This document shows positions 1 to 64,000 of a stretch of DNA of 64,000 nt, piece after piece. Source of the DNA: Alphaproteobacteria bacterium (GTDB lineage Bacteria; Pseudomonadota; Alphaproteobacteria; UBA828); assembly GCA_965214705.1 (NCBI GenBank), contig CBDCCI010000002.1, forward strand, positions 1,984,001-2,048,000, in the 5' to 3' direction. Position 1 is the stretch's first letter, and every line of letters starts with the position of its first letter. Position numbers and translations under genes: made by a program. The notes below the pieces were generated by a model. The model did not search any database and was not told the DNA's origin. It was given only the letters and a program-made list of their open reading frames with translations.

Positions 1-764
1 GGATTGCTCTCGGGCAGGACGATCCGCTCCTTGAGCGAGCACATGTCGTCGCCGTGGGCGCCCGACATCACGTTCTGCATTACTGCGGCGTCGCCCACGC
101 TCCGCGTCATCGGCCCGTAATGGAGCAGCGATTCGATAGGGTGGTCCCGGTCCAGCGGGTTGCGTCCGAACGGCGGCTTGTAGCCGACGACGTGGCAGGC
201 TGCGGCCGGGATGCGGACGGAGCCGCCGGCGTCGGTGCCGTCGGCGAGCACCGTCATGCCTGCGGCGAGCGCTGCGCCGGCGCCGCCCGAGGAGCCGCCG
301 GGCGCGTGATCCAGGCTCCACGGGTTGCGGGTGACGCCCCAAAGCGTGCTCGCGGTGATCGGAGCGTAGGCGAACTCCGGCGTGGTGGTGCGCGCGTGCA
401 TGATGCCGCCGGCGTCCAGCAGCCGGGCGACGGTTGGCGCGGTGCGCTCGGGCCTGTGGTCGGCGAACGCCTTCGAGCCGAAGGTGGTGAGCTCGCCCGC
501 GACCGGGTGAAAGTCCTTGATGGCGACCGGGATCCCCTCCAGCGGCCGCGCCTCTCCGCGCACGTAGGCGGCCTCTGCCGCGCCGGCCTGATCGAGCGCG
601 CGCTCGGCATGGACCTCGGTGAAGGCGTTGAGCGCAGGGTTGACGGCCTCGATCCGCGCCAGCGTCGCCTCCATGAGTGCGACAGGCGAGAGCGTCCCGG
701 CCTTGAACGCGGCAATCGCCTCGGTGGCGGTCAGGGTGCAAAGCTCTCGCGCGGACAAGGTCAT
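1..764 (-). CDS. Amidase-signature family protein (3' end beyond the window)
   Basis: Manual translation from ATG at 764 gives MTLSARELCTLTATEAIAAFKAG...GVTRNPWSLDHAPGGSSGGAGAALAAG...GTDAGGSVRIPAA, which is the amidase signature. It is not in the ORF track. Confidence 0.9.
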   Translation of the reverse strand, partial: MTLSARELCTLTATEAIAAFKAGTLSPVALMEATLARIEAVNPALNAFTEVHAERALDQAGAAEAAYVRGEARPLEGIPVAIKDFHPVAGELTTFGSKAFADHRPERTAPTVARLLDAGGIMHARTTTPEFAYAPITASTLWGVTRNPWSLDHAPGGSSGGAGAALAAGMTVLADGTDAGGSVRIPAAACHVVGYKPPFGRNPLDRDHPIESLLHYGPMTRSVGDAAVMQNVMSGAHGDDMCSLKERIVLPESN

Positions 765-804
765 TCTCTTCTCCCGGCCCTGCCCCGCTGCCCTGGCCCG
801 CCGG

Positions 805-1539
805 CTAGCTCCGGGCGCCGCCGTAGCGCCGCTCGCGGCTCTGGAACTCGCGGATCGCCTGATCGAGGTGATCGAGCGTGAAGTCAGGCCAAAGCGTCGG
901 TACGAAGACGAGCTCGGTGTAGGCCGACTGCCACAGCAGGAAGTTGCTGAGGCGCTGCTCGCCGCTGGTGCGGATCACCAGATCGAGGTCCGGCAGGTCG
1001 CGGGTCTGGAGGTGGCGCTGGACCGTCTCCTCGGAAATCTGGTCGGTATCGAGCGCCCCGTCGCGGACCTGCTCGGCAATCCGGCGCACGGAATCGACGA
1101 TTTCCTGCCGCCCGCCGTAGTTGACGGCGACGGTGAGGGTAATCGTGGCGTTGTGCCGGGTGCTTTCCTCGGCCTCGTCGATGAGGGCGTTGATCTCCCT
1201 GCTCAGCCGCGAGCGGTCGCCGATGAAGGCGATCTGGACGCCGTTGCCTTGCAGGTCGGCAACCTCGCGGCGCAGGTAGAGCCGCAGCAGCCCCATGAGG
1301 TCCGCGACCTCGCCCTCGGGCCGCTTCCAATTCTCCGATGAGAACGCGTAGATGGTGAGGTAGCGGATGCCCCGGTCGGGGCAGCCCCGCAGGATTCTCT
1401 TCACGACCTCGGCGCCGCGCCGGTGCCCTGCCGCTCTCGGCAAACCCCGTGCCCGTGCCCAGCGTCCGTTTCCGTCCAGAATAATGCCGACGTGCAGGCC
1501 GGAATCCTGCTGGTCGGCGAATGACCGCGTGAGCGCCAT
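805..1539 (-). CDS. uppS: Undecaprenyl diphosphate synthase (cis-prenyltransferase)
   Basis: Motifs HVGIILDGNGRWA, YAFSSENWKRP and IRTSGEQRLSNFLLWQSAY; follows frr. Start placed at MALTRS (1539). Confidence 0.95.
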   Translation of the reverse strand: MALTRSFADQQDSGLHVGIILDGNGRWARARGLPRAAGHRRGAEVVKRILRGCPDRGIRYLTIYAFSSENWKRPEGEVADLMGLLRLYLRREVADLQGNGVQIAFIGDRSRLSREINALIDEAEESTRHNATITLTVAVNYGGRQEIVDSVRRIAEQVRDGALDTDQISEETVQRHLQTRDLPDLDLVIRTSGEQRLSNFLLWQSAYTELVFVPTLWPDFTLDHLDQAIREFQSRERRYGGARS

Positions 1540-1541
1540 GT

Positions 1542-2099
1542 TCAGACCTGCAAAATCTCCTGTTCCTTGGCCTCGAACATCTCGGTCATCTTCTTGACGA
1601 ACCCGTCGGTCATCTCCTGAATTTCGCCTGCCCACAGCCGCGATTCGTCCTCGCCGAGCTCGCCGGCGCGCTCCATCTTCTTGAGCTGATCCATGCCGTC
1701 GCGCCGGACGTTTCGCACCGCCACCTTGGCCTGCTCCGCATACTTGCCGGCAACTTTGGCGAGTTCGTGGCGGCGTTCCTCGTTCAGCTCCGGAATCGGA
1801 ATGCGGAGCGACTGGCCGTCCACGATCGGGTTGAGCCCGAGATCGGAGGAGCGGATTGCTTTTTCGACGGCCTTCACCTGCGTCTTGTCCCAGACCTGGA
1901 CCGAGAGCATGCGCGGCTCGGGGACGTTGATGGTCGCGACCTGGTTGAGGGGCATCTCCGTCTCGTAGGCCTCGACCACGATGGGCTCCAGCAGGCTCAA
2001 GGACGCCCGCCCGGTGCGGAGACCGCCCAACTCCTTCCGGAGCGCCTCGACGGCGCCGTTCATCCGGCGTTCCAGGTCGTCGAGATCAGGATCGGCCAT
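1542..2099 (-). CDS. frr: Ribosome recycling factor
   Basis: Motifs [16 protein letters not shown] and [11 protein letters not shown]; lies between pyrH and uppS. Confidence 0.97.
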
Positions 2100-2109
2100 C
2101 GCGGCAGCC

Positions 2110-2829
2110 CTAGTCAGAGATGACGGTGAAGGGTCCGTTCCCGTCCAGCACGGCGGCGAGCCCGCCCTTCTTCTGAATGGAGAATACCACAATCGGAATG
2201 TCGTTTTCCCGCGCCAGCGAGATCGCCGACGCGTCCATGGCCTTCAGGTCCTTGGAGAGCACGTCCATGTAGGAAAGCCGCTCGAAGCGCGTCGCGGCGG
2301 CATCGACCTCGGGGTCGGCGGCGTAGACTCCGTCGACCTTGGTGCCCTTGAGCAGGGCGTCGCAGCCCATCTCGGCGGCCCGCAGCGCCGCGGCAGTATC
2401 GGTGGTGAAGAAGGGATTGCCGGTGCCGCCGGCGAAGAGCACGATTCGCCCCTTCTCCAGATGGCGCTGCCCGCGCCGGCGAATGTAGGGCTCGCAGACT
2501 GGCGCGATGGGCAGCGCAGAGAGCACCCGCGTGGCCTTGCCCATGCGCTCCAGCGCATGCTGCATGGCGACCGCGTTCATCACCGTCGCCAGCATGCCAA
2601 TGTAGTCGGCGGTGGCGCGTTCCATGCCGGCGGCCTCGTGGGAGGAGCCGCGAAAGATGTTGCCACCGCCGACCACGGCGCAGACCTCCACGCCCCTCTC
2701 GTGGACCTCGGCGATCTCGCCCGCGAGCCGATCCACCGCGTCGCCATTGATGCCGTAGGGTTCGTCTCCCCGCAGCGCCTCGCCGGATATCTTCAGGAGG
2801 ATGCGCTTGAAGCGGGGAGAAGCGGTCAT
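2110..2829 (-). CDS. pyrH: UMP kinase
   Basis: Motifs [19 protein letters not shown] and [17 protein letters not shown]. Confidence 0.97.
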
Positions 2830-2857
2830 CGCCGGCTCCAGGGCAGAAGGCTGATAT

Positions 2858-3784
2858 TCAAGAACCGAGCTGCTCGGCGACCTCGGCGGCGAAGTCCTTG
2901 CTTTCCCGCTCGATCCCCTCGCCCAGCTGGTAGCGGACGAAGCCGCTCACGGAGACCGAGGTGCCAAGGTCGGCGGTAAGCCGCTCCAGCACCGCTTTCA
3001 CCCGGCTCTCACCATCGAGTATCCAGGTCTGCTCAAGCAGTACGACCTCCTCGAAGAACTTGCGCAGCCTGCCCTCGATCATCTTCTCGATGATCTTCTC
3101 GGGCTTGCCCTCGGCGCGGGCCTGCTCCGCGAGCACCGCGCGCTCGCGCTCGACCATCGCCTGATCGAGCGAATCGCGCGAGACCGCATGGGGGCTCGCG
3201 GCCGCGATGTGCATGGCAAACTCGTGGGCGGGACGAGCGAGGCTCTCGGCAGACGCGTCCGATTCGACCGCGACGATCACGCCGAGCCGGCCCAGTCCCG
3301 GCGTTGCCGGCATGTGGATGTAGTCGCCGACGGCGCCCGAGGGCGTGGAGAGCACCGCCGTCCGCCGCAGCTGAATGTTCTCGCCGATGGTGGCGACGAG
3401 ATTGGTGATTTCCTCGGCGACCGTGCGGCCGGTCCCCGGATAGGACGCTGCGGAGAGGCGCTCGATATCGCCGTCGCAATCCAGCGCCAATGTCGCGACC
3501 TCGCGCACCACCGCCTGAAAGTCACCGTTGCGCGCGACGAAATCGGTCTCGGCGTTGATCTCGACCATCGCTGCCTTGCCCGGCGCCGTCGCCAGCCCGA
3601 TCAGCCCTTCGGCTGCGGTGCGGCCCGCCTTGCGCTGGGCCTGGGCGAGGCCGCTCTTGCGCAGCCAGTCCACCGCAGCTTCCAGTTCGCCATCGGTCTC
3701 GGTCAGCGCCTTCTTGCAATCCATCATGCCGGCGCCGGTCTTGTCGCGCAGTTGCTTGACCAGCGCGGCCGTGATCTGAGCCAT
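2858..3784 (-). CDS. tsf: Elongation factor Ts
   Basis: Motifs [19 protein letters not shown] and ETDFVARN. Confidence 0.98.
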
Positions 3785-3813
3785 CGTTCGCTACTCCTGA
3801 ATGCGCGGCGCGA

Positions 3814-4782
3814 TCACGCGCCTGCCGCCTGCTCTGCCTCTCCGCCCTCCGGCGCTGCGGTCGCTTCGGCCGCCTGAGCCGCTTCCGGAGCTTCCGGTGT
3901 AGTCGGCGCGTCGGGTGCCTCGGCCGCCTCCGGTGTCGCGGCGGTATCCGCAGGGGCTTCCGGCGCCGCATCGCCATCGGCCGGTGACTTCTCGGCCTCC
4001 GCGGCAACCTCTGCGGGTGCCTCGGCATCGGCCGGCGGCAGATCCTCGGCCAGCCCTTCCTCGGCAGCGCCAATGTCGGCGCCGGAGGCGGCAAGCTCCT
4101 CTTGCAGGCCGTCGATGACCGCGCGGGCGAACAGGTCGCAATAGAGGTTGATCGCGCGGATGGCGTCGTCGTTGCCGGGAACCGGGTGGGTGATGAGGTC
4201 GGGATCGCAATTGCTGTCGATGATCGCGACCACCGGGATGCCCAGCTTGCGCGCCTCCAGGATTGCGATGTCTTCCTTGTTGGTGTCGATGACCACGAGC
4301 ATGTCCGGCACGCCGCCCATGTCGCGAATGCCGCCGAGCGCGAGGTCGAGCTTGTTGCGGCGCCGCACCAGCTGCAGCATCTCCTTCTTGGTCAGGCCCG
4401 CGCTCTCGTCGGCAAGCGTCGCTTCGAGGTCAGCGAGCGTCTTGATTGAGCCCGAGATCGCCTTCCAGTTGGTCAGCATCCCGCCCAGCCAGCGGTGGTT
4501 GACGTAATACTGGCCGCAACGCTTGGCGGTCTCCGCGATCGGGCGCGAGGCCTGCCGCTTGGTGCCGACGAACAGGATTCGCCCACCCCCGGCAGCCACG
4601 TCGCGCAGGGAAACCAGCGCCTGATGAAGCAGCGGCACGGTCTGTTCGAGATCGATGACGTGAACGCCGTTGCGCGCGCCGAACAGATAGGGGCGCATCT
4701 TCGGGTTCCAACGCCGGGTCTGGTGCCCGAAATGCACGCCGGCTTCGAGCAGCTGGCGCATGGTGAATTCTGGCAAAGCCAT
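3814..4782 (-). CDS. rpsB: 30S ribosomal protein S2 with a long Ala/Glu/Pro-rich C-terminal tail
   Basis: Motifs [28 protein letters not shown] and [10 protein letters not shown]. Confidence 0.98.
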
Positions 4783-4787
4783 TGGCC

Positions 4788-4882
4788 GTCCTTTCTCCGG
4801 TTCCTCCTCCGCGGATCATGCCCCGGCTGGGCCGGGCACCGGATCGGCACGCTCTCCGAGAGTGCCGTCTTCCGCGTGTGAA
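4788..4882 (-). ncRNA. Probable rpsB 5' leader (t44-like autoregulatory structured RNA)
   Basis: The minus strand reads CACACGCGGA...hairpin GGCACTCTCGGAGAGCGTGCC...TCCGCGGAGGAGGAACC, with paired CGCGGA/TCCGCG ends just upstream of rpsB. A TTGCGC-N17-TATCAA promoter-like site lies at about 4908-4936. Confidence 0.6.
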
Positions 4883-4950
4883 TTCCTGCTCTACGCAGGT
4901 GGGCGCTTGATAGCGCCGGCGCCCCCGGCGCGCAAGGCCTGAACCGGCCT

Positions 4951-7900
4951 TTAGCCGGCCCGCGCCGCCGAGAGCTCCTGGACGGTCGTGACCCCGGCAA
5001 GCGCGCCGATCTCACCACCGAGAGTAGGGCTGAGCGCGTAGGATTCGGGCAGCTCGACCTCCACCGTGCCCTCCCCGCCGGTCTCGACGAAGAGCGCGAT
5101 TCGCCCGCCGCCCGCAGGACGGTTGGCGAGCATCGCGCCCAGCGGCTCCAGCGCGGCCGGATCGTGCACGAAGACCGCGAGACCCGTGAGATTTCGCGAA
5201 AGCCGCGCCTCCAGATCGTCGAAACTCTGAGCGGAGAGCTTGACCTCCTCGCCCTCGATGCGGGCCTGCGCGGTCACCAGCACCGGCTTGCCGGGCTCAA
5301 GCACATCGCGGCCCTCGCCGTAGGTCTCGCGGAAAGCGGCCACCTCGAAGCTGCCGCTCGGGTCGGATAGCTGGATGAAGGCGTAGCGCCGCGAGCCCGG
5401 CCCGCGCTCCCTGACGTTCAGCACCATGCCAGCGAGGCGGAAGCGCGTGATACCCCGCGCCACCTGCTGCGCCACCTCGGCGGCGGACGTGACCGAGAGG
5501 CCCTTCAGCGCGTCCTGGTAGGAATCGAGAGGATGGGCGGAGAGATAGAAGCCGACCGCTTCCTGCTCGGCGGCGAGCCTCTCGTTTTCGTCCCAATCCT
5601 CCTGCTCTGGCAGGCGCGGCCTGGGCGCGAGCGTCGCATCGGCCTCGTCGAAGAGCGAGGCCTGCGAACGCGAAGCCTTGGCCTGTCCCGAATAGGCCAG
5701 AAGGACCTCGGCACCGTCCGCCATCTGCTTGCGGTTCGACGTGAGGCTGTCGAAGGCGCCGGCCTTGGCCAGATTCTCGATCTGGCGGCGGTTGATCTGA
5801 TGCGGATCGACCCGACCGGCGAGGTCGAAGGGATCGGCAAACGGCCCGTTGGCCGTCCGCTCATCGGCCAGCGCCGTCATCGCCTGCACGCCGACGTTCC
5901 TGATCGCGCCGAGGGCGTAGCGGATTGCCTTGGTGCCGTCGGCCTGGCTCTCGACCGAGAAGGTCGCCCGCGAGGCGTTGATATCCGGCGGCAGCAGGGG
6001 AATTCCGAGCCGCTCCAGCTCCCGGCGGAACAATTCCAGCCGGTCGGTGTTGTTGATCTCCAGGCTCATCGAGGCGGCCATGAACTCGACCGGGTGGTTG
6101 GCCTTGAGATACGCGGTCTGGTAAGCGACCAGCGCGTAGGCCGCGGCGTGGGACTTGTTGAAGCCGTAGCCCGCGAACTTCGCCACCAGCTCGAAGATGC
6201 GGGTCGCATCATTGCGGGCGACCTCGTTGGCAAGGGCGCCGTTCACGAAGGTCTCCCGCTGGGCGTCCATCTCCGCCTTGATCTTCTTGCCCATGGCGCG
6301 GCGCAGCAGGTCGGCGGAGCCCAGACTGTAGCCGGCGAGCACCTTGGCGATCTCCATCACCTGCTCCTGGTAGATGATGACGCCAAAAGTCTCCTCCAGC
6401 AGACCGGTCAGCATGGGGTGCAGATAGTCCGGCTTCTCCTTGCCGTGCTTGCAGGCGATGTAGCGGGGAATGTTGTCCATCGGGCCTGGGCGGTAGAGCG
6501 CGACGAGGGCGATGATGTCCTCGATGCTATCGGGCTTGAGGTTGCGCAGCGCGTCCCTCATGCCGGCACTTTCCAGCTGGAACACCCCCATGGCGGCGCC
6601 GCTGCCCAGCATCTCGTAGGTCTTCCGATCGTCGAGCGGGAGCGCATCGATATCGATCTCGACGTCGGCCTCGTGCAGCATCGCGCTCGCATGATCGAGC
6701 ACGGTGAGCGTCTTGAGACCCAGCAGGTCGAACTTCACCAGCCCGGACATCTCGGCGTACTTCATCGAGAACTGGGTCGCCGGCATCTCGGAGCGCGGGT
6801 CGCGATAGAGAGGCACGAGTTCGCTGAGCGGCCTATCGCCGATCACGATGCCCGCGGCGTGAGTCGAGGCGTGGCGGTACAGCCCTTCGAGCTGGAGCGA
6901 GATCTCGATCAGGCGCGCGACGGCCGCATCTTCGTCGCGCTCGGCCTTGAGCCAGGGTTCGTTGTCCAGCGCCTGCTGCAGGGTCACCGGGTTGGCGGGG
7001 TTGTAGGGGACCAGCTTGCAGAGCCGGTCGACCCGGCCGTAGCTGAGGCCGAGCACGCGGCCGACATCGCGGAGCACCGCGCGGGCCTGGAGCTTGCCGA
7101 AGGTGATGATCTGGGCGACGCGGTCCTTGCCGTAGCGCCGGCAGACGTAGTCGATCACCTCGTCGCGGCGCTCGGGGCAGAAGTCGATGTCGAAGTCAGG
7201 CATCGACACCCGCTCGGGATTGAGAAAGCGCTCGAACAGGAGACCGAAGCGGAGCGGGTCGAGATCGGTGATGGTGAGGCTCCAGGCCACCACGGAGCCC
7301 GCGCCCGAGCCCCGGCCGGGGCCGACCGGAATCCCCTCGCCCCGCGCCCAGCGCACGATATCGGCGACGATGAGGAAGTAGCCCGCGAACTGCATCTCGA
7401 TGATGACGCCGAGCTCGTAGCCGAGGCGCTCGCGATAGGGCGCCGCCGCTGCCTTGCGTGCCGCATCGTCCATGTCCGCGCTGTAGACCTGCGCTTCCAG
7501 GCGGCGCTCCAGCCCCGCCTCGGCCTGGGCGCGCAGGGCGTCGGCCTCGCTCGCGTCGCCGGCGGTGGAAAAGACCGGCAGGATCGGCTTCCGCGTCGGT
7601 GCCATGACGGCGCAGCGCCGGGCGACGACCAGGGTGTTGTCGACGGCCTCCGGCAGGTCGGCGAAGAGCGCTCGCATCTCGTCTGCCGGGCGGAAGCGGT
7701 GCTGCGGGGTGAGCCGGCGCCGGTTCTCGTCCTCGACATGGCTGTTCTGGGCGATGCAGAGAAGCGCGTCATGGGCCTCGTATGTTTCTTCGCGCAGGAA
7801 ATAGGCGTCGTTGGTCGCGACCAGCGGCATGTCGAGTTCATCGGCGAGCGCGATCAGCCGCGCCTCGATCTGCTCCTCCTCCGGCAGACCGTGGCGCATG

Positions 7901-8424
7901 AGCTCGACATAGAGCCGGGCGGGAAAGATCTCGCCGAGCTGCTCCAACAGCGCGCGCGCGGCCTTGACCTGACCGTCGATGAGCAGACGCCCGACCGGCC
8001 CGGCGGGGCCGCCGGTGAGCGCCAGCAGACCCTCCGCCCGCACCGCCAGCTCGTCCAGGGTAACAAGAGGCTGCCCGCCGGCGCCGTCCTGCAGGTAGGC
8101 GTCGCTGGTCAGCGCGGTCAGGTTTCGGTAGCCGGTCTCGTCCTGGGCAAGCAGCAGGAGCCACGATGCCTCACGGCTCTGCTGGCCGGGTTGCTCGGTG
8201 CGCGTGCCGATCGCGAGGTCGCAGCCGACGATGGGCTGCACGCCGGCCCCGCTGCAGGCCTCCGAGAAGGCCAGGGCGCCGAACATGTTGCCGCGGTCGG
8301 CGATGGCGCAGGCGGGCATCCGCCAGTCGCGGCAGGTCTCGACCAGCTCGTCGAGCCTGATCGCGCCCTCCAGCAGCGAATAGGCGGTGCGGACCCTGAG
8401 GTGGACGAAATCGGCGTGGCTCAT
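4951..8424 (-). CDS. dnaE: DNA polymerase III alpha subunit
   Basis: 1157 aa; PHP N-terminus (FVHLRVRTAYSLLEG), GPGRGSGAGS, FERFLNPERVSMPDFDIDF and YGFNKSHAAAY. Confidence 0.98.
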   Translation of the reverse strand: MSHADFVHLRVRTAYSLLEGAIRLDELVETCRDWRMPACAIADRGNMFGALAFSEACSGAGVQPIVGCDLAIGTRTEQPGQQSREASWLLLLAQDETGYRNLTALTSDAYLQDGAGGQPLVTLDELAVRAEGLLALTGGPAGPVGRLLIDGQVKAARALLEQLGEIFPARLYVELMRHGLPEEEQIEARLIALADELDMPLVATNDAYFLREETYEAHDALLCIAQNSHVEDENRRRLTPQHRFRPADEMRALFADLPEAVDNTLVVARRCAVMAPTRKPILPVFSTAGDASEADALRAQAEAGLERRLEAQVYSADMDDAARKAAAAPYRERLGYELGVIIEMQFAGYFLIVADIVRWARGEGIPVGPGRGSGAGSVVAWSLTITDLDPLRFGLLFERFLNPERVSMPDFDIDFCPERRDEVIDYVCRRYGKDRVAQIITFGKLQARAVLRDVGRVLGLSYGRVDRLCKLVPYNPANPVTLQQALDNEPWLKAERDEDAAVARLIEISLQLEGLYRHASTHAAGIVIGDRPLSELVPLYRDPRSEMPATQFSMKYAEMSGLVKFDLLGLKTLTVLDHASAMLHEADVEIDIDALPLDDRKTYEMLGSGAAMGVFQLESAGMRDALRNLKPDSIEDIIALVALYRPGPMDNIPRYIACKHGKEKPDYLHPMLTGLLEETFGVIIYQEQVMEIAKVLAGYSLGSADLLRRAMGKKIKAEMDAQRETFVNGALANEVARNDATRIFELVAKFAGYGFNKSHAAAYALVAYQTAYLKANHPVEFMAASMSLEINNTDRLELFRRELERLGIPLLPPDINASRATFSVESQADGTKAIRYALGAIRNVGVQAMTALADERTANGPFADPFDLAGRVDPHQINRRQIENLAKAGAFDSLTSNRKQMADGAEVLLAYSGQAKASRSQASLFDEADATLAPRPRLPEQEDWDENERLAAEQEAVGFYLSAHPLDSYQDALKGLSVTSAAEVAQQVARGITRFRLAGMVLNVRERGPGSRRYAFIQLSDPSGSFEVAAFRETYGEGRDVLEPGKPVLVTAQARIEGEEVKLSAQSFDDLEARLSRNLTGLAVFVHDPAALEPLGAMLANRPAGGGRIALFVETGGEGTVEVELPESYALSPTLGGEIGALAGVTTVQELSAARAG

Positions 8425-8598
8425 GGCAGGGTCCTAACGAATCGATGGACAGCGCGAACACTCGATAGATGCCACAGGGCGCCGCCGCGGTCACGCGCTG
8501 CGGCCATGCGGGGACGTCGGGACAGCGAGCGATGGCCCGACGGGGCGCACTTTGCTAGACTCCAAGGATTCTAGCGAATGGACTGGGAGCCGGGCGCG

Positions 8599-9249
8599 AT
8601 GGACGACACCGGAGAGACACGCGTTTTCGAGCAGGAAGACGACCTGCGCGAGACCATGGGCGAGACCATGGAAATCTCGGTGAAGAAGTGCATCCCCTCG
8701 TTGGACAAGCACTGCAAGGATTTCATCAGCCGCTCGCCGTTTCTCTGCATCGGCACCAGCGGCGAAAGCGGCCGCGCCGACGTCTCGCCGCGCGGCGACC
8801 CACCGGGCTTCGTTCAGGTGCTCGACGACAACACGCTCTTCATCCCGGACCGGCCCGGCAACAACCGGCTCGACACGATGACCAACATCATCGAGAACCC
8901 GAACGTCGGCCTGCTGTTTCTGGTCCCCGGCTTCGACGACACGCTGCGGGTGAACGGCAAGGCAACGATCATCCGCGACGAGGCGCTGGCCCAGGCAACC
9001 GTGGTCAAAGGCAAGGAGCCGAAGGTCGGCATCAAGGTCGAGGTCCAAGAAGCCTTCCTGCACTGCGCCAAGGCGTTCAAGCGCTCGCGGCTCTGGGACG
9101 AAGAGAGCAGGCAGAACCGCCGCGAGATGCCGTCACTGGGCCGTATCATCCTGGAGCAGACGGCGCCGCCGGAGGAGCCGCCTTCGGAGGAGACGGTCAA
9201 GGAGACCGACGAGTTCGTCGAGGAGAACTATCGCACCGAACTTTACTGA
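8599..9249 (+). CDS. Pyridoxamine 5'-phosphate oxidase-like FMN-binding protein
   Basis: Motifs DVSPRGDPPGFV, IPDRPGNNRLDT and FLHCAKAFKRSRLW, typical of this split-barrel family. Confidence 0.85.
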   Translation: MDDTGETRVFEQEDDLRETMGETMEISVKKCIPSLDKHCKDFISRSPFLCIGTSGESGRADVSPRGDPPGFVQVLDDNTLFIPDRPGNNRLDTMTNIIENPNVGLLFLVPGFDDTLRVNGKATIIRDEALAQATVVKGKEPKVGIKVEVQEAFLHCAKAFKRSRLWDEESRQNRREMPSLGRIILEQTAPPEEPPSEETVKETDEFVEENYRTELY

Positions 9250-9348
9250 GGAGGCGGGCACACACCCGTTTACGACGACCCGCCACGGGAGCCGGGACGC
9301 CGGCCGAGCCGGCCTCTAGAGGTGCATGACAGCAGCAGGAGCTTCGCC

Positions 9349-9900
9349 ATGGAACGGATCGATGTCAGCCCCGAGTACATGGAGAGCGAGCGAGTCGCCC
9401 GCTACAAGGACCTGAAGTCGAGCGCCCACGCGTTCGTCGATGCGCTCATTCCGGGCTACGAGCGCGACATCTACAACATCATCGGCCGCGGCGTGGTCGA
9501 GGACAAAGAGCTCAAGCCCCCGATCATCGACAACCGCGACTTCAATGTCGGCCTGATCAAGGCCGAGCCCGGCAAGGGCGCCTCGCTGCACATTCACGAG
9601 ACCAACGAGGTGTTCATTCCGCTGACCGGCAAGTGGGGCATCTACTGGCAGAACAGCGACGGCCAGCGGCACGAGGTGGTGCTGGAGCCCTATGACACCG
9701 TCTCGGTCCCCATCGGCGCGAGCCGGGGCTTCCGCAACGCAGGCGACGAGACGGCGCTCATGCTGGCGGTGGTGGGCGGCACCGATCCGGGCAAGGTGCA
9801 CTGGCCCGAGGAGACCATCGAGGAGGGGCGGCGCTACGGCATCGGCCTCGACGAGCACGGCGACCTCGTGCTGCTCGAGGGCTCTCAAGCGGCAGAGTGA
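9349..9900 (+). CDS. Cupin-domain protein
   Basis: Cupin motifs PGKGASLHIHETNEVF and DTVSVPIGASRGFRN; AGGAG RBS before ATG 9349. Confidence 0.8.
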   Translation: MERIDVSPEYMESERVARYKDLKSSAHAFVDALIPGYERDIYNIIGRGVVEDKELKPPIIDNRDFNVGLIKAEPGKGASLHIHETNEVFIPLTGKWGIYWQNSDGQRHEVVLEPYDTVSVPIGASRGFRNAGDETALMLAVVGGTDPGKVHWPEETIEEGRRYGIGLDEHGDLVLLEGSQAAE

Positions 9901-9939
9901 TCCCGACCGGGCGGCGGGGCGGCCCCTTCGTCCCGCCGC

Positions 9940-9967
9940 TTGACAGTTTGGAACCGCGCGGTAATGT
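9940..9967 (+). promoter_or_regulatory. Sigma70-type promoter of rpmG
   Basis: TTGACA-N16-TAATGT upstream of rpmG, immediately after a GC hairpin (9911-9939) that likely ends the cupin transcript. Confidence 0.55.
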
Positions 9968-10004
9968 CGCCGCGTCCGCGACACCAAATAGCCGAGCATA
10001 ACCA

Positions 10005-10172
10005 ATGGCCAAGGCCAACAGTATCCTGATCAAGCTCGTCAGCTCGGCGGGTACGGGGTTCTACTACACGACACGCAAGAACCCGCGCACCCAGACCGAG
10101 AAGCTTTCGCTCCGCAAGTTCGACCCCGTCGCCCGCAAGCACGTGGTCTTCAAGGAAGCGAAGATCAAATAG
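10005..10172 (+). CDS. rpmG: 50S ribosomal protein L33 (Cys-free form)
   Basis: Manual translation gives [55 protein letters not shown] (55 aa). It is absent from the ORF track because it is short. Confidence 0.97.
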
Positions 10173-10189
10173 AACCCGCAGGATTCTGC

Positions 10190-10675
10190 ATGTCTTCCGG
10201 GCTGCACCGCCGGCGCGCCGGCGGGGCGTTGGGGCTCGCGGCAGGTCTGCTTCTGTCGCTGGCGCTCGTGCATGCATCCGTCCCCGCGCGGGCGGACATG
10301 CAGGCGGGCTGGCAGGCGTACACGGCCGGCGATTACGAGACGGCCATCGGCGAATGGCAGCCGCTGGCCGAAGCCGGCAATTTTCAGGCGGCCTACGCGC
10401 TCGGCATGGCCTATCAGATCAAGGGCGAGCCCGCTGACGCAGTGCCCTGGTACGAGCAGGCGGCCAGCGCCGGGTTGACCGAGGCGCAGATCCTGCTCGG
10501 CACGATGTATGCGCGCGGCAGCGAGGTCCCCCGCGACCTCGTGCGCGCCTACGCCTGGCTTCACCGGGCGGCCGAGAAGAAGAGCCCGAATGCCCAGCTG
10601 ATCCTCGAGTCCGTCGCGGCGCTGATGACCGCCGAAGAGATCGAGGAGGCGAAGGCGCTGAGCGCGACGCTGTAG
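10190..10675 (+). CDS. Exported Sel1-repeat protein
   Basis: Signal-like N-terminus; Sel1 repeats AAYALGMAY...WYEQAASAG and AQILLGTMYARGSEVPRDLVRAYAWL. Confidence 0.85.
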   Translation: MSSGLHRRRAGGALGLAAGLLLSLALVHASVPARADMQAGWQAYTAGDYETAIGEWQPLAEAGNFQAAYALGMAYQIKGEPADAVPWYEQAASAGLTEAQILLGTMYARGSEVPRDLVRAYAWLHRAAEKKSPNAQLILESVAALMTAEEIEEAKALSATL

Positions 10676-10762
10676 GGGCGCTTGTTCTCCAGCGGTAGCT
10701 CGTGCGCCGGGCCACGCCGGTGCCCCGATCGAGAAGTTTCACTGACAAGGCACCCCAATTCA

Positions 10763-10875
10763 CGTCATGGCCGGGCTCGTCCCGGCCATCCACGTATTTG
10801 CCCAGGCTTCGACAAATCCGGCTGAGACAGATGCCCGGAACACCCCCGGACTTGATCCGGGGGCCGGGCATGACG
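10763..10875. repeat. REP-like intergenic palindromic element with a nested second palindrome
   Basis: CGTCATGGCCGGGCTCGTCCCGGCCATC...GATGCCCGG...CCGGGCATGACG with inverted ends; internal CCCCCGGA-CTTGA-TCCGGGGG at 10843-10863. Confidence 0.75.
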
Positions 10876-11002
10876 AGACAAGTAGGCGGGCGGGGAGACT
10901 GGGCGGGATCGCAGCGCACCGCCGTGCTCTGATGGGGCCGAAATTGCGCCCCTCCGCGCACTTGCCTAGAGTCGAGCCCGGTACGTTGCGCGAGGGCATG
11001 GT

Positions 11003-12028
11003 TTGGCTCGTCCCGACCTGACGACCCGCTTCCTGGGCTTGGACCCGAAATCGCCGGCCGGGCGTCTCCTTGGCGCGGCGGAACGCGCGATCATCGAAAA
11101 CCCCACGGTCTTCACCGCCGGTATCCTGCTCCTGCTGTGGCTGATCCTGTCGCAGCTCTCGCCCTACTTCTTCACCGTCAGCAACCTGTTCGAGATCACG
11201 GTCCAGGCCGCCGTGATCGCGCTGATCGCGGTGGGGCAGACCTTTGTCATCCTCTCGAAGGGGATCGATCTCTCGGTCGGCGCGATCCTCGCCGCCTCTG
11301 CGGTCACGTCCACCATGGTGATGGATGCGGGATACGGCCTCGGCGCCGGCGTCATCGCCGGGATCGTTGTCGGCGCCTTCTTCGGCGCGGCCAACGGTGT
11401 CGCGGTTGGTTATCTCCGCATCCCGCCCTTCGTCGCGACGCTCGGCATGATGGGGATCGCCCGCGGCTACGCGCTCATCATCACCGAGGGCATTCCCATC
11501 TTCAGGGTGGCGGAGGGCTTCGAAATCCTCGGTCAGGGCCGCCTCTGGGGGGTGGTGCCGGTGCCGACGATCGCCACGCTCGGGCTCTACGCGGTCGGCG
11601 TGTTCGTGCTGCTCCGCACCCGGCTCGGCCGCTACACCGTCTCGATCGGGAGCAACGAGCAGGCGACCAAGGTCTCGGGCGTCAACGTCCCGCTCTACCT
11701 GATCCTCATCTACGGCCTGAGCGGCGTCACCGCCGGCATCGCGGGGCTCACCGAAGCCTCGCGCATCGGCAGCGGCCAGCCGGCGGGCGGGGTGGGCTAC
11801 GAGCTCGACTCGATCGCTGCCGTGGTGATCGGCGGCACCAGCCTCTTCGGCGGCCAGGGCAGCCTGATCGCGTCGTGGATCGGGGCGCTCATCATCGCCA
11901 CGCTGCGCAACGGGCTGAACGTGCTCGGCGTCTACGCCTTCTGGCAGCTAGTCGCCATCGGTGCTATCCTCATCGCCGCCGTCTACATCGACAATTGGCG
12001 GCGTCTGAGGCGCGGTGGAGAACAATAA
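11003..12028 (+). CDS. Sugar ABC transporter permease (RbsC-like)
   Basis: Motifs GIDLSVGA, IPPFVATLG and YELDSIAAVVIGGTSLFGG. The start codon is uncertain. Confidence 0.9.
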   Translation: MARPDLTTRFLGLDPKSPAGRLLGAAERAIIENPTVFTAGILLLLWLILSQLSPYFFTVSNLFEITVQAAVIALIAVGQTFVILSKGIDLSVGAILAASAVTSTMVMDAGYGLGAGVIAGIVVGAFFGAANGVAVGYLRIPPFVATLGMMGIARGYALIITEGIPIFRVAEGFEILGQGRLWGVVPVPTIATLGLYAVGVFVLLRTRLGRYTVSIGSNEQATKVSGVNVPLYLILIYGLSGVTAGIAGLTEASRIGSGQPAGGVGYELDSIAAVVIGGTSLFGGQGSLIASWIGALIIATLRNGLNVLGVYAFWQLVAIGAILIAAVYIDNWRRLRRGGEQ

Positions 12029-12079
12029 CGAGGCCACGCGCCGGGCAACGGCGCGTGTGCCGTAATAGGAGGAGAAACC

Positions 12080-13060
12080 ATGAAATTGCGCGTTTCCATC
12101 ATCAGGTCTTTACGCGCGGTGGCCGCGGCCGCCGTTATCGCTGCAGTGACGGCGGCAGGCCTTGGCTCCGACGCGTTCGCGGCGGACAAGACCTTGGCCT
12201 GGATCCCGAAATCGACCGATTCGTCGTTCTGGCTTGCCATCAAGCGGGGCGCGGAGAAGGCCGGCGCTGAGCTCGGCTACGAGGTCCTCTATGTCGGCAC
12301 CCAGGACCAGACACAGATCGCGGGCCAGATCAACCTGGTCAACGACATGGTGACGCGCAGGATCGACGGCATCCTCATCGCCGCGACCGATGCCAAGGCA
12401 CTGTCCGACCCGGTGACCAAGGCCATCGAGGCCGGCGTGCCGGTGATCACGGTCGATTCCGGCATCGACCCCGACACCTCGCTCGCCTACATCGCCACCG
12501 ACAACATCGGCGCCGCCAGGGCCGCAGCCAAGCACCTGGCGGGGCTGATCGGCGGCAAGGGCAAGGTCGGCGACATCGGCATTACCGCCGGCTCCCAGAC
12601 CGGGTACGAGCGCGAGAACGGCTTCGTCGAGGAGATGAAGAACTATCCCGACATCGAGGTGCTGCCGGTGCAGTACTCGGAATGCAAGCCGGCCAAGGCG
12701 CTGAACATCGCCACCGACATGCACACCGGCAATCCCGATCTCGTCGGCTTCTATGGCGCGTGCGACGGCGCCGGCACCGGCGCGGGTCAGCTTTCCAAGC
12801 AGAGGGAACTCGATCTCCGCATCGTCGCCTTCGACAGCTCGGCCGAAGAGTTCGAGCTGTTCAAGGAGGGCTATATCGACGCGCTCGTCCTGCAGGACCC
12901 GTTCAAGATGGGCTATGACGGCGTCTACACCTTGGACAAGATCATCAAGGGCGAGACGATCGAGCCGCGCGTCGTGGCCATTCCGGCGGCGGTGGTGACG
13001 CTGGAGAACATGAACGAGCCGGCGATCCAGAAGCTGCTGAGCGATATGGAGCTTCTGTAA
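12080..13060 (+). CDS. Sugar ABC transporter substrate-binding protein (RbsB-like)
   Basis: Signal peptide; motifs FWLAIKRGAE, GVPVITVDSG, IATDNIGA and QDPFKMGY. Confidence 0.9.
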   Translation: MKLRVSIIRSLRAVAAAAVIAAVTAAGLGSDAFAADKTLAWIPKSTDSSFWLAIKRGAEKAGAELGYEVLYVGTQDQTQIAGQINLVNDMVTRRIDGILIAATDAKALSDPVTKAIEAGVPVITVDSGIDPDTSLAYIATDNIGAARAAAKHLAGLIGGKGKVGDIGITAGSQTGYERENGFVEEMKNYPDIEVLPVQYSECKPAKALNIATDMHTGNPDLVGFYGACDGAGTGAGQLSKQRELDLRIVAFDSSAEEFELFKEGYIDALVLQDPFKMGYDGVYTLDKIIKGETIEPRVVAIPAAVVTLENMNEPAIQKLLSDMELL

Positions 13061-13173
13061 CCGTATCCAGGGCCGGGCGCGCGGTCGCCCGCCCGGTGCC
13101 GGGAACGAACGGGCCTCCGTCGCAGTTTGGCGCGGCGGAGGCCCAAATCACCGTAGCAAGGGGAGAACCGACC

Positions 13174-14217
13174 ATGACACCCAAGTTGCACAGAATGGCC
13201 GTATCGGCGCTCGCAGCGATCGGTCTGGCCGCGGTGATCACCGGTGCGCAGGCGCAGGAGATCGACACGATTGCGGTCCTGGTGCCTGAGCAGGGCACCG
13301 ACTTCGGCTGGAACCAGCAGGGCGTCGACGCGACACGGGCGGTCGGCGAGGCCATGGGGCTCGAGGTCATCTCGGCCGAAGGCCTCGGCTACGGCGACGT
13401 GCGGCCGACGCTGCGCGAGCTCGCGGCCGAAGGCGCCGACCTGATGATCGCCCACGCCAGCGGCTACAACACCGCAGCGCCCGAGATCGCCGCCGAAACC
13501 GGGGTTGCGGTCGCGATCGTGGACAGGCCTGAAGACATGGTGCCGGGTCTGGTCGCCGACTACACGTTGAGTGGGCATGACGGCGCCTACATGGCCGGCA
13601 TGCTGGCGGCTCAGCTCTCGCGCACCGGCACGCTCGGCATCGTCGTCTCCGGCGAGCCGCCGTCGTGGAACTCGCAGTCCGCCGGCTTCGCCATGGGCGC
13701 ACGCGCCGCCAACCCAGACGTGAACCTGCTCTACGCGGTAATCGGACCTGCGGCCTACGCCGACGCCGCAGGCGGCAAGCGGGTCACGGAATCGGTGATC
13801 GCCGCCGGCGCCGACATCGTGTTCGGCCAGGGCGACGGCTCCACCTTCGGCATGCTCCAGGCGGTGGAGACGGTGCCTGCGGCCGACGGCGGTAAGGTGC
13901 TGTTCATCGACGTGATCGGCGACAAGAGCGAGATCGACAAGGGCCACCTGCTCTCGTCAGTGGTCTGGAACATGGTGCCGGTCTACTCCGCGATGGTCGA
14001 GGACTTGAAGAGCGGAACGTTCGGCACCGTCGGCTACGCCATCCAGTTGGCCGACGATTCGGTGCAGCTTCTGCGGACGGCGCACATCTCCGACGAGATG
14101 TGGGCGGGACTGATGGACGTCCGCGCCCAGATCATCGCGGGCGAGATCGACGTGCCCGCGATCTGGGAGGCCACGGAGGTACGCGCTCTGATGTCGTCGG
14201 TGGACGCGGCTGAGTAG
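13174..14217 (+). CDS. BMP-family ABC substrate-binding protein, probable vitamin B6 transporter
   Basis: Motif DFGWNQQG and BMP-like layout; in an operon with 4-pyridoxolactonase. Confidence 0.8.
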   Translation: MTPKLHRMAVSALAAIGLAAVITGAQAQEIDTIAVLVPEQGTDFGWNQQGVDATRAVGEAMGLEVISAEGLGYGDVRPTLRELAAEGADLMIAHASGYNTAAPEIAAETGVAVAIVDRPEDMVPGLVADYTLSGHDGAYMAGMLAAQLSRTGTLGIVVSGEPPSWNSQSAGFAMGARAANPDVNLLYAVIGPAAYADAAGGKRVTESVIAAGADIVFGQGDGSTFGMLQAVETVPAADGGKVLFIDVIGDKSEIDKGHLLSSVVWNMVPVYSAMVEDLKSGTFGTVGYAIQLADDSVQLLRTAHISDEMWAGLMDVRAQIIAGEIDVPAIWEATEVRALMSSVDAAE

Positions 14218-14339
14218 CGCACGCAGAGAACGCAGGCGACGCCCGGCGGCGCAAGAGCACCGCGCGCCGGGCACGCCTGCCCTTTCCCGGCGGCCGACTC
14301 AGTGCCGCCCAACCTGACTGGTAGCAAGGTGGCCTGACC

Positions 14340-15923
<1,584 letters not shown>

Positions 15924-15930
15924 TCGCGCG

Positions 15931-17016
15931 ATGACACACGCGCCGACCGCACATGAGGAACGGCTCGCCCCCGGCGCGACCGCGTTGCGCCGCTGGGCCA
16001 CGCCGGTTGCGGCGGCGCTGCTGCCCATCGTGCTCGCGCTCGGCGTCGGCGCCCTGATCCTGCTGGTGCTCGGCGCCGATCCTGGCGCCTTCTACTACCA
16101 CATCGTTCGACGCGGCCTGCTGAGCTGGATCGGGCTGCAGGACACGATCACCCGCTGCGCGCCGCTGCTGCTGCTCGGCGCGAGCCTGATCGTCGCCTTC
16201 CGTGCCGGCCTCTGGAACCTCGGTGTCGACGGGCAGTTCCTGCTGGCCGCGGTGATCTCAGCCGCGCTCGCGCCGGCGCTGGTCACTGTGCTACCGGTCT
16301 GGCTCGTGCTGCCGCTGGTGATGCTGGTGGCGATGGCCGTGGGCGCCGTCTGGTCGCTGCTGCCGGCGCTGCTCAAGGCCTATTACGGGGTCAACGAGAT
16401 CGTGACCACGCTGATGATGAGTTTCTTGGGGATCAGCGCGGCGAACGTGCTTATCAAGCTCCCCTTCGACGACCCCACCACCACGGTGCCGCAGACCGAG
16501 ACGCTGGCGACTGACGACCGCCTGCCGCGCCTCTTCGGCAGCACGATCAACGTGGGCGTGATCGTGGGCCTCGCGGTGATCCTGTTCATCCACTGGCTGA
16601 TGACACGGACGTCGTTCGGCCTGCGGCTGCGGCTCGTGGGCGCGAATCCGCGCGCGGCGGTGCACGTGGGGCTCCCGCTCGGCGCGCTGATGGTCGCGGT
16701 GTTCGCGCTGAGCGCCGGCCTCGCCGGGCTCGCCGGCTCGGTCGAGATTCTCGGCGTCTGGGGCAACGTGCGGGCCGATTGGAACCCGGCCTACGGCCTG
16801 ATGATCATCCCCTTGGTCTTTCTCGCCCGCTTCAACGGCATCGCCGTGATCGGCTTCGTCTTCTTCTTCGCCGTGCTCTCCATCGGCGGCGAAACCGCCT
16901 CGCGCAAAGCGGGGCTCCCTAACTACTTCATCCTGGTGCTGGTGGCGCTGATGCTGATCTTCCTGGCGCTCACCGAATGGCTCGGCCAGCGCCGCCAGAT
17001 GGCGGCACGGGACTGA
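15931..17016 (+). CDS. ABC transporter permease (nucleoside/BMP type)
   Basis: Motifs FRAGLWNLGVDGQ and GVNEIVTTLM; multiple TM segments. Confidence 0.9.
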   Translation: MTHAPTAHEERLAPGATALRRWATPVAAALLPIVLALGVGALILLVLGADPGAFYYHIVRRGLLSWIGLQDTITRCAPLLLLGASLIVAFRAGLWNLGVDGQFLLAAVISAALAPALVTVLPVWLVLPLVMLVAMAVGAVWSLLPALLKAYYGVNEIVTTLMMSFLGISAANVLIKLPFDDPTTTVPQTETLATDDRLPRLFGSTINVGVIVGLAVILFIHWLMTRTSFGLRLRLVGANPRAAVHVGLPLGALMVAVFALSAGLAGLAGSVEILGVWGNVRADWNPAYGLMIIPLVFLARFNGIAVIGFVFFFAVLSIGGETASRKAGLPNYFILVLVALMLIFLALTEWLGQRRQMAARD

Positions 17017-17022
17017 CCGGTC

Positions 17023-17961
17023 ATGTCGCAGGGCCTGCTCAGCGACGCCTTCCTGATCTCGCTGATCGCGGGCGCGGTCGCGGCCGGCGTGCCGCTGCTG
17101 CTGGCGGGGCTCGGCGAGCAGGTCTCGGAGAAGGCAGGCGTGCTCAACATCGGCATCGAGGGGATGATGCTGTTCGGCGCCTACGCCGGCTTCGCCACCG
17201 CCTTCGGCACGAACTCGCTCTGGCTCGGCTTCCTCGCGGGCGCCGCCGCGGGCCTGGTGATGGCCATGTTGATGGCGCTCTTCTGCGTGCGGCTTGGCCT
17301 CAACCAGATCGTGATCGGGATCGCGCTCACCCTCGGCGCGGACGGCATCACCGCCCTCCTCCACCACGTGCAGTTCAGCCGCACCTACCCGCGCCTGCCG
17401 CGGGTCGAGACCCTGGACATTCCGGGGCTGAGCGAGATTCCGATCATCGGACCGAGCCTCTTCGCCCGGCACCCGATGGTCTACATCGCGGTCTTCCTCG
17501 TGCTGGTCCTCGCCTATCTCTTCCGCAACACCCATGTCGGGCTCAACCTGCAGGCCGCCGGCGACAAGCCCGATGCGCTGGACGCGGCCGGAATCAGCGT
17601 GACCGCGACCCGCACCTGGTCGGTGCTCTTCACCGGCGTCATGGCGGGAATGGGTGGCGCCTATATGGCGATGATCGGCGCAGGCATCTTCGTGCCCTTC
17701 ATGACCGGGGGCGCGGGCTTCATCGCCATCGTGCTGGCGATGCTGGCGCGCGGGCGCCCCATCTGGGTGCTGATCGGGGCCTTCCTCTTCGGCGCGAGCC
17801 TTTCGCTCACCACCGCGTTGCAGGTGGGCGGCGTCAACGTGCCCACGGACGTGGTGCAGATGCTGCCCTTCCTCATGGTGATGATCGTGCTGGTGCTGTT
17901 CGCCCGGCGCGCGAGCCTGCCGGCGGCGCTCGGCCTGCCCTACGTGCGCGGGCAGCGCTAG
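17023..17961 (+). CDS. ABC transporter permease (nucleoside/BMP type)
   Basis: Motifs SEKAGVLNIGIEGMM and GAGFIAIVLAM. Confidence 0.9.
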   Translation: MSQGLLSDAFLISLIAGAVAAGVPLLLAGLGEQVSEKAGVLNIGIEGMMLFGAYAGFATAFGTNSLWLGFLAGAAAGLVMAMLMALFCVRLGLNQIVIGIALTLGADGITALLHHVQFSRTYPRLPRVETLDIPGLSEIPIIGPSLFARHPMVYIAVFLVLVLAYLFRNTHVGLNLQAAGDKPDALDAAGISVTATRTWSVLFTGVMAGMGGAYMAMIGAGIFVPFMTGGAGFIAIVLAMLARGRPIWVLIGAFLFGASLSLTTALQVGGVNVPTDVVQMLPFLMVMIVLVLFARRASLPAALGLPYVRGQR

Positions 17962-17988
17962 ACTGGCGCGGGCACAGGGAGCGAGGCG

Positions 17989-18807
17989 ATGAAAGAGACG
18001 CGGGTCTTCATCCTGGACGGCGGCACGCTGGTGATCGACGGCTTCCACATATACTGGAACCGCGGGCCGGCGGGCGAGGTGCGCTTCCCCGTCTACAGCG
18101 TGCTGATCGACCACGCTGACGGCCTCTACCTCTTCGACACCGGCTTCGACTGCGACCACGTCAACGCCGTGCTGCCCTTCGAGAAGCCGATCCAGTCGGA
18201 GGCGCAGACCCTCGTCGGCGCGCTGGCGCTCGCGGGCTACCGGGCCCAAGACATCGATTACGTCGTCAACTCGCACTACCACTTCGACCACTGCGGCGGG
18301 AACCGTCACCTGCGCGAGGCCTGCACGGTCTGCCACGCGCTCGAATTCGCCCAGTGCGCGTCCCCGGCGCCGTTCGAGATGCTGGGCTATTCCGACATGC
18401 GCTTCCACGCCGATCTCTACCGCGAACGGCTCGCGAAGGAAGGCCGCGCGGTGCCGGACGATCCCGAGAGCGATATCTGGACGCCCAGGGTCGAGCTTAT
18501 CAGCGGCGACCAGGAGATCGCCAAGGGCCTCCACCTGATCGAGACGCCTGGCCACACCGCCGGGCACTACAGCCTTCTGGTCGAGCTCGCCGGCCGGCGG
18601 CCCATGCTGTTCACCGCCGACGCCGCCTACACCCGCAAGGGGCTGGAGCAGGAGATCATCCCGAGCTTCCACCTGGACCCGGTGAAGGCGGTCGCCTCGA
18701 TGAAGCGGCTCAAGAACGTGGCGGTCGAACGCGACGCTGAAATCTTCGTCGGCCACGACGCAGACGCCTTCGCGGGATACGACACCGCGCCCGCCTGGTA
18801 TAGCTGA
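17989..18807 (+). CDS. 4-pyridoxolactonase (metallo-beta-lactamase fold)
   Basis: HxHxDH motif SHYHFDHCGGN. The segments WNRGPAGEVRFPVYSVLI, VLPFEKPIQ and PFEMLGYSD closely resemble the Mesorhizobium loti enzyme as recalled. Confidence 0.85.
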   Translation: MKETRVFILDGGTLVIDGFHIYWNRGPAGEVRFPVYSVLIDHADGLYLFDTGFDCDHVNAVLPFEKPIQSEAQTLVGALALAGYRAQDIDYVVNSHYHFDHCGGNRHLREACTVCHALEFAQCASPAPFEMLGYSDMRFHADLYRERLAKEGRAVPDDPESDIWTPRVELISGDQEIAKGLHLIETPGHTAGHYSLLVELAGRRPMLFTADAAYTRKGLEQEIIPSFHLDPVKAVASMKRLKNVAVERDAEIFVGHDADAFAGYDTAPAWYS

Positions 18808-18857
18808 GCGCCCCTTTCCCGTTCGGCACCCGGCTCGTATTCCGCCACAATGGTCCG

Positions 18858-21077
18858 ATGACGACACGAATCGCGTCCGCGGTTCGCGCACTCGCATCGG
18901 AGCTGCGGGCCGATGCCGGCTCGGCCATGCTGCCGACTGCGCTATCCACAGGCCTCATCATCGCTGTGATCGTGCTGGTCGGCGAAGCCGCCATCGCCTC
19001 CATCATCTTCTCGGGGCCACTCTCCCCGCTCGTCCCCCAGGGCACGGGTGCGATCCTGTTCGGCACGCTCGTCATGTGCTTTCTCACGGCGCTGGCCTGC
19101 ACCTACAAGGGCACGATCTCCGTCCCCCACTTCGCGCCGGCCGCGGTGCTGCTGACGATCGGCGCTGCGGTCGCCGCCGTCATGGTCTCCGCCAGCGGCG
19201 AGGCGGTGTTCGCGACGATGATCGTCATCGTCGGCCTGTCGACCGTGGCGACGGCGATCTGCTACCTGCTCATCGGGTGGTTCGGGCTCGCCCGTCTGTT
19301 CCGCTTCATGCCCTACCCCCTGGTTGGCGGGTTTCTTGCGGGGCTCGGCTGGTTCCTGGTCAAGAGCAGCGTCGCGGTGGCGAGCGGAATCACGATGACG
19401 TGGGAGACGCTGCCCACGCTGGCCGAGATCGACACGATCCAGAAGTGGGCGCCAGCCGTGTTCTATGGTGTCCTGCTGCTCGTCGTCGCCAAGGTCCGGC
19501 CCCACTATCTCATCCTGCCCGGATCGGCAGTGGTCGCGATCGGGGTCTGCCACGCAACGCTCTTCGCACTCGACATACCGCTCGCGGAAGCCACTGCGGC
19601 GGGCATCCTGTTCGTGGGTATCCCGGCGGGGTCCGCCTGGCCTCCCATCGGGTTGAGCGATCTCGCTCTTGTGGACTGGGGTGTGGTGACGTCTCAGCTT
19701 CCCGGAATCCTGGCCGTGATGCTGGTCGCCCTCATCAGCCTTGTGTTCTGTGCGGGCGGGCTGGAGCTGATCAGCGGCGTCCAGATCGACCTGAACAGGG
19801 AGTTCCGTGCGGAAGGCGTCTCCAGCCTGTTGGCCGGACTCGGCGGCAGCGCCCCCGGCTGCAACTCGATCCCCAACTCCGCGGTCAGCCATGCAACCGG
19901 GGCCGAGACCCGGCTGACGGGGGTCACGGTCGCGCTCATCGTCGGCCTGATTCTGTTCGTCGGCGGCGACGTCCTGGCGCTGATTCCGACGCCGGTGCTC
20001 GGCGGTCTCGTGCTGTTCGTCGGACTCAACCTGCCCTACGAAGTGCTGGTCTCCAACCGCAAGACGCTGCCGTGGCTGGATTACGGCATCGTCCTCGCGG
20101 TCTCGCTCGTCATCGTCTTCGTCGGGTTCCTGGAAGGCGTGGCCGTGGGGCTCGCGGCGGCCGTGGTCTTCTTCGTCGTGCGCTTCAGCAAGGTGAGCGT
20201 CGTCGATGAAGCCTTCACGCTGCGCCAGCAGCGCAGCAAAAGGACCCGTTCCGCCACCCACAACGCCATTCTCCGCCATTGGGCCGAGCGGGTGCAGGTC
20301 TATCGGCTGCGCGGCTACGTCATTTTCGGCAATGCCGCCGCCATCGGCGACCGTCTCAATCGAGTGCTCAAGGCCGAACCGCCTCCCCTGTGCGTGTTGC
20401 TGGACTTCGCACAGGTCTCGGGCTTCGACAGCTCGGCCGCAAATGTCATGAGCCGCGCGGTCCGGGCTGCGCACGCGCGGGGCACGCGAATCGTGCTCAG
20501 CGCCGCGGCCGAGCACGTCCGCTCCATCCTGCATCGCGGCCTGCCTGCCCCCTTGCGGGACTCGCTGATCCTGGTCGAGGATCTCGACCGTGCGTTGGAA
20601 CGCTGCGAGGACCTCGTCATCGCCGAGTGGGATCGCCAGCACGGCGGCTCGGACGAGGCGCGGGAGGAGCTGTTCGGATTGTCCTTCGATCACGCCATGC
20701 GCGACCTCGACAGGCAGTCCCGCTTCGAGGCGCTCGTGCACCGGCTTGCGCCCTGGCTGGAGACCCGCAGCTTTGAGGCCGGCGAGATCATGGTGGCACG
20801 TGACGAGGTGATGGACGGCATGCTCCTCGTGACCGAGGGCCGGGCCGTCGCCCGCGAGGACGACACCGGCTCAAGGGTGGAAGAGTACGGCCCTGGCGAT
20901 GCGCTTGTCGCCGGCGCTGCGCTCGCACCGCATGTGTCGCGGACGCCGGTGATCGCAGAGGTGCCGTGCCGCGCCCTCCTGATGACACCCGCCGCGCGCG
21001 AGGCCCTGGAGCGCGACGACCTGGCGCTTGTCGTCGAGCTCGACCGTTACCTCATCGAGACGATGTCGGCGCAGTAG
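18858..21077 (+). CDS. SulP-family anion transporter with STAS and cyclic-nucleotide-binding domains
   Basis: TM domain with FMPYPLVGGFLAG, STAS segment LLDFAQVSGFDSSA, and a C-terminal cNMP-like domain. Confidence 0.88.
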   Translation: MTTRIASAVRALASELRADAGSAMLPTALSTGLIIAVIVLVGEAAIASIIFSGPLSPLVPQGTGAILFGTLVMCFLTALACTYKGTISVPHFAPAAVLLTIGAAVAAVMVSASGEAVFATMIVIVGLSTVATAICYLLIGWFGLARLFRFMPYPLVGGFLAGLGWFLVKSSVAVASGITMTWETLPTLAEIDTIQKWAPAVFYGVLLLVVAKVRPHYLILPGSAVVAIGVCHATLFALDIPLAEATAAGILFVGIPAGSAWPPIGLSDLALVDWGVVTSQLPGILAVMLVALISLVFCAGGLELISGVQIDLNREFRAEGVSSLLAGLGGSAPGCNSIPNSAVSHATGAETRLTGVTVALIVGLILFVGGDVLALIPTPVLGGLVLFVGLNLPYEVLVSNRKTLPWLDYGIVLAVSLVIVFVGFLEGVAVGLAAAVVFFVVRFSKVSVVDEAFTLRQQRSKRTRSATHNAILRHWAERVQVYRLRGYVIFGNAAAIGDRLNRVLKAEPPPLCVLLDFAQVSGFDSSAANVMSRAVRAAHARGTRIVLSAAAEHVRSILHRGLPAPLRDSLILVEDLDRALERCEDLVIAEWDRQHGGSDEAREELFGLSFDHAMRDLDRQSRFEALVHRLAPWLETRSFEAGEIMVARDEVMDGMLLVTEGRAVAREDDTGSRVEEYGPGDALVAGAALAPHVSRTPVIAEVPCRALLMTPAAREALERDDLALVVELDRYLIETMSAQ

Positions 21078-21123
21078 GCGAGGCCTTTGCGACCCCACCT
21101 CCCCCTGTCCCCCTCCCAACTTA

Positions 21124-21179
21124 TTCATTTCCCTCAATCGCCGGGCGCTCGTATTTTCATTTCCCTCAACGGCGGGCGC
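21124..21179 (+). repeat. Direct repeat pair TTCATTTCCCTCAA(N3-4)CGGGCGC
   Basis: An exact 14-mer occurs at 21124-21137 and 21156-21169, a 32-nt period. Confidence 0.8.
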
Positions 21180-21290
21180 GAACTCCGTTCGCTTGGCTCC
21201 GCGCTTCGCGCGCGGCGCATTCGCGCCGTCCGGGCTGCTTCGCAGCCCGGTCCCATCAGGGCAAACGCTTCGTCGGTTGCCGGTAGCGTG

Positions 21291-21344
21291 CCCCGGACCA
21301 TGGTGCGGTGCACAGGAAGGGGCGGCGCGGGGCAGCATCGCGGG
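21291..21344 (+). promoter_or_regulatory. Dyad motif copy 1 with a putative leaderless promoter
   Basis: CCCCGGACCATGGTGCGGTGCAC, 21/23 identical to 46434-46456; -10-like CAGCAT 6 nt before ATG 21345. Confidence 0.55.
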
Positions 21345-22133
21345 ATGAGCCACCACACCACCCGCGAGCACAGCCACGCCATGCAAAACGAACCCCCAAA
21401 GAGCACAACGGCCGGGACGTTCGGCCGCTCCTCCATCGACCGCCTGCCGGCCAAGCTTCGCGAGGCTGTCGATCAGGCCATCGCGGACGGCGCCACCATC
21501 GACGAGATCACCGCCCGCATCCGGGCCCAAGGCGAGACATGCTCGCGCTCGGCCGTCGGCCGCTACGCCAAGAACATGCGCGACCTGATCTGCCAGCAGC
21601 AGGAGACCGACCGCACCATCAAGGCGTGGATGGACGCGCTCGGAGAGCGCCCGGAGGGCCAGGCGGGGCTCATCCTGATCGAGACCCTGCGGACCATGGC
21701 GCTCGCCACCATGGCTCGTCTCAGCGCGCGGGAAGAGCCCGTGTCGACGGAGGAGCTCGCCCGCCTCGCCCTCACCCTCAAGCGCATCGAAGGCACCGAC
21801 AAGCTCCGCAAAGACCGGGAGCGGGCGGCAAAGAAGGCGGCGAACGACGCAGACAGCGCCAAGCGCCAGGGCGGGCTCTCGCCGGAGGCGGTCGCCATCA
21901 TCCGCGCGGAGGTGGAGGGCAGGCCCCCGCCACCCCCGCCTGCTCCCCGCACCGTCACGTCGGTGCCGGTGGACCCGTGGAACCCTGCCGAAGCCCGCCT
22001 ATACCCATCAATCCCACCTGATCCCGGCGAATCCCACTTGAGCCCGGATAATTGCTATGAATCCTGGACGGAAATTGCGCCGCGGGTGTTTCGCACCAGC
22101 CCCACATCGATCCTGTCCCTCGGGCCGGCGTGA
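21345..22133 (+). CDS. Orphan Mu-like phage gp27 (DUF3486, putative small terminase) with a low-complexity C-terminal extension
   Basis: Segments GRSSIDRLPAKLREAVDQAI, TIDEITARI, SRSAVGRY and GLSPEAVAIIRA match the gp27/DUF3486 pattern. An alternative start is ATG 21381. Confidence 0.75.
   Translation: MSHHTTREHSHAMQNEPPKSTTAGTFGRSSIDRLPAKLREAVDQAIADGATIDEITARIRAQGETCSRSAVGRYAKNMRDLICQQQETDRTIKAWMDALGERPEGQAGLILIETLRTMALATMARLSAREEPVSTEELARLALTLKRIEGTDKLRKDRERAAKKAANDADSAKRQGGLSPEAVAIIRAEVEGRPPPPPPAPRTVTSVPVDPWNPAEARLYPSIPPDPGESHLSPDNCYESWTEIAPRVFRTSPTSILSLGPA
21971..22062 (+). repeat. Degenerate array with about 10-bp period
   Basis: CCC at 21974, 21983, 21994, 22004, 22013, 22023, 22033 and 22043 (ATCCCACCTG ATCCCGGCGA ATCCCACTTG AGCCCGGATA), ending in TAATTGCTATGAA. 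Confidence 0.7.
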
Positions 22134-22165
22134 GGCGCGGGCGGGAGTGTGGCGGGAAAAGCCGT

Positions 22166-23794
22166 TCAGGCGTCCGGCAGCCGGTAGTCCTGGAACATCT
22201 CGCGCAGGCGCGACTTCTGAATCTTGCCCGTGGCGGTGAGCGGCAGCTCGTCGACCAACACCACGTCGTCGGGCAGCCACCACTTCGCGACCCTGGCGGC
22301 AAGGTAGGCGTTGATGGTGTCCTTGTCCGGTGCGCAGCCGTCCCGCGGCACGACCACCATGAGTGGGCGCTCCTCCCACTTGGGATGGAAGACGCCGATG
22401 ACCGCGGCCTGCTTCACGTCCGGGTGGCCGACTGCCGCGTTCTCCAGGTCGATGGAGCTGATCCACTCGCCGCCCGACTTGATCACGTCCTTGGTGCGGT
22501 CGGTGATGCGCATGAAGCCGTGCTCGTCCAGGGTGGCGACGTCGCCGGTGGGGAACCAGCCGTCGCCGTCGAGCTTGTCCCCGCCCTCGCCCTTGAAGTA
22601 GCCGCTGGCAGCCCAGTTGCCGCGCACCCACATGTCGCCAAAAGTCTTGCCGTCGCGCGGCACCGGCGCGCCGTCCGCGTCCGTGATCTGGAGTTCCAGG
22701 CCGAACTGCACGCGGCCCTGCTGGCTCAGCACGGCCTCGCGTTCGTCGCCAGAGAGTGCGTCGATCGCCGGCGTCGCGGTCGCCATGGTGCCGAGCGGCG
22801 AGGTCTCGGTCATGCCCCAGAGCTGGTGCACCGTCACCCCGTAGGGGTCGGCCAGTCGCTCGATCATGGCGCGCGGCACCGCGGAGCCGCCGATGGCGAC
22901 CCGCTCCAGGCTCTCCACCTTCTTGCCGCTCTCGTCGAGATGGTCGATCAGCATGGTGAAGACCGTGGGCACACCGAGCGCGAAGGTCACCCCCTCCCCC
23001 TCGATCAGCTCCTGCAGGCTCTGCCCGTCCATCTTGGTGCCGGGCAGCACCAGGCCCGCGCCGGAGAGGCAGCCGAGATAGGGCAGCGACCAGGCGTTGC
23101 CGTGGTACATCGGCGCGATCGGCATCAGCACGTCGTGGGCGGAGATGCCCATGGCGCTGTTCTGGCAGGCGGCCATAGCGTGCAGCAGGGTCGAGCGGTG
23201 GCTGTAGAGCACGCCCTTGGGATTGCCCGTCGTGCCCGAGGTGTAGCAGAGCGAGGACGCGGCGCGCTCGTCGAAGATCGGCCACGCATAGTCCTCGCTC
23301 TCGCCCGCGAGCAGGGTCTCGTAGCAGAGGACGTTGGGAAGCGCGGTCTCCGGCATGTGCGCCTCGTCGGTCATCACCACGACCTGCTCGACCGTCGTGA
23401 GTTGGTCCGCGATGCGCTCCACCAGCTCGACGAAGGTGAGGTCCACGAACAGCACCCGGTCCTCGGCGTGGTTGATGATGTAGACGATCTGCTCGGTGAA
23501 GAGCCTGGGGTTCACCGTGTGCAGCACGGCGCCCATGCCGGAGACGCCGTAGAAAAGCTCCTGATGGCGATAGCCGTTCCAGGCGAGCGTGCCGACCCGG
23601 TCGCCGTGGCCGATGCCGAGCCGCGCTATGAGGTTGGCGACGCGCCGCGCGCGCCGCTCGCACTCGGCATAGCCGTAGCGGTGGATCGGGCCTTCGACGG
23701 TGCGCGAGACCACCTGGCGATCGCCGTGATACTCCGCCGCATAACGGATCAGCGACGAGATCATCAGCGGGATCTCCTGCATCAGGCCGTGCAT
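22166..23794 (-). CDS. Fatty-acyl-CoA ligase, 3-(methylthio)propionyl-CoA ligase (DmdB)-like
   Basis: Motifs [32 protein letters not shown] and HPKWEERP. Confidence 0.88.
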
Positions 23795-23960
23795 GGCTCC
23801 TCCCCTCGTTCGGTCGGCCGGGGCCGCGCGCCCCGCGCCATTATCGGCTTCCGCCGCGCCGGTCGAAAGACTTTCCCGTGCGTCGCTGATATTCTCGCCG
23901 CCCTTGCAGGGAGCGGCATGCGTTCAGGCTGCGCAACGAGAGACCGGGGAGGAGAGGATC

Positions 23961-24728
23961 GTGAAACTGGAGGGAAAGACGGCGCTGGTCACCGGAGGGT
24001 CCTCGGGCATCGGCGAGGCGATTGCGGTCAGGTTCGCGGCCGAGGGCGCGCGCGTCGCTGTCGTCGGCTCCTCCGATCTGGCCAAGGCGCAGCAGGTCGT
24101 GGAGAAGATCGAGGCGGCGGGCGGCGCGGCCCAGGCCTTCGTCGCCGACGTGCGCGACGTGGATGCGGTCAAGGCGCTGGTCGGCGCCGTGAGGGATGCC
24201 TTCGGGCGCATCGACATCCTGGTCAACTCGGCCGGCATCTTCGAGCCGACGCCGATCGGCGAGACCAGCGAGGCCGAATACGACGCGACCATGGACATCA
24301 ACGTAAAGGGCACCTTCTTCGCGATCAACGAGGTGGCGCCGGTGATGATCGCGCAGGGCGGCGGCAAGATCGTCAACCTCTCGTCGGTGACGGGGGTGAT
24401 GGGGTTCAAGAGCTTCTCGGTCTATTGCGCGTCGAAGGCGGCGGTCAACTACCTCACGCGTGCGCTGGCGCTGGAGCTGAGCCCCCACAACATCGCGGTG
24501 AACGCGATCCTGCCCGGCAACACGGCGACGCCGATGAACGTGAAGATCCGCACTGAGCCGCAGTTCAAGGAGATGCTGGAGGGCATGACCGCGGTGACGC
24601 CGAGCAACCGCACCTACTCGGAGGCCGACGACATGGCGTCCGCCGCGCTCTTCCTCTGCTCCGAGGACGGCCGCGCCGCCCACGGCTCGCTCATGCTGCT
24701 GGACGAGGGCATCTCCTGCGGCCTCTGA
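23961..24728 (+). CDS. SDR-family oxidoreductase
   Basis: TGGSSGIG and catalytic YCASK; GTG start after GGAGGAG. Confidence 0.9.
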   Translation: MKLEGKTALVTGGSSGIGEAIAVRFAAEGARVAVVGSSDLAKAQQVVEKIEAAGGAAQAFVADVRDVDAVKALVGAVRDAFGRIDILVNSAGIFEPTPIGETSEAEYDATMDINVKGTFFAINEVAPVMIAQGGGKIVNLSSVTGVMGFKSFSVYCASKAAVNYLTRALALELSPHNIAVNAILPGNTATPMNVKIRTEPQFKEMLEGMTAVTPSNRTYSEADDMASAALFLCSEDGRAAHGSLMLLDEGISCGL

Positions 24729-24739
24729 GCGCCCCGACC

Positions 24740-25354
24740 ATGAGTGTGTCCGCGCAGGAGGCCGTTCCGGCCGGCAAGCTCTACACGGTGATTACCCATC
24801 TCGCGATGGAGTCGCCGCCGGCGCTGGAGCCCCCTCCCCCACCGGCGCCCACGCCCGGCGTTAGCCTCGAGCGGCGGCGGGCCATGCCGGTCGCCAATTA
24901 CCTGCGCCTCTATCACGCGATCGGCGATGACTGGCTCTGGTGGAGCCGGCTGACGTGGGACGAGGCGAGGCTCGCGGCCCATCTCGTGGAGGAGGAGACC
25001 GAGGTCTATGTGGCGGAGGCCGACGGCGAGGAAATCGGCCTGATCGAGCTTAACCTGCGGCCCGCGCCGGATATCGAGCTGCGCTACTTCGGCCTGATTC
25101 CGTCGTGGATCGGCAAGGGCCTCGGCGGCTGGCTGCTCGCCCATGCGCTCGCCGCCGTCGGGCGTCACCGACCGCGCCGCATGATCCTCAATACCTGCAC
25201 CCTCGATCATCCCGGCGCTCTCGCCTTCTATCAGAAGCATGGTTTTGCCATCACTCACAGCGAGGTCGATATCGTCGACGATCCCCGCCTCATCGGCCTG
25301 CTGCCGATGGATGCCGCACCCCACATCCCCCTGACCGCCCCTGCCAATGGCTGA
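24740..25354 (+). CDS. GNAT-family N-acetyltransferase
   Basis: Motifs YFGLIPSWIGKGLGGWLL and TCTLDHPGALAFYQKHGF. Confidence 0.85.
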   Translation: MSVSAQEAVPAGKLYTVITHLAMESPPALEPPPPPAPTPGVSLERRRAMPVANYLRLYHAIGDDWLWWSRLTWDEARLAAHLVEEETEVYVAEADGEEIGLIELNLRPAPDIELRYFGLIPSWIGKGLGGWLLAHALAAVGRHRPRRMILNTCTLDHPGALAFYQKHGFAITHSEVDIVDDPRLIGLLPMDAAPHIPLTAPANG

Positions 25355-25400
25355 CCGGGGGCGCTTGTTGCTTCATGCTCCCACTCGCTAGATTGAGCCC

Positions 25401-26192
25401 ATGACTGACACCAAGAGCGACGCGGCGGCGCAGGCCATCTGGACGGCCTGGAGCGGCCATCACCTGATCGACGGACTACCCGAGGCGTGCCGGCCTGGCA
25501 CGACCGCCGAGGGCTACGCGGTGCAGGCCGCGCTCGCACGCCTCGCCGGCGCCACGCCCGTGGGCTGGAAGATCGCGGCCACCAGCGAGGCCGGGCAGAA
25601 GCACATTGGCGTGGACGGCCCCCTCGCCGGGCGCCTGTGGCAGAGCAAACTCCACCAGAGCGGCACCAAGCTGCCGGCCGGCCACCTGCACATGGCGGTG
25701 GTCGAGGCGGAGTTCGCGTTCCGCATGGGTCGGGATCTGCCGGGCGGGGACGGCGACTACACGGTGGACGCAGTCATGGACGCGGTGGCGGCGCTGCACC
25801 CGGCCATCGAGATTCCGGATTCGCGCTTCAGGGACTTCACGGTCGTGGGCGCCGCCCAGCTCATCGCCGACAACGGCTGCACCGAGTACTGCGTGCTGGG
25901 GCCAGAGGCGCCGGAGGGTTGGCGCGCGGTCGACCTTGCCGCCCACCCGGTCGTCGTCACCGTCGACGGCGAGGAGGCCGCCACGGGCAAGGGGGCGAAC
26001 GCGCTCGGCGACCCGCGCATTGCGCTCACCTGGCTCGCCAACGAACGGGTCCGTCACGGCGAGGCGCTCGCGGCCGGCGACGTGGTCATCACCGGCACCT
26101 GCATCGTGCCGGCGCCGATCGCGCACAAGAAGCACGTGCGCGCGGATTTCGGGGCGCTCGGCGCGGTCGAGGTGGCGCTGGCTTCCTTCTAG
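25401..26192 (+). CDS. 2-keto-4-pentenoate hydratase (FAH superfamily)
   Basis: Motifs GWKIAATS, EAEFAF, AIEIPDSRF and GDVVITGT. Confidence 0.85.
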   Translation: MTDTKSDAAAQAIWTAWSGHHLIDGLPEACRPGTTAEGYAVQAALARLAGATPVGWKIAATSEAGQKHIGVDGPLAGRLWQSKLHQSGTKLPAGHLHMAVVEAEFAFRMGRDLPGGDGDYTVDAVMDAVAALHPAIEIPDSRFRDFTVVGAAQLIADNGCTEYCVLGPEAPEGWRAVDLAAHPVVVTVDGEEAATGKGANALGDPRIALTWLANERVRHGEALAAGDVVITGTCIVPAPIAHKKHVRADFGALGAVEVALASF

Positions 26193-26884
26193 CCGGTGTC
26201 GGACTCCGCTTCTGCGGGCTGGCGGGCCTTGACGAGCCAGCCGAGCAGCAGGGTCGCCACCACCGCGCCGATGAGTTGCGCCACGATGAACGCCGGCATG
26301 TGGAGCGGCATGATCCCGGAGAAGGTGTCGGTGAGCGAGCGGGCGATGGTCACCGCCGGGTTGGCGAACGACGTGGACGACGTGAACCAGTATCCCGCGG
26401 TGATGAAGAGACCGACGCCGTAAGGCACCAGTTCCGGCCTGAAGCGCAAGCAGCCCAAGATCGTCGCGACCAGCCCGAAGGTCGCGGTGAACTCGCCGAG
26501 CCACTGGGAGAAGCCGGTGCGCTCCTTGAGGGACGCGGCGACGATGGGCTCCTCGAACATGCCGTGCGCCAGCATCGCCCCGCAGATGCCGCCGGCCACC
26601 TGCGCCAGCAGGTAGAGCCCCGCGTCGCGCAAGCCGATCTCGCGGCGTATCAGGAAGCTGAGCGTGACGGCGGGGTTGAAGTGCGCGCCGGAGATGGGGC
26701 CGAAGATCACGATGAGCACCACCAGGATGGCGCCGGTGGGGATCGTGTTGCCGAGCAACGCGAGCGCGACGTTTCCGCCCGAGAGCGTCTCGCCCATGAT
26801 GCCGGAGCCGACGACCACGGCGAGCAGCAGCAGCGTCCCCAGCCACTCCGCGAAGAGCCGCCGCCCTAGATCGAACCGTTCCAT
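26189..26884 (-). CDS. MIP/aquaporin family channel (AqpS-like)
   Basis: Two NPA motifs (ISGAHFNPAVT and STSFANPAVT); start at MERFDLG. Confidence 0.9.
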   Translation of the reverse strand: MERFDLGRRLFAEWLGTLLLLAVVVGSGIMGETLSGGNVALALLGNTIPTGAILVVLIVIFGPISGAHFNPAVTLSFLIRREIGLRDAGLYLLAQVAGGICGAMLAHGMFEEPIVAASLKERTGFSQWLGEFTATFGLVATILGCLRFRPELVPYGVGLFITAGYWFTSSTSFANPAVTIARSLTDTFSGIMPLHMPAFIVAQLIGAVVATLLLGWLVKARQPAEAESDTG

Positions 26885-26982
26885 CCCCTCCCCCGGTTTC
26901 GTTCGTTCAGCGCTTAACCCGGAACCTTCCCCGATGTCATGGCCTGCACGGCACATTCCGGCCTGCCCCTGGCAGATCCGGC

Positions 26983-27030
26983 GCCCGCACCATGGACCGG
27001 AGCACAGCGTGGGCAATCCGGGTTAGACAC
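26983..27030 (+). promoter_or_regulatory. Dyad motif copy 3
   Basis: GCCCGCACCATGGACCGGAGCAC (19/23 to the consensus of copies 1 and 2), with -10-like TAGACA at the same 41-nt offset. Confidence 0.4.
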
Positions 27031-27330
27031 CTGCGAACCCTGCTGATCGGATCAGGACGGAAAGGCGAGATGAAGGAATTGCGAAACGACAGAATGAACC
27101 CAATCTCCCGCAGCCGCCGGTTTGGCATCGAATTGCGTCGAGACACGCGCAAGCTGGTTCCCGGTCATCGACCATACTCGCGCGCCGATTCTTCCCGAAA
27201 CGCCGAGAGTCAATTGTGACATCTGTGTTGCAGTTGCATGACAGACGGTGTTCTGCGCCGCGGGCCGCCCCGTTTGACCCCTGCCTGCGGCGGTGAATAA
27301 TCGGCGCCGACGCGCCGCAGGGAGAACGCA

Positions 27331-29370
27331 GTGGGCCGACTGGCGACCGATATCGGCGGGACCTTCACCGATCTCGTCTACTTCGACGAGGAGACCGGCG
27401 CGCTCGGCGTCGCCAAGTCGCTCAGCACGCCGGACGATCTGACGCGGGGCGTGCTCGACACCATCGACCAGGCGGCGCTCGACGCCGACACGGTGGACTA
27501 CTTTGTCCACGGCGGGACAACCGTGATCAACGCCATCACGGAGCGGACGGGCGCGAAGACCGCGCTGGTCACCACCAAGGGCTTTCGCGACGTGCTGGAA
27601 ATCGCGCGCGGCAACCGCCCCGATCTCTACAACCTGCGCTACCGCAAGGAGGTCCCCTTCGTGCCGCGCCGGCTGCGCTTCGAGGTGCGCGAGCGGGTCG
27701 ACGCCAAGGGGCGCATCCGCGTGCCGCTGCATCTCGAAGACCTGGACCGCGTGATCGAGGTGTGCCGCGCCCAAGGCGTGGAGGCCATCGCCATCCAGTT
27801 CCTCCATTCCTACGCCGCGCCCGCGCACGAAGAGGAGACGGCGGCCTATCTGCGTAAGCGGCTCAACGGCGTCGCGATCACCGCCTCTCACGAGATCACC
27901 CGCGAGTGGCGCGAGTACGAGCGCGCCAACACGGCCGTCCTCAACGCCTACGTGCAGCCGATCGTGCAGCGCTACTTCGACACCCTGGAGGCCGGCATCG
28001 ACAGGCTCGGGCTCGACTGCCCGATGATGGCGATGCAGTCGAACGGCGGCACCACGAGCTTCGGCTGGGCCAGGGAACACCCGATCACGCTGCTGGAATC
28101 GGGGCCGGCGGCCGGCGTCAATGGCGCCGCGCTGATCGGCCGGCTCTGCGACGAGCCCGACGTGATCTATCTCGATATCGGCGGCACCACCGCCAAGTGC
28201 TCCACCATCGAGGGCGGCGAGCCCAAGGTCACCACCGATTATCGGCTGGAGGCGACGCGCATCCGCTACGGCTATCCGGTGCGGGTGCCGGTGATCGACA
28301 TCGTGGAGATCGGCGCGGGCGGCGGCTCCATCGCCTGGTTCGACGAGGGCGGCACGCTCTGCGTGGGCCCCCGCAGTGCCGGCGCCGATCCGGGGCCCGC
28401 CTGCTACGACCGCGGCGGAACCGAGCCCACCGTGACCGACGCCAAGCTCATTACCGGCGTGCTCAACCCGGCAAACTTCGCCGGCGGGCAGTTCTCCCTC
28501 GATGTCGGACTGGCGCGGACTGCCATGGGCAAGATCGCCGACGGGTTGGGCTGTAGCGTCGACGAGGCGGCGGTCGCCGTGATCCGCCTGGTCGACGCCA
28601 ACATGATCAACGCGCTCAAGCTGGTCTCGATCCAGCGCGGCCACGATCCCAACGACTTCGCGTTGATGGTGGGCGGCGGCGGCGGCGCCATGCACGGCGC
28701 GAGCCTTGGCCGCGAGCTCGGCGTGAATGAGATCGTGGTGCCGCGCTATCCGGGTCTCTTCTCGGCCTGGGGCATGCTGGCGACCGCGCCCCGCCGGGAT
28801 TTCTTGCGCACGGCGCTCCAGCGTGCGGACACCATGGAGGTAGCAGACCTGCGCGCGCTCTTCGCCGAGCTGCACGAGGAAGCGGAACGCTACTTCGCCT
28901 CCGAAGGCGGGCGCGGCACGTTCACCGCCGCCTGCCATCTCGACATGCGCTATTTCGGGCAGGAGCACGCGGTGACGATCCCCATCAACCTCAATGGGGC
29001 AAGCCGCGCCTCGATCCTCGACGCGTTCCATGCGGCGCACGAGCGCGCCTACACCTTCCGCCTCGCGGAGACGCCGGTCGAGCTCGTGACGTTCCGCCTC
29101 ACCGCAACGGCCGATGTCGCCCGGCCGGAACTGACCCCGTGGACGACGGAAGGGCGCTCGGCAGGCGCGGCGGCGCGGGAGGGGCGCACGGTCGATTTCG
29201 GTGAGGACGGCCGGCACGAGACCCGCGTCTACGACCGCGACCTGCTGCCGCCAGGCTTCGAGGCAGACGGCCCGGTCATCGTCGAGGAGCCGTCGTCCAC
29301 AACCCTGGTCTGCCCCGGCCAGCGCGTCCGGGTGGACGACCTGGGCTTCCTCAGAATCACCGAGGCATGA
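27331..29370 (+). CDS. Hydantoinase/oxoprolinase subunit A
   Basis: Motifs DIGGTFTD, REYERANT, LESGPAAG, DIGGTT and GPRSAGADPGPACY. Confidence 0.93.
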   Translation: MGRLATDIGGTFTDLVYFDEETGALGVAKSLSTPDDLTRGVLDTIDQAALDADTVDYFVHGGTTVINAITERTGAKTALVTTKGFRDVLEIARGNRPDLYNLRYRKEVPFVPRRLRFEVRERVDAKGRIRVPLHLEDLDRVIEVCRAQGVEAIAIQFLHSYAAPAHEEETAAYLRKRLNGVAITASHEITREWREYERANTAVLNAYVQPIVQRYFDTLEAGIDRLGLDCPMMAMQSNGGTTSFGWAREHPITLLESGPAAGVNGAALIGRLCDEPDVIYLDIGGTTAKCSTIEGGEPKVTTDYRLEATRIRYGYPVRVPVIDIVEIGAGGGSIAWFDEGGTLCVGPRSAGADPGPACYDRGGTEPTVTDAKLITGVLNPANFAGGQFSLDVGLARTAMGKIADGLGCSVDEAAVAVIRLVDANMINALKLVSIQRGHDPNDFALMVGGGGGAMHGASLGRELGVNEIVVPRYPGLFSAWGMLATAPRRDFLRTALQRADTMEVADLRALFAELHEEAERYFASEGGRGTFTAACHLDMRYFGQEHAVTIPINLNGASRASILDAFHAAHERAYTFRLAETPVELVTFRLTATADVARPELTPWTTEGRSAGAAAREGRTVDFGEDGRHETRVYDRDLLPPGFEADGPVIVEEPSSTTLVCPGQRVRVDDLGFLRITEA

Positions 29371-29395
29371 ACCGGCGGTGACCGGGGCTGCTGCC

Positions 29396-30382
29396 ATGCG
29401 CGCCATGGTCTATCGCGGCAATAGTCCCGCGCTCACCCTGGAAGAGCGCCCGGTGCCCGAGCCCCGCGCGGGCGAGGTTCTGGTCCGGGCCTCGGCCTGC
29501 GGGGTCTGCCGCACCGATCTCCACGTGGTGGACGGCGACCTCACCGAGCCCCGGCTCCCCGTCGTGCCGGGGCACGAAATCGTGGGGCGCGTGGCGGCGT
29601 TCGGCCCTGGGGTCGAGCGCTTCAGCGAAGGAGAACGCGTCGGCATCCCCTGGCTCGGCTGGACCTGCGGCACCTGCCGCTATTGCCGGAGCGGCCGGGA
29701 GAACCTGTGCCCGGACGCGCGCTTCACCGGCTACACCCTGGACGGCGGCTACTGCGATTACTGTATCGCCGACGAGCGCTACTGCTTCCCTCTCCCCGGC
29801 GAGCGCGACGACGCGCATTCGGCGCCGCTGCTCTGCGCCGGGCTGATCGGCTACCGCGCGCTCGCGATGGCGGGCGATGCCGAGTGCCTCGGCCTCTACG
29901 GCTTCGGCGCGGCCGCGCACATCATCGCCCAGGTGGCCCGGGCCCAAGGCCGGCGCGTGTTCGCCTTCGTCCGGCCAGGCGATCAAGCAGCGATGAATTT
30001 CGCGCGTGGCCTCGGCGCCGAATGGGCCGGCGCATCGGACGAAGCCCCGCCGGAGGAACTGGACGCCGCTCTGCTGTTTGCGCCCGTCGGCGCCCTGGTC
30101 CCCGCCGCGCTTCGCGCCATCGCGCCGGGCGGCACCGTGGTGAGCGCCGGCATCCACATGAGCGACATTCCCTCGTTCCCCTACGAGTTGCTGTGGCGGG
30201 AGCGGCGCATCGTCTCGGTCGCCAACCTCACGCGGCGCGACGGCGAGAAATTCCTGGCGCTCGCCGCGAAGACGGAAATCGAGATGCACATCGAGCCCAT
30301 GCCGCTCGCGGAGGCCAACCTGGCGCTGGACCGCCTGCGTGCAGGCCGCCTTCAGGGCGCCGCGGTGCTCACGATGGACTGA
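29396..30382 (+). CDS. Zinc-dependent alcohol dehydrogenase
   Basis: Motifs CGVCRTDLH and GHEIVG; structural Zn site CGTCRYC...C. Confidence 0.92.
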   Translation: MRAMVYRGNSPALTLEERPVPEPRAGEVLVRASACGVCRTDLHVVDGDLTEPRLPVVPGHEIVGRVAAFGPGVERFSEGERVGIPWLGWTCGTCRYCRSGRENLCPDARFTGYTLDGGYCDYCIADERYCFPLPGERDDAHSAPLLCAGLIGYRALAMAGDAECLGLYGFGAAAHIIAQVARAQGRRVFAFVRPGDQAAMNFARGLGAEWAGASDEAPPEELDAALLFAPVGALVPAALRAIAPGGTVVSAGIHMSDIPSFPYELLWRERRIVSVANLTRRDGEKFLALAAKTEIEMHIEPMPLAEANLALDRLRAGRLQGAAVLTMD

Positions 30383-30385
30383 GGC

Positions 30386-31261
30386 TCAGAGAGGCACGCC
30401 CATCTGCGCCATCGTCGCCCACGTCAGATCGCTGTCGGGCTCGCGAAGCTGGTCGGCCATGGTGAAATGATTGAAACCGGGGAGTTCCAGCCGGCTGAGC
30501 GGGTAGCCGTGCGCCTCCCACACCGCCGCCATGGCGTTGGCCTGGCGCTCGTATTCGTCCGATTCGATATCGCCCGAGACCAGCATCAGCGGCGCCGCCA
30601 TCGGGTAGCGCTGCGCCACCGGGCTGTTGCGCCGCGCCTCCGCTTCGTCCATGCCGACCTTGTCGTTGAGGTAGCAGAGGCGGATGGGCTCCAGGTCATA
30701 GATGCCCGAGATCGAGACCGCGCTCTTGATCAGGTCCGCCGGCAGGCCGGCGCCGAAGGCAGGCCAGTCTGTCGCCAGCAGCATGGCGGCGAGGTGGCCC
30801 CCCGCCGACTGGCCGAGCGCGTGGATGCGCCTTGGGTCGCCGCCGATCGACGCGGCGTTGCGCCATACCCAGGCGGCGGCGGCGCGGTTCTGCCGCACGA
30901 TCTCGTCCATGCGGTAGTCGGGCGCGAGGCCGTAGTTGATGACGACGGTGGCCACGCCGTGGGGGCGGCAGCCTTCGGCCACGAAGCTGTCGTGATGCTT
31001 GTCGAGCGAATACCAGTAGCCGCCATGGATCATGATGAGGATCGGGGCGTCATGCCGCTCTGCCGGAAAGATATCGAGAGTCTCGACCGGGAGATCGCCG
31101 TAGGCGACATCCCGCCCGCCTGGCAGCGCCGCGCGGGTCTCCGCGCTCCAAGCCAGCCAGCGGTCGAAGTAGTCGACGTACTCGGGGATGCGCGCGCGGT
31201 TGTTGTACTGCGCGTCCAGCGCCGCCCGATCGTAGCCTCGGTAGATCGCCTCTCCGCTCAT
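30386..31261 (-). CDS. Alpha/beta hydrolase, arylformamidase (kynurenine formamidase)-like
   Basis: Motifs LDAQYNNRA and IHGGYW, nucleophile GQSAGGHL, and NHF. Confidence 0.85.
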   Translation of the reverse strand: MSGEAIYRGYDRAALDAQYNNRARIPEYVDYFDRWLAWSAETRAALPGGRDVAYGDLPVETLDIFPAERHDAPILIMIHGGYWYSLDKHHDSFVAEGCRPHGVATVVINYGLAPDYRMDEIVRQNRAAAAWVWRNAASIGGDPRRIHALGQSAGGHLAAMLLATDWPAFGAGLPADLIKSAVSISGIYDLEPIRLCYLNDKVGMDEAEARRNSPVAQRYPMAAPLMLVSGDIESDEYERQANAMAAVWEAHGYPLSRLELPGFNHFTMADQLREPDSDLTWATMAQMGVPL

Positions 31262-31379
31262 CCGGCTCTCCCGATAACTGTCTCCCACGAGTGTAGCCGT
31301 ATTCCGTCCCGGCCATCGACCGCAGCGGTGCGGCACACTACATTACGGGGACGGCGAGTGAAGCGAGAGGGGCACGCCC

Positions 31380-31946
31380 ATGCACCGCATGTTCCGCACG
31401 ATGGTCGCCGCTGCTGCCGCCATCGGCGCAACCTTGTGGATCGGAGTGCCGGCTGCGCAAGCCGCCTCCATCGGGGGTCCCTTCGAGCTCGTCGACCACA
31501 CCGGACAGACGGCCACCGAAGAAAGCTTCGACGACCGCTACCTGCTGGTCTATTTCGGCTACGCCTACTGCCCGGACATCTGCCCGACGGAGCTGCTCAT
31601 CATGGGCCAGGCAGTGGACGAGCTCGGCGACCTCGGCAACGAGGTCCAGCCGCTCTTCATCACGGTCGATCCCGCGCGCGATACGGTCGAATACCTGGCC
31701 GATTACGTGCCCTCGTTCCACCCACGCCTGATCGGGCTGACGGGCAGCGACGAGCAAATTCACGCCGCGGCCAAGGCCTACCGCGTCTTCTATCGGCTCA
31801 ACGAGCCGGACGAAGACGGCGCCTATCTGGTCGATCACACGTCCTACATCTATTTCATGGACCCCGACGGCGACTATCTGACCCACTTCGTCTTCGGCCA
31901 GGGGCCGGAGAAGATGGCGGAGATCATCCGCAAGCACCTGGATTGA
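31380..31946 (+). CDS. SCO1/SenC copper chaperone
   Basis: FGYAYCPDICP (CxxxC), ITVDPARD and YLVDHT. Confidence 0.93.
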   Translation: MHRMFRTMVAAAAAIGATLWIGVPAAQAASIGGPFELVDHTGQTATEESFDDRYLLVYFGYAYCPDICPTELLIMGQAVDELGDLGNEVQPLFITVDPARDTVEYLADYVPSFHPRLIGLTGSDEQIHAAAKAYRVFYRLNEPDEDGAYLVDHTSYIYFMDPDGDYLTHFVFGQGPEKMAEIIRKHLD

Positions 31947-31968
31947 GCAGGCGGAACCAGGCGGGCGA

Positions 31969-33117
31969 ATGGCGGATTCGGGGAGCAGCGCCGCCGCTAT
32001 CGCCGCAGCGCGGGAACGCGAGGAACGCCTGCGCTCGATCACCCGGACCGCCCCAGACGCCATCGTCATCATCGACGAGAACGGCGTCATCGATACGGTC
32101 AACCCGGCGGCGGAACGCCTCTTCGGCTATTCCAGCGCCGAGCTGGTGGGCCAGAACGTCAAGATGCTGATGCCCTCGCCTCATCGGGAAGCCCACGACT
32201 CCCACCTGGCGCGCTACCGCGAGACCAGCGAGAAGCGCGTTATCGGCATCGGCCGCGTCGTGGTCGGCAGGCGCAAGGACGGCACCACGTTCCCGGCGCG
32301 TCTCGCGATCGGCGAAATCGAGCTCGATCAGGGGCGGCTCTTCACCGGGTTTCTCCACGACGTCACCGAGCGGGAGAACATTCAGCGCCGCGCCGGCATC
32401 CTCCAGCAGGAGCTCATGCACGCCTCGCGGCTCTCCGCCATGGGGGAGATGGCGTCGGGCATCGCGCATGAGCTAAACCAGCCGCTGACAGCCGTCATGA
32501 ACTACACGCGGGCGGCGCGAAGGCGACTTGATCGCGATGAAGTGGATCCCACGCCCATCGCCGATCTCGTGGACAAGGCCGGGCAGCAGGCCGAGCGAGC
32601 GGCAGAGATCATCAAGCGGCTGCGGGGCTTCATCAAGAAGGATGAGAGCGTGCGCCGCCTGGAGCCGATCAACGCGATCGTCGAGGAGGCGGCGGCGCTG
32701 GCCCTGATCGGCGCGAGCGACCGCGATATCGAGTTGATCTTCTCGCTAGACGACGCGCTGCCGTCCGTCCTGATCGACCGCATCGAAGTTCAGCAGGTCG
32801 TGCTCAACATCCTACGCAACGCAATCGAGGCGTTCGAGGGGCCGGGGGAGCGAAAGATTCGCATCGCGACCTGGGCAGCCAGCCCCCGGCAAATCCAAGT
32901 CGATATCGAGGACAACGGCCCCGGCCTTGCGCCGGGCGTCGAGGACAATCCCTTCCGCCCCTTCCAGACCACCAAGGCGGATGGCCTAGGGATCGGCCTC
33001 GCCATCAGCCGCACGATCATCGATGCCCACGGCGGGCGGCTCTGGGCCGAGAACGCACCGGAGGGCGGCGCCGCCTTCCACTTCCTGCTGCCGGCCGGGG
33101 CCGGGGCCAATGAATGA
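31969..33117 (+). CDS. fixL: Heme-PAS oxygen sensor histidine kinase
   Basis: PAS-heme motif LMPSPHREAHDSHLARY...IGIGR...RKDGTTFP and H-box AHELNQPL. Confidence 0.88.
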   Translation: MADSGSSAAAIAAAREREERLRSITRTAPDAIVIIDENGVIDTVNPAAERLFGYSSAELVGQNVKMLMPSPHREAHDSHLARYRETSEKRVIGIGRVVVGRRKDGTTFPARLAIGEIELDQGRLFTGFLHDVTERENIQRRAGILQQELMHASRLSAMGEMASGIAHELNQPLTAVMNYTRAARRRLDRDEVDPTPIADLVDKAGQQAERAAEIIKRLRGFIKKDESVRRLEPINAIVEEAAALALIGASDRDIELIFSLDDALPSVLIDRIEVQQVVLNILRNAIEAFEGPGERKIRIATWAASPRQIQVDIEDNGPGLAPGVEDNPFRPFQTTKADGLGIGLAISRTIIDAHGGRLWAENAPEGGAAFHFLLPAGAGANE

Positions 33118-33736
33118 CCGGGCCGAGGCCGTCGCCGTCATCGACGACGACGATGCGGTGCGCGATTCCCTGAGCGCGCTGCTGGAGGCCGCCGGCTACG
33201 ACGTCGACACCTATGACTCGGGGCGGGCTTTCCTGAACGCCCTGCCCCAGGCCTTGCCTGCCTGCGCGCTCGTCGACGTGCGGATGCCGGAAATGGACGG
33301 GCTGGAGCTGCAGCAGCGTCTGACGGACGTCGCGCCGGCGCTACCAGTCATCATCATCACCGGCCACGGCGACATCGCGATGGCAGTGAAAACGATCAAG
33401 GCGGGCGCTGTCGATTTCGTCGAAAAGCCGTTTACGGACCGCACCATCCTCGACGGCATCGCGCAGGCTCTGGCATTGCGCGAGGAGACGCTGAGCCGCG
33501 AGGCGCGACGCCTCGACGTGGGCCGACGGCTCGATCGGCTCACCGCGCGGGAGCGTGAGGTCTTCGAGCGGCTCGCCCGCGGCAGTGCCAACAAGGTCAT
33601 CGCTCGCGAGCTCGGCATCAGTCCACGCACCGTCGAGGTGCATCGCGCGCGGGTCATGGAGAAATTGCAAGCACCGAGCCTCTCGCACCTGGTCCGCATG
33701 GCCATGATCGCGCAGGTGGATATGGGCGACATCTGA
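33110..33736 (+). CDS. fixJ: Response regulator (receiver + LuxR HTH)
   Basis: Motifs DVRMPEMDG, GHGDIAMAV and ISPRTVEVHRARVMEKL; overlaps the fixL stop. Confidence 0.9.
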   Translation: MNDRAEAVAVIDDDDAVRDSLSALLEAAGYDVDTYDSGRAFLNALPQALPACALVDVRMPEMDGLELQQRLTDVAPALPVIIITGHGDIAMAVKTIKAGAVDFVEKPFTDRTILDGIAQALALREETLSREARRLDVGRRLDRLTAREREVFERLARGSANKVIARELGISPRTVEVHRARVMEKLQAPSLSHLVRMAMIAQVDMGDI

Positions 33737-33893
33737 TTACCCGCGGCGCATAGCGGCGTGCCGCCACCGGATGCCATTGGTGCTGCCCCGTAGGGAGAAT
33801 TCCTTACGCAACCACCCCAATTGCGCGGCCACGCGAAAACCACGAAATACCCGTCCGGGAAGCCCGCAACTGCTGCGGGAAGGGAAGATCACC

Positions 33894-34628
33894 ATGAGCG
33901 TTGCCGCTAGGAATCGGGCGGTGCATCCGGCCGCTGCCGGGGAGCCGCCCGCCGGGTTCGACCGGCTCGACGGAATTGGCGTCATCAAGCATCTGGTACC
34001 GCATGAATCGCTGGCGCTCGAAGGCGATTCCGCAGATCGCTTCCATCGGGTGCTGAGAGGCACCATCGCCGGCTACAAGGCGACGGCGGACGGGAGACGG
34101 CAGATCATCACGTTCTTCTTCCCCGGTGATCTGGTGGGGCTCACGGTGGGCGAACGTTATGCCTACAGCGCCGAGGCGGTCGATCGGGCCAGCGTCCGTT
34201 CCGTCCCGCAAGCCCGGCTGAGAGAGCTCGCGGCATCGGCGCCGGCTCTGCGCGAGAGCCTGCTCGACGCCTTGCACCGGGAGCTCTCGGCTGCACAGGA
34301 GCGGCTGTTGTGGATCGGGCGAAAGACGGCGCGAGAGCGACTCGCCGGCTTCCTCCTGGAATGCGACGGCCGCGTCGGGCTGCACGACAAGGACGGGCGG
34401 CGGATCGTTCCGCTGCCGATGAGCCAGCTCGAGATCGGCGATTATCTGGGTCTCGCCTCCGAGACGGTGAGCCGGGCTCTCGCCGAGCTGGTGCGGGATG
34501 GCACCATCGAGATCGTGCGTCCCTTCGCCGGCGTCATCATCCGCGACCACCGGTGTCTGGAGCGCGCGGCGGACGAGGGCGGCCCTCCCACCTACTCTGC
34601 CCCGCTCTTCTCAGAATCGAAGCCGTAG
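33894..34628 (+). CDS. fixK: Crp/Fnr-family regulator without the Fnr Cys cluster
   Basis: DGRRQI..F.FPGD and HTH IGDYLGLASETVSRAL; lies directly after fixLJ. Confidence 0.75.
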   Translation: MSVAARNRAVHPAAAGEPPAGFDRLDGIGVIKHLVPHESLALEGDSADRFHRVLRGTIAGYKATADGRRQIITFFFPGDLVGLTVGERYAYSAEAVDRASVRSVPQARLRELAASAPALRESLLDALHRELSAAQERLLWIGRKTARERLAGFLLECDGRVGLHDKDGRRIVPLPMSQLEIGDYLGLASETVSRALAELVRDGTIEIVRPFAGVIIRDHRCLERAADEGGPPTYSAPLFSESKP

Positions 34629-35163
34629 CGCGCCGCCGCCGCAGCGGAGACATAGCCCTCACGGAGATCCTCCGCGACCATCTCGGGCGCTCTCGTGCCC
34701 GGCTTGCCGTACCCGCCGCCGCCGCAGGTCGTGAGTCGCACCCGGTCGCCGCGCCGGATCGCCACATTGGCGAACTTCGACGGCGAGACCTTGCCCCAGG
34801 CCGCGCACGCGTCCTGCCAGCTCTCTGAATTCGCTCGCCGAACGAGGAGCGAGGCGGCTCCTCCCTCTCCTCCCCCCAGCAGCCCCCACGGCCCGGTCCG
34901 ATGGCGGTCCCCCATGTGGCTGATCGTGATCTCGTCGGCCTGGCAGACGAGGGTTTTGGTGCTGCCGAGACCGCCTCTGTAACGGCCGGGACCGCCGGAA
35001 TCTTCAACCAGGGAAAGGGTCTCCACCAGCCACGGAAAGCGCGTTTCGTAGACCTCGACGGGTACGGTGCGGCAGTTGCCGTTGATGCAATTACAGGTGT
35101 CGTGGCCGTCGGCGAACGGGCGCCCGCCCCAGCCGCCGATCATGAAGTCGTAGCAAACGTAGT

Positions 35164-37187
35164 GTGTGCTGGGCAGCGCCCAGATCAGGTGGGTTCAAGT
35201 CCCACTGGCGCTCGGGTAAGGGGCGCCATATCCAAAAGTGGGGGTAATTCCTCACTGGCCGGAGTGAGCCGATAAGCGAAACTCTAAACGGGCACGAAGC
35301 CGGAAACGGCGGAGACAGCCAAGGGAGGAGCTAAGTTGGTCCACTGTCGAAAGACAACCGGAAGGCAGGGTGTCCACCGCGAGGTGGAATCTGAAGGGCT
35401 TGCGGAGAAGTACCGGGCCGTAATCGAGGGGGCCACCCCATGATGAATCGGTCGGCCAAAGACGGGGCAAGGTCGAGCCGGCACTATGGCGGCGAAGGCG
35501 TTCTTACCCACCCGTCGCACCAAGGTGTTTGCGAGCGGCACGGTACGGAAGATCTGGACGTGACCCCAGGAGGGCTCGCCGCGTTCCCGGGTGGCACCGG
35601 GATAACGGACCCTATAAGCCGAAAGGCGAAATGGGAAAGGATGCGCGGCGAGCAATCGGACAACCGAATAGTACCTGAAGCCCGGCGAAAGCCGGGTGAC
35701 CGCGCGAGCGGCGGCCGTGTGGGCCGGGGAAGTCGGTTGGCAGAGGTGGTCGGCGAGAGACAGCGATGAGTGAGTAAGGACCATGACGCGGACAAGTTCC
35801 TTGAGCGAAAGACCCGGACATCATGGCCCGAGGAGACTCATCGACTGGATCAACCCGGCGGGTGACAGGAAGGTCCACTCACTGGTGGACAAGGTGTACA
35901 AGCGGAAGAACCTTGAGGTGGCCTGGGAAAAGGTGAAGCGCAACCGGGGTGCCGGTGGCGTGGACGGAGAGGATTTAGCGGCGTTCGAGGCATCGCTGGA
36001 TGCAAATCTCGATCGCCTGCACCGGGAGTTGCGGGACGGTGAGTATCACCCGCAGCCGGTTCTCCAATGCCTGATCCCCAAGGCGGGCCAGCCGGGGAAG
36101 TTCCGCCCGCTCGGCATCCCGACAATCTACGACCGGGTGTGCCAGCAGGCGCTGCTGAACCGGCTGGAACCGATCTTCGAGCCGGTGTTCGACGATGCCA
36201 ACTACGGGTACCGGCAAGGAAGGTCTGCCCATGGAGCGTTACGCAAGATATGGAGGGAACTGGACGAGGGCAACGAGTGGGTTCTCGATGCGGATTTGAA
36301 AGACTTTTTCGGGTCCGTGGACCACGAAAAGCTCCTCGAACTCGTCAACCAGCGAGTCTCGGATGGCCGGGTATTAGGTCTGCTCAGGCAGATGCTCACG
36401 GCCGGGGTGGTGGCCGACGGTAAGAGGCTGCCGACCGAACAGGGCACTCCGCAGGGCGGCATCGTTTCACCGCTGCTCAGCAATATCTTGCTGACCCCGT
36501 TCGATTGGGAAATGCGTCGTCGCGGCTATCGACTAACGCGATACGCCGATGATTGGCTGATCACGTGCCGCACACGCGGGGAAGCCCGCGCAGCACTGGA
36601 GACGGCCAGGCGGATTCTGGCAAAGCTGGGTGTGTCCCTCAACGCCGGGAAGACCCGCATTGTCCATGTCAGGCACGGGTTTGAGTTCCTCGGCTACAAG
36701 ATCAAGCAGGGCGAGCGGCCTCTCCGGCTGTCGTCCTCCAAGATCAAGAGCGGGGTTCGCGGGGGAGCGCGCTACGCGGTTCCGCGTGAGAAATCCATCC
36801 GGCACTTCAAGGACCAGATTCGCCAGCGTACCCGGCGCAAGGCTCCTGTCAGCACGCAGGAGCTGATTGACGAGATCAACCCGATCATTCGGGGATGGGG
36901 CCAATACTATTGCAAGGCCCACGTCCGCGGGCTCTTCCACCAGCTTGACGGCTGGATCGTGCGGCGGCTCTGGTCGCATCGTCGCAAGCGCTGGCGCAAC
37001 GCTGGCTGGAAACAGTTGCCGGAGCGCAAGCTGATCGACGAATACGGGCTTGTTCGCCTGATCTCACTGGTTCCGTCCTTGAACCTTCGTTGAGACACCT
37101 TTGTGAAAGCGGCTTACGGGAAAACCGTACGGGCCGTTTGAGCGGCGGACGGAGGCTAGCCTCGCGGGGCGCCTCCTCCGACCCGAC
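35164..37187 (+). mobile_element. Complete group II intron (2024 nt)
   Basis: 5' end GTGTG; domain V AAAGCGGCTTACGGGAAAACCGTACGGGCCGTTT (about 37106-37139); 3' end CCGACCCGAC. EBS1 ACTATG (35483-35488) pairs with the flank CGTAGT. There is no target duplication. Confidence 0.93.
35783..37093 (+). CDS. ltrA: Group II intron reverse transcriptase/maturase with no endonuclease domain
   Basis: Motifs GAGGVDG, RPLGIPTIYDRVCQQA, GTPQGGIVSPLLSN, RYADD and NPIIRGWGQYY; 436 aa with no HNH. Confidence 0.95.
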   Translation: MTRTSSLSERPGHHGPRRLIDWINPAGDRKVHSLVDKVYKRKNLEVAWEKVKRNRGAGGVDGEDLAAFEASLDANLDRLHRELRDGEYHPQPVLQCLIPKAGQPGKFRPLGIPTIYDRVCQQALLNRLEPIFEPVFDDANYGYRQGRSAHGALRKIWRELDEGNEWVLDADLKDFFGSVDHEKLLELVNQRVSDGRVLGLLRQMLTAGVVADGKRLPTEQGTPQGGIVSPLLSNILLTPFDWEMRRRGYRLTRYADDWLITCRTRGEARAALETARRILAKLGVSLNAGKTRIVHVRHGFEFLGYKIKQGERPLRLSSSKIKSGVRGGARYAVPREKSIRHFKDQIRQRTRRKAPVSTQELIDEINPIIRGWGQYYCKAHVRGLFHQLDGWIVRRLWSHRRKRWRNAGWKQLPERKLIDEYGLVRLISLVPSLNLR

Positions 37188-38374
37188 ATTCGCCGGTCGC
37201 AGGGTGCTGACCGCCGAACAGGAAGTTGCAATGGGTGCCCGCGTCGGGGGCAAACGTCCGATCGGGCACGCGCTCCGATAGCGCGGCGATGACGGCGTAG
37301 CAGAGCCTGAGATGGGTCTCGGTGTTGCCGCCGACCTCAGGCGCGGGATAGTCCACATTGGCGACGCTGCCGGGGCGCGCAAGAACGCGGATGGGGCGAT
37401 AGCACCCGGCGTTGCGCGGGATCGACGGGTCGGTGACGTGGAGCATCGCGTTGAAGGTGGCCGACCAGGTGACTCCGAGTGTCGCGTTGATCGCACCGCG
37501 CGCCTGCGGGTCGCTGCGTGCGAAATCGGCAACCAGCTCGTCTCCCTGCACGAAGACATCGACCGCGACCTTGCGCGGCCGGTCCTCGATGCCGTCGTCC
37601 TCCATGTGGTCCTCGAAGCTGTAGCGTCCGTCCGGGATGGCCGCTATTTCCGCGCGCATGCGGCCCTCGGAATAGCGGATGAGCGCGTCGGTCAGCGCGG
37701 AGAAGCGCGCCTTGCCGTATTTCTCGATCAGCGCGCTCATGCGGCTCGCGCCGGTCTCGCAGGCGCTGATCATTGCGCGGTAATCGCCGTAGTTGTGGCG
37801 CGGCGTGCGCACGTTCGCGAGGACGAGCTTCCAGACTTCCTCGACATCCCCGCCGCGCCGCTTGATGTGGACCGGCGGCACACGCATGCCTTCGTGAAAG
37901 ATTTCCGTGCCTTCACTGGCGAAGCTGCCGGGCACCATGCCGCCGATCTCCGCCACATGACCGATGGAGACGGCGTATCCCATCAACTCGCCGTCCACGA
38001 AGAACGGCATGAAGAAGGTGTGGTCAGGCGTGTGCAGGCCGCCCCGGTAGGGGTCGTTGTGCATGATGACATCGCCCTCGGCCAACCCCTTGCACGCCAT
38101 CTCGCGCACGCAGCTCTTGATGACGACTGGCATACCGCCGATATGCGCCGGGCAGAAGTCCGCCGCCGCGATCATGTCGCCCTTCGCATCGGCGAGGACG
38201 CAGGTGAAGTCGAGGGCCTCGTTGAAGATCGTCGAGTACGACGTCTTCATCAGGGTGATACCCATTTCCCGGCAAATGGAGAGCATCGTGCCCTCGAGGA
38301 TGCTCATCGCCACGACATCCTCGGTCGGCCGCTCACTCATGATGGGCCCCTTTGCGCGTCGTCCCGATACCCGC

Positions 38375-38458
38375 TGGGGGCTCATGCGCCCCGAGGGTGT
38401 CGGAATGGTTCACGACCATACGGAAGCCGTCAAATGGCTGGAGCGGGCCGCGCAAGCC
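38375..38458 (+). pseudogene. Degenerate single Sel1-repeat remnant
   Basis: Translates as WGLMRPEGVGMVHDHTEAVKWLERAAQA, resembling LGxMYxxGxGVxxDxxEAxxWxxxAA. Confidence 0.5.
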
Positions 38459-38489
38459 CGCTCGCCGCCTCTACGCTACCGGGACTTAG

Positions 38490-39691
38490 GGAAGGTCTGA
38501 TCAAGTCGGGTGTGCCATGATTTTCGTAGGAGTCGCAGATTGGATGATCGGGTCATGGCACAGGCGAGCTTTTCGGAACTGGAGCACGACTTGAAGAAGC
38601 GCCGGACGCGGCGCGAGCTGTTCCTGGAGAAGATGGACAAGCTGGTTCCCTGGGAGCGGCTGGAACGGCGGATCGAGCCGTTCTATCCGAAGGCGGGGCG
38701 CGGTCGGCGCCCGTACCCGCTTGCGGTGATGCTGCGCGTTCACTGCGTGCAGCTGTTCTACAACCTGAGCGATCCGGGGATGGAGGACCTGCTCTACGAG
38801 GTGGAGTCGGTGCGGCGTTTCGTGGGGCTGCGGCTGGCGGAGGCGTTGCCTGACGAGACCACCATCCTGAACTTCCGGCATCTTCTGGAGAAGCACGGCC
38901 TGGGCGAGGGTCTGTTCGAGGAGATCAATGCGCACCTGGCGTCGCGCGGCCATTGGCTGCGCACGGGGACGATCGTTGACGCGAGCATCATCGAGGCGCC
39001 GTCGTCGACGAAGAACCGGCGCCGCGCACGGGACCCTGAGATGCGTCAGACGAGGAAGGGCAAGCAGTGGTATTTCGGGATGAAGGCGCACATCGGGGTG
39101 GACGCCGGGTCGGGTCTGGCACACAGCGTGGTGACGACGGCGGCCAACGCAAGCGACGTGACGCAGGCGGGAGCGCTGCTGCATGGCGCTGAGACGACGG
39201 CGTGGGGCGACGCGGGCTACCAGGGGGTGGAGAAGCGTCCCGAGCACCGGGATGGCGGTGTCGAGTGGCGTGTGGCGATGAAGCCGGGGCGGCGCCGGCT
39301 GCTGGCCGGGGGTGGCGCCGAAGCGGCGGCCGAGACGCGCAAGGCGTCGGTGCGGGCGAAGGTGGAGCATCCGTTCCTGTACGTGAAGCGGCACTTCGGC
39401 TACGCCAAGGTGCGCTACCGGGGCGTGGCGAAGAACAGGCAGCGCATCGCGTTGCTGCTGGGGTTCTCGAACCTGCTGATCGCCGGCCGCTACGCGACGC
39501 AATGACAGGGGAGCAGTCCGCCCGCCGCCGGCGGGACGACGGGGAATGCGGCGGATCGACGCGGATATCGCCCGTTCGCTCCGTATCCCGCGACAAAAGC
39601 AGCCCCCGGCCTGCCGGCAATATCGTCGAGCTTCAAATCCAAGCCCCCTCTCCCCCTCGAAGCCGCCAAGATGGGGTTGTTCAGACTTTCC
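38490..39691 (+). mobile_element. IS5-family element, copy 1 (1202 bp)
   Basis: IRs GGAAGGTCTGATCAA / TTGTTCAGACTTTCC; TTAG duplication at 38486-38489 and 39692-39695. Confidence 0.95.
38555..39505 (+). CDS. IS5-family DDE transposase
   Basis: Motifs PDETTILNFRHLLE, IVDASII, WYFGMKAHIGVD, GDAGY and RAKVEHPF. Confidence 0.95.
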   Translation: MAQASFSELEHDLKKRRTRRELFLEKMDKLVPWERLERRIEPFYPKAGRGRRPYPLAVMLRVHCVQLFYNLSDPGMEDLLYEVESVRRFVGLRLAEALPDETTILNFRHLLEKHGLGEGLFEEINAHLASRGHWLRTGTIVDASIIEAPSSTKNRRRARDPEMRQTRKGKQWYFGMKAHIGVDAGSGLAHSVVTTAANASDVTQAGALLHGAETTAWGDAGYQGVEKRPEHRDGGVEWRVAMKPGRRRLLAGGGAEAAAETRKASVRAKVEHPFLYVKRHFGYAKVRYRGVAKNRQRIALLLGFSNLLIAGRYATQ

Positions 39692-40117
39692 TTAGCCGTC
39701 GCGGTGGGTGCGCTCGTGGCGCTCGTGACGCTCCTGCGCCTCGACACTAAGGGTCGCGATCGGGCGGGCTTCCAGGCGGCGGATGCTGATGGGCTCGGCG
39801 GTCTCCTCGCAATAGCCGTAGGAGCCGTCGTCGATCCGCTGCAGCGCAGCTTCGATCTTCGAAACGAGCTTGCGGGCCCGGTCCCGAGTGCGAAGCTGGA
39901 CCGAGCGTTCCGATTCGACGGCGGCGCGATCCGCCAGATCGGGCTCCTGCGCGGTATCGAGCCTGAGCTTCTCGAGGGTTGCGTCGGTTTCGTCGAGGAT
40001 ATCCTGCCGCCACATTTCCAGCTTGCGCCGGAAATACTCCCGCATCCGCGGCGACATAAACTCCTCCCGGCTCGTTGGCCGGTACTTGTTCGGGAGCTTA
40101 ATTTGCTTCTGCGCCAC
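39692..40117 (-). CDS. dksA: RNA polymerase-binding factor DksA (one-Cys alphaproteobacterial type)
   Basis: Motifs DLADRA, RTRDRARKL and YGYCEETAEPISIRRLEARPIATLS; GTG start at 40117. Confidence 0.93.
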   Translation of the reverse strand: MAQKQIKLPNKYRPTSREEFMSPRMREYFRRKLEMWRQDILDETDATLEKLRLDTAQEPDLADRAAVESERSVQLRTRDRARKLVSKIEAALQRIDDGSYGYCEETAEPISIRRLEARPIATLSVEAQERHERHERTHRDG

Positions 40118-40150
40118 TGTCTTGCCGCGTCCCCCTTGAAATGGGCGCGG

Positions 40151-40179
40151 AGTATAAGAATGCACCGGCGCCTCGGCAA
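40151..40179 (-). promoter_or_regulatory. Sigma70-type promoter of dksA
   Basis: The minus strand reads TTGCCG-N17-TATACT followed by GC-rich CCGCGCC. Confidence 0.55.
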
Positions 40180-40378
40180 GCCATTCCGACGCTCTTCCCC
40201 GCTCGTGTTAGAGAATTTGTCTTGGCGAGCATTTCATTACAATTCAATGAATTACCTGAAACTCTTGAGATCGTGAGGAGTATCGGGACGCCCGGAAATG
40301 GCCGACGGAGCATCGCACGGCTATCATGGCCGGGGGCGAGCAGGACCTCGCGGCCTGCCGGTTTGAGAGAGGAAAGAG

Positions 40379-40576
40379 ATGGTCGAGGGCCTCGCGCCAG
40401 GCGACTGGGTCACGAACCCGCACGCACCGGAATGGGGCCTCGGGCAGGTGCAGTCTGTGATCGGCGACCGGGTGACGGCGAATTTCGAAAATGCGGGAAA
40501 ACGTCTGATTAACGCCGCCGTGGTCAGCCTTACTAAAGTCGATTCACCCGCACCGCTCGACGAGGACCCGTTCTGA
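40379..40576 (+). CDS. DUF3553-like small protein
   Basis: PGDWV.NP..PEWGLGQVQSVIGDRVTANFENAGK pattern; purine-rich RBS. Confidence 0.75.
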   Translation: MVEGLAPGDWVTNPHAPEWGLGQVQSVIGDRVTANFENAGKRLINAAVVSLTKVDSPAPLDEDPF

Positions 40577-40724
40577 GCGCCCCGGTCGCCGCCTCGCGAC
40601 GCGGCGCACCTGGATCGACATTCAAACTAATTCTCGACCGTCGACCGACTAGGTGTTAGGCATCGGGGCAGCTCGTCATACCGCCCGCCGAACTCGGTGG
40701 AACAACAATCGTCGGAGACCGTGA

Positions 40725-42425
40725 GTGGCCCTATCGGCCGGAAATCAGGCGCCCAGACACCCCGGAAGCGGAAGGCGCAGGGCGCGTTACACCGAGAAGG
40801 GCCGGCAGGTCGAACCTGCTGCGCAGGCCGAGATCCGCGCGCTGCTGGGAGACGAGCCCAGGCGCCAAGACCTGCTGATCGAGCACCTCCACAAGATCCA
40901 GGACCACTACGGCTGCCTCGCGGCCCGTCACTTGGCGGCGCTCGCGGCCGAGATGCGCCTCGCCATGGCCGAGGTCTACGAGGTCGCGACCTTCTACGCC
41001 CACTTCGACGTGGTGATGGAGGGCGAGAGCCCGCCGCCGCCGCTCACGGTCCGGGTCTGCGATAGCCTTACCTGCGAATGTCTCGGCGCGCCTCAGCTGC
41101 TGGAGGCGCTCCCCGTCGCTGTAGGCGATGCCGTGCGGGTCGTGCGCGCACCCTGCATGGGCCGTTGCGAGGAAGCGCCGGTGGCCGAGGTGGGCCATCG
41201 CCACGTGACCGAGGCGACAGTCGATTCGGTCCTCGCCTGCGTCAGAGGGGCGGACCATTCGCCGGTCAATCCGCCTTACGTTGATTTCGGCGCCTATGTC
41301 GCTGCTGGCGGCTACACCGTGCTCAAGGAATGCCTCTCGGGCGCGCGGTCCGTGAACGACGTGATTGCGGCACTGGAGGAGAGCGGCCTCAAGGGCAAGG
41401 GCGGCGCGGGCTTCCCCACCGGTCGCAAGTGGCGCTTCGTCCGCGCCGAGACCGGCCCCCGGCTGATGGCGGTAAACGCTGACGAGGGCGAACCCGGCAC
41501 CATCAAGGACCGGGTCTACATGGAGCAGGACCCGCATCGCTTCCTCGAAGGCTCGCTGATCGCCGGTTGGGCGGTGGAAGCCGCCGAGTGTTACATCTAC
41601 CTGCGTGACGAGTATCCGGGCATCCGCGAGGTGCTGCTGGAGGAGATCGCGAAGCTCGACGCCGCGGGCCTTACGGCCCGGACCAAGCTCATCCTCCGCC
41701 GGGGTGCGGGCGCATACATCTGCGGTGAAGAGTCCGCGATGCTGGAAAGCATCGAGGGCAAGCGGGGCGAGCCCCGGCACAAGCCCCCCTTCCCGTCCCA
41801 GGTCGGCCTCTGGGGCCGGCCCACCCTCATCAACAATGTCGAGACGCTGCACTGGGTGCGCGACATTCTGGAGCGGGGACCGAGCTGGTTTGCGGACGAA
41901 GGCCGCAACGGGCGCTCCGGCTTCCACAGCTTCTCGGTGTCGGGCCGGGTGAAGGAGCCGGGCGTCAAGCTGGCGCCCGCAGGCATCACCATGAATGAGC
42001 TGCTGGCCGAGTATTGCGGTGGCATGGCGGACGGCCACACCTTTCGCGCCTACCTGCCCGGCGGCGCGTCGGGCGGCATCCTGCCAGCCTCGATGGCCGA
42101 CCTCCCGCTCGACTTCGGCACCCTCGAGGAGCACGGCTGCTTCATCGGCTCGGCTGCGGTCATGGTGCTTTCCGACCAGGACGACCTGAAGGGCGCGGCG
42201 CTGAACCTGATGCGGTTCTTCGAAGACGAGAGCTGCGGACAATGCACGCCTTGCCGTGTCGGCTGCGAGAAAGCGGCCGTCATGATGAGTAACGGCCACT
42301 GGGATGCGCCGCTCTTGCGCGAGTTGAGTGCCGCCATGGCCGACGCCTCGATCTGCGGGCTCGGGCAGGCCGCGCCAAACCCGTTGCTCTCCATCCTGCG
42401 CTACTTCCCGGAGGAGCTCGCATGA
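40725..42425 (+). CDS. NAD-dependent formate dehydrogenase beta subunit (NuoE-NuoF fusion)
   Basis: EVATFYAHF, 2Fe-2S Cys, GKGGAGFPTG, NADEGEPGT, GAYICGEES and ESCGQCTPCR. Confidence 0.9.
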   Translation: MALSAGNQAPRHPGSGRRRARYTEKGRQVEPAAQAEIRALLGDEPRRQDLLIEHLHKIQDHYGCLAARHLAALAAEMRLAMAEVYEVATFYAHFDVVMEGESPPPPLTVRVCDSLTCECLGAPQLLEALPVAVGDAVRVVRAPCMGRCEEAPVAEVGHRHVTEATVDSVLACVRGADHSPVNPPYVDFGAYVAAGGYTVLKECLSGARSVNDVIAALEESGLKGKGGAGFPTGRKWRFVRAETGPRLMAVNADEGEPGTIKDRVYMEQDPHRFLEGSLIAGWAVEAAECYIYLRDEYPGIREVLLEEIAKLDAAGLTARTKLILRRGAGAYICGEESAMLESIEGKRGEPRHKPPFPSQVGLWGRPTLINNVETLHWVRDILERGPSWFADEGRNGRSGFHSFSVSGRVKEPGVKLAPAGITMNELLAEYCGGMADGHTFRAYLPGGASGGILPASMADLPLDFGTLEEHGCFIGSAAVMVLSDQDDLKGAALNLMRFFEDESCGQCTPCRVGCEKAAVMMSNGHWDAPLLRELSAAMADASICGLGQAAPNPLLSILRYFPEELA

Positions 42426-45178
42426 GCGACGTCATCCGCTTCACCCTCGACGGCCGCGCCGTCACCGCGCAGCCGGACGAGACCATCTGGCAGGTAGCCA
42501 AGCGGAACGGGATCGACATTCCTCACCTCTGCTACACGCCGGAGCCGGGCTATCGGCCGGACGGCAACTGCCGGGTCTGCATGGTAGAGATCGAAGGCGA
42601 GCGCGTGCTCGCGGCTTCGTGCATCCGCAAGCCGGCGGATGGCATGGTGGTCCGCGTCGATACGGAGCGTGCGGTGCGCTCCCGCGACATGGTGATGGAG
42701 CTGCTGCTCGCCGATCAGCCCCCGCCCGAGTCCAGCCACGATCCGTCCTGCGAGCTCTGGGACTGGGCGGAGACCATGGAGCTGTCGGCGAGCCGCTTCG
42801 AACCGCGACAGTCCCCTGCCCCCGATTTCAGTCATACCGCGATGGCGGTCAACCTGGATGCCTGCATCCACTGCACACGCTGTGTGCGCGCCTGCCGCGA
42901 GGTGCAGGTCAACGACGTGATCGGCATGGCGGGCCGGGGCGCGCGCAACAAGATCGTCTTCGACTTCGACGACCCGATGGGCGAGAGCACCTGCGTCGCC
43001 TGCGGCGAATGCGTTCAGGCCTGCCCCACCGGCGCGCTGATGCCGGCCAAGGAGGTCGGCAAGGAGACACCGGCCAAGCAGGTCGACAGCGTCTGCCCCT
43101 ATTGCGGTGTCGGCTGCCAGCTCACCTTCAACGTCAAGGACAACAAGATCCTGTGGGTGGACGGCAAGGACGGCCCGGCCAACCACGGCAGGCTCTGCGT
43201 CAAGGGGCGCTTCGGCTTCGACTACGTGAATCACCGGCACCGGCTGACGACGCCGCTGATCCGCCGGGAGGACGCGCCGAAATCGGCCGATATCGATATC
43301 GACCCGGCAAACCCCTTCACCCACTTCCGGGAGGCCACCTGGGACGAAGCGCTCGACGTGGCGGCGGCGGGCCTCAAGCGAATTCGGGATGAGCACGGCC
43401 CCGGCGCGCTCGCCGGCTTCGGCTCCGCCAAGGGATCGAACGAGGAAGCCTATCTCTTCCAGAAGCTCGTCCGCGCAGGCTTCGGCACCAACAACGTCGA
43501 TCACTGCACCCGGCTCTGCCATGCCTCATCGGTGGCGGCGCTGCTGGAATGCATCGGCTCCGGCGCGGTCACCGCCAGCTTCAACCAAGTCGAGCATTCC
43601 GACGTGATCATCGTGATCGGCGCGCAGCCCACCGCGAACCATCCGGTGGCCGCGACCTTCTTCAAGAACGCGGCGAAGCGCGGCGCGAAGCTGATCGTGA
43701 TCGACCCACGCGGCTCGGCGCTCTCCCGCCACGCAAGCCACTTCATGCAGTTCAAGCCCGGCACGGACGTGGCGCTACTCAACGCACTGATGCACGTCAT
43801 CGTCGAGGAAGAGCTTTACGACCGTCAGTACGTCTCGGCCCACACGGAAGGGTTCGAGCAGCTCCGCAACCATCTCAAGGACTACGCGCCGGAGGAGATG
43901 GGGCCGGTCTGCGGCATCGAGCCCGACGTGCTGCGCGAGGTCGCGCGCCTCTACGGGCGTGCCGAGGCCGCGATCATCTTCTGGGGCATGGGCATTTCCC
44001 AGCACATCCACGGCACCGACAATGCCCGCTGCCTGATCTCGCTGGCGCTGATTGCGGGACAGGTGGGCCGCCCCGGCACCGGCCTGCACCCCCTGCGCGG
44101 GCAGAATAACGTACAGGGTGCCTCCGACGCCGGGCTCATCCCGATGATGTACCCGGATTACCAGCGGGTGTCGGACCCTGAGCCGCAAGCGAAATTCACG
44201 GAGTTCTGGGGCACCGAGCTCGACCCCAACGCCGGCCTCACCGTGGTGGAGGTGATGAACGCCGCCCACGAGGGCCAGGTCAGGGGCATGTACATCATGG
44301 GCGAGAACCCGGCGATGTCGGACCCCAACCTGCACCACGTGCGTGAAGCGCTCGCCTCTCTCGACCATTTCGTCGTCCAGGAGCTCTTCCTGACCGAGAC
44401 CGCATGGCACGCCGACGTGGTGCTGCCGGCGTCCGCGTGGCCGGAGAAGGACGGCACGGTCACCAACACCAACCGCCAGGTCCAGATGGGCCGCGTCGCG
44501 CTCACCGCGCCCGACGGCGTCAAGCAGGACTGGTGGATCATCCAGGAGATCGCGCGCCGCATCGGGCTCGACTGGAACTATGGCAGCCCAGCCGATGTCT
44601 TCGCCGAGATGAAGGGCTGCATGCCCTCGCTCGACAACATTAGTTGGGAGAGGCTGCGCCGCGAAGGCGGCGTGACCTATCCCTGCGAGGGCGAAGAGGA
44701 GCCCGGCCGCGACGTGATCTTCGAGGACGGCTATCCGACCCCGAGCAAGCGCGGCAAGCTGGTACCCGCCGGCATCGTGCCGCCGGACGAATCGCCCGAC
44801 GACGAGTTTCCCATGGTGCTGACCACGGGCCGCATGCTCGAGCACTGGCACACAGGCGCCATGACCCGGCGTGCCGCGGTGCTCGACCACCTCGAGCCCG
44901 AAGCCGTCGCCCACCTCGCGCCGGCGGAGCTTGAGCGCATGCACATCGCGCCGGGCGCGCCGATCACGGTGGAGACCCGGCGCGGCGCCATCGGCCTTCG
45001 CGCCCGCGCCGATGCGGGCGTTCCTGCCGGCGTGGTCTTCGTCCCGTTCTGCTTTGCCGAGGCCGCCAGCAACATGCTGACCAACCCGGCCCTCGACCCC
45101 TTCGGAAAGATCCCCGAGTTCAAGTACTGCGCCGCTCGCGTCACCCCGGCCGTGGCCCCTGCCGAAGCGGCTGAGTAA
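42422..45178 (+). CDS. fdhF: Formate dehydrogenase alpha subunit (Mo/W-bisPGD, Cys ligand)
   Basis: N-terminal Fe-S motifs, CPYCGVGC, RLCHASS, PLRGQNNVQGASD and KIPEFK. Confidence 0.92.
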   Translation: MSDVIRFTLDGRAVTAQPDETIWQVAKRNGIDIPHLCYTPEPGYRPDGNCRVCMVEIEGERVLAASCIRKPADGMVVRVDTERAVRSRDMVMELLLADQPPPESSHDPSCELWDWAETMELSASRFEPRQSPAPDFSHTAMAVNLDACIHCTRCVRACREVQVNDVIGMAGRGARNKIVFDFDDPMGESTCVACGECVQACPTGALMPAKEVGKETPAKQVDSVCPYCGVGCQLTFNVKDNKILWVDGKDGPANHGRLCVKGRFGFDYVNHRHRLTTPLIRREDAPKSADIDIDPANPFTHFREATWDEALDVAAAGLKRIRDEHGPGALAGFGSAKGSNEEAYLFQKLVRAGFGTNNVDHCTRLCHASSVAALLECIGSGAVTASFNQVEHSDVIIVIGAQPTANHPVAATFFKNAAKRGAKLIVIDPRGSALSRHASHFMQFKPGTDVALLNALMHVIVEEELYDRQYVSAHTEGFEQLRNHLKDYAPEEMGPVCGIEPDVLREVARLYGRAEAAIIFWGMGISQHIHGTDNARCLISLALIAGQVGRPGTGLHPLRGQNNVQGASDAGLIPMMYPDYQRVSDPEPQAKFTEFWGTELDPNAGLTVVEVMNAAHEGQVRGMYIMGENPAMSDPNLHHVREALASLDHFVVQELFLTETAWHADVVLPASAWPEKDGTVTNTNRQVQMGRVALTAPDGVKQDWWIIQEIARRIGLDWNYGSPADVFAEMKGCMPSLDNISWERLRREGGVTYPCEGEEEPGRDVIFEDGYPTPSKRGKLVPAGIVPPDESPDDEFPMVLTTGRMLEHWHTGAMTRRAAVLDHLEPEAVAHLAPAELERMHIAPGAPITVETRRGAIGLRARADAGVPAGVVFVPFCFAEAASNMLTNPALDPFGKIPEFKYCAARVTPAVAPAEAAE

Positions 45179-45185
45179 CCCCTAA

Positions 45186-46387
45186 GGAAGGTCTGATCAA
45201 GTCGGGTGTACCATGATTTTCGTAGGAGTCGCAGATTGGATGATCGGGTCATGGCACAGGCGAGCTTTTCGGAACTGGAGCACGACTTGAAGAAGCGCCG
45301 GACGCGGCGCGAGCTGTTCCTGGAGAAGATGGACAAGCTGGTTCCCTGGGAGCGGCTGGAACGGCGGATCGAGCCGTTCTATCCGAAGGCGGGGCGCGGT
45401 CGGCGCCCGTACCCGCTTGCGGTGATGCTGCGCGTTCACTGCGTGCAGCTGTTCTACAACCTGAGCGATCCGGGGATGGAGGACCTGCTCTACGAGGTGG
45501 AGTCGGTGCGGCGTTTCGTGGGGCTGCGGCTGGCGGAGGCGTTGCCTGACGAGACCACCATCCTGAACTTCCGGCATCTTCTGGAGAAGCACGGCCTGGG
45601 CGAGGGTCTGTTCGAGGAGATCAATGCGCACCTGGCGTCGCGCGGCCATTGGCTGCGCACGGGGACGATCGTTGACGCGAGCATCATCGAGGCGCCGTCG
45701 TCGACGAAGAACCGGCGCCGCGCACGGGACCCTGAGATGCGTCAGACGAGGAAGGGCAAGCAGTGGTATTTCGGGATGAAGGCGCACATCGGGGTGGACG
45801 CCGGGTCGGGTCTGGCACACAGCGTGGTGACGACGGCGGCCAACGCAAGCGACGTGACGCAGGCGGGAGCGCTGCTGCATGGCGCTGAGACGACGGCGTG
45901 GGGCGACGCGGGCTACCAGGGGGTGGAGAAGCGTCCCGAGCACCGGGATGGCGGTGTCGAGTGGCGTGTGGCGATGAAGCCGGGGCGGCGCCGGCTGCTG
46001 GCCGGGGGTGGCGCCGAAGCGGCGGCCGAGACGCGCAAGGCGTCGGTGCGGGCGAAGGTGGAGCATCCGTTCCTGTACGTGAAGCGGCACTTCGGCTACG
46101 CCAAGGTGCGCTACCGGGGCGTGGCGAAGAACAGGCAGCGCATCGCGTTGCTGCTGGGGTTCTCGAACCTGCTGATCGCCGGCCGCTACGCGACGCAATG
46201 ACAGGGGAGCAGTCCGCCCGCCGCCGGCGGGACGACGGGGAATGCGGCGGATCGACGCGGATATCGCCCGTTCGCTCCGTATCCCGCGACAAAAGCAGCC
46301 CCCGGCCTGCCGGCAATATCGTCGAGCTTCAAATCCAAGCCCCCTCTCCCCCTCGAAGCCGCCAAGATGGGGTTGTTCAGACTTTCC
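45186..46387 (+). mobile_element. IS5-family element, copy 2 (1202 bp)
   Basis: Same IRs as copy 1; CTAA duplication at 45182-45185 and 46388-46391. One difference from copy 1 was spotted (G38514 vs A45210). Confidence 0.95.
45251..46201 (+). CDS. IS5-family DDE transposase
   Basis: Protein identical to that of 38555-39505. Confidence 0.95.
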   Translation: MAQASFSELEHDLKKRRTRRELFLEKMDKLVPWERLERRIEPFYPKAGRGRRPYPLAVMLRVHCVQLFYNLSDPGMEDLLYEVESVRRFVGLRLAEALPDETTILNFRHLLEKHGLGEGLFEEINAHLASRGHWLRTGTIVDASIIEAPSSTKNRRRARDPEMRQTRKGKQWYFGMKAHIGVDAGSGLAHSVVTTAANASDVTQAGALLHGAETTAWGDAGYQGVEKRPEHRDGGVEWRVAMKPGRRRLLAGGGAEAAAETRKASVRAKVEHPFLYVKRHFGYAKVRYRGVAKNRQRIALLLGFSNLLIAGRYATQ

Positions 46388-46433
46388 CTAAAGCGCGCCT
46401 CCTCGCGCCACCGCCGACCCGACCGATTTAACG

Positions 46434-46486
46434 CCCCGCACCATCGTGCGGTGCACGGCACGCGGCGGCTGCGTCAAGATCGCGCC
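46434..46486 (+). promoter_or_regulatory. Dyad motif copy 2 with a putative leaderless promoter
   Basis: CCCCGCACCATCGTGCGGTGCAC contains the perfect dyad CCGCAC-N4-GTGCGG; -10-like CAAGAT 6 nt before ATG 46487. Confidence 0.55.
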
Positions 46487-46633
46487 ATGCAGGGCGAGAG
46501 CAAACAAGTCGCAGCAGGCACGATGAGCTGGGGCGCGAGACTCATCTTCACGCGCACGACCTTCAGGCGTGCGGCACCGTCGCCACCGCTATCGGCGTCG
46601 GCCGCGGCTCTGGATCGAGAGACGCCGTCTTGA
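46487..46633 (+). CDS. Putative 48-aa ORF or remnant following dyad copy 2
   Basis: MQGESKQVAAGTMSWGARLIFTRTTFRRAAPSPPLSASAAALDRETPS; supported only by its position, which matches that of the gp27-like gene. Confidence 0.3.
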   Translation: MQGESKQVAAGTMSWGARLIFTRTTFRRAAPSPPLSASAAALDRETPS

Positions 46634-46740
46634 GCCACTGTGAGCCACTTTGGGCCGGAATGAGCCGCTTCGAGAGAGGCCGCCCTGGACCACCTTGGGC
46701 CACTTTGAGCCACTTTGGGCCGGCGTAGGCCGGAATAGGC
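46631..46740 (+). repeat. 10-bp tandem array (TGRGCCRSNN), last unit split by IS66
   Basis: TGAGCCACTG TGAGCCACTT TGGGCCGGAA TGAGCCGCTT, a 5-nt spacer, then GAGGCCGCCC TGGACCACCT TGGGCCACTT TGAGCCACTT TGGGCCGGCG TAGGCCGGAA TAGGC|CGCAA. Confidence 0.85.
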
Positions 46741-46819
46741 GTAAGCGCTGCGAGCGCCCCACCTTACGGCTTTCTCTGTGATGAGGTTCGATGATCCTCT
46801 GGCTGTGGAGGATCATGCG

Positions 46820-47260
46820 ATGGATGGTTTCGATATTCTGCGTGGGTCGGTTCCGCGACAAGCGAAGGAAGAGGTTGGCGACGAGGACGAGGCAAGCAAG
46901 GCCTCGGAGGGTTCGCAGGACGGCGCGCGTCAGCGAGAGTGGTCGGACGAAGAGAAGGCGTGGATCGTCCAAGAGAGTTTTGAGCGGGGGACGACCGTAG
47001 AGGAGGTGGCCGAGCGCCACGGGGTACCCCCTCGTCGGCTTTCGTACTGGCGCAAGCTGGCTCGCAAGGGCGAGCTCGTGGTTCCCCCGGCGGCGCCGAG
47101 CGAGGGACCGTTTGCCACCGTTGAGGTGGAGTCTGCCCCCGCACCTGCCCATGTGGGCTCGGTCTCGATCGAGGCACGCGGCGTGACGGTACGCCTCGAC
47201 GGCGACGTGAGCACGGTGCGCATCACGTCGATCGCCTCGGCGTTGCGAGCGCTTCGATGA
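46820..47260 (+). CDS. tnpA: IS66 accessory protein TnpA (HTH)
   Basis: REWSDEEKAWIVQES...VAERHGV...LSYWRK. Confidence 0.85.
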   Translation: MDGFDILRGSVPRQAKEEVGDEDEASKASEGSQDGARQREWSDEEKAWIVQESFERGTTVEEVAERHGVPPRRLSYWRKLARKGELVVPPAAPSEGPFATVEVESAPAPAHVGSVSIEARGVTVRLDGDVSTVRITSIASALRALR

Positions 47261-47610
47261 TCGTTCCGGGCTCCGGCCTGCGGATCGTGGTGGCGACGCG
47301 GCCGGTTGATTTCAGGAAGCAGCACGACGGGCTTGCTGCGATCGTCGCGAGCGATCTCGGTCTGGACCCCTATTCGGGGCTTGTCGTGGTGTTTCGCTGC
47401 AAGCGCGCGGACCGGATCAAGGTGCTGTGGTGGGACGGCACGGGCTTGGTGTTGGCGCACAAGCGTCTGGAGGAGAGCCGCTTTGCCTGGCCCACGGTTC
47501 GCGACGGCACGATGCGTCTGTCGCGCGCGCAATTCGAGGCGCTGTTCGAGGGCCTGGACTGGCGCCGGGTGTGGAGCCGGCGGGCGCGCAAGCCGCTTGC
47601 GGCGGCGTGA
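47257..47610 (+). CDS. tnpB: IS66 accessory protein TnpB
   Basis: Motifs PVDFRKQHDGL and RADRIKVLWWDGTG. Confidence 0.92.
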   Translation: MIVPGSGLRIVVATRPVDFRKQHDGLAAIVASDLGLDPYSGLVVVFRCKRADRIKVLWWDGTGLVLAHKRLEESRFAWPTVRDGTMRLSRAQFEALFEGLDWRRVWSRRARKPLAAA

Positions 47611-47684
47611 TGCAGGGGCGGCACAGCCCACTTTTGCGCTCTCTCTTCTTTACTAAGTAGCTGATTCCGTGATAGTATTCTGCG

Positions 47685-49340
47685 ATGGAGACGGGCACCG
47701 GCAACGTCGATCTCGGCGCGCTCGCACGCCCCTACCGGGCGCTGTTCGAGGCGCAGCAGGCGGCTCTTGAGGCGCTTCGCGCCGAGAATGCGGCGCTGAG
47801 CGCTCGCAACCGCCGTCTCGAGGAGCAAGACCCGGAAGCGGCGGTCGAGACCCTGCGCGCCAAGGTCGCCTCGCTCACCGAGCAGAACCAGCGTCTTGAA
47901 CATCTGCTCAACGAGTTGCGCCGGGCGATGTTCGGGAAGAAGTCCGAGAAGCTCCATCCCGACCAGCTCCTGCTCGCCTTCGAGGAGCTCGAAGGCGCGC
48001 TTGCCGAGGCCGAGGAAGAGACCCCGGCGAGCACGACGCGGCCGCCGCGCGCGAAGCGCCCCGCTGCGGAACGCAACATCGGTCATCTGCCGGCCCACTT
48101 GCCGCGCACCTACGAGGTTGTCGAGCCCGAGAGCAGGCTGTGCCCGTGCGGCTGCGGTGAGATGGTGAAGATCGGCGAGGACCGCACCGAGCGGCTCAAC
48201 ATCGTTCCGGCGCAACTTCAGGTCATCGTCACGATCCGGCCGAAGTACGCCTGCCGCAGTTGCGAGGAAGGCGTCACCCAGGCGCCGGCGCCGGCGCACC
48301 TCATCGAGGGCGGGCTGCCCACCGAGGGCATGCTCGCCCACGTGCTGGTGTCGAAGTTCGCGGACCACCTCCCGCTGTACCGGCAATCGCAGATCTACGC
48401 CCGCTCGGGCATCGAGCTGCACCGTTCGACGCTGGCCGAGTGGGTCGGCAAGGCGTCGTTCCACCTGCGGCCCGTGTTCGACTGCCTGAAGGGGGAGTTG
48501 AAGACGTCGAGCAACCTCGGCCTGGACGAGACCACGGTTCGGGTTCTCGACCCGGGCCGGGGCAAGACCAAGACCGGCTACATGTGGACGATGGCGCGCG
48601 ACGAGCGGGCATGGTGCGGGGCCGATCCGCCGGGCGTGGTGTACGATTATGCGCCCAGCCGCAGCGGCAAGCATGGCGAGAAGCTGCTCGCGGGCTTCAA
48701 GGGAACGGTGCAGGTCGACGGCTATTCCGGCCACAACCGGCTGCGCCGGCCGGATCGATCCGGAGGAGCACTGACGCTCGCGGCGTGCTGGGTCCACGCC
48801 AGGCGCGGCCTCAAGGAGGTGTTCGACAGCAACGCCTCGCCGATCGCCAAGGCCGGTCTGGAGCGCATCGCTCAGCTCTACAGGATCGAAGATAAGATCC
48901 GGGGCGAGCCGCCGGCGACGCGCCAGTTCGTTCGATGGACCGAGTCCGCGCCGCTGGTGAACGCCTTCGGCGTCTGGCTCGACGAGCAGCGCTCGCTGGT
49001 CTCGCCGCGCTCGCGCCTCGGCGAGAAGCTGACCTACATCGCCAACCAGTGGGAGGGGTTGCTGGAGTTCCTGTACGACGGGCGCGTCGAGATGGACAGC
49101 AACTTCGTCGAGAACCGAATCCGTCCGATCAAACTCACGGCCAAGAACGCGTTGTTCGCCGGCCACGACGAAGGCGCTATCTCTTGGGGCCGGATCGCTT
49201 CGCTGATCGAGACCTGCAAGATGAATGGGGTCGAGCCCTACGCCTGGCTCAAGAGCACGCTGGAGAAGATCGCCGCCGGCCACCCCCAATCCAAAATCGA
49301 CGAACTCCTGCCCTGGAACTTCGACCCGGCGTCAAGCTGA
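47685..49340 (+). CDS. tnpC: IS66 DDE transposase TnpC
   Basis: FGKKSEK, Zn ribbon CPCGC, KFADHLPLYRQ, LDETT and C-terminal LLPWN. Confidence 0.95.
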   Translation: METGTGNVDLGALARPYRALFEAQQAALEALRAENAALSARNRRLEEQDPEAAVETLRAKVASLTEQNQRLEHLLNELRRAMFGKKSEKLHPDQLLLAFEELEGALAEAEEETPASTTRPPRAKRPAAERNIGHLPAHLPRTYEVVEPESRLCPCGCGEMVKIGEDRTERLNIVPAQLQVIVTIRPKYACRSCEEGVTQAPAPAHLIEGGLPTEGMLAHVLVSKFADHLPLYRQSQIYARSGIELHRSTLAEWVGKASFHLRPVFDCLKGELKTSSNLGLDETTVRVLDPGRGKTKTGYMWTMARDERAWCGADPPGVVYDYAPSRSGKHGEKLLAGFKGTVQVDGYSGHNRLRRPDRSGGALTLAACWVHARRGLKEVFDSNASPIAKAGLERIAQLYRIEDKIRGEPPATRQFVRWTESAPLVNAFGVWLDEQRSLVSPRSRLGEKLTYIANQWEGLLEFLYDGRVEMDSNFVENRIRPIKLTAKNALFAGHDEGAISWGRIASLIETCKMNGVEPYAWLKSTLEKIAAGHPQSKIDELLPWNFDPASS

Positions 49341-49491
49341 AAAGCAGGGTGGGGCGCTCGCAGCGCTTACGAATAGGCCGCAATAAATTAGTCTTTGAAC
49401 ATATCCCAGATTCATCCCTTCACGAGGACGGGTCACAGAGACGGGTGAGAACAGGCAATATGCGTCGCGCAACTTGCGCCTCACAGGTGCA

Positions 49492-49638
49492 TAGAGCGTT
49501 TCCGTTTCACACGGAAACGCTCTCGCATTTTATCGCTCACGGCAGCCGGCCTTCGGCCGGCGCCTCCGCGAGGGCGCCGCAGGAGCGGCGGGCCGCAGTC
49601 GCGGCCTGCGCGTGTCCGTCAAAGACGGACACGCTATA
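49492..49638. repeat. REPIN/MITE-like multi-hairpin element
   Basis: Terminal palindromes AGAGCGTTTCCGT-N5-ACGGAAACGCTCT and GCGTGTCCGTC-AAA-GACGGACACGC; the outer 14-bp ends are inverted with 12/14 identity. Confidence 0.7.
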
Positions 49639-49713
49639 GGCACGCGGAGCAGGCCGCGTTCGCGGTGGAACTTCGGGTCGGGGGTGGTGGCGGTTCTGCG
49701 TTTTCCGGCTTGC

Positions 49714-50442
49714 TTACGGCGACCCGCCCCGGCCGGAGAGGGGCACGACCGTCGTGGAGACCGCCTCGGCGGGGTCGTCCTCTTCGGTGTCTTCGGGCAC
49801 ACACCTGCCCTCTTCCTCCGACGACAACCGAGCGGACGCCTCGTCTTGTCCTTCCGCCGCCGGGTCAGGGCTGTCGAGCAGGCCCGCAGCCTCCAGCTCG
49901 TCGACGCCGGGAAGGTCGTCGAGGCTTTCCAGCCCGAAATGCTCCATGAATGACGGCGTGGTCACCCAGGTGACGGGGCGGCCGGGCGTGCGCCGGCGCC
50001 CCTTCGGCGCGATCCAGCCGGCCTCCAGCAGGATGTCGAGCGTGCCCCGCCCCAGGTGGACACCGCGAATCTCTTCCACCTCCGCCCGCGTCACCGGCTG
50101 GTGGTAGGCGATGATCGCAAGCGTCTCCAGAGCCGCGCGCGACAAACGCCGGCGGACCACCCTGTGTACGGCCAGGTGGTCGGCCAAATCCTGGGCGGTG
50201 CGGAAGGTCCAGCCGCCGGCGACCTTCACGAGATGGATGCCGCGGTGCTCGTAGAATGCGGCGAGCGCCGCGAGCTCCCCCTCGACATCGATGCCGTCCG
50301 GCACCTGCGCCGCGAGCGTCGCGGCATCGACCGGCCGGCCGGCCGCGAAGATCATCGCCTCCATGATGCGGCGCGCTCGGGCCGCACGCTCCTCGTCCTC
50401 GGTGGGCTCTGCGGACAGTGACGGCTCGGGCGAATCGGTCAT
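49714..50442 (-). CDS. scpB: SMC-Scp complex subunit ScpB
   Basis: Motifs LSRAALETLAIIAYHQPVTRAEVEEIRGV and FGLESLDDLP. Confidence 0.95.
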   Translation of the reverse strand: MTDSPEPSLSAEPTEDEERAARARRIMEAMIFAAGRPVDAATLAAQVPDGIDVEGELAALAAFYEHRGIHLVKVAGGWTFRTAQDLADHLAVHRVVRRRLSRAALETLAIIAYHQPVTRAEVEEIRGVHLGRGTLDILLEAGWIAPKGRRRTPGRPVTWVTTPSFMEHFGLESLDDLPGVDELEAAGLLDSPDPAAEGQDEASARLSSEEEGRCVPEDTEEDDPAEAVSTTVVPLSGRGGSP

Positions 50443-51260
50443 GTCTCTTCCCGCCTCCGGCGGAGGTAGATCGGGCCGAACGGTTCCAACTGGCGAAGCT
50501 GCAACTGGCCCTCGCGCGCAAGCTCCAGCGACGCAGCCAATGTACTCGCCACGCCCGAGCGCGCGGCCGCATCGCTCTCGGGGCCAGGGCCGCTCGGCAG
50601 AAAGCGCTCCAGGATTTCCCAGTCCGGCGTGCTGCCCAGCAACTGAGTCAACCGCTTGTAGGCGTCTTCCATCGAGTGATAGGCGCTGAGCTCGATCAGC
50701 AGACCGCGGGGTTTACGGCGGATGCGATGGGCGGCATAGGCGCGCAACAGCTCGACGAGCGTGCCCTCGTGCAGCGCTTCCTCATGCACGGGCAGGCCCT
50801 CGGCGGCGCCGGCGGCGAAGACGTCCCGCCCGAGCTGCGGTCGGTCCATCAGGATCGCAGCGGCGTCGCGCATCGCGGCCAGGCGCCGCAGCCTGAGGGC
50901 GAGCGCGGCGGCCATCTCGGGCCCGCTCGGCTCCTCGGCGTCCTCCCCCTCGTCAGGCAGGAGCAGGCGCGACTTGAGGTAGGCGAGCCACGCCGCCATG
51001 ACCAGATAGTTGGCCGCAAGCTCCAAGCGAAGCCGGCGCGCTTGGGCGACGTAGTCCAGATACTGCTCGGCCAGCGCCAGTATCGAGATGCGGGCGAGGT
51101 CGACCTTCTGGTTGCGGGCCAGCGTGAGCAACAGGTCGAGCGGCCCCTCGAACCCGTCGAGATTGACGATCAGCGTAGGCTCGTCGCCGGCCGCGCTTGG
51201 GTCGCGCGCGGCCGAGCCCTCCGCGCTCGCGTCGTCTTCAAACGGTGTCAGATCGACCAT
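50439..51260 (-). CDS. scpA: Segregation/condensation protein ScpA
   Basis: Motifs FEGPLDLLLTL and YLVMAAWLAYLKSRLLLP; start at MVDLTP. Confidence 0.95.
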   Translation of the reverse strand: MVDLTPFEDDASAEGSAARDPSAAGDEPTLIVNLDGFEGPLDLLLTLARNQKVDLARISILALAEQYLDYVAQARRLRLELAANYLVMAAWLAYLKSRLLLPDEGEDAEEPSGPEMAAALALRLRRLAAMRDAAAILMDRPQLGRDVFAAGAAEGLPVHEEALHEGTLVELLRAYAAHRIRRKPRGLLIELSAYHSMEDAYKRLTQLLGSTPDWEILERFLPSGPGPESDAAARSGVASTLAASLELAREGQLQLRQLEPFGPIYLRRRREET

Positions 51261-51952
51261 GACACCAGTGCCTCCACGCCGAATAGGCCGACGATCAACT
51301 CGAAGGCCGCTGCCGTTGGCGGCAGGATGATCGCCGCCAGCGGGTTGAACGCGCTGCCGAACTCGGCCGCGGCCAGCGGCACGAGAAAGAACGCGACCAG
51401 CACGGCAATTATACCGAAGCGCTCGAGTCGCGCGAAACGCTCGGCATGGCGCGGCGGCAGCAGGCCGTGCACCACGCGGCCGCCGTCCAGCGGCGGCACC
51501 GGCAGCATGTTGAAGATGGCCAGCACCAGATTGATGACGATGCCGAGGGTGAACGTCGCCTGCCACCACTCCGCCAGCGATGCCGGAAGGGCCGTCGCCA
51601 CGTGGAGCAGCAACGCCGAGACGCAGGCCAGCAGGATGTTCATCCCCGGCCCCGCGAGCGCCACCAGGACCATGCCGCCCCTGGGGTTGCGCAGCCGCGC
51701 CGGGTTGACCGGCACGGGCTTCGCGAAGCCGAAGACGAAGGGCGCGCCAACGGCGATGAGCGCGCCCGGCAGCAGGATCGTGCCCACCGGATGAACGTGC
51801 TTGATCGGATTGAGGGTGATTCGACCAAGCCTCTGCGCCGTGTCGTCGCCGAGCTTGAGCGCCGCCCAGCCGTGCGCGGCCTCGTGCAGGGTGATGGCGA
51901 ATAGCACCGGTATCACCCAGACCGATGCGGCGAGGAGCCACGCCTCGATCAC
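51248..51952 (-). CDS. Site-2 protease (M50) family protein
   Basis: Motifs HEAAH, VALAGP and FNMLPVPPLDGG. Confidence 0.92.
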   Translation of the reverse strand: MIEAWLLAASVWVIPVLFAITLHEAAHGWAALKLGDDTAQRLGRITLNPIKHVHPVGTILLPGALIAVGAPFVFGFAKPVPVNPARLRNPRGGMVLVALAGPGMNILLACVSALLLHVATALPASLAEWWQATFTLGIVINLVLAIFNMLPVPPLDGGRVVHGLLPPRHAERFARLERFGIIAVLVAFFLVPLAAAEFGSAFNPLAAIILPPTAAAFELIVGLFGVEALVSWSI

Positions 51953-52983
51953 GGAGGGGTCACTCGAGCCAGCAGGGCGTCCAGTTCACATCGGCCGGCG
52001 GCTTGATCGAAGGGGTCGGGTTCGTGCCGCGACGCCAGCATGAGCTCGAATCTCTCCCGCGCGCGGCCGTCGAGTCGGGGCACGGCCGCCGCGACATCCT
52101 CCATTTCGTCGCGGTTTCCGTTGCAGTGAAGGTCCAGGTCGCAGCCGGCCGCGAGCGCGGCACGGGCTCGCTCGCCGATCGGCCCGGTCAGGGCGCCCAT
52201 GGAGAGATCGTCGCTCACCAACAAGCCGTCGAAGCCGATCGCGCCCCTCACAGTCTCCTCGATCACGGTCCTGGACAGCGTGCCGGGCCGCTCGGGGTCG
52301 AGCGCCTCATAGCATACGTGGGCCGTCAGTCCCGCCGGCACGTCGCGAAGCGCGTGAAATGGCTCGAAGTCGGAGGCGCCCATCACTTCGAGCGACGCGC
52401 GCACGCGTGGCAACACCGCGTGGCTGTCGGCAGCTGCGCGTCCGTGCCCAGGCAAGTGCTTGATGGCCGGCACGATGCCGCCCGCGGCAAGGCCGTCACA
52501 GACGGCCCGGCCCAATCGCCCCACCAAGTGCGGATCGGCGCCGAGCGAGCGGTCGCCGATGGCATTGCCAGCGTGGCCGAAGTGAAGGTCCAGCACCGGC
52601 GCGCAGTTGACCGTGATTCCGAGCGGATGCAGGTCGGCCGCCACCAGGCGGGCATTGAGCCATGCCGCGCGCGCGCCGGCGGTCTCGTCGATCTTGGCCA
52701 GCGCGCCGAGCAGTGCCGGCGCCGGCGGCACGCGCCAATGCGGCGAGCCGAGACGCGCCACGCGGCCACCCTCCTGGTCGATCAACACCGGCGCATCGGG
52801 CCGAACGATAGCCTCGCGCAGTGCCGTGATTAGCGCCCGTAATTGTTGCGGGGTCTCGCAGTTGCGCTTGAACAGGATGAAGCCTGCCGGATCGACATCG
52901 GCCATGAAGCGGCGCTCGTCCGCGTCAAGAACCGGGCCCGCGCAGCCGAGAATCACCGCTCGTGGCGCGGCGTGCTGCGTCAC
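51949..52983 (-). CDS. nagZ: Beta-N-acetylhexosaminidase (GH3)
   Basis: Motifs IDQEGGRV, KHLPGHG..DSH and SDDLSM. Confidence 0.93.
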   Translation of the reverse strand: MTQHAAPRAVILGCAGPVLDADERRFMADVDPAGFILFKRNCETPQQLRALITALREAIVRPDAPVLIDQEGGRVARLGSPHWRVPPAPALLGALAKIDETAGARAAWLNARLVAADLHPLGITVNCAPVLDLHFGHAGNAIGDRSLGADPHLVGRLGRAVCDGLAAGGIVPAIKHLPGHGRAAADSHAVLPRVRASLEVMGASDFEPFHALRDVPAGLTAHVCYEALDPERPGTLSRTVIEETVRGAIGFDGLLVSDDLSMGALTGPIGERARAALAAGCDLDLHCNGNRDEMEDVAAAVPRLDGRARERFELMLASRHEPDPFDQAAGRCELDALLARVTPP

Positions 52984-52990
52984 GCCGTCC

Positions 52991-54262
52991 TCAATCGCGC
53001 GCCACGAAGCACTCGCGCCCACGCGCCTTCAGCCGCTCGCAGACCCTCTGCGCCGCAGCCACGTCGGTGAGCGGACCGGCGCGCAGTCGATAGAAGATGC
53101 CGTTGTCGCCGCGATCGACCGGCATGATCAACGGGCTGAGGCCGGTGAGCGCATCGTCGTTGCGGCGGCGGAGCGTCTCCCAGAGCGTCTCCAATGGGCC
53201 TCTGGCGTTCGCGGTGCCGAGCTGAACGTAACGCCAGGCGCGGGGTTGATCCGTTGCCGATGAAGCGGGCGCTTCGCGAGCCGGCTCGGCCCGCGCTAGG
53301 CGGCGCGGTTTGTAAGGGGGCAGAGGCACCGGGTCTGCCTCTTCAGCCTGGGGGGACACGGGAGGCGCCCCAGAGTCTCGCTGCAGTACTTCTTCCACCA
53401 GAGCCAGCGTATCAGCCTCCAATTCCGGCGATTCCTCAACTGCGGATGTTGGCGCGCTTTCCCGCGTGGGGACTTCGACCGTGGCCGGCTCATCGAGCTC
53501 AGACAGTCGTGCCTCCTCGGCCAGTATTGCCGCAAGTGTTCCGGGCTTGGGCGGCGGAGGCAGCAGAACTCCGTCGATTTCCGAAATCCTGGGTTCGAGG
53601 GGGGCCGCTTCCTCGACCGCCGCGAACTCCGGGGGTCCGTCCGGCTCGAGCGGAGGTGCCTCTTCGAGCGAGATGGGCTCCGTCAGTGCCTCGGGTTCTG
53701 GGGGTGTCGCCTCTCCAGTCGTCGGGGAGAGCGCCGGTTCTTCGACGCCGCCTGTATCGGGTTGAAGCGCCGCCACCGCGGTATCTGCGCCAGACCCGGC
53801 CACTGCGAGCGCTTCGGCGCTGTCGGGCTCCGGCTTCGGCGGAGCCAGCGGTTGCTCCGGCGGCGGCAGGACTCGCTCCGGCGCTTCCTCGGGCTCGTCC
53901 GTCGTCAGCGTCTCGTAGATCAGCGTGCCCTGGTTCGGGATTTTCAACCCGCCGGGATCGTCGGGGCGCACCTTCCAGGGCTCCGCTGAAGCGGTGATGA
54001 GTGGCACCGAAGCCTCGTCCGGAGGCGGCCCTCCTCCGCCCCCCACCCGCTCGGTCACCGCCCAGGCGCCGCCCGCGAGCGCGGCAGCGCCCAAGAGTAT
54101 CCACACCGGAAGCAGCCGGGGGCGCCGGCTTTCCGCCCGCCCCTCGTCGGCTTGCTCGACTGGCTCCTGAGGTGCCGCCGGCGACTCCGCTTCCGGCGAC
54201 TCGGGCGCGGGCGGAGTCTCGGACGCCGACGGGGTCTCCGAGCCGTCTTCGCCGCCGCTCAT
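52991..54262 (-). CDS. SPOR-domain cell division protein (FtsN-like)
   Basis: Single TM, Pro/Glu-rich linker and C-terminal SPOR (VQLG...FYRLRAGP...C..LK...C); lies between argS and nagZ. Confidence 0.85.
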
Positions 54263-56013
54263 CGCATCTCCTGCACCGGCTCGACTCCGAACAGCGCCAG
54301 CCCCTCCGCAATAACGATCCTGGCGCCGCTGATCAACGCAAGGCGCGCGCGCGTCTCCGACGGTCGCTCCGCATCGACGAAGCGCAGCCGTGCGTCGTCC
54401 TTCCCTCTGGTCCAGAGCAGATGGAAGGCGCCCGCAAGCTCTTGCAGATGATAGGCGATCCGGTGCGGTTCATGCGCTATAGCGGCGCCCGCCAGCACCC
54501 GAGGCCACTGGCAGAGCCGCCGGATCAGGTCAAGCTCGGCCGGGTCGTCCAGGCATGTGAGATCGGCGCGGGCAAGAGCGGCAGGCGTGAGCTCGTTCTC
54601 GGGCACGATCTCGGCCCCGCGGCGCAATGCCGAACACGCCCTGGCGTGGGCGTACTGGACGTAGAAGACCGGGTTGTCGCGCGACTGCTCCAGGACCTTG
54701 CGAAGGTCGAACTCAAGCGGGGCGTCGTTGCGGCGGGTCAGCACGATGAAGCGCACCACGTCACGGCCGACCTCGTCGACGACATCGCGCAGCGTCACGA
54801 AGCGCCCGGCGCGCTTCGACATGGCCACCGGCTTGCCGTCGTCGAGCAGCTTCACCATCTGGCAGATCTTGACGTCGAGAGTCGCCGAATCGTTGGAAAT
54901 CGCCGCAACGGCGGCCTTCATCCGCTTGACGTAGCCGCCGTGGTCGGCCCCCCACACGTCGATCAGGTCGGCGAAGCCGCGCTCGATCTTGTCGCGGTGA
55001 TAGGCGATATCGGTGGCGAAGTAGGTCCAGGCGCCGTCCGATTTCTTGAGCGGCCGGTCCGTGTCATCGCCGAATTCGGTAGCGCGGAACAGGCTCTGCT
55101 CGCGCGGCTCCCAATCCTCGTCACGCTTGCCCTTGGGCGGCTCCAGCACGCCACTGTAGATGAGCCCGGCACCCTCCAGCGCCGCGTACGAGTCGTCGAC
55201 CCGACCCTCGCCGACCAACGCGCGCTCCGAGCGGAAGAGATCATGCCGCACCCCGAGTGCGTCGAGGTCTTCGCGCACGAGGTCCATCATAGCCTTGATG
55301 GCGAAGCTGCGGACTTCCGGCAGCCAGACCGCCTCCGGCTCTGCCAGCCAACGTTGGCCGTCGCGGGCCGCAAGCGCCTCGCCCACGGGCACCAGATAGT
55401 CCCCCGGATAGAGCCCTTCGGGGATGTCCCCGATTGCCTCCCCGCATGCCTCACGGTAGCGGGCATGGACGGAGCGAGCGAGGGTGTCCACCTGCGCGCC
55501 GGCGTCGTTCACGTAGTATTCCCGCGTCACCGCGAAGCCCATATGGGCGAGCAGGTTGGCAAGCGCGTCGCCCACCACCGCCCCTCTGGCATGGCCGACG
55601 TGGAGTGGCCCGGTGGGGTTGGCGGAAACATATTCCACGTTGATGCGCTGCCCTTGACCCAGGTCATCGGCACCGTATCCGGGCCCGGTCGCGAGCAGCT
55701 CGGCCAACCGTGCCCACCAGAAATCGTCCGTCAGCCTCAGGTTGACGAAGCCGGGACCGGCCACTTCGATCGAGCGAATTTCCACGTGCTCTCGCAACCT
55801 CTCCGCGAGTTGCTCGGCGATCTCGCGCGGCTTGCGGCGCGCCTGCTTGGCCAGCACCAGCGCCGCGTTGCAGGCCGCATCGCCGTGCTCCGCCTCGCGC
55901 GGCGGCTCCACCTGGACTGCCGAGAGATCGATCCCGGCGGGCAACGCGCCGGCATCGCACAACTCCTCTATTTCTTTGTGAATAACCTCTGACAAGTGAC
56001 TGAAAACATTCAT
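54259..56013 (-). CDS. argS: Arginine--tRNA ligase
   Basis: Motifs [22 protein letters not shown] and FYVQYAHAR; start at MNVFSH. Confidence 0.97.
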
Positions 56014-57170
56014 CTCCACAGCACCGTATCGAAGAGATTGCGATGTTCCTGGATGGCGAATCGATCCGTCATCCCGGCGACGTAGTCGGCAACGACGCGC
56101 GCCGTGCTCAGCGTTCGCGGTCCGTCGCACCGGGCCCGCCACTCCTCGGGCAGGCATTGCGGCTCGTCGATGAAGAGCTCGAAAAGCTCGCCCACCGTCC
56201 TGCGTGCCTTGCTGGCCATCCGGTTGACCTTGTGATGTCGATACATGCGCTCGCGCAGGAACGCCTTCAACCCCTCACCGTGGGCCTGCATGGTGTCCGA
56301 GAAGGCAATCAGTGGAGTGCCGTGGCGGCGCACAGCCTCGACATTCGCCGGCCTTGCCTCCTCCAGGCGTTGCCGGCTGGCATCGATCACGTCCTCAACC
56401 ATGGCGCCGATCATGCGCCGAACGGTCTCGTGAATCCGGCGGCTCTCCTCGCCTTCCGGGTGATCGGTGGCGACCTCATCCAGTATTTTGCCAACCAGTG
56501 GGACGTCCCTCAGATCCTTGACGGCGAAGAGGCCCGCGCGCAGCCCGTCGTCCACGTCGTGATTGTTGTAGGCGATATCGTCCGCCAGTGCCGCGATCTG
56601 AGCCTCCAGGCCGGCGTGGGTGTGAAGCTCCAGGTCGTGACGGGCCGAATAGGCCTCGATGGCACCGGGGGTTGCTTCCTCCGGGCGCGGACCATTGTGC
56701 TTTGCCACTCCTTCCAGGGTCTCCCAGGTCAGATTCAGACCGTCGAAGTCGTTATAGCGCTGTTCCAGTGCGGTCAGGATGCGCATGGTCTGCGCGTTGT
56801 GATCGAAACCGCCGTAGGGTTCCATCGCCTGGTCGAGCGCGCTCTCGCCCGCATGGCCGAAGGGCGGGTGCCCGAGGTCGTGCGCCAGCGCCAGCGCCTC
56901 GGCGAGGTCCTCGTCCACCCCGAGAACACGACTGATCGAGCGCGCGATCTGCGCCACCTCCAGGCTGTGAGTGAGGCGCGTGCGGTAGTGATCCCCCTCG
57001 TGATAGACGAAGACTTGCGTCTTGTGCTGGAGCCGGCGGAACGCCGCGCAGTGGATGATGCGGTCGCGGTCGCGCTGGAAGGCGGTCCGCGTGCGGCTTT
57101 CCGGTTCTGGGTAGAGACGCCCGCGGCTCCTCTCGGGAAACGAGGCGTAGGCCGCAGCCGCGCGGGGCAT
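56010..57170 (-). CDS. dgt: Deoxyguanosinetriphosphate triphosphohydrolase
   Basis: Motifs [34 protein letters not shown] and [11 protein letters not shown]. An upstream GTG at about 57206 is possible. Confidence 0.95.
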
Positions 57171-57202
57171 GGCCGGCGCAGTAGCGTTGCTGGTGCTCAC
57201 GC

Positions 57203-57715
57203 TCACATCTCGCCCGCAGGACCGCGGATGGCGTGGAGCCGCTTCGTCGGCAGCAGGAGCGGCGGCGGCACCGCGTAGAAGTTGTTGGCCCCTGTCGCTT
57301 CCTCCTCCGGTGCGTCCACGTCGCTGCCCTCTTCCGCCCTCTGGATTACCACATCGTGACCAGAGCGCCGGGTCTCGCGCATGACGGACTGGAGCCGCTG
57401 GGCTGCCGCCTGGTCCCACGGCAGTGCATAGAAGCGGGGCGTCCCATCGACGGAAAGCCAGAGATAGATCGCCTCGTCCTCGCGCAGTGCGGCCGAAAGC
57501 ACATGCGCTCCGGACACGTCCATCATGTCCAGAGAAAGCGGCTTCGGCCGTGAGAGCAGCATGGAATAGCTGAAATAGCCGATCACGACGAGGGCGGCGA
57601 GCAGGCCGACGGCAACGGCCTTCCACTGCGCCCTGCGCCTGGACCAGACCGCAATGCTGGCCAGCGCGGCTCCCACCAGCGCAAGGGCGACATAGAGATA
57701 GGCGAAACTATCCAC
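57203..57715 (-). CDS. Hypothetical membrane protein (2 TM plus soluble domain)
   Basis: Two hydrophobic helices, then LLSRPKP...AIYLWL...PRFYALPW; translationally coupled to the upstream gene. Confidence 0.75.
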   Translation of the reverse strand: MDSFAYLYVALALVGAALASIAVWSRRRAQWKAVAVGLLAALVVIGYFSYSMLLSRPKPLSLDMMDVSGAHVLSAALREDEAIYLWLSVDGTPRFYALPWDQAAAQRLQSVMRETRRSGHDVVIQRAEEGSDVDAPEEEATGANNFYAVPPPLLLPTKRLHAIRGPAGEM

Positions 57716-58352
57716 CCGGCCGCCCCTCGAGCAGGCGGTTGTGGGCCCGGGCGTACTCCATAATGAGGGAGTGTTTGACGTCGTTGACGCTGCCGTGCAC
57801 GAGCGCACCCTTGCCGGTCAGCGCGAAGCGGAACACGGTCAGCTCGTGGCGGAGAAAGCGCAGCTCGACCTCCTTCTTCAGGATCGGAGTCGGCCTGTCC
57901 TCGCCCTCCCGCTTGACACTGACGACCACCTGAACTGCGACCGGCGTCGGCTGGATCGGGTCCTCAAGCCGGTAGGCCTGAACGTTGACGATCCATTCGC
58001 CTGCCACGATGCCGCGACTGTAGACAATCTCGTAATTGATGTCGGTAAGGTCTTGAAACAGGCCGAGATCGTCACGCAGAAGATTGACCACCTCGTTGCC
58101 CTTATTGGGGAAGCCCACCGGCGCCCGCTCCGGCGCCTTGACCCAAAGATCGATGTCGGCATCGCGGTCCGACGCCCACAGGAGCTCGATGATCACGTTA
58201 CCGGGATCGCTGATCCCGTCGGTCTCGCTCTCGACCTCCGCACCTGTATTGAGAAACGGCAACAGCATGAGCACCATCGCGACGAAGGCGGCGAGCGCGA
58301 GCAGCGTGACGTCGCGAAAGATCGTGCCGCTGTCGTCGTCAAACTCTTCCAT
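57708..58352 (-). CDS. Single-TM protein with an ExbD/MotB-like TM Asp and a YfaP/DUF2135-like soluble domain
   Basis: TM segment FRDVTLLALAAFVAMVLMLLPF and motif IELLW...DADIDLWVKAP. Confidence 0.65.
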   Translation of the reverse strand: MEEFDDDSGTIFRDVTLLALAAFVAMVLMLLPFLNTGAEVESETDGISDPGNVIIELLWASDRDADIDLWVKAPERAPVGFPNKGNEVVNLLRDDLGLFQDLTDINYEIVYSRGIVAGEWIVNVQAYRLEDPIQPTPVAVQVVVSVKREGEDRPTPILKKEVELRFLRHELTVFRFALTGKGALVHGSVNDVKHSLIMEYARAHNRLLEGRPGG

Positions 58353-58932
58353 TGGCCGCAAGGAGCTCGCTGTAGAGGGTGGAGGTACCGGTTGCCAGCA
58401 TACGGTAGTTGACGGTGAGCCAGAGGCCCAGAACGGCGCCTTCGAGAGTCGTGTAGAGCGCGACCGACATGCCGCTGATAAGGGTCGAGATCATCGGCTG
58501 CACGGCGGCGAGGGTGCCGGCTTCCTCCGCCGAGACGCCGGAGAGCGCGATGATGAAGCCCGCCACCGTGCCGATCAGCCCGAGCACGACCAGCGCGGCC
58601 GCGATCTGCCGGACTACCGCGATACGGCTGAAGAGCCGCGCCTTGAGCGCCTCGGCCATCAGCTCCGGGCGGACGGACGGACTGGTCCAGTCGGCGGGGA
58701 GGTCGACCGTCTCGCCTTCTTCCAGCCTGTTGAGGGCAGCGCTTGTCTTGAACAGACGGTAACCGCAGAGCGCGAGGCCCACTGCGAAGACGCCGAAGAT
58801 CACGAAGACGAGGCCGGTGGGGTCCGCCTCGGCAATCCGTGCGATCCAGCCCTGGGCGCCGGCGAGCCCGAGCAGCGCCGCGCCTACGATATTGACGATC
58901 AGGAACCGGTAGAGGAGCAGATAGCGGCGCAA
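58339..58932 (-). CDS. MotA/TolQ/ExbB proton-channel family protein
   Basis: LGLIGTVAGFIIAL...GMSVALYTTLEG; TTG start after AGGAG. Confidence 0.82.
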   Translation of the reverse strand: MRRYLLLYRFLIVNIVGAALLGLAGAQGWIARIAEADPTGLVFVIFGVFAVGLALCGYRLFKTSAALNRLEEGETVDLPADWTSPSVRPELMAEALKARLFSRIAVVRQIAAALVVLGLIGTVAGFIIALSGVSAEEAGTLAAVQPMISTLISGMSVALYTTLEGAVLGLWLTVNYRMLATGTSTLYSELLAANGRV

Positions 58933-59075
58933 CCGGTCGACTCCTGGGTCGTGGCGGCGGCCCGCGCGGGCGCTACGCGCCCAGACCAGCGCTCCCGACC
59001 GTCTATCGAACGTAGGCGCCTGTCAATGGTGGCGTCCCTGTCCTACAGACGATGCTAAAGGAGGATGCCGGGCCA

Positions 59076-59363
59076 TCAGGCCGCTGCAAAGCGCTCTACT
59101 TTAATTCGCTGAGCGCGGTCGCGGGCCTGCCAAAGATCATAAGCCATTTGCATCCCAAGCCAGGTCTCGGGTGTGGAGCCGAACGCCTTCGACAGCCGTA
59201 TTGCCATATCGATTGAAACGCCCGTGCGCTCGTTAATCAGTTCGGAAAGTGCTTGGCGTGTGACCCCAAGTCCCTGAGCAGCCCGTGTCACGCTTAGCCC
59301 CAGTGGCTCCAGACATTGCCGCTTCACGATCCCTCCCGGATGCGGCGGGTTGTGCATCGCCAT
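59076..59363 (-). CDS. higA: HigA-family antitoxin (HTH-XRE)
   Basis: Motifs HNPPHPG, LGVTRQALSELIN and MAIRLSKAFGSTPETWLGMQ. Confidence 0.93.
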   Translation of the reverse strand: MAMHNPPHPGGIVKRQCLEPLGLSVTRAAQGLGVTRQALSELINERTGVSIDMAIRLSKAFGSTPETWLGMQMAYDLWQARDRAQRIKVERFAAA

Positions 59364-59374
59364 GTCCCGTCTCC

Positions 59375-59653
59375 TCAGTGATAGTCGACGTAATCGACGT
59401 CGACCGCCGACCCGTCCACGAACCGAAAGGTCACACGCCAGTTTCGCGATACCGAAACTGCGTAGTGCCCCTTCAATCGTCCCCTCAACTCATGCAGCCG
59501 GAAACCCGGCATCTTCATGCTTTCGGGCCTGCGACTGTTGTCGAGCGCTGCCAATATATCCCTCAGTCTTTGGACGTGCTCCGGCGCCACCCATCGGTCC
59601 GTTCGGCCATCGTAGAGCGCGTTCAAGCCCCGATGCCGGAACGACTCAATCAT
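59375..59653 (-). CDS. higB: HigB/RelE-family toxin
   Basis: Motifs MIESFRHRGL, FRLHELRG, SVSRNWRVTFRF and VDYVDYH; the toxin lies upstream of the antitoxin. Confidence 0.93.
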   Translation of the reverse strand: MIESFRHRGLNALYDGRTDRWVAPEHVQRLRDILAALDNSRRPESMKMPGFRLHELRGRLKGHYAVSVSRNWRVTFRFVDGSAVDVDYVDYH

Positions 59654-59665
59654 CGTCTAAACCTA

Positions 59666-59695
59666 AACTGTCGCCTGACAGTTGACAACTGTCAG
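59666..59695. promoter_or_regulatory. Overlapping palindromes, probable HigA operator
   Basis: AACTGTC-GCCT-GACAGTT (59666-59683) and CTGACAGTTG-A-CAACTGTCAG (59675-59695), directly upstream of higB. Confidence 0.7.
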
Positions 59696-59775
59696 CGCCC
59701 CCCATTCGGACAAGTGCCGCCCAGCCTTGTGCGGGTCTATCATGTCCCAAGCTTCTAGTTGCCGGAGAAACCCAG

Positions 59776-60915
59776 ATGATTGCGGCCGACGCCTTCCTCC
59801 AACCCGCGCAGGAACGCGGGTTTTCGTTCTATACCGGCGTCCCCTGCTCCTTCCTCACCCCGCTGATCAACCGGGTGATCTCCGATCCGGCACTCAACTA
59901 CGTGGGCGCGGCGAGCGAGGGCGAGGCGGTGGCGGTGGCGGCGGGCGCCTGGCTCGCGGGCCGGCACACGGTTGTGATGTGTCAGAACTCGGGCCTCGGC
60001 AACACCGTCAATCCGTTGACGTCCCTCAACCATCCCTTCCGCATTCCGACGCTCTTGATCGTCACCTGGCGGGGGCAACCGGGGCTGAGTGATGAACCGC
60101 AGCATGAGCTCATGGGCGAGGTGATGGGATCGCTCCTCGATACCATCGCCATAGGCCATGCCGGCTTCCCCAAAGATGAAGAAGCCGTGTCGGTGGCGCT
60201 CGACCGGGCCGAGCAGGCCATGGCAAGCGATGAGCTTCCCTTCGCGCTGATCATGGAGAAGGGCAGCGTGCGCGACGACGGCCTCGATCAGCCGGACCAG
60301 CCGATTCGCCCGCGCGGCACGATTGAGGACTTGCGCCAGGGCGAAAAGCGCCCGGCGCGGATCGACCTCTTGCGCTGCGTTCAGACACTCGTGCCGGCGG
60401 AAGCCGCGGTGGTCGCGACCACCGGCAAAACCGGACGCGAGTTGTTCACCCTCGAAGACCGCCCGCAGCAGCTCTACCAGGTGGGCTCGATGGGCTGCGC
60501 CTCGGCGATGGGCCTCGGCATCGCGCTCAACTCGACACGGCCGGTGCTGGTGCTGGATGGCGACGGTGCCGCGCTGATGAAGCTCGGCACCATGGCGACC
60601 ATCGGCGCCTACGCCCCCGCCAATCTGATCCACGTTCTGCTCGACAACGGGGTGCACGATTCGACCGGCGGGCAGGCGACCGTCTCGCCCAACGTCGATT
60701 TCGCTGCCGTCGCCCAGGCCTGCGGCTATCCCGTCGCTTACCGCTGCGACACGGAAGCAGGCTTCGCCTGCGCCGTGGAAGCGGCGCTCGCCGGCGGCCC
60801 GAGGCCGGTACTGATCCATGCGAAGATCGCGCCCGGCTCCCTCGCCGAACTGGGCCGGCCCACGATATCGCCCCGCGACGTGGCGCGGCGCTTCCGCGCC
60901 TTCATAGCAGGATGA
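59776..60915 (+). CDS. Phosphonopyruvate decarboxylase-like ThDP enzyme
   Basis: Motifs GVPCSFL, QNSGLGN, DEPQH, VGSMG and DGDGAALM...NGVHDSTGGQ. Confidence 0.85.
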   Translation: MIAADAFLQPAQERGFSFYTGVPCSFLTPLINRVISDPALNYVGAASEGEAVAVAAGAWLAGRHTVVMCQNSGLGNTVNPLTSLNHPFRIPTLLIVTWRGQPGLSDEPQHELMGEVMGSLLDTIAIGHAGFPKDEEAVSVALDRAEQAMASDELPFALIMEKGSVRDDGLDQPDQPIRPRGTIEDLRQGEKRPARIDLLRCVQTLVPAEAAVVATTGKTGRELFTLEDRPQQLYQVGSMGCASAMGLGIALNSTRPVLVLDGDGAALMKLGTMATIGAYAPANLIHVLLDNGVHDSTGGQATVSPNVDFAAVAQACGYPVAYRCDTEAGFACAVEAALAGGPRPVLIHAKIAPGSLAELGRPTISPRDVARRFRAFIAG

Positions 60916-61007
60916 GCCGAATCGGTTCGACCCGCGAACCACCATCATGTACCTGGTCAACTTTGACGTATAATGTAAGGACATCGAACTCACTGGGAGG
61001 ACAGATC

Positions 61008-62006
61008 ATGAAGATACTCAGACTCACCACATGCGCGCTGGCCGCCGTCGCCCTCATGGGCGCGACCTTCAGCGCTGCCGACGAGGCGAGCGCGCAGGAG
61101 AAGAAGTTCATTTCGATCGGTACAGGTGGACCCACCGGCGTTTATTTCGTGGTCGGCAACTCGGTCTGTCGCATGGTCCACAAGGAGGCCGCCGAGGGCC
61201 GCAAGTCGGGCCGTAAGCACGGCATCCGCTGCGCGGCACCGTCGACCGGCGGCTCCACCTACAACATCGGCCAGATCTGCCAGGGCGAACTCGACTTTGG
61301 CGTCGCCCAATCTGACTGGCAGTTCCATGCGGTCAACGGCAGTTCCGAAAAGGTCACGAACTGCCCCGGTCTGCGCGCGGTCTTCTCCGTGCACGGCGAG
61401 CCCTTCCACCTGATCGCCGCCGAAGGTTCAGGCATCGGCTCCTTCACCGATACCAAGGGCAAGAGGATGAACATCGGCAACCCCGGCTCGGGCCAGCGCG
61501 GCACGACCGAGGTGTTGATGGAAGGCTACGGCATGACCACCGACGACTTCGCGGCGGCGACCGAGCTAACCTCGACCGAGCAGTCGCAGGCACTCTGCGA
61601 CGGCAAGATCGACGCCTACGGCTACACGGTCGGCGTGCCCAATGCCGGCGTGTCCGTGGCGACTGACGGCTGCGGTGCCTACATCGCCAACCTCAACGGC
61701 GAGGTCGAGCAGAAGCTGGTGGCCGATAATCCCTACTACGCCTTCACGACCATCCCGGCCGGCACCTACAAGACCACGGCCGCCGATGTGACGACCTTTG
61801 GCGTGATGGCGACCTTCGTCAGCCACGAGAACGTGCCCGAAGATGTCGTCTACGAGGTCACCCGCGCGGTAATGGAGAACCTGGACGACTTCAGGTCGCT
61901 GCATCCCGCCTTCGCCAACCTCGATCCCGCGAACATGATCAAGAATGGTCTGTCCGCACCGCTTCATGCGGGTGCGGCCAAGTACTACGCGGAACAGGGC
62001 TGGTAG
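61008..62006 (+). CDS. TAXI-family TRAP solute-binding protein
   Basis: Motifs ISIGTGGPTGVY, GNPGSGQR and PLHAGAAKYY; signal peptide. Confidence 0.93.
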   Translation: MKILRLTTCALAAVALMGATFSAADEASAQEKKFISIGTGGPTGVYFVVGNSVCRMVHKEAAEGRKSGRKHGIRCAAPSTGGSTYNIGQICQGELDFGVAQSDWQFHAVNGSSEKVTNCPGLRAVFSVHGEPFHLIAAEGSGIGSFTDTKGKRMNIGNPGSGQRGTTEVLMEGYGMTTDDFAAATELTSTEQSQALCDGKIDAYGYTVGVPNAGVSVATDGCGAYIANLNGEVEQKLVADNPYYAFTTIPAGTYKTTAADVTTFGVMATFVSHENVPEDVVYEVTRAVMENLDDFRSLHPAFANLDPANMIKNGLSAPLHAGAAKYYAEQGW

Positions 62007-62023
62007 CAGCCCCCGCGATCATG

Positions 62024-62063
62024 ACGGCCGGCACCCCTGAACGGGTGCCGGCCGTTCGCTTTC
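62024..62063 (+). terminator. Stem-loop after the TAXI binding protein (terminator or mRNA stabiliser)
   Basis: Perfect 13-bp stem ACGGCCGGCACCC-N6-GGGTGCCGGCCGT, with a weak T tail. Confidence 0.6.
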
Positions 62064-62118
62064 GGATTGTCCCGAGGCGTATAACGCTAAGGGGCGCACG
62101 CGCCGGACAGGGGCGCCC

Positions 62119-64000
62119 GTGACAGATAGTGAGCCGAGCGCGGCGGCCACGCCCGCCGATGTTCAGAAAACCCTGGAGAAGGTCGAGTACCAGGGGCGCC
62201 GGCAGGGGCCGCGCCTGGCACTGCTCATAAGTTTGCTTTGCTTCCTGTGGTCGGTCTACCAGCTGTGGATTGCCTCGCCTCTGCCCTTCATGTTCAATTT
62301 CGCCATTATCGGTGACGTGCCGGCACGCGGCATTCACCTGTCGTTCGCGCTGCTGCTCTGCTTCCTGATGTACCCGCTGACGCGCCGCTGGAGCGAGCGC
62401 GGACTGCCGCCCTGGGATATCCTCTGCGCGCTGGCCGGCTGCGTTGTGGCCCTCTACCTGTTCTTCGGTTGGGACGGCCTCGTCTCCCGCCACGGTCTCC
62501 TCTACGTCTGGAACGGTATCCCGGTCGAAGCCATCCTCGGCGGCGTCGGCATCCTGCTGCTGCTCGACGCGACGCGGCGCGCCATTGGGATACCGCTCGT
62601 CATCGTCTGCGCCGTCTTCCTGGTCTATTCGATTTTCGGCCAGTCGATGCCGGACGTCATCTCGCATAAGGGGCTGAGCCTGAACCGGCTGATCGGCTAT
62701 CAGTGGCTCACGGGCGAGGCGATCTTCGGCATTCCGCTCAGCGTCTCGGTCGGCTTCGTCTTCCTGTTCGTGCTGTTCGGCGCGTTGCTCGACAAGGCCG
62801 GCGCCGGGCAGTACTTCCTCGCGCTTTCCTTCGCCATGGTGGGACGCTTTACCGGCGGGCCGGCCAAGGCAGCAATTCTCGCGTCGGGCATGACCGGCAT
62901 GGTCTCCGGCTCGTCGATCGCCAACGTCGTCACGACCGGGACCTTCACGATTCCCGTCATGCGGCGGATCGGCATGCCCGCGGTCAAGGCCGGCGCCATC
63001 GAGGTCGCAGCGTCGACCAACGGCCAGCTCATGCCGCCGATCATGGGGGCGGCCGCCTTCATCATCGCCGAGTTCATCGGTATCTCTTATTTCGACGTGG
63101 TAGCGGCGGCAGCGATTCCCGCCGTGCTCAGCTATCTCGCGCTGCTCTACATCTCCCACCTGGAGGCCAAGAAACTCGGGCTCAAGGGTCTACCGCGGGT
63201 CGAGATTCCGCCGTTTCGCAAGACCTTTCTCAGCGGCGCCCACCACCTGATACCAATCTTCATTCTGGTCTATCTGCTAATGGTCGAGCGCTGGAGCGCG
63301 CACAGCGCAGTCTTCTACTCGATCCTCTCGGTGATGGTGATTATCGTCGTCAGACGGATCATCGCGTCCGTCCGCGGCGGCGGCCAGCCGATGGGCGAGG
63401 CAGTACGCGACGGCTTCACCGAAATCTACATCGGCATGGTCGCGGGCGCGCGCAACATGGTGGGAATCGCGGTTGCCGTCGCCGCCGCCGGCATCATCGT
63501 CGGCGCGGTTTCCTCGACCGGTCTCAACAATGCCATGGTGGGCGTCGTCGAGGCGATCGCCGGCGGCAACGTCTACATCCTGCTCGGACTGACCGCGATC
63601 CTCTGCATCATTCTCGGCATGGGCCTGCCGACCACCGCCAACTACCTCGTGGTCGCCTCCCTGCTGGCCGGCGTGCTGGTGGAGCTGGGCAATGCAGCGG
63701 GTCTTGTTTTGCCGCTGATCGCCATCCACCTCTATGTCTTCTATTACGGCTTGCTGGCGGATTCGACACCACCCGTCTGCCTTGCCGCCTTCGCGGCCTC
63801 GGCCATATCCAGAGCGGATCCGCTCAGGACTGGCGTGCAGTCTTTCATGTACGACATCCGCACGGCCATCCTGCCGCTGGTCTTCCTGTTCAACACGGAG
63901 CTGCTGCTGATCGGTGTGGAGAGTATCTGGCACGGTGCCCTGGTCGCGGTCATGTCGCTGCTCGCAATCCTCGCCTTCAGCTCGCTCACACAGGGCTGGA
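62119..64000 (+). CDS. TRAP transporter fused 4TM/12TM permease (runs off the window)
   Basis: Manual translation from GTG 62119 gives GGPAKAA, SGSSIANVVTTG, MPPIMGAAAFI, ILGMGLPTTANY and TPPVCLAAFAA. Confidence 0.92.
   Translation, partial: MTDSEPSAAATPADVQKTLEKVEYQGRRQGPRLALLISLLCFLWSVYQLWIASPLPFMFNFAIIGDVPARGIHLSFALLLCFLMYPLTRRWSERGLPPWDILCALAGCVVALYLFFGWDGLVSRHGLLYVWNGIPVEAILGGVGILLLLDATRRAIGIPLVIVCAVFLVYSIFGQSMPDVISHKGLSLNRLIGYQWLTGEAIFGIPLSVSVGFVFLFVLFGALLDKAGAGQYFLALSFAMVGRFTGGPAKAAILASGMTGMVSGSSIANVVTTGTFTIPVMRRIGMPAVKAGAIEVAASTNGQLMPPIMGAAAFIIAEFIGISYFDVVAAAAIPAVLSYLALLYISHLEAKKLGLKGLPRVEIPPFRKTFLSGAHHLIPIFILVYLLMVERWSAHSAVFYSILSVMVIIVVRRIIASVRGGGQPMGEAVRDGFTEIYIGMVAGARNMVGIAVAVAAAGIIVGAVSSTGLNNAMVGVVEAIAGGNVYILLGLTAILCIILGMGLPTTANYLVVASLLAGVLVELGNAAGLVLPLIAIHLYVFYYGLLADSTPPVCLAAFAASAISRADPLRTGVQSFMYDIRTAILPLVFLFNTELLLIGVESIWHGALVAVMSLLAILAFSSLTQGW

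Follow-up and report, generated by a model that had tools for sequence, protein, structure and literature searches.

The gene at positions 21345-22133 of the 64-kb stretch of DNA analysed here (the window) is a small terminase-like (TerS-like) gene of the phage Mu gp27 family. It is one of nine cassettes in the genome with the same order: an upstream motif, a TerS-like ORF, and an array of repeats spaced by 10-11 nt. At 25 further sites, motif and array are kept and the ORF is lost. The best explanation, to which we give a probability of about one half, is that the cassettes form a diversified family of TerS genes with their cognate sites, serving a domesticated, GTA-like packaging system derived from a Mu-like phage. 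The features of the window are listed below.

18858-21077, plus strand: SulP/STAS/cNMP-binding gene, upstream neighbour of the TerS-like ORF
21119-21290, plus strand: dispersed REP-like repeat, with TTCATTTCCCTCAA twice as a direct repeat (21124, 21156), then GC-rich hairpins
21291-21347, plus strand: upstream motif, CCCCGG-ACCATGGTGCGGTGCAC, with a dyad core (21297-21310), a -10-like word CAGCAT (21333-21338) and the ATG (21345)
21345-22133, plus strand: TerS-like ORF, 262 aa including the read-through tail (ORF translation, PF11985, PHROG 426)
21435-21920, plus strand: Gp27/TerS core, aa 31-192, helix-turn-helix at the N terminus, then long helices (PF11985, AF2)
21867-21923, plus strand: conserved C-terminal core helix, aa 175-193, GGLSPEAVAIIRAEVEG, predicted to contact the genome's own large terminase
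21921-21973, plus strand: Pro-rich linker and strongly conserved block ..CCCCGCACCGTCACGTCGGTGCCGGTG.. (PRTVTSVPV) (copy comparison)
21974-22050, plus strand: class I phased repeat array, 8 CCC at 9-11 nt spacing (periodicity counts, copy comparison)
22051-22141, plus strand: A/T-rich end (GATAATTGCTATGAATCC) and 'type A' tail (..YESWTEIAPRVFRTSPTSILSLGPA, stop 22131-22133) (copy comparison)
22166-23794, minus strand: AMP-binding (acyl-CoA) ligase gene, downstream neighbour of the TerS-like ORF
45206-46201: IS5-like DDE_Tnp_1 transposase, 23 kb from the TerS-like ORF
46393-46742, plus strand: second family member, ORF-less, class II, with its motif at about 46430-46490
46778-47260: IS3 OrfA-like HTH_Tnp_1 gene, 23 kb from the TerS-like ORF

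A Mu gp27-type gene with a read-through tail

A profile search with the ORF product matched PF11985 (Phage_Mu_Gp27) with an E-value of 1.6e-26 (94.2 bits, cut-off 28), over nearly the whole family (ORF residues 31-192 against profile positions 1-171 of 173). PHROG 426, 'terminase small subunit', was matched at 4.6e-33 over profile positions 5-181 of 184. The original prediction of an intact gp27/DUF3486-like ORF, open on the plus strand between sulP and an acyl-CoA ligase gene, is thereby borne out, flanks included. Among isolated phages, the nearest homologues, at no more than 37% identity, are the TerS/DUF3486 genes of Mu-like phages. An IMG/VR scan with the protein returned no relative, NCBIfam profiles gave sub-threshold noise only, the PDB sequence search gave a chance match only (E 0.63), and an Rfam scan of 20900-22400, at E up to 1, found no match. 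Two public RNA-library runs contain contigs covering 21540-22143; as such contigs may include DNA, they attest the presence of the sequence only, and speak neither for expression nor for a start site of the TerS-like gene.

In the AF2 monomer model, which shows only a helix-turn-helix plus long helices (residues 36-47, 52-61, 68-100, 107-128, 135-174 and 180-190), pLDDT is 72-96 across residues 31-170. Foldseek of this model against the PDB gave nothing significant (best E 0.26), a TerS chain coming first at rank 44 with E 1.6. The family core stops at residue 192, at the end of ..GGLSPEAVAIIRAEVEG, and the frame stays open for 70 more residues across the array, as had been claimed.

The gene had also been described as lone, in a window with no large terminase, portal, transposase or capsid gene. 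No large terminase, portal or capsid gene was found in the 64 kb, but the IS5-like and IS3 OrfA-like genes are present. Similarly, the gene is alone locally, but the genome holds eight PF11985 matches over the cut-off, plus a weak one.

The array behaves as a DNA-level element

The eight CCC of the array start at 21974, 21983, 21994, 22004, 22013, 22023, 22033 and 22043. The predicted array of eight turns is therefore real, but its period is not exactly 10 bp: the spacing is 9-11 nt, with a mean of about 9.9, and at a strict lag of 10 the genome contains no run of 6 CCC or more. The last four units, all (A/G)(A/T/G)CCC words, show a 20-nt super-period (period 20, score 62). A chain of 8 CCC at 9-11 nt was found at two loci, the focal one and one paralogue, when both strands of the 7.9-Mb genome were searched. 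The next longest chain inside the window has 4, and among 100 mononucleotide shuffles of the window the maximum was 6, none reaching 8.

Comparison of the copies agrees with the DNA-level role that had been proposed for the array. Among copies, the (A/G)TCCC unit is read in all three frames, and variable sites per codon position (14/13/16) show no third-position excess, as against 41/27/70 in the TerS core. The number of units differs between copies, in frame, and the homology between copy types breaks at 22035-22041, inside the array. The position of the stop codon after the array also differs, and three different tail endings run into unrelated REP-like repeats. Since one subfamily has its array beyond the stop codon, and since arrays persist at the 25 ORF-less sites, we conclude that the array is a DNA-level element.

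The PRTVTSVPV block is almost unchanged across the six close copies and distant orthologues (variable sites 7/7/14 for linker and block). The type A tail is common, in the source genome, only to copies C1:2454 and C1:124 besides the focal one; 13 copies in 5 genomes keep it (variable sites 4/5/11), and it is predicted to be disordered (AF2 pLDDT 39-51).

A motif shared by the cassettes and by phage-derived genes

The upstream dyad is real as well (ACCATGGTGCGGTG, 21297-21310), and dyad and array are both conserved in other copies and other species. The source genome contains 45 oriented copies of the motif, which by our arithmetic cover about 0.4% of both strands. An ATG follows at +46 to +52 in 42 of the 45, and a CAnnAT word at +33 to +43 in 29. 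The motif stands in front of all nine Gp27 copies, and also upstream of the portal gene, a head-tail module and a DUF5675 gene; with the only TerL gene of the genome, these four have an ATG 47-48 nt downstream of the motif. Upstream of TerL, the motif was found in 8 of 12 genomes. Its count is 10-74 per genome in 17 of the 20 genomes of the genus, against 0 for the reversed control.

This placement suggests that the motif acts as a promoter, and that it may put the dispersed phage-derived loci under common control. A simple sigma-70 scan of 21000-22300 found no promoter; a terminator scan of the same region found one terminator-like site, on the minus strand inside the ORF, which was no better than in shuffles. 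A Mor/C-type late activator (PF08765) was found in none of the 21 genomes searched. Since RNAalifold on the 45 copies gave no consensus structure (energy 0.0), we discarded the idea that the motif is an RNA structure. A 35-nt inverted repeat around the ORF (21302-21336 and 21919-21953, 74% complementary), considered as a pair of termini, was likewise dropped as a chance product of G-rich sequence and Pro codons.

Just upstream of the motif lies the REP-like repeat; region 21088-21347 gave 42 further short blastn rows across the genome. The repeat lies upstream of all six close copies in the source genome, and in the positional orthologue of another genome (G006) other sequence takes its place. 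It is a separate module that abuts the cassette.

Copies, distribution and selection

Six copies are 80-92% identical over 828-1015 nt and have common ends; homology of the focal cassette stops at 22137-22141. No near-identical copies exist, the closest pair of paralogues in the genome having 92% nucleotide identity. What is left at the ORF-less sites is the motif, about 75 nt from the start of the ORF, and an array. One of them is the second family member of the window, at 46393-46742, whose array is made of GGnCCAC(C/T)TTG units and ends in GGCCGGAATAGG. It is flanked by the IS5-like and IS3-like genes, and G006 and G017 have elements 91-92% identical to it at the corresponding, syntenic positions.

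The copies are surrounded by unrelated housekeeping genes. No phage gene was found beside any of the nine, a tyrosine integrase adjoins two, and no neighbour gene recurs around the copies beyond synteny between species. The Gp27 family is present in 17 of the 20 genus genomes, with 1-20 matches each, and was absent from all 4 genomes that were searched in other genera of the same family. Sampling across the class showed it in 15 of 200 other genomes, with 1-2 copies each.

The cassette had been proposed to be a maintained, stand-alone one, and selection on the ORF agrees with this rather than with a decaying prophage edge. No internal stop is present in 43 of the 48 best genus-wide matches, and core dN/dS, 0.23-0.62, is below 1 in 18 of 18 syntenic pairs, so evolution is not neutral. 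These values are relaxed relative to what the 88-99% identity of the capsid (see below) suggests.

The array unit covaries with the TerS subfamily

At loci of subfamily 1, at least 3 (A/G)TCCC words lie downstream of the ORF in 45 of 46 locus records, and no class II word is present in 42 of these 46, which include some places fetched twice. In subfamily 2, all 8 loci (L007, L025, L084-L089) have GGnCCAC(C/T)TTG arrays ending in GGCCGGAATAGGCCGC, and these begin directly after the stop codon. Other subfamilies have GTGCCAGTTTG or (G/A)TCTCRCTT units. The sequence of the array unit thus covaries with the TerS subfamily. Taken from the array side, the motif lies at most 1300 nt upstream on the same strand in 17 of 26 arrays with at least 3 (A/G)TCCC units, and upstream of 9 of 9 class II arrays with at least 3 units.

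L178, V183, A184 and G192, in the C-terminal core helix, are nearly invariant between subfamilies. The putative recognition helix (..CSRSAVGRY..) is almost invariant too across subfamilies with differing array units, which does not obviously fit a one-to-one specificity between TerS and array.

A resident large terminase, portal and capsid

The genome has phage-derived genes at separate loci (C3:1.237-1.240 Mb, C3:2.806-2.819 Mb and C3:2.897 Mb). Its only TerL match is at C3:1238438-1238899, 767 kb from the focal cassette, its only portal match at C3:1237022 and its only capsid match at C3:2816655. Mu F, Terminase_6N, TerL_ATPase and GpA_ATPase had no match in the source genome. The motif, the Gp27 family and TerL are shared by one set of 17 among the 20 genus genomes, where TerL and portal are mostly single copy and TerL orthologues are 68-97% identical. 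A full-length portal gene is found in 16 of the 17, G020 having a partial match with a stop, and a capsid gene, at 88-99% identity, in 16 of the 17, G018 having a weak match only. Neither motif nor Gp27 family was found in G011, G015 and G016; G011 has one weak TerL-type match (2.1e-11) and G015, outside the 17, a partial portal match. The conservation of capsid and TerL is above that of some host genes, and could reflect a recently spreading prophage rather than a domesticated set.

A complex model of TerS with the resident TerL scored 0.63, against 0.01 for the best control. Of 80 solved complexes, 58 reach this mark, as do 2 of 110 mismatched pairs; the model was built from our own alignments, and its pass may reflect likeness to solved terminase pairs. 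Runs agreed in at least 66% of contacts, with a partner pLDDT of at least 53. The modelled interface joins TerS residues 175-193 to TerL residues 24-35, 57-67, 95-106 and 121-124. It agrees with the contact between the C terminus of a GTA TerS and the ATPase domain of TerL described in the accessible part of PMC6854486.

A mobile element as a possible explanation

The dispersion of the cassettes could also be that of a mobile element. Motif and array would then be unlike termini acting in cis, the TerS-like protein a DNA-binding accessory, and the enzyme that moves the element, possibly a transposase or the nuclease of TerL, would be encoded elsewhere, with the ORF-less sites as non-autonomous derivatives. 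Indeed, the 25 ORF-less sites with both ends have the pattern of internal-deletion derivatives, and copy number varies from 1 to 20 per genome, with many copies at the contig ends of fragmented assemblies. Presence and absence are seen at two sites: G013 has a 1.1-kb REP-plus-cassette block where G000 has none, with an imperfect 8-nt junction repeat (GGGTTAGC / GGGCTAGC), and a second site is occupied in four genomes but not in G000. Paralogues in G000 (dS 0.076-0.25) are also as close as positional orthologues (dS 0.105-0.25).

However, the cassette contains neither transposase nor recombinase, its ends are unlike each other and lack inverted repeats, and an integrase lies beside just 2 of the 9 copies. 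The junction repeat in G013 is the one, weak, case resembling a target site duplication (TSD); the second empty site has none. For five G000 copies, syntenic orthologues exist in both G017 and G006, and the best pair of copies reaches 92% identity only. In other species, the positional orthologues of two ORF-less G000 sites are cassettes that still bear the ORF, so these two sites decayed in place. We regard a mobile element as an unlikely explanation of the family.

A proposed packaging model

Conserved TerL, portal and capsid genes that are split over the genome and, where examined, carry the motif, a common predicted docking helix, and array units that differ lead us to prefer a GTA-like packaging system. 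According to this model, the cassette (~0.85-1 kb) would encode a functional Mu-type TerS paralogue, and this TerS, as a ring-shaped oligomer presenting one helix-turn-helix per DNA turn, would have the array of its cassette as its cognate DNA site. Being the site of its own TerS, the array would make of the cassette a chromosomal terminase-recruitment (pac-like) site. The paralogues would dock on the single conserved TerL via the common helix and differ in array unit, and several TerS specificities, with ~35 array sites per genome, would set the start points of host-DNA packaging. Both the binding of TerS to the array and packaging of any kind are inferences. In a stricter version, which we put forward as tentative and rather improbable, packaging would be addressed: each paralogue would recognise its own array class at the ~35 sites, some of them bare, so that gene transfer would have defined starts and directions instead of random ones.

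The original prediction had left a choice between such a TerS with a pac-like site and a terminase decoy. In an anti-phage decoy, an invading Mu-like phage would turn the cassettes on through its late activator, and their TerS or arrays would poison or titrate the phage's terminase, as dominant-negative subunits or decoy pac sites. The motif is placed like a phage late promoter, ahead of the terminase, portal and head genes; the diversity of array units and TerS tails, and a rather high dN/dS, would be expected in an arms race; and TerS is predicted to dock on a Mu-type TerL. Yet a single-copy, highly conserved TerL resides in the same genomes, with portal and capsid, under the same motif, so a self-contained system fits better than defence against outsiders; the copies, moreover, sit among unrelated housekeeping genes. 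Given this resident TerL and the modelled contact, we would favour the TerS with a pac-like site, and find the decoy doubtful, a little more so than the mobile element.

Finally, a neutrally drifting prophage relic, whose periodic tail came from chance or slippage in a Pro-rich, GC-rich read-through, would agree with the long open frames of high-GC DNA, the variable post-array stop, the disordered tail and the three endings in REP-like repeats, but is very improbable, as copies share their 5' and 3' limits and mostly lack internal stops, dN/dS is below 1 in every pair, the shuffles exclude chance for the array, arrays also lie outside ORFs and covary with the protein subfamily, and no phage gene adjoins any of the nine copies.

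Comparison with known systems

The focal gene resembles the Mu gp27 type by its full-length family match, its N-terminal helix-turn-helix and helical core, and its predicted contact, through the C-terminal helix, with a Terminase_6C-type TerL. Unlike that type, it does not lie directly upstream of the large terminase gene, and it has 9 copies in the source genome versus 1-2 elsewhere in the class. The 70-residue tail, the phased 10-11 nt array that varies by paralogue and the ORF-less copies set the cassettes further apart.

In several pac phages, the recognition site lies within or beside the terS gene. An iteron-type binding array inside the gene of its binding protein is also found in lambda O/ori. 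There, as here, helix-phased direct repeats occupy a flexible, poorly conserved coding part of a DNA-binding protein gene; the units here are 10-11 nt, no replication function is indicated, and the array lies outside the ORF in one subfamily. Satellites of the SaPI/PICI type carry their own TerS and pac site; to our knowledge, they have one TerS with one site. The cassettes resemble them in having a TerS gene outside a phage, with a presumed site of its own, that could redirect the large terminase of a helper. They differ in that each is a single-ORF unit, with no genes for integrase, replication or repressor, and that each genome has dozens of such sites, which are syntenic between species. 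As with MITEs and REP/RAYT systems, ORF-bearing and shorter ORF-less units share the same ends, and a REP-like repeat abuts six close copies, but the cassette has no transposase, HUH nuclease, terminal inverted repeats or clear target duplication.

The closest parallel to the preferred packaging model is RcGTA, which is multilocus and packages host DNA, as far as described in the accessible parts of PMC5026251, PMC7947584 and PMC6854486. Here too, head and packaging genes are kept genus-wide, mostly in single copy, split over loci, with one common motif; they are Mu-type (Portal_Mu, Terminase_6C) and not of the RcGTA type. GTAs do not target specific DNA, according to the part of PMC6854486 available to us, whereas the present genome has many TerS paralogues whose DNA-binding-type N terminus is intact and which have matched arrays, a combination whose sequences suggest site-directed initiation of packaging. 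The literature on satellites, pac sites and GTA terminases, as far as its text was accessible, yielded no dispersed TerS cassettes, and we make no wider claim; for 'DUF3486', it yielded only the description of a halovirus genome.

Small terminases decide which DNA enters the phage head. If the arrays are TerS sites, the family would be a natural set of protein-DNA address pairs for the initiation of packaging. It would then give a handle on how TerS rings read DNA, an open structural question, and on whether bacteria direct which regions of their chromosome are exported. Even should the packaging model fail, the family is a clean example of the joint amplification and diversification of a phage DNA-binding gene and its cis element.

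The focal gene and its product

21345-22133, plus strand: small terminase-like (TerS-like, Gp27) ORF, open frame of 262 codons

Residues 31-192 of this frame (the core) matched Pfam PF11985 (Phage_Mu_Gp27) at 1.6e-26, over positions 1-171 of the 173 in the profile, and PHROG 426, 'terminase small subunit', at 4.6e-33, which bears out the gp27 identity put forward in the original prediction. The closest genes of isolated phages encode DUF3486/TerS proteins of Mu-like Pseudomonas, Vibrio, Chromohalobacter and Microcystis phages, with at most 37% identity. In an AlphaFold2 model built on a 21-sequence alignment, residues 31-190 form, with confidence, a helix-turn-helix and long helices, and residues 193-262 a low-confidence tail (pLDDT 39-51). 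The neighbours are genes for a SulP/STAS/cNMP-binding transporter and an AMP-binding ligase. The gene had been described as a lone gp27 without phage neighbours: no phage gene adjoins any of the nine copies in the genome, but that genome, with three contigs and the window at C3:1984001-2048000, has 8 PF11985 hits above the cut-off plus a single weaker one. Public RNA libraries gave matches within the cassette (upstream motif, TerS-like ORF and 3′ array) as contigs only.

The 3′ array

A CCC period of about 10 bp over 8 turns had been predicted. All 8 CCC are present (starts at 21974, 21983, 21994, 22004, 22013, 22023, 22033 and 22043), but successive starts are 9-11 nt apart, not a strict 10. 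Chains of 8 CCC occur at two loci only in the 7.9-Mb genome, the focal array and that of one paralogue; the second-best chain within the window has 4, and 8 was reached in none of 100 shuffles (maximum 6). Towards its end the array consists of (A/G)TCCC words, which show a 20-nt super-period. This word is translated N-P, E-S-H or I-P according to frame, all three being used; variable sites per codon position are 14/13/16 in the array versus 41/27/70 in the core (13 copies, one tail type), and all length differences of the array preserve the frame. Together these features make the array a DNA-level repeat tolerated within a disordered coding segment; a DNA-level function had been proposed.

Subfamily 1 loci carry 3-19 (A/G)TCCC words (class I arrays), and at least three were found in 45 of 46 locus records, some of them duplicated. 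Arrays of GGnCCAC(C/T)TTG units (class II), starting directly after the stop codon, are found at 8/8 loci of the divergent paralogue C1:2152 (∼50% identity) and of relatives from six further genomes. Further subfamilies have GTGCCAGTTTG or (G/A)TCTCRCTT units. At one locus, orthologous cassettes have ATCCC units in the genus members G017 and G008 (L096/L100; up to 18 units in G008) versus ATCTC throughout in G012 and G005 (L095/L097); the genome under study lacks a cassette at the corresponding place (C1:3655308-3655363). The protein of that subfamily aligns to the core only from residue ∼42, and may lack the helix-turn-helix. By this covariation with the TerS subfamily, the array is a cis element evolving together with its own gene.

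A shared upstream motif

The dyad ACCATGGTGCGGTG (at most 1 mismatch) followed by CAC has 45 oriented occurrences in the genome, in a conserved layout: CCCCGG-ACCATGGTGCGGTGCAC, ∼20 variable GC-rich bases, CAnnAT (29/45), then ATG at +46 to +52 (42/45). All nine TerS-like ORFs are preceded by it and start at its ATG. It also lies upstream of a Mu-type portal gene, a head-tail module and a DUF5675 gene, and a degenerate version precedes the sole large terminase (TerL) gene, the likely start ATG being 47 nt downstream; the motif stands before TerL, with an ATG downstream, in 8 of 12 genomes examined. Allowing up to 2 mismatches, the motif 19-mer was found in precisely those 17 genomes of the genus that have the TerS family, with 10-74 occurrences each, and was absent from the other three, the reversed control giving 0 everywhere. 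A simple scan detected no sigma-70 promoter at 21000-22300, no Mor/C activator was found in 21 genomes searched, and the 45 copies gave no support for an RNA structure. The motif is read here as a putative activator-dependent promoter, whose start would lie at the ATG or close to it.

Resident packaging genes

C3:1238360-1239895, minus strand: TerL, Terminase_6C type, the only one in the genome
C3:1236983-1239895, minus strand: TerL and portal locus, same upstream motif
C3:2806000-2819245, minus strand: head-tail module locus, same upstream motif, interrupted upstream by an IS66 transposase
C3:2896998-2897530, minus strand: DUF5675 gene, same upstream motif

Immediately after TerL come the motif and one Portal_Mu gene, and no TerS gene lies beside this locus. 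The head-tail module contains capsid E-like, tape-measure (fragment), DUF1833 and NlpC-like genes. TerL is found in the same 17 genomes as the motif and the TerS family, mostly in single copy (68-97% identity), the full-length portal gene in 16 of those 17, and the capsid gene, at the separate head-tail locus, as a single copy in 16 genus genomes (88-99% identical). This Mu-like gene set, split over distant loci, is a candidate GTA-like system.

A complex model of the focal TerS with the resident TerL scored 0.63, against 0.01 for the best control. It passed the mark, which 58 of 80 solved pairs attained and 2 of 110 mismatched ones; contacts agreed in at least 66% of runs, with a partner pLDDT of at least 53. 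The predicted interface places the conserved TerS helix GGLSPEAVAIIRAEVEG (residues 175-193), kept in all TerS subfamilies, on the N-terminal part of TerL. The modelling supports a putative TerS-TerL contact.

Motif sites without a TerS ORF

At 36 motif sites there is no TerS ORF: 13 have a class I array, 12 a class II array, and 11, which include the portal, head-tail module and DUF5675 genes, no array. The 13 class I arrays lie within about 90-200 nt downstream of the motif and end (..TAATCCCGGCGnnTCCCGCnTnAAAATT..) like the tails of those copies that lose homology within the array; the 12 class II arrays have a terminal GGCCGGAATAGGCCGC. Genome-wide, among arrays of at least 3 units, 17/26 of class I and 9/9 of class II have a motif on the same strand, no more than 1300 nt upstream. 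GC3 of the ATG-opened frames at ORF-less sites is mostly 0.43-0.79, versus 0.83-0.89 in TerS ORFs. Over their first ∼75 nt they are similar to the start of the TerS gene, and a remnant of its 3′ part persists at one site, which makes these sites internal-deletion derivatives. One lies in the window, bracketed immediately by two insertion sequence genes:

45206-46201, plus strand: IS5-like transposase (DDE_Tnp_1, DUF772)
46393-46742: ORF-less class II element, GGnCCAC(C/T)TTG array
46778-47260, plus strand: IS3 OrfA-like gene

The IS5-like unit has 6 copies in G005 (93-94%).

Paralogues, synteny and possible turnover

Six copies share 80-92% DNA identity over 828-1015 nt. Their homology starts at the dyad region or with the REP-like repeat next to it, and runs to a point within the array (22035-22041) or slightly past the stop (22137-22141). 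Three tail types follow the array, two of which merely run on into unrelated dispersed repeats. Two of the nine cassettes are adjoined by divergent, near-identical P4-type tyrosine integrases.

C1:2967536-2968825, plus strand: integrase, Arm-DNA-bind_3 and Phage_integrase
C1:2800894-2802180, plus strand: integrase, Arm-DNA-bind_3 and Phage_integrase
21119-21290: REP-like dispersed repeat, TTCATTTCCCTCAA then nested GC hairpins, 42 further short blastn matches across the genome

The TTCATTTCCCTCAA repeat borders each of the six close cassettes, always in the same orientation, and is also found downstream of the C1:124 copy; next to the cassette tails lie members of at least two further abundant REP-like families.

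Five copies each have syntenic orthologues in G017 and G006. The sulP-cassette-ligase order recurs in G005 and G010, and the cassette is immediately 3′ of sulP in G008, G009 and G012, with an IS-like insertion after the array in G009. This insertion and those beside the 46393-46742 element raise the possibility that cassette ends attract insertions. In G018 (L034), ∼1.1 kb of low-GC DNA with a long minus-strand ORF takes the cassette's place between the sulP and ligase orthologues. In G006 (L044, C54:1-1018), different DNA precedes the positional orthologue: an IS4/5-like fragment and, by eye, a tRNA-like gene on the opposite strand. The replacement stops at the dyad itself, which is therefore the limit of the sequence common to both species here. 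dS is 0.076-0.25 between paralogues within the genome versus 0.105-0.25 between positional orthologues across species. That paralogues are as close as positional orthologues suggests gene conversion among cassettes, or turnover.

A rival reading, that of a mobile element with the motif and the array as its ends, finds some support: ORF-less derivatives retain both ends, copy number varies, and two sites are filled in some genomes but empty in others, an imperfect 8-nt repeat marking the junctions at one of them. However, the cassette contains no enzyme, its ends are not inverted, no recent copies are seen, and two ORF-less sites have decayed in place.

Distribution, selection and interpretation

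The family is present in 17 of the 20 genomes of the genus (MAG records), with 1-20 matches each, and 43 of the 48 best matches genus-wide have no internal stop. A search of 4 genomes belonging to other genera in the taxonomic family gave no match; a class-wide sample gave 15 of 200 other genomes, with 1-2 copies each. In 18 syntenic pairs, core dN/dS (NG86) is 0.23-0.62, which speaks against a neutral relic, the alternative foreseen in the original prediction. The motif and array recur with the homologues.

An anti-phage decoy, akin to one of the two functions first proposed, is a rival reading. Against an ordinary relic stand the way the copies are built, their intact frames and the covariation of array and subfamily. 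In the general model of small terminases as rings of helix-turn-helix domains, each domain would read one helical turn, and the phasing of the array fits such a ring. The best-supported interpretation of these sequences is a family of cassettes, each with a TerS and, in the array, its putative cognate site, which would serve the resident Mu-like packaging genes as a domesticated set split over several loci.
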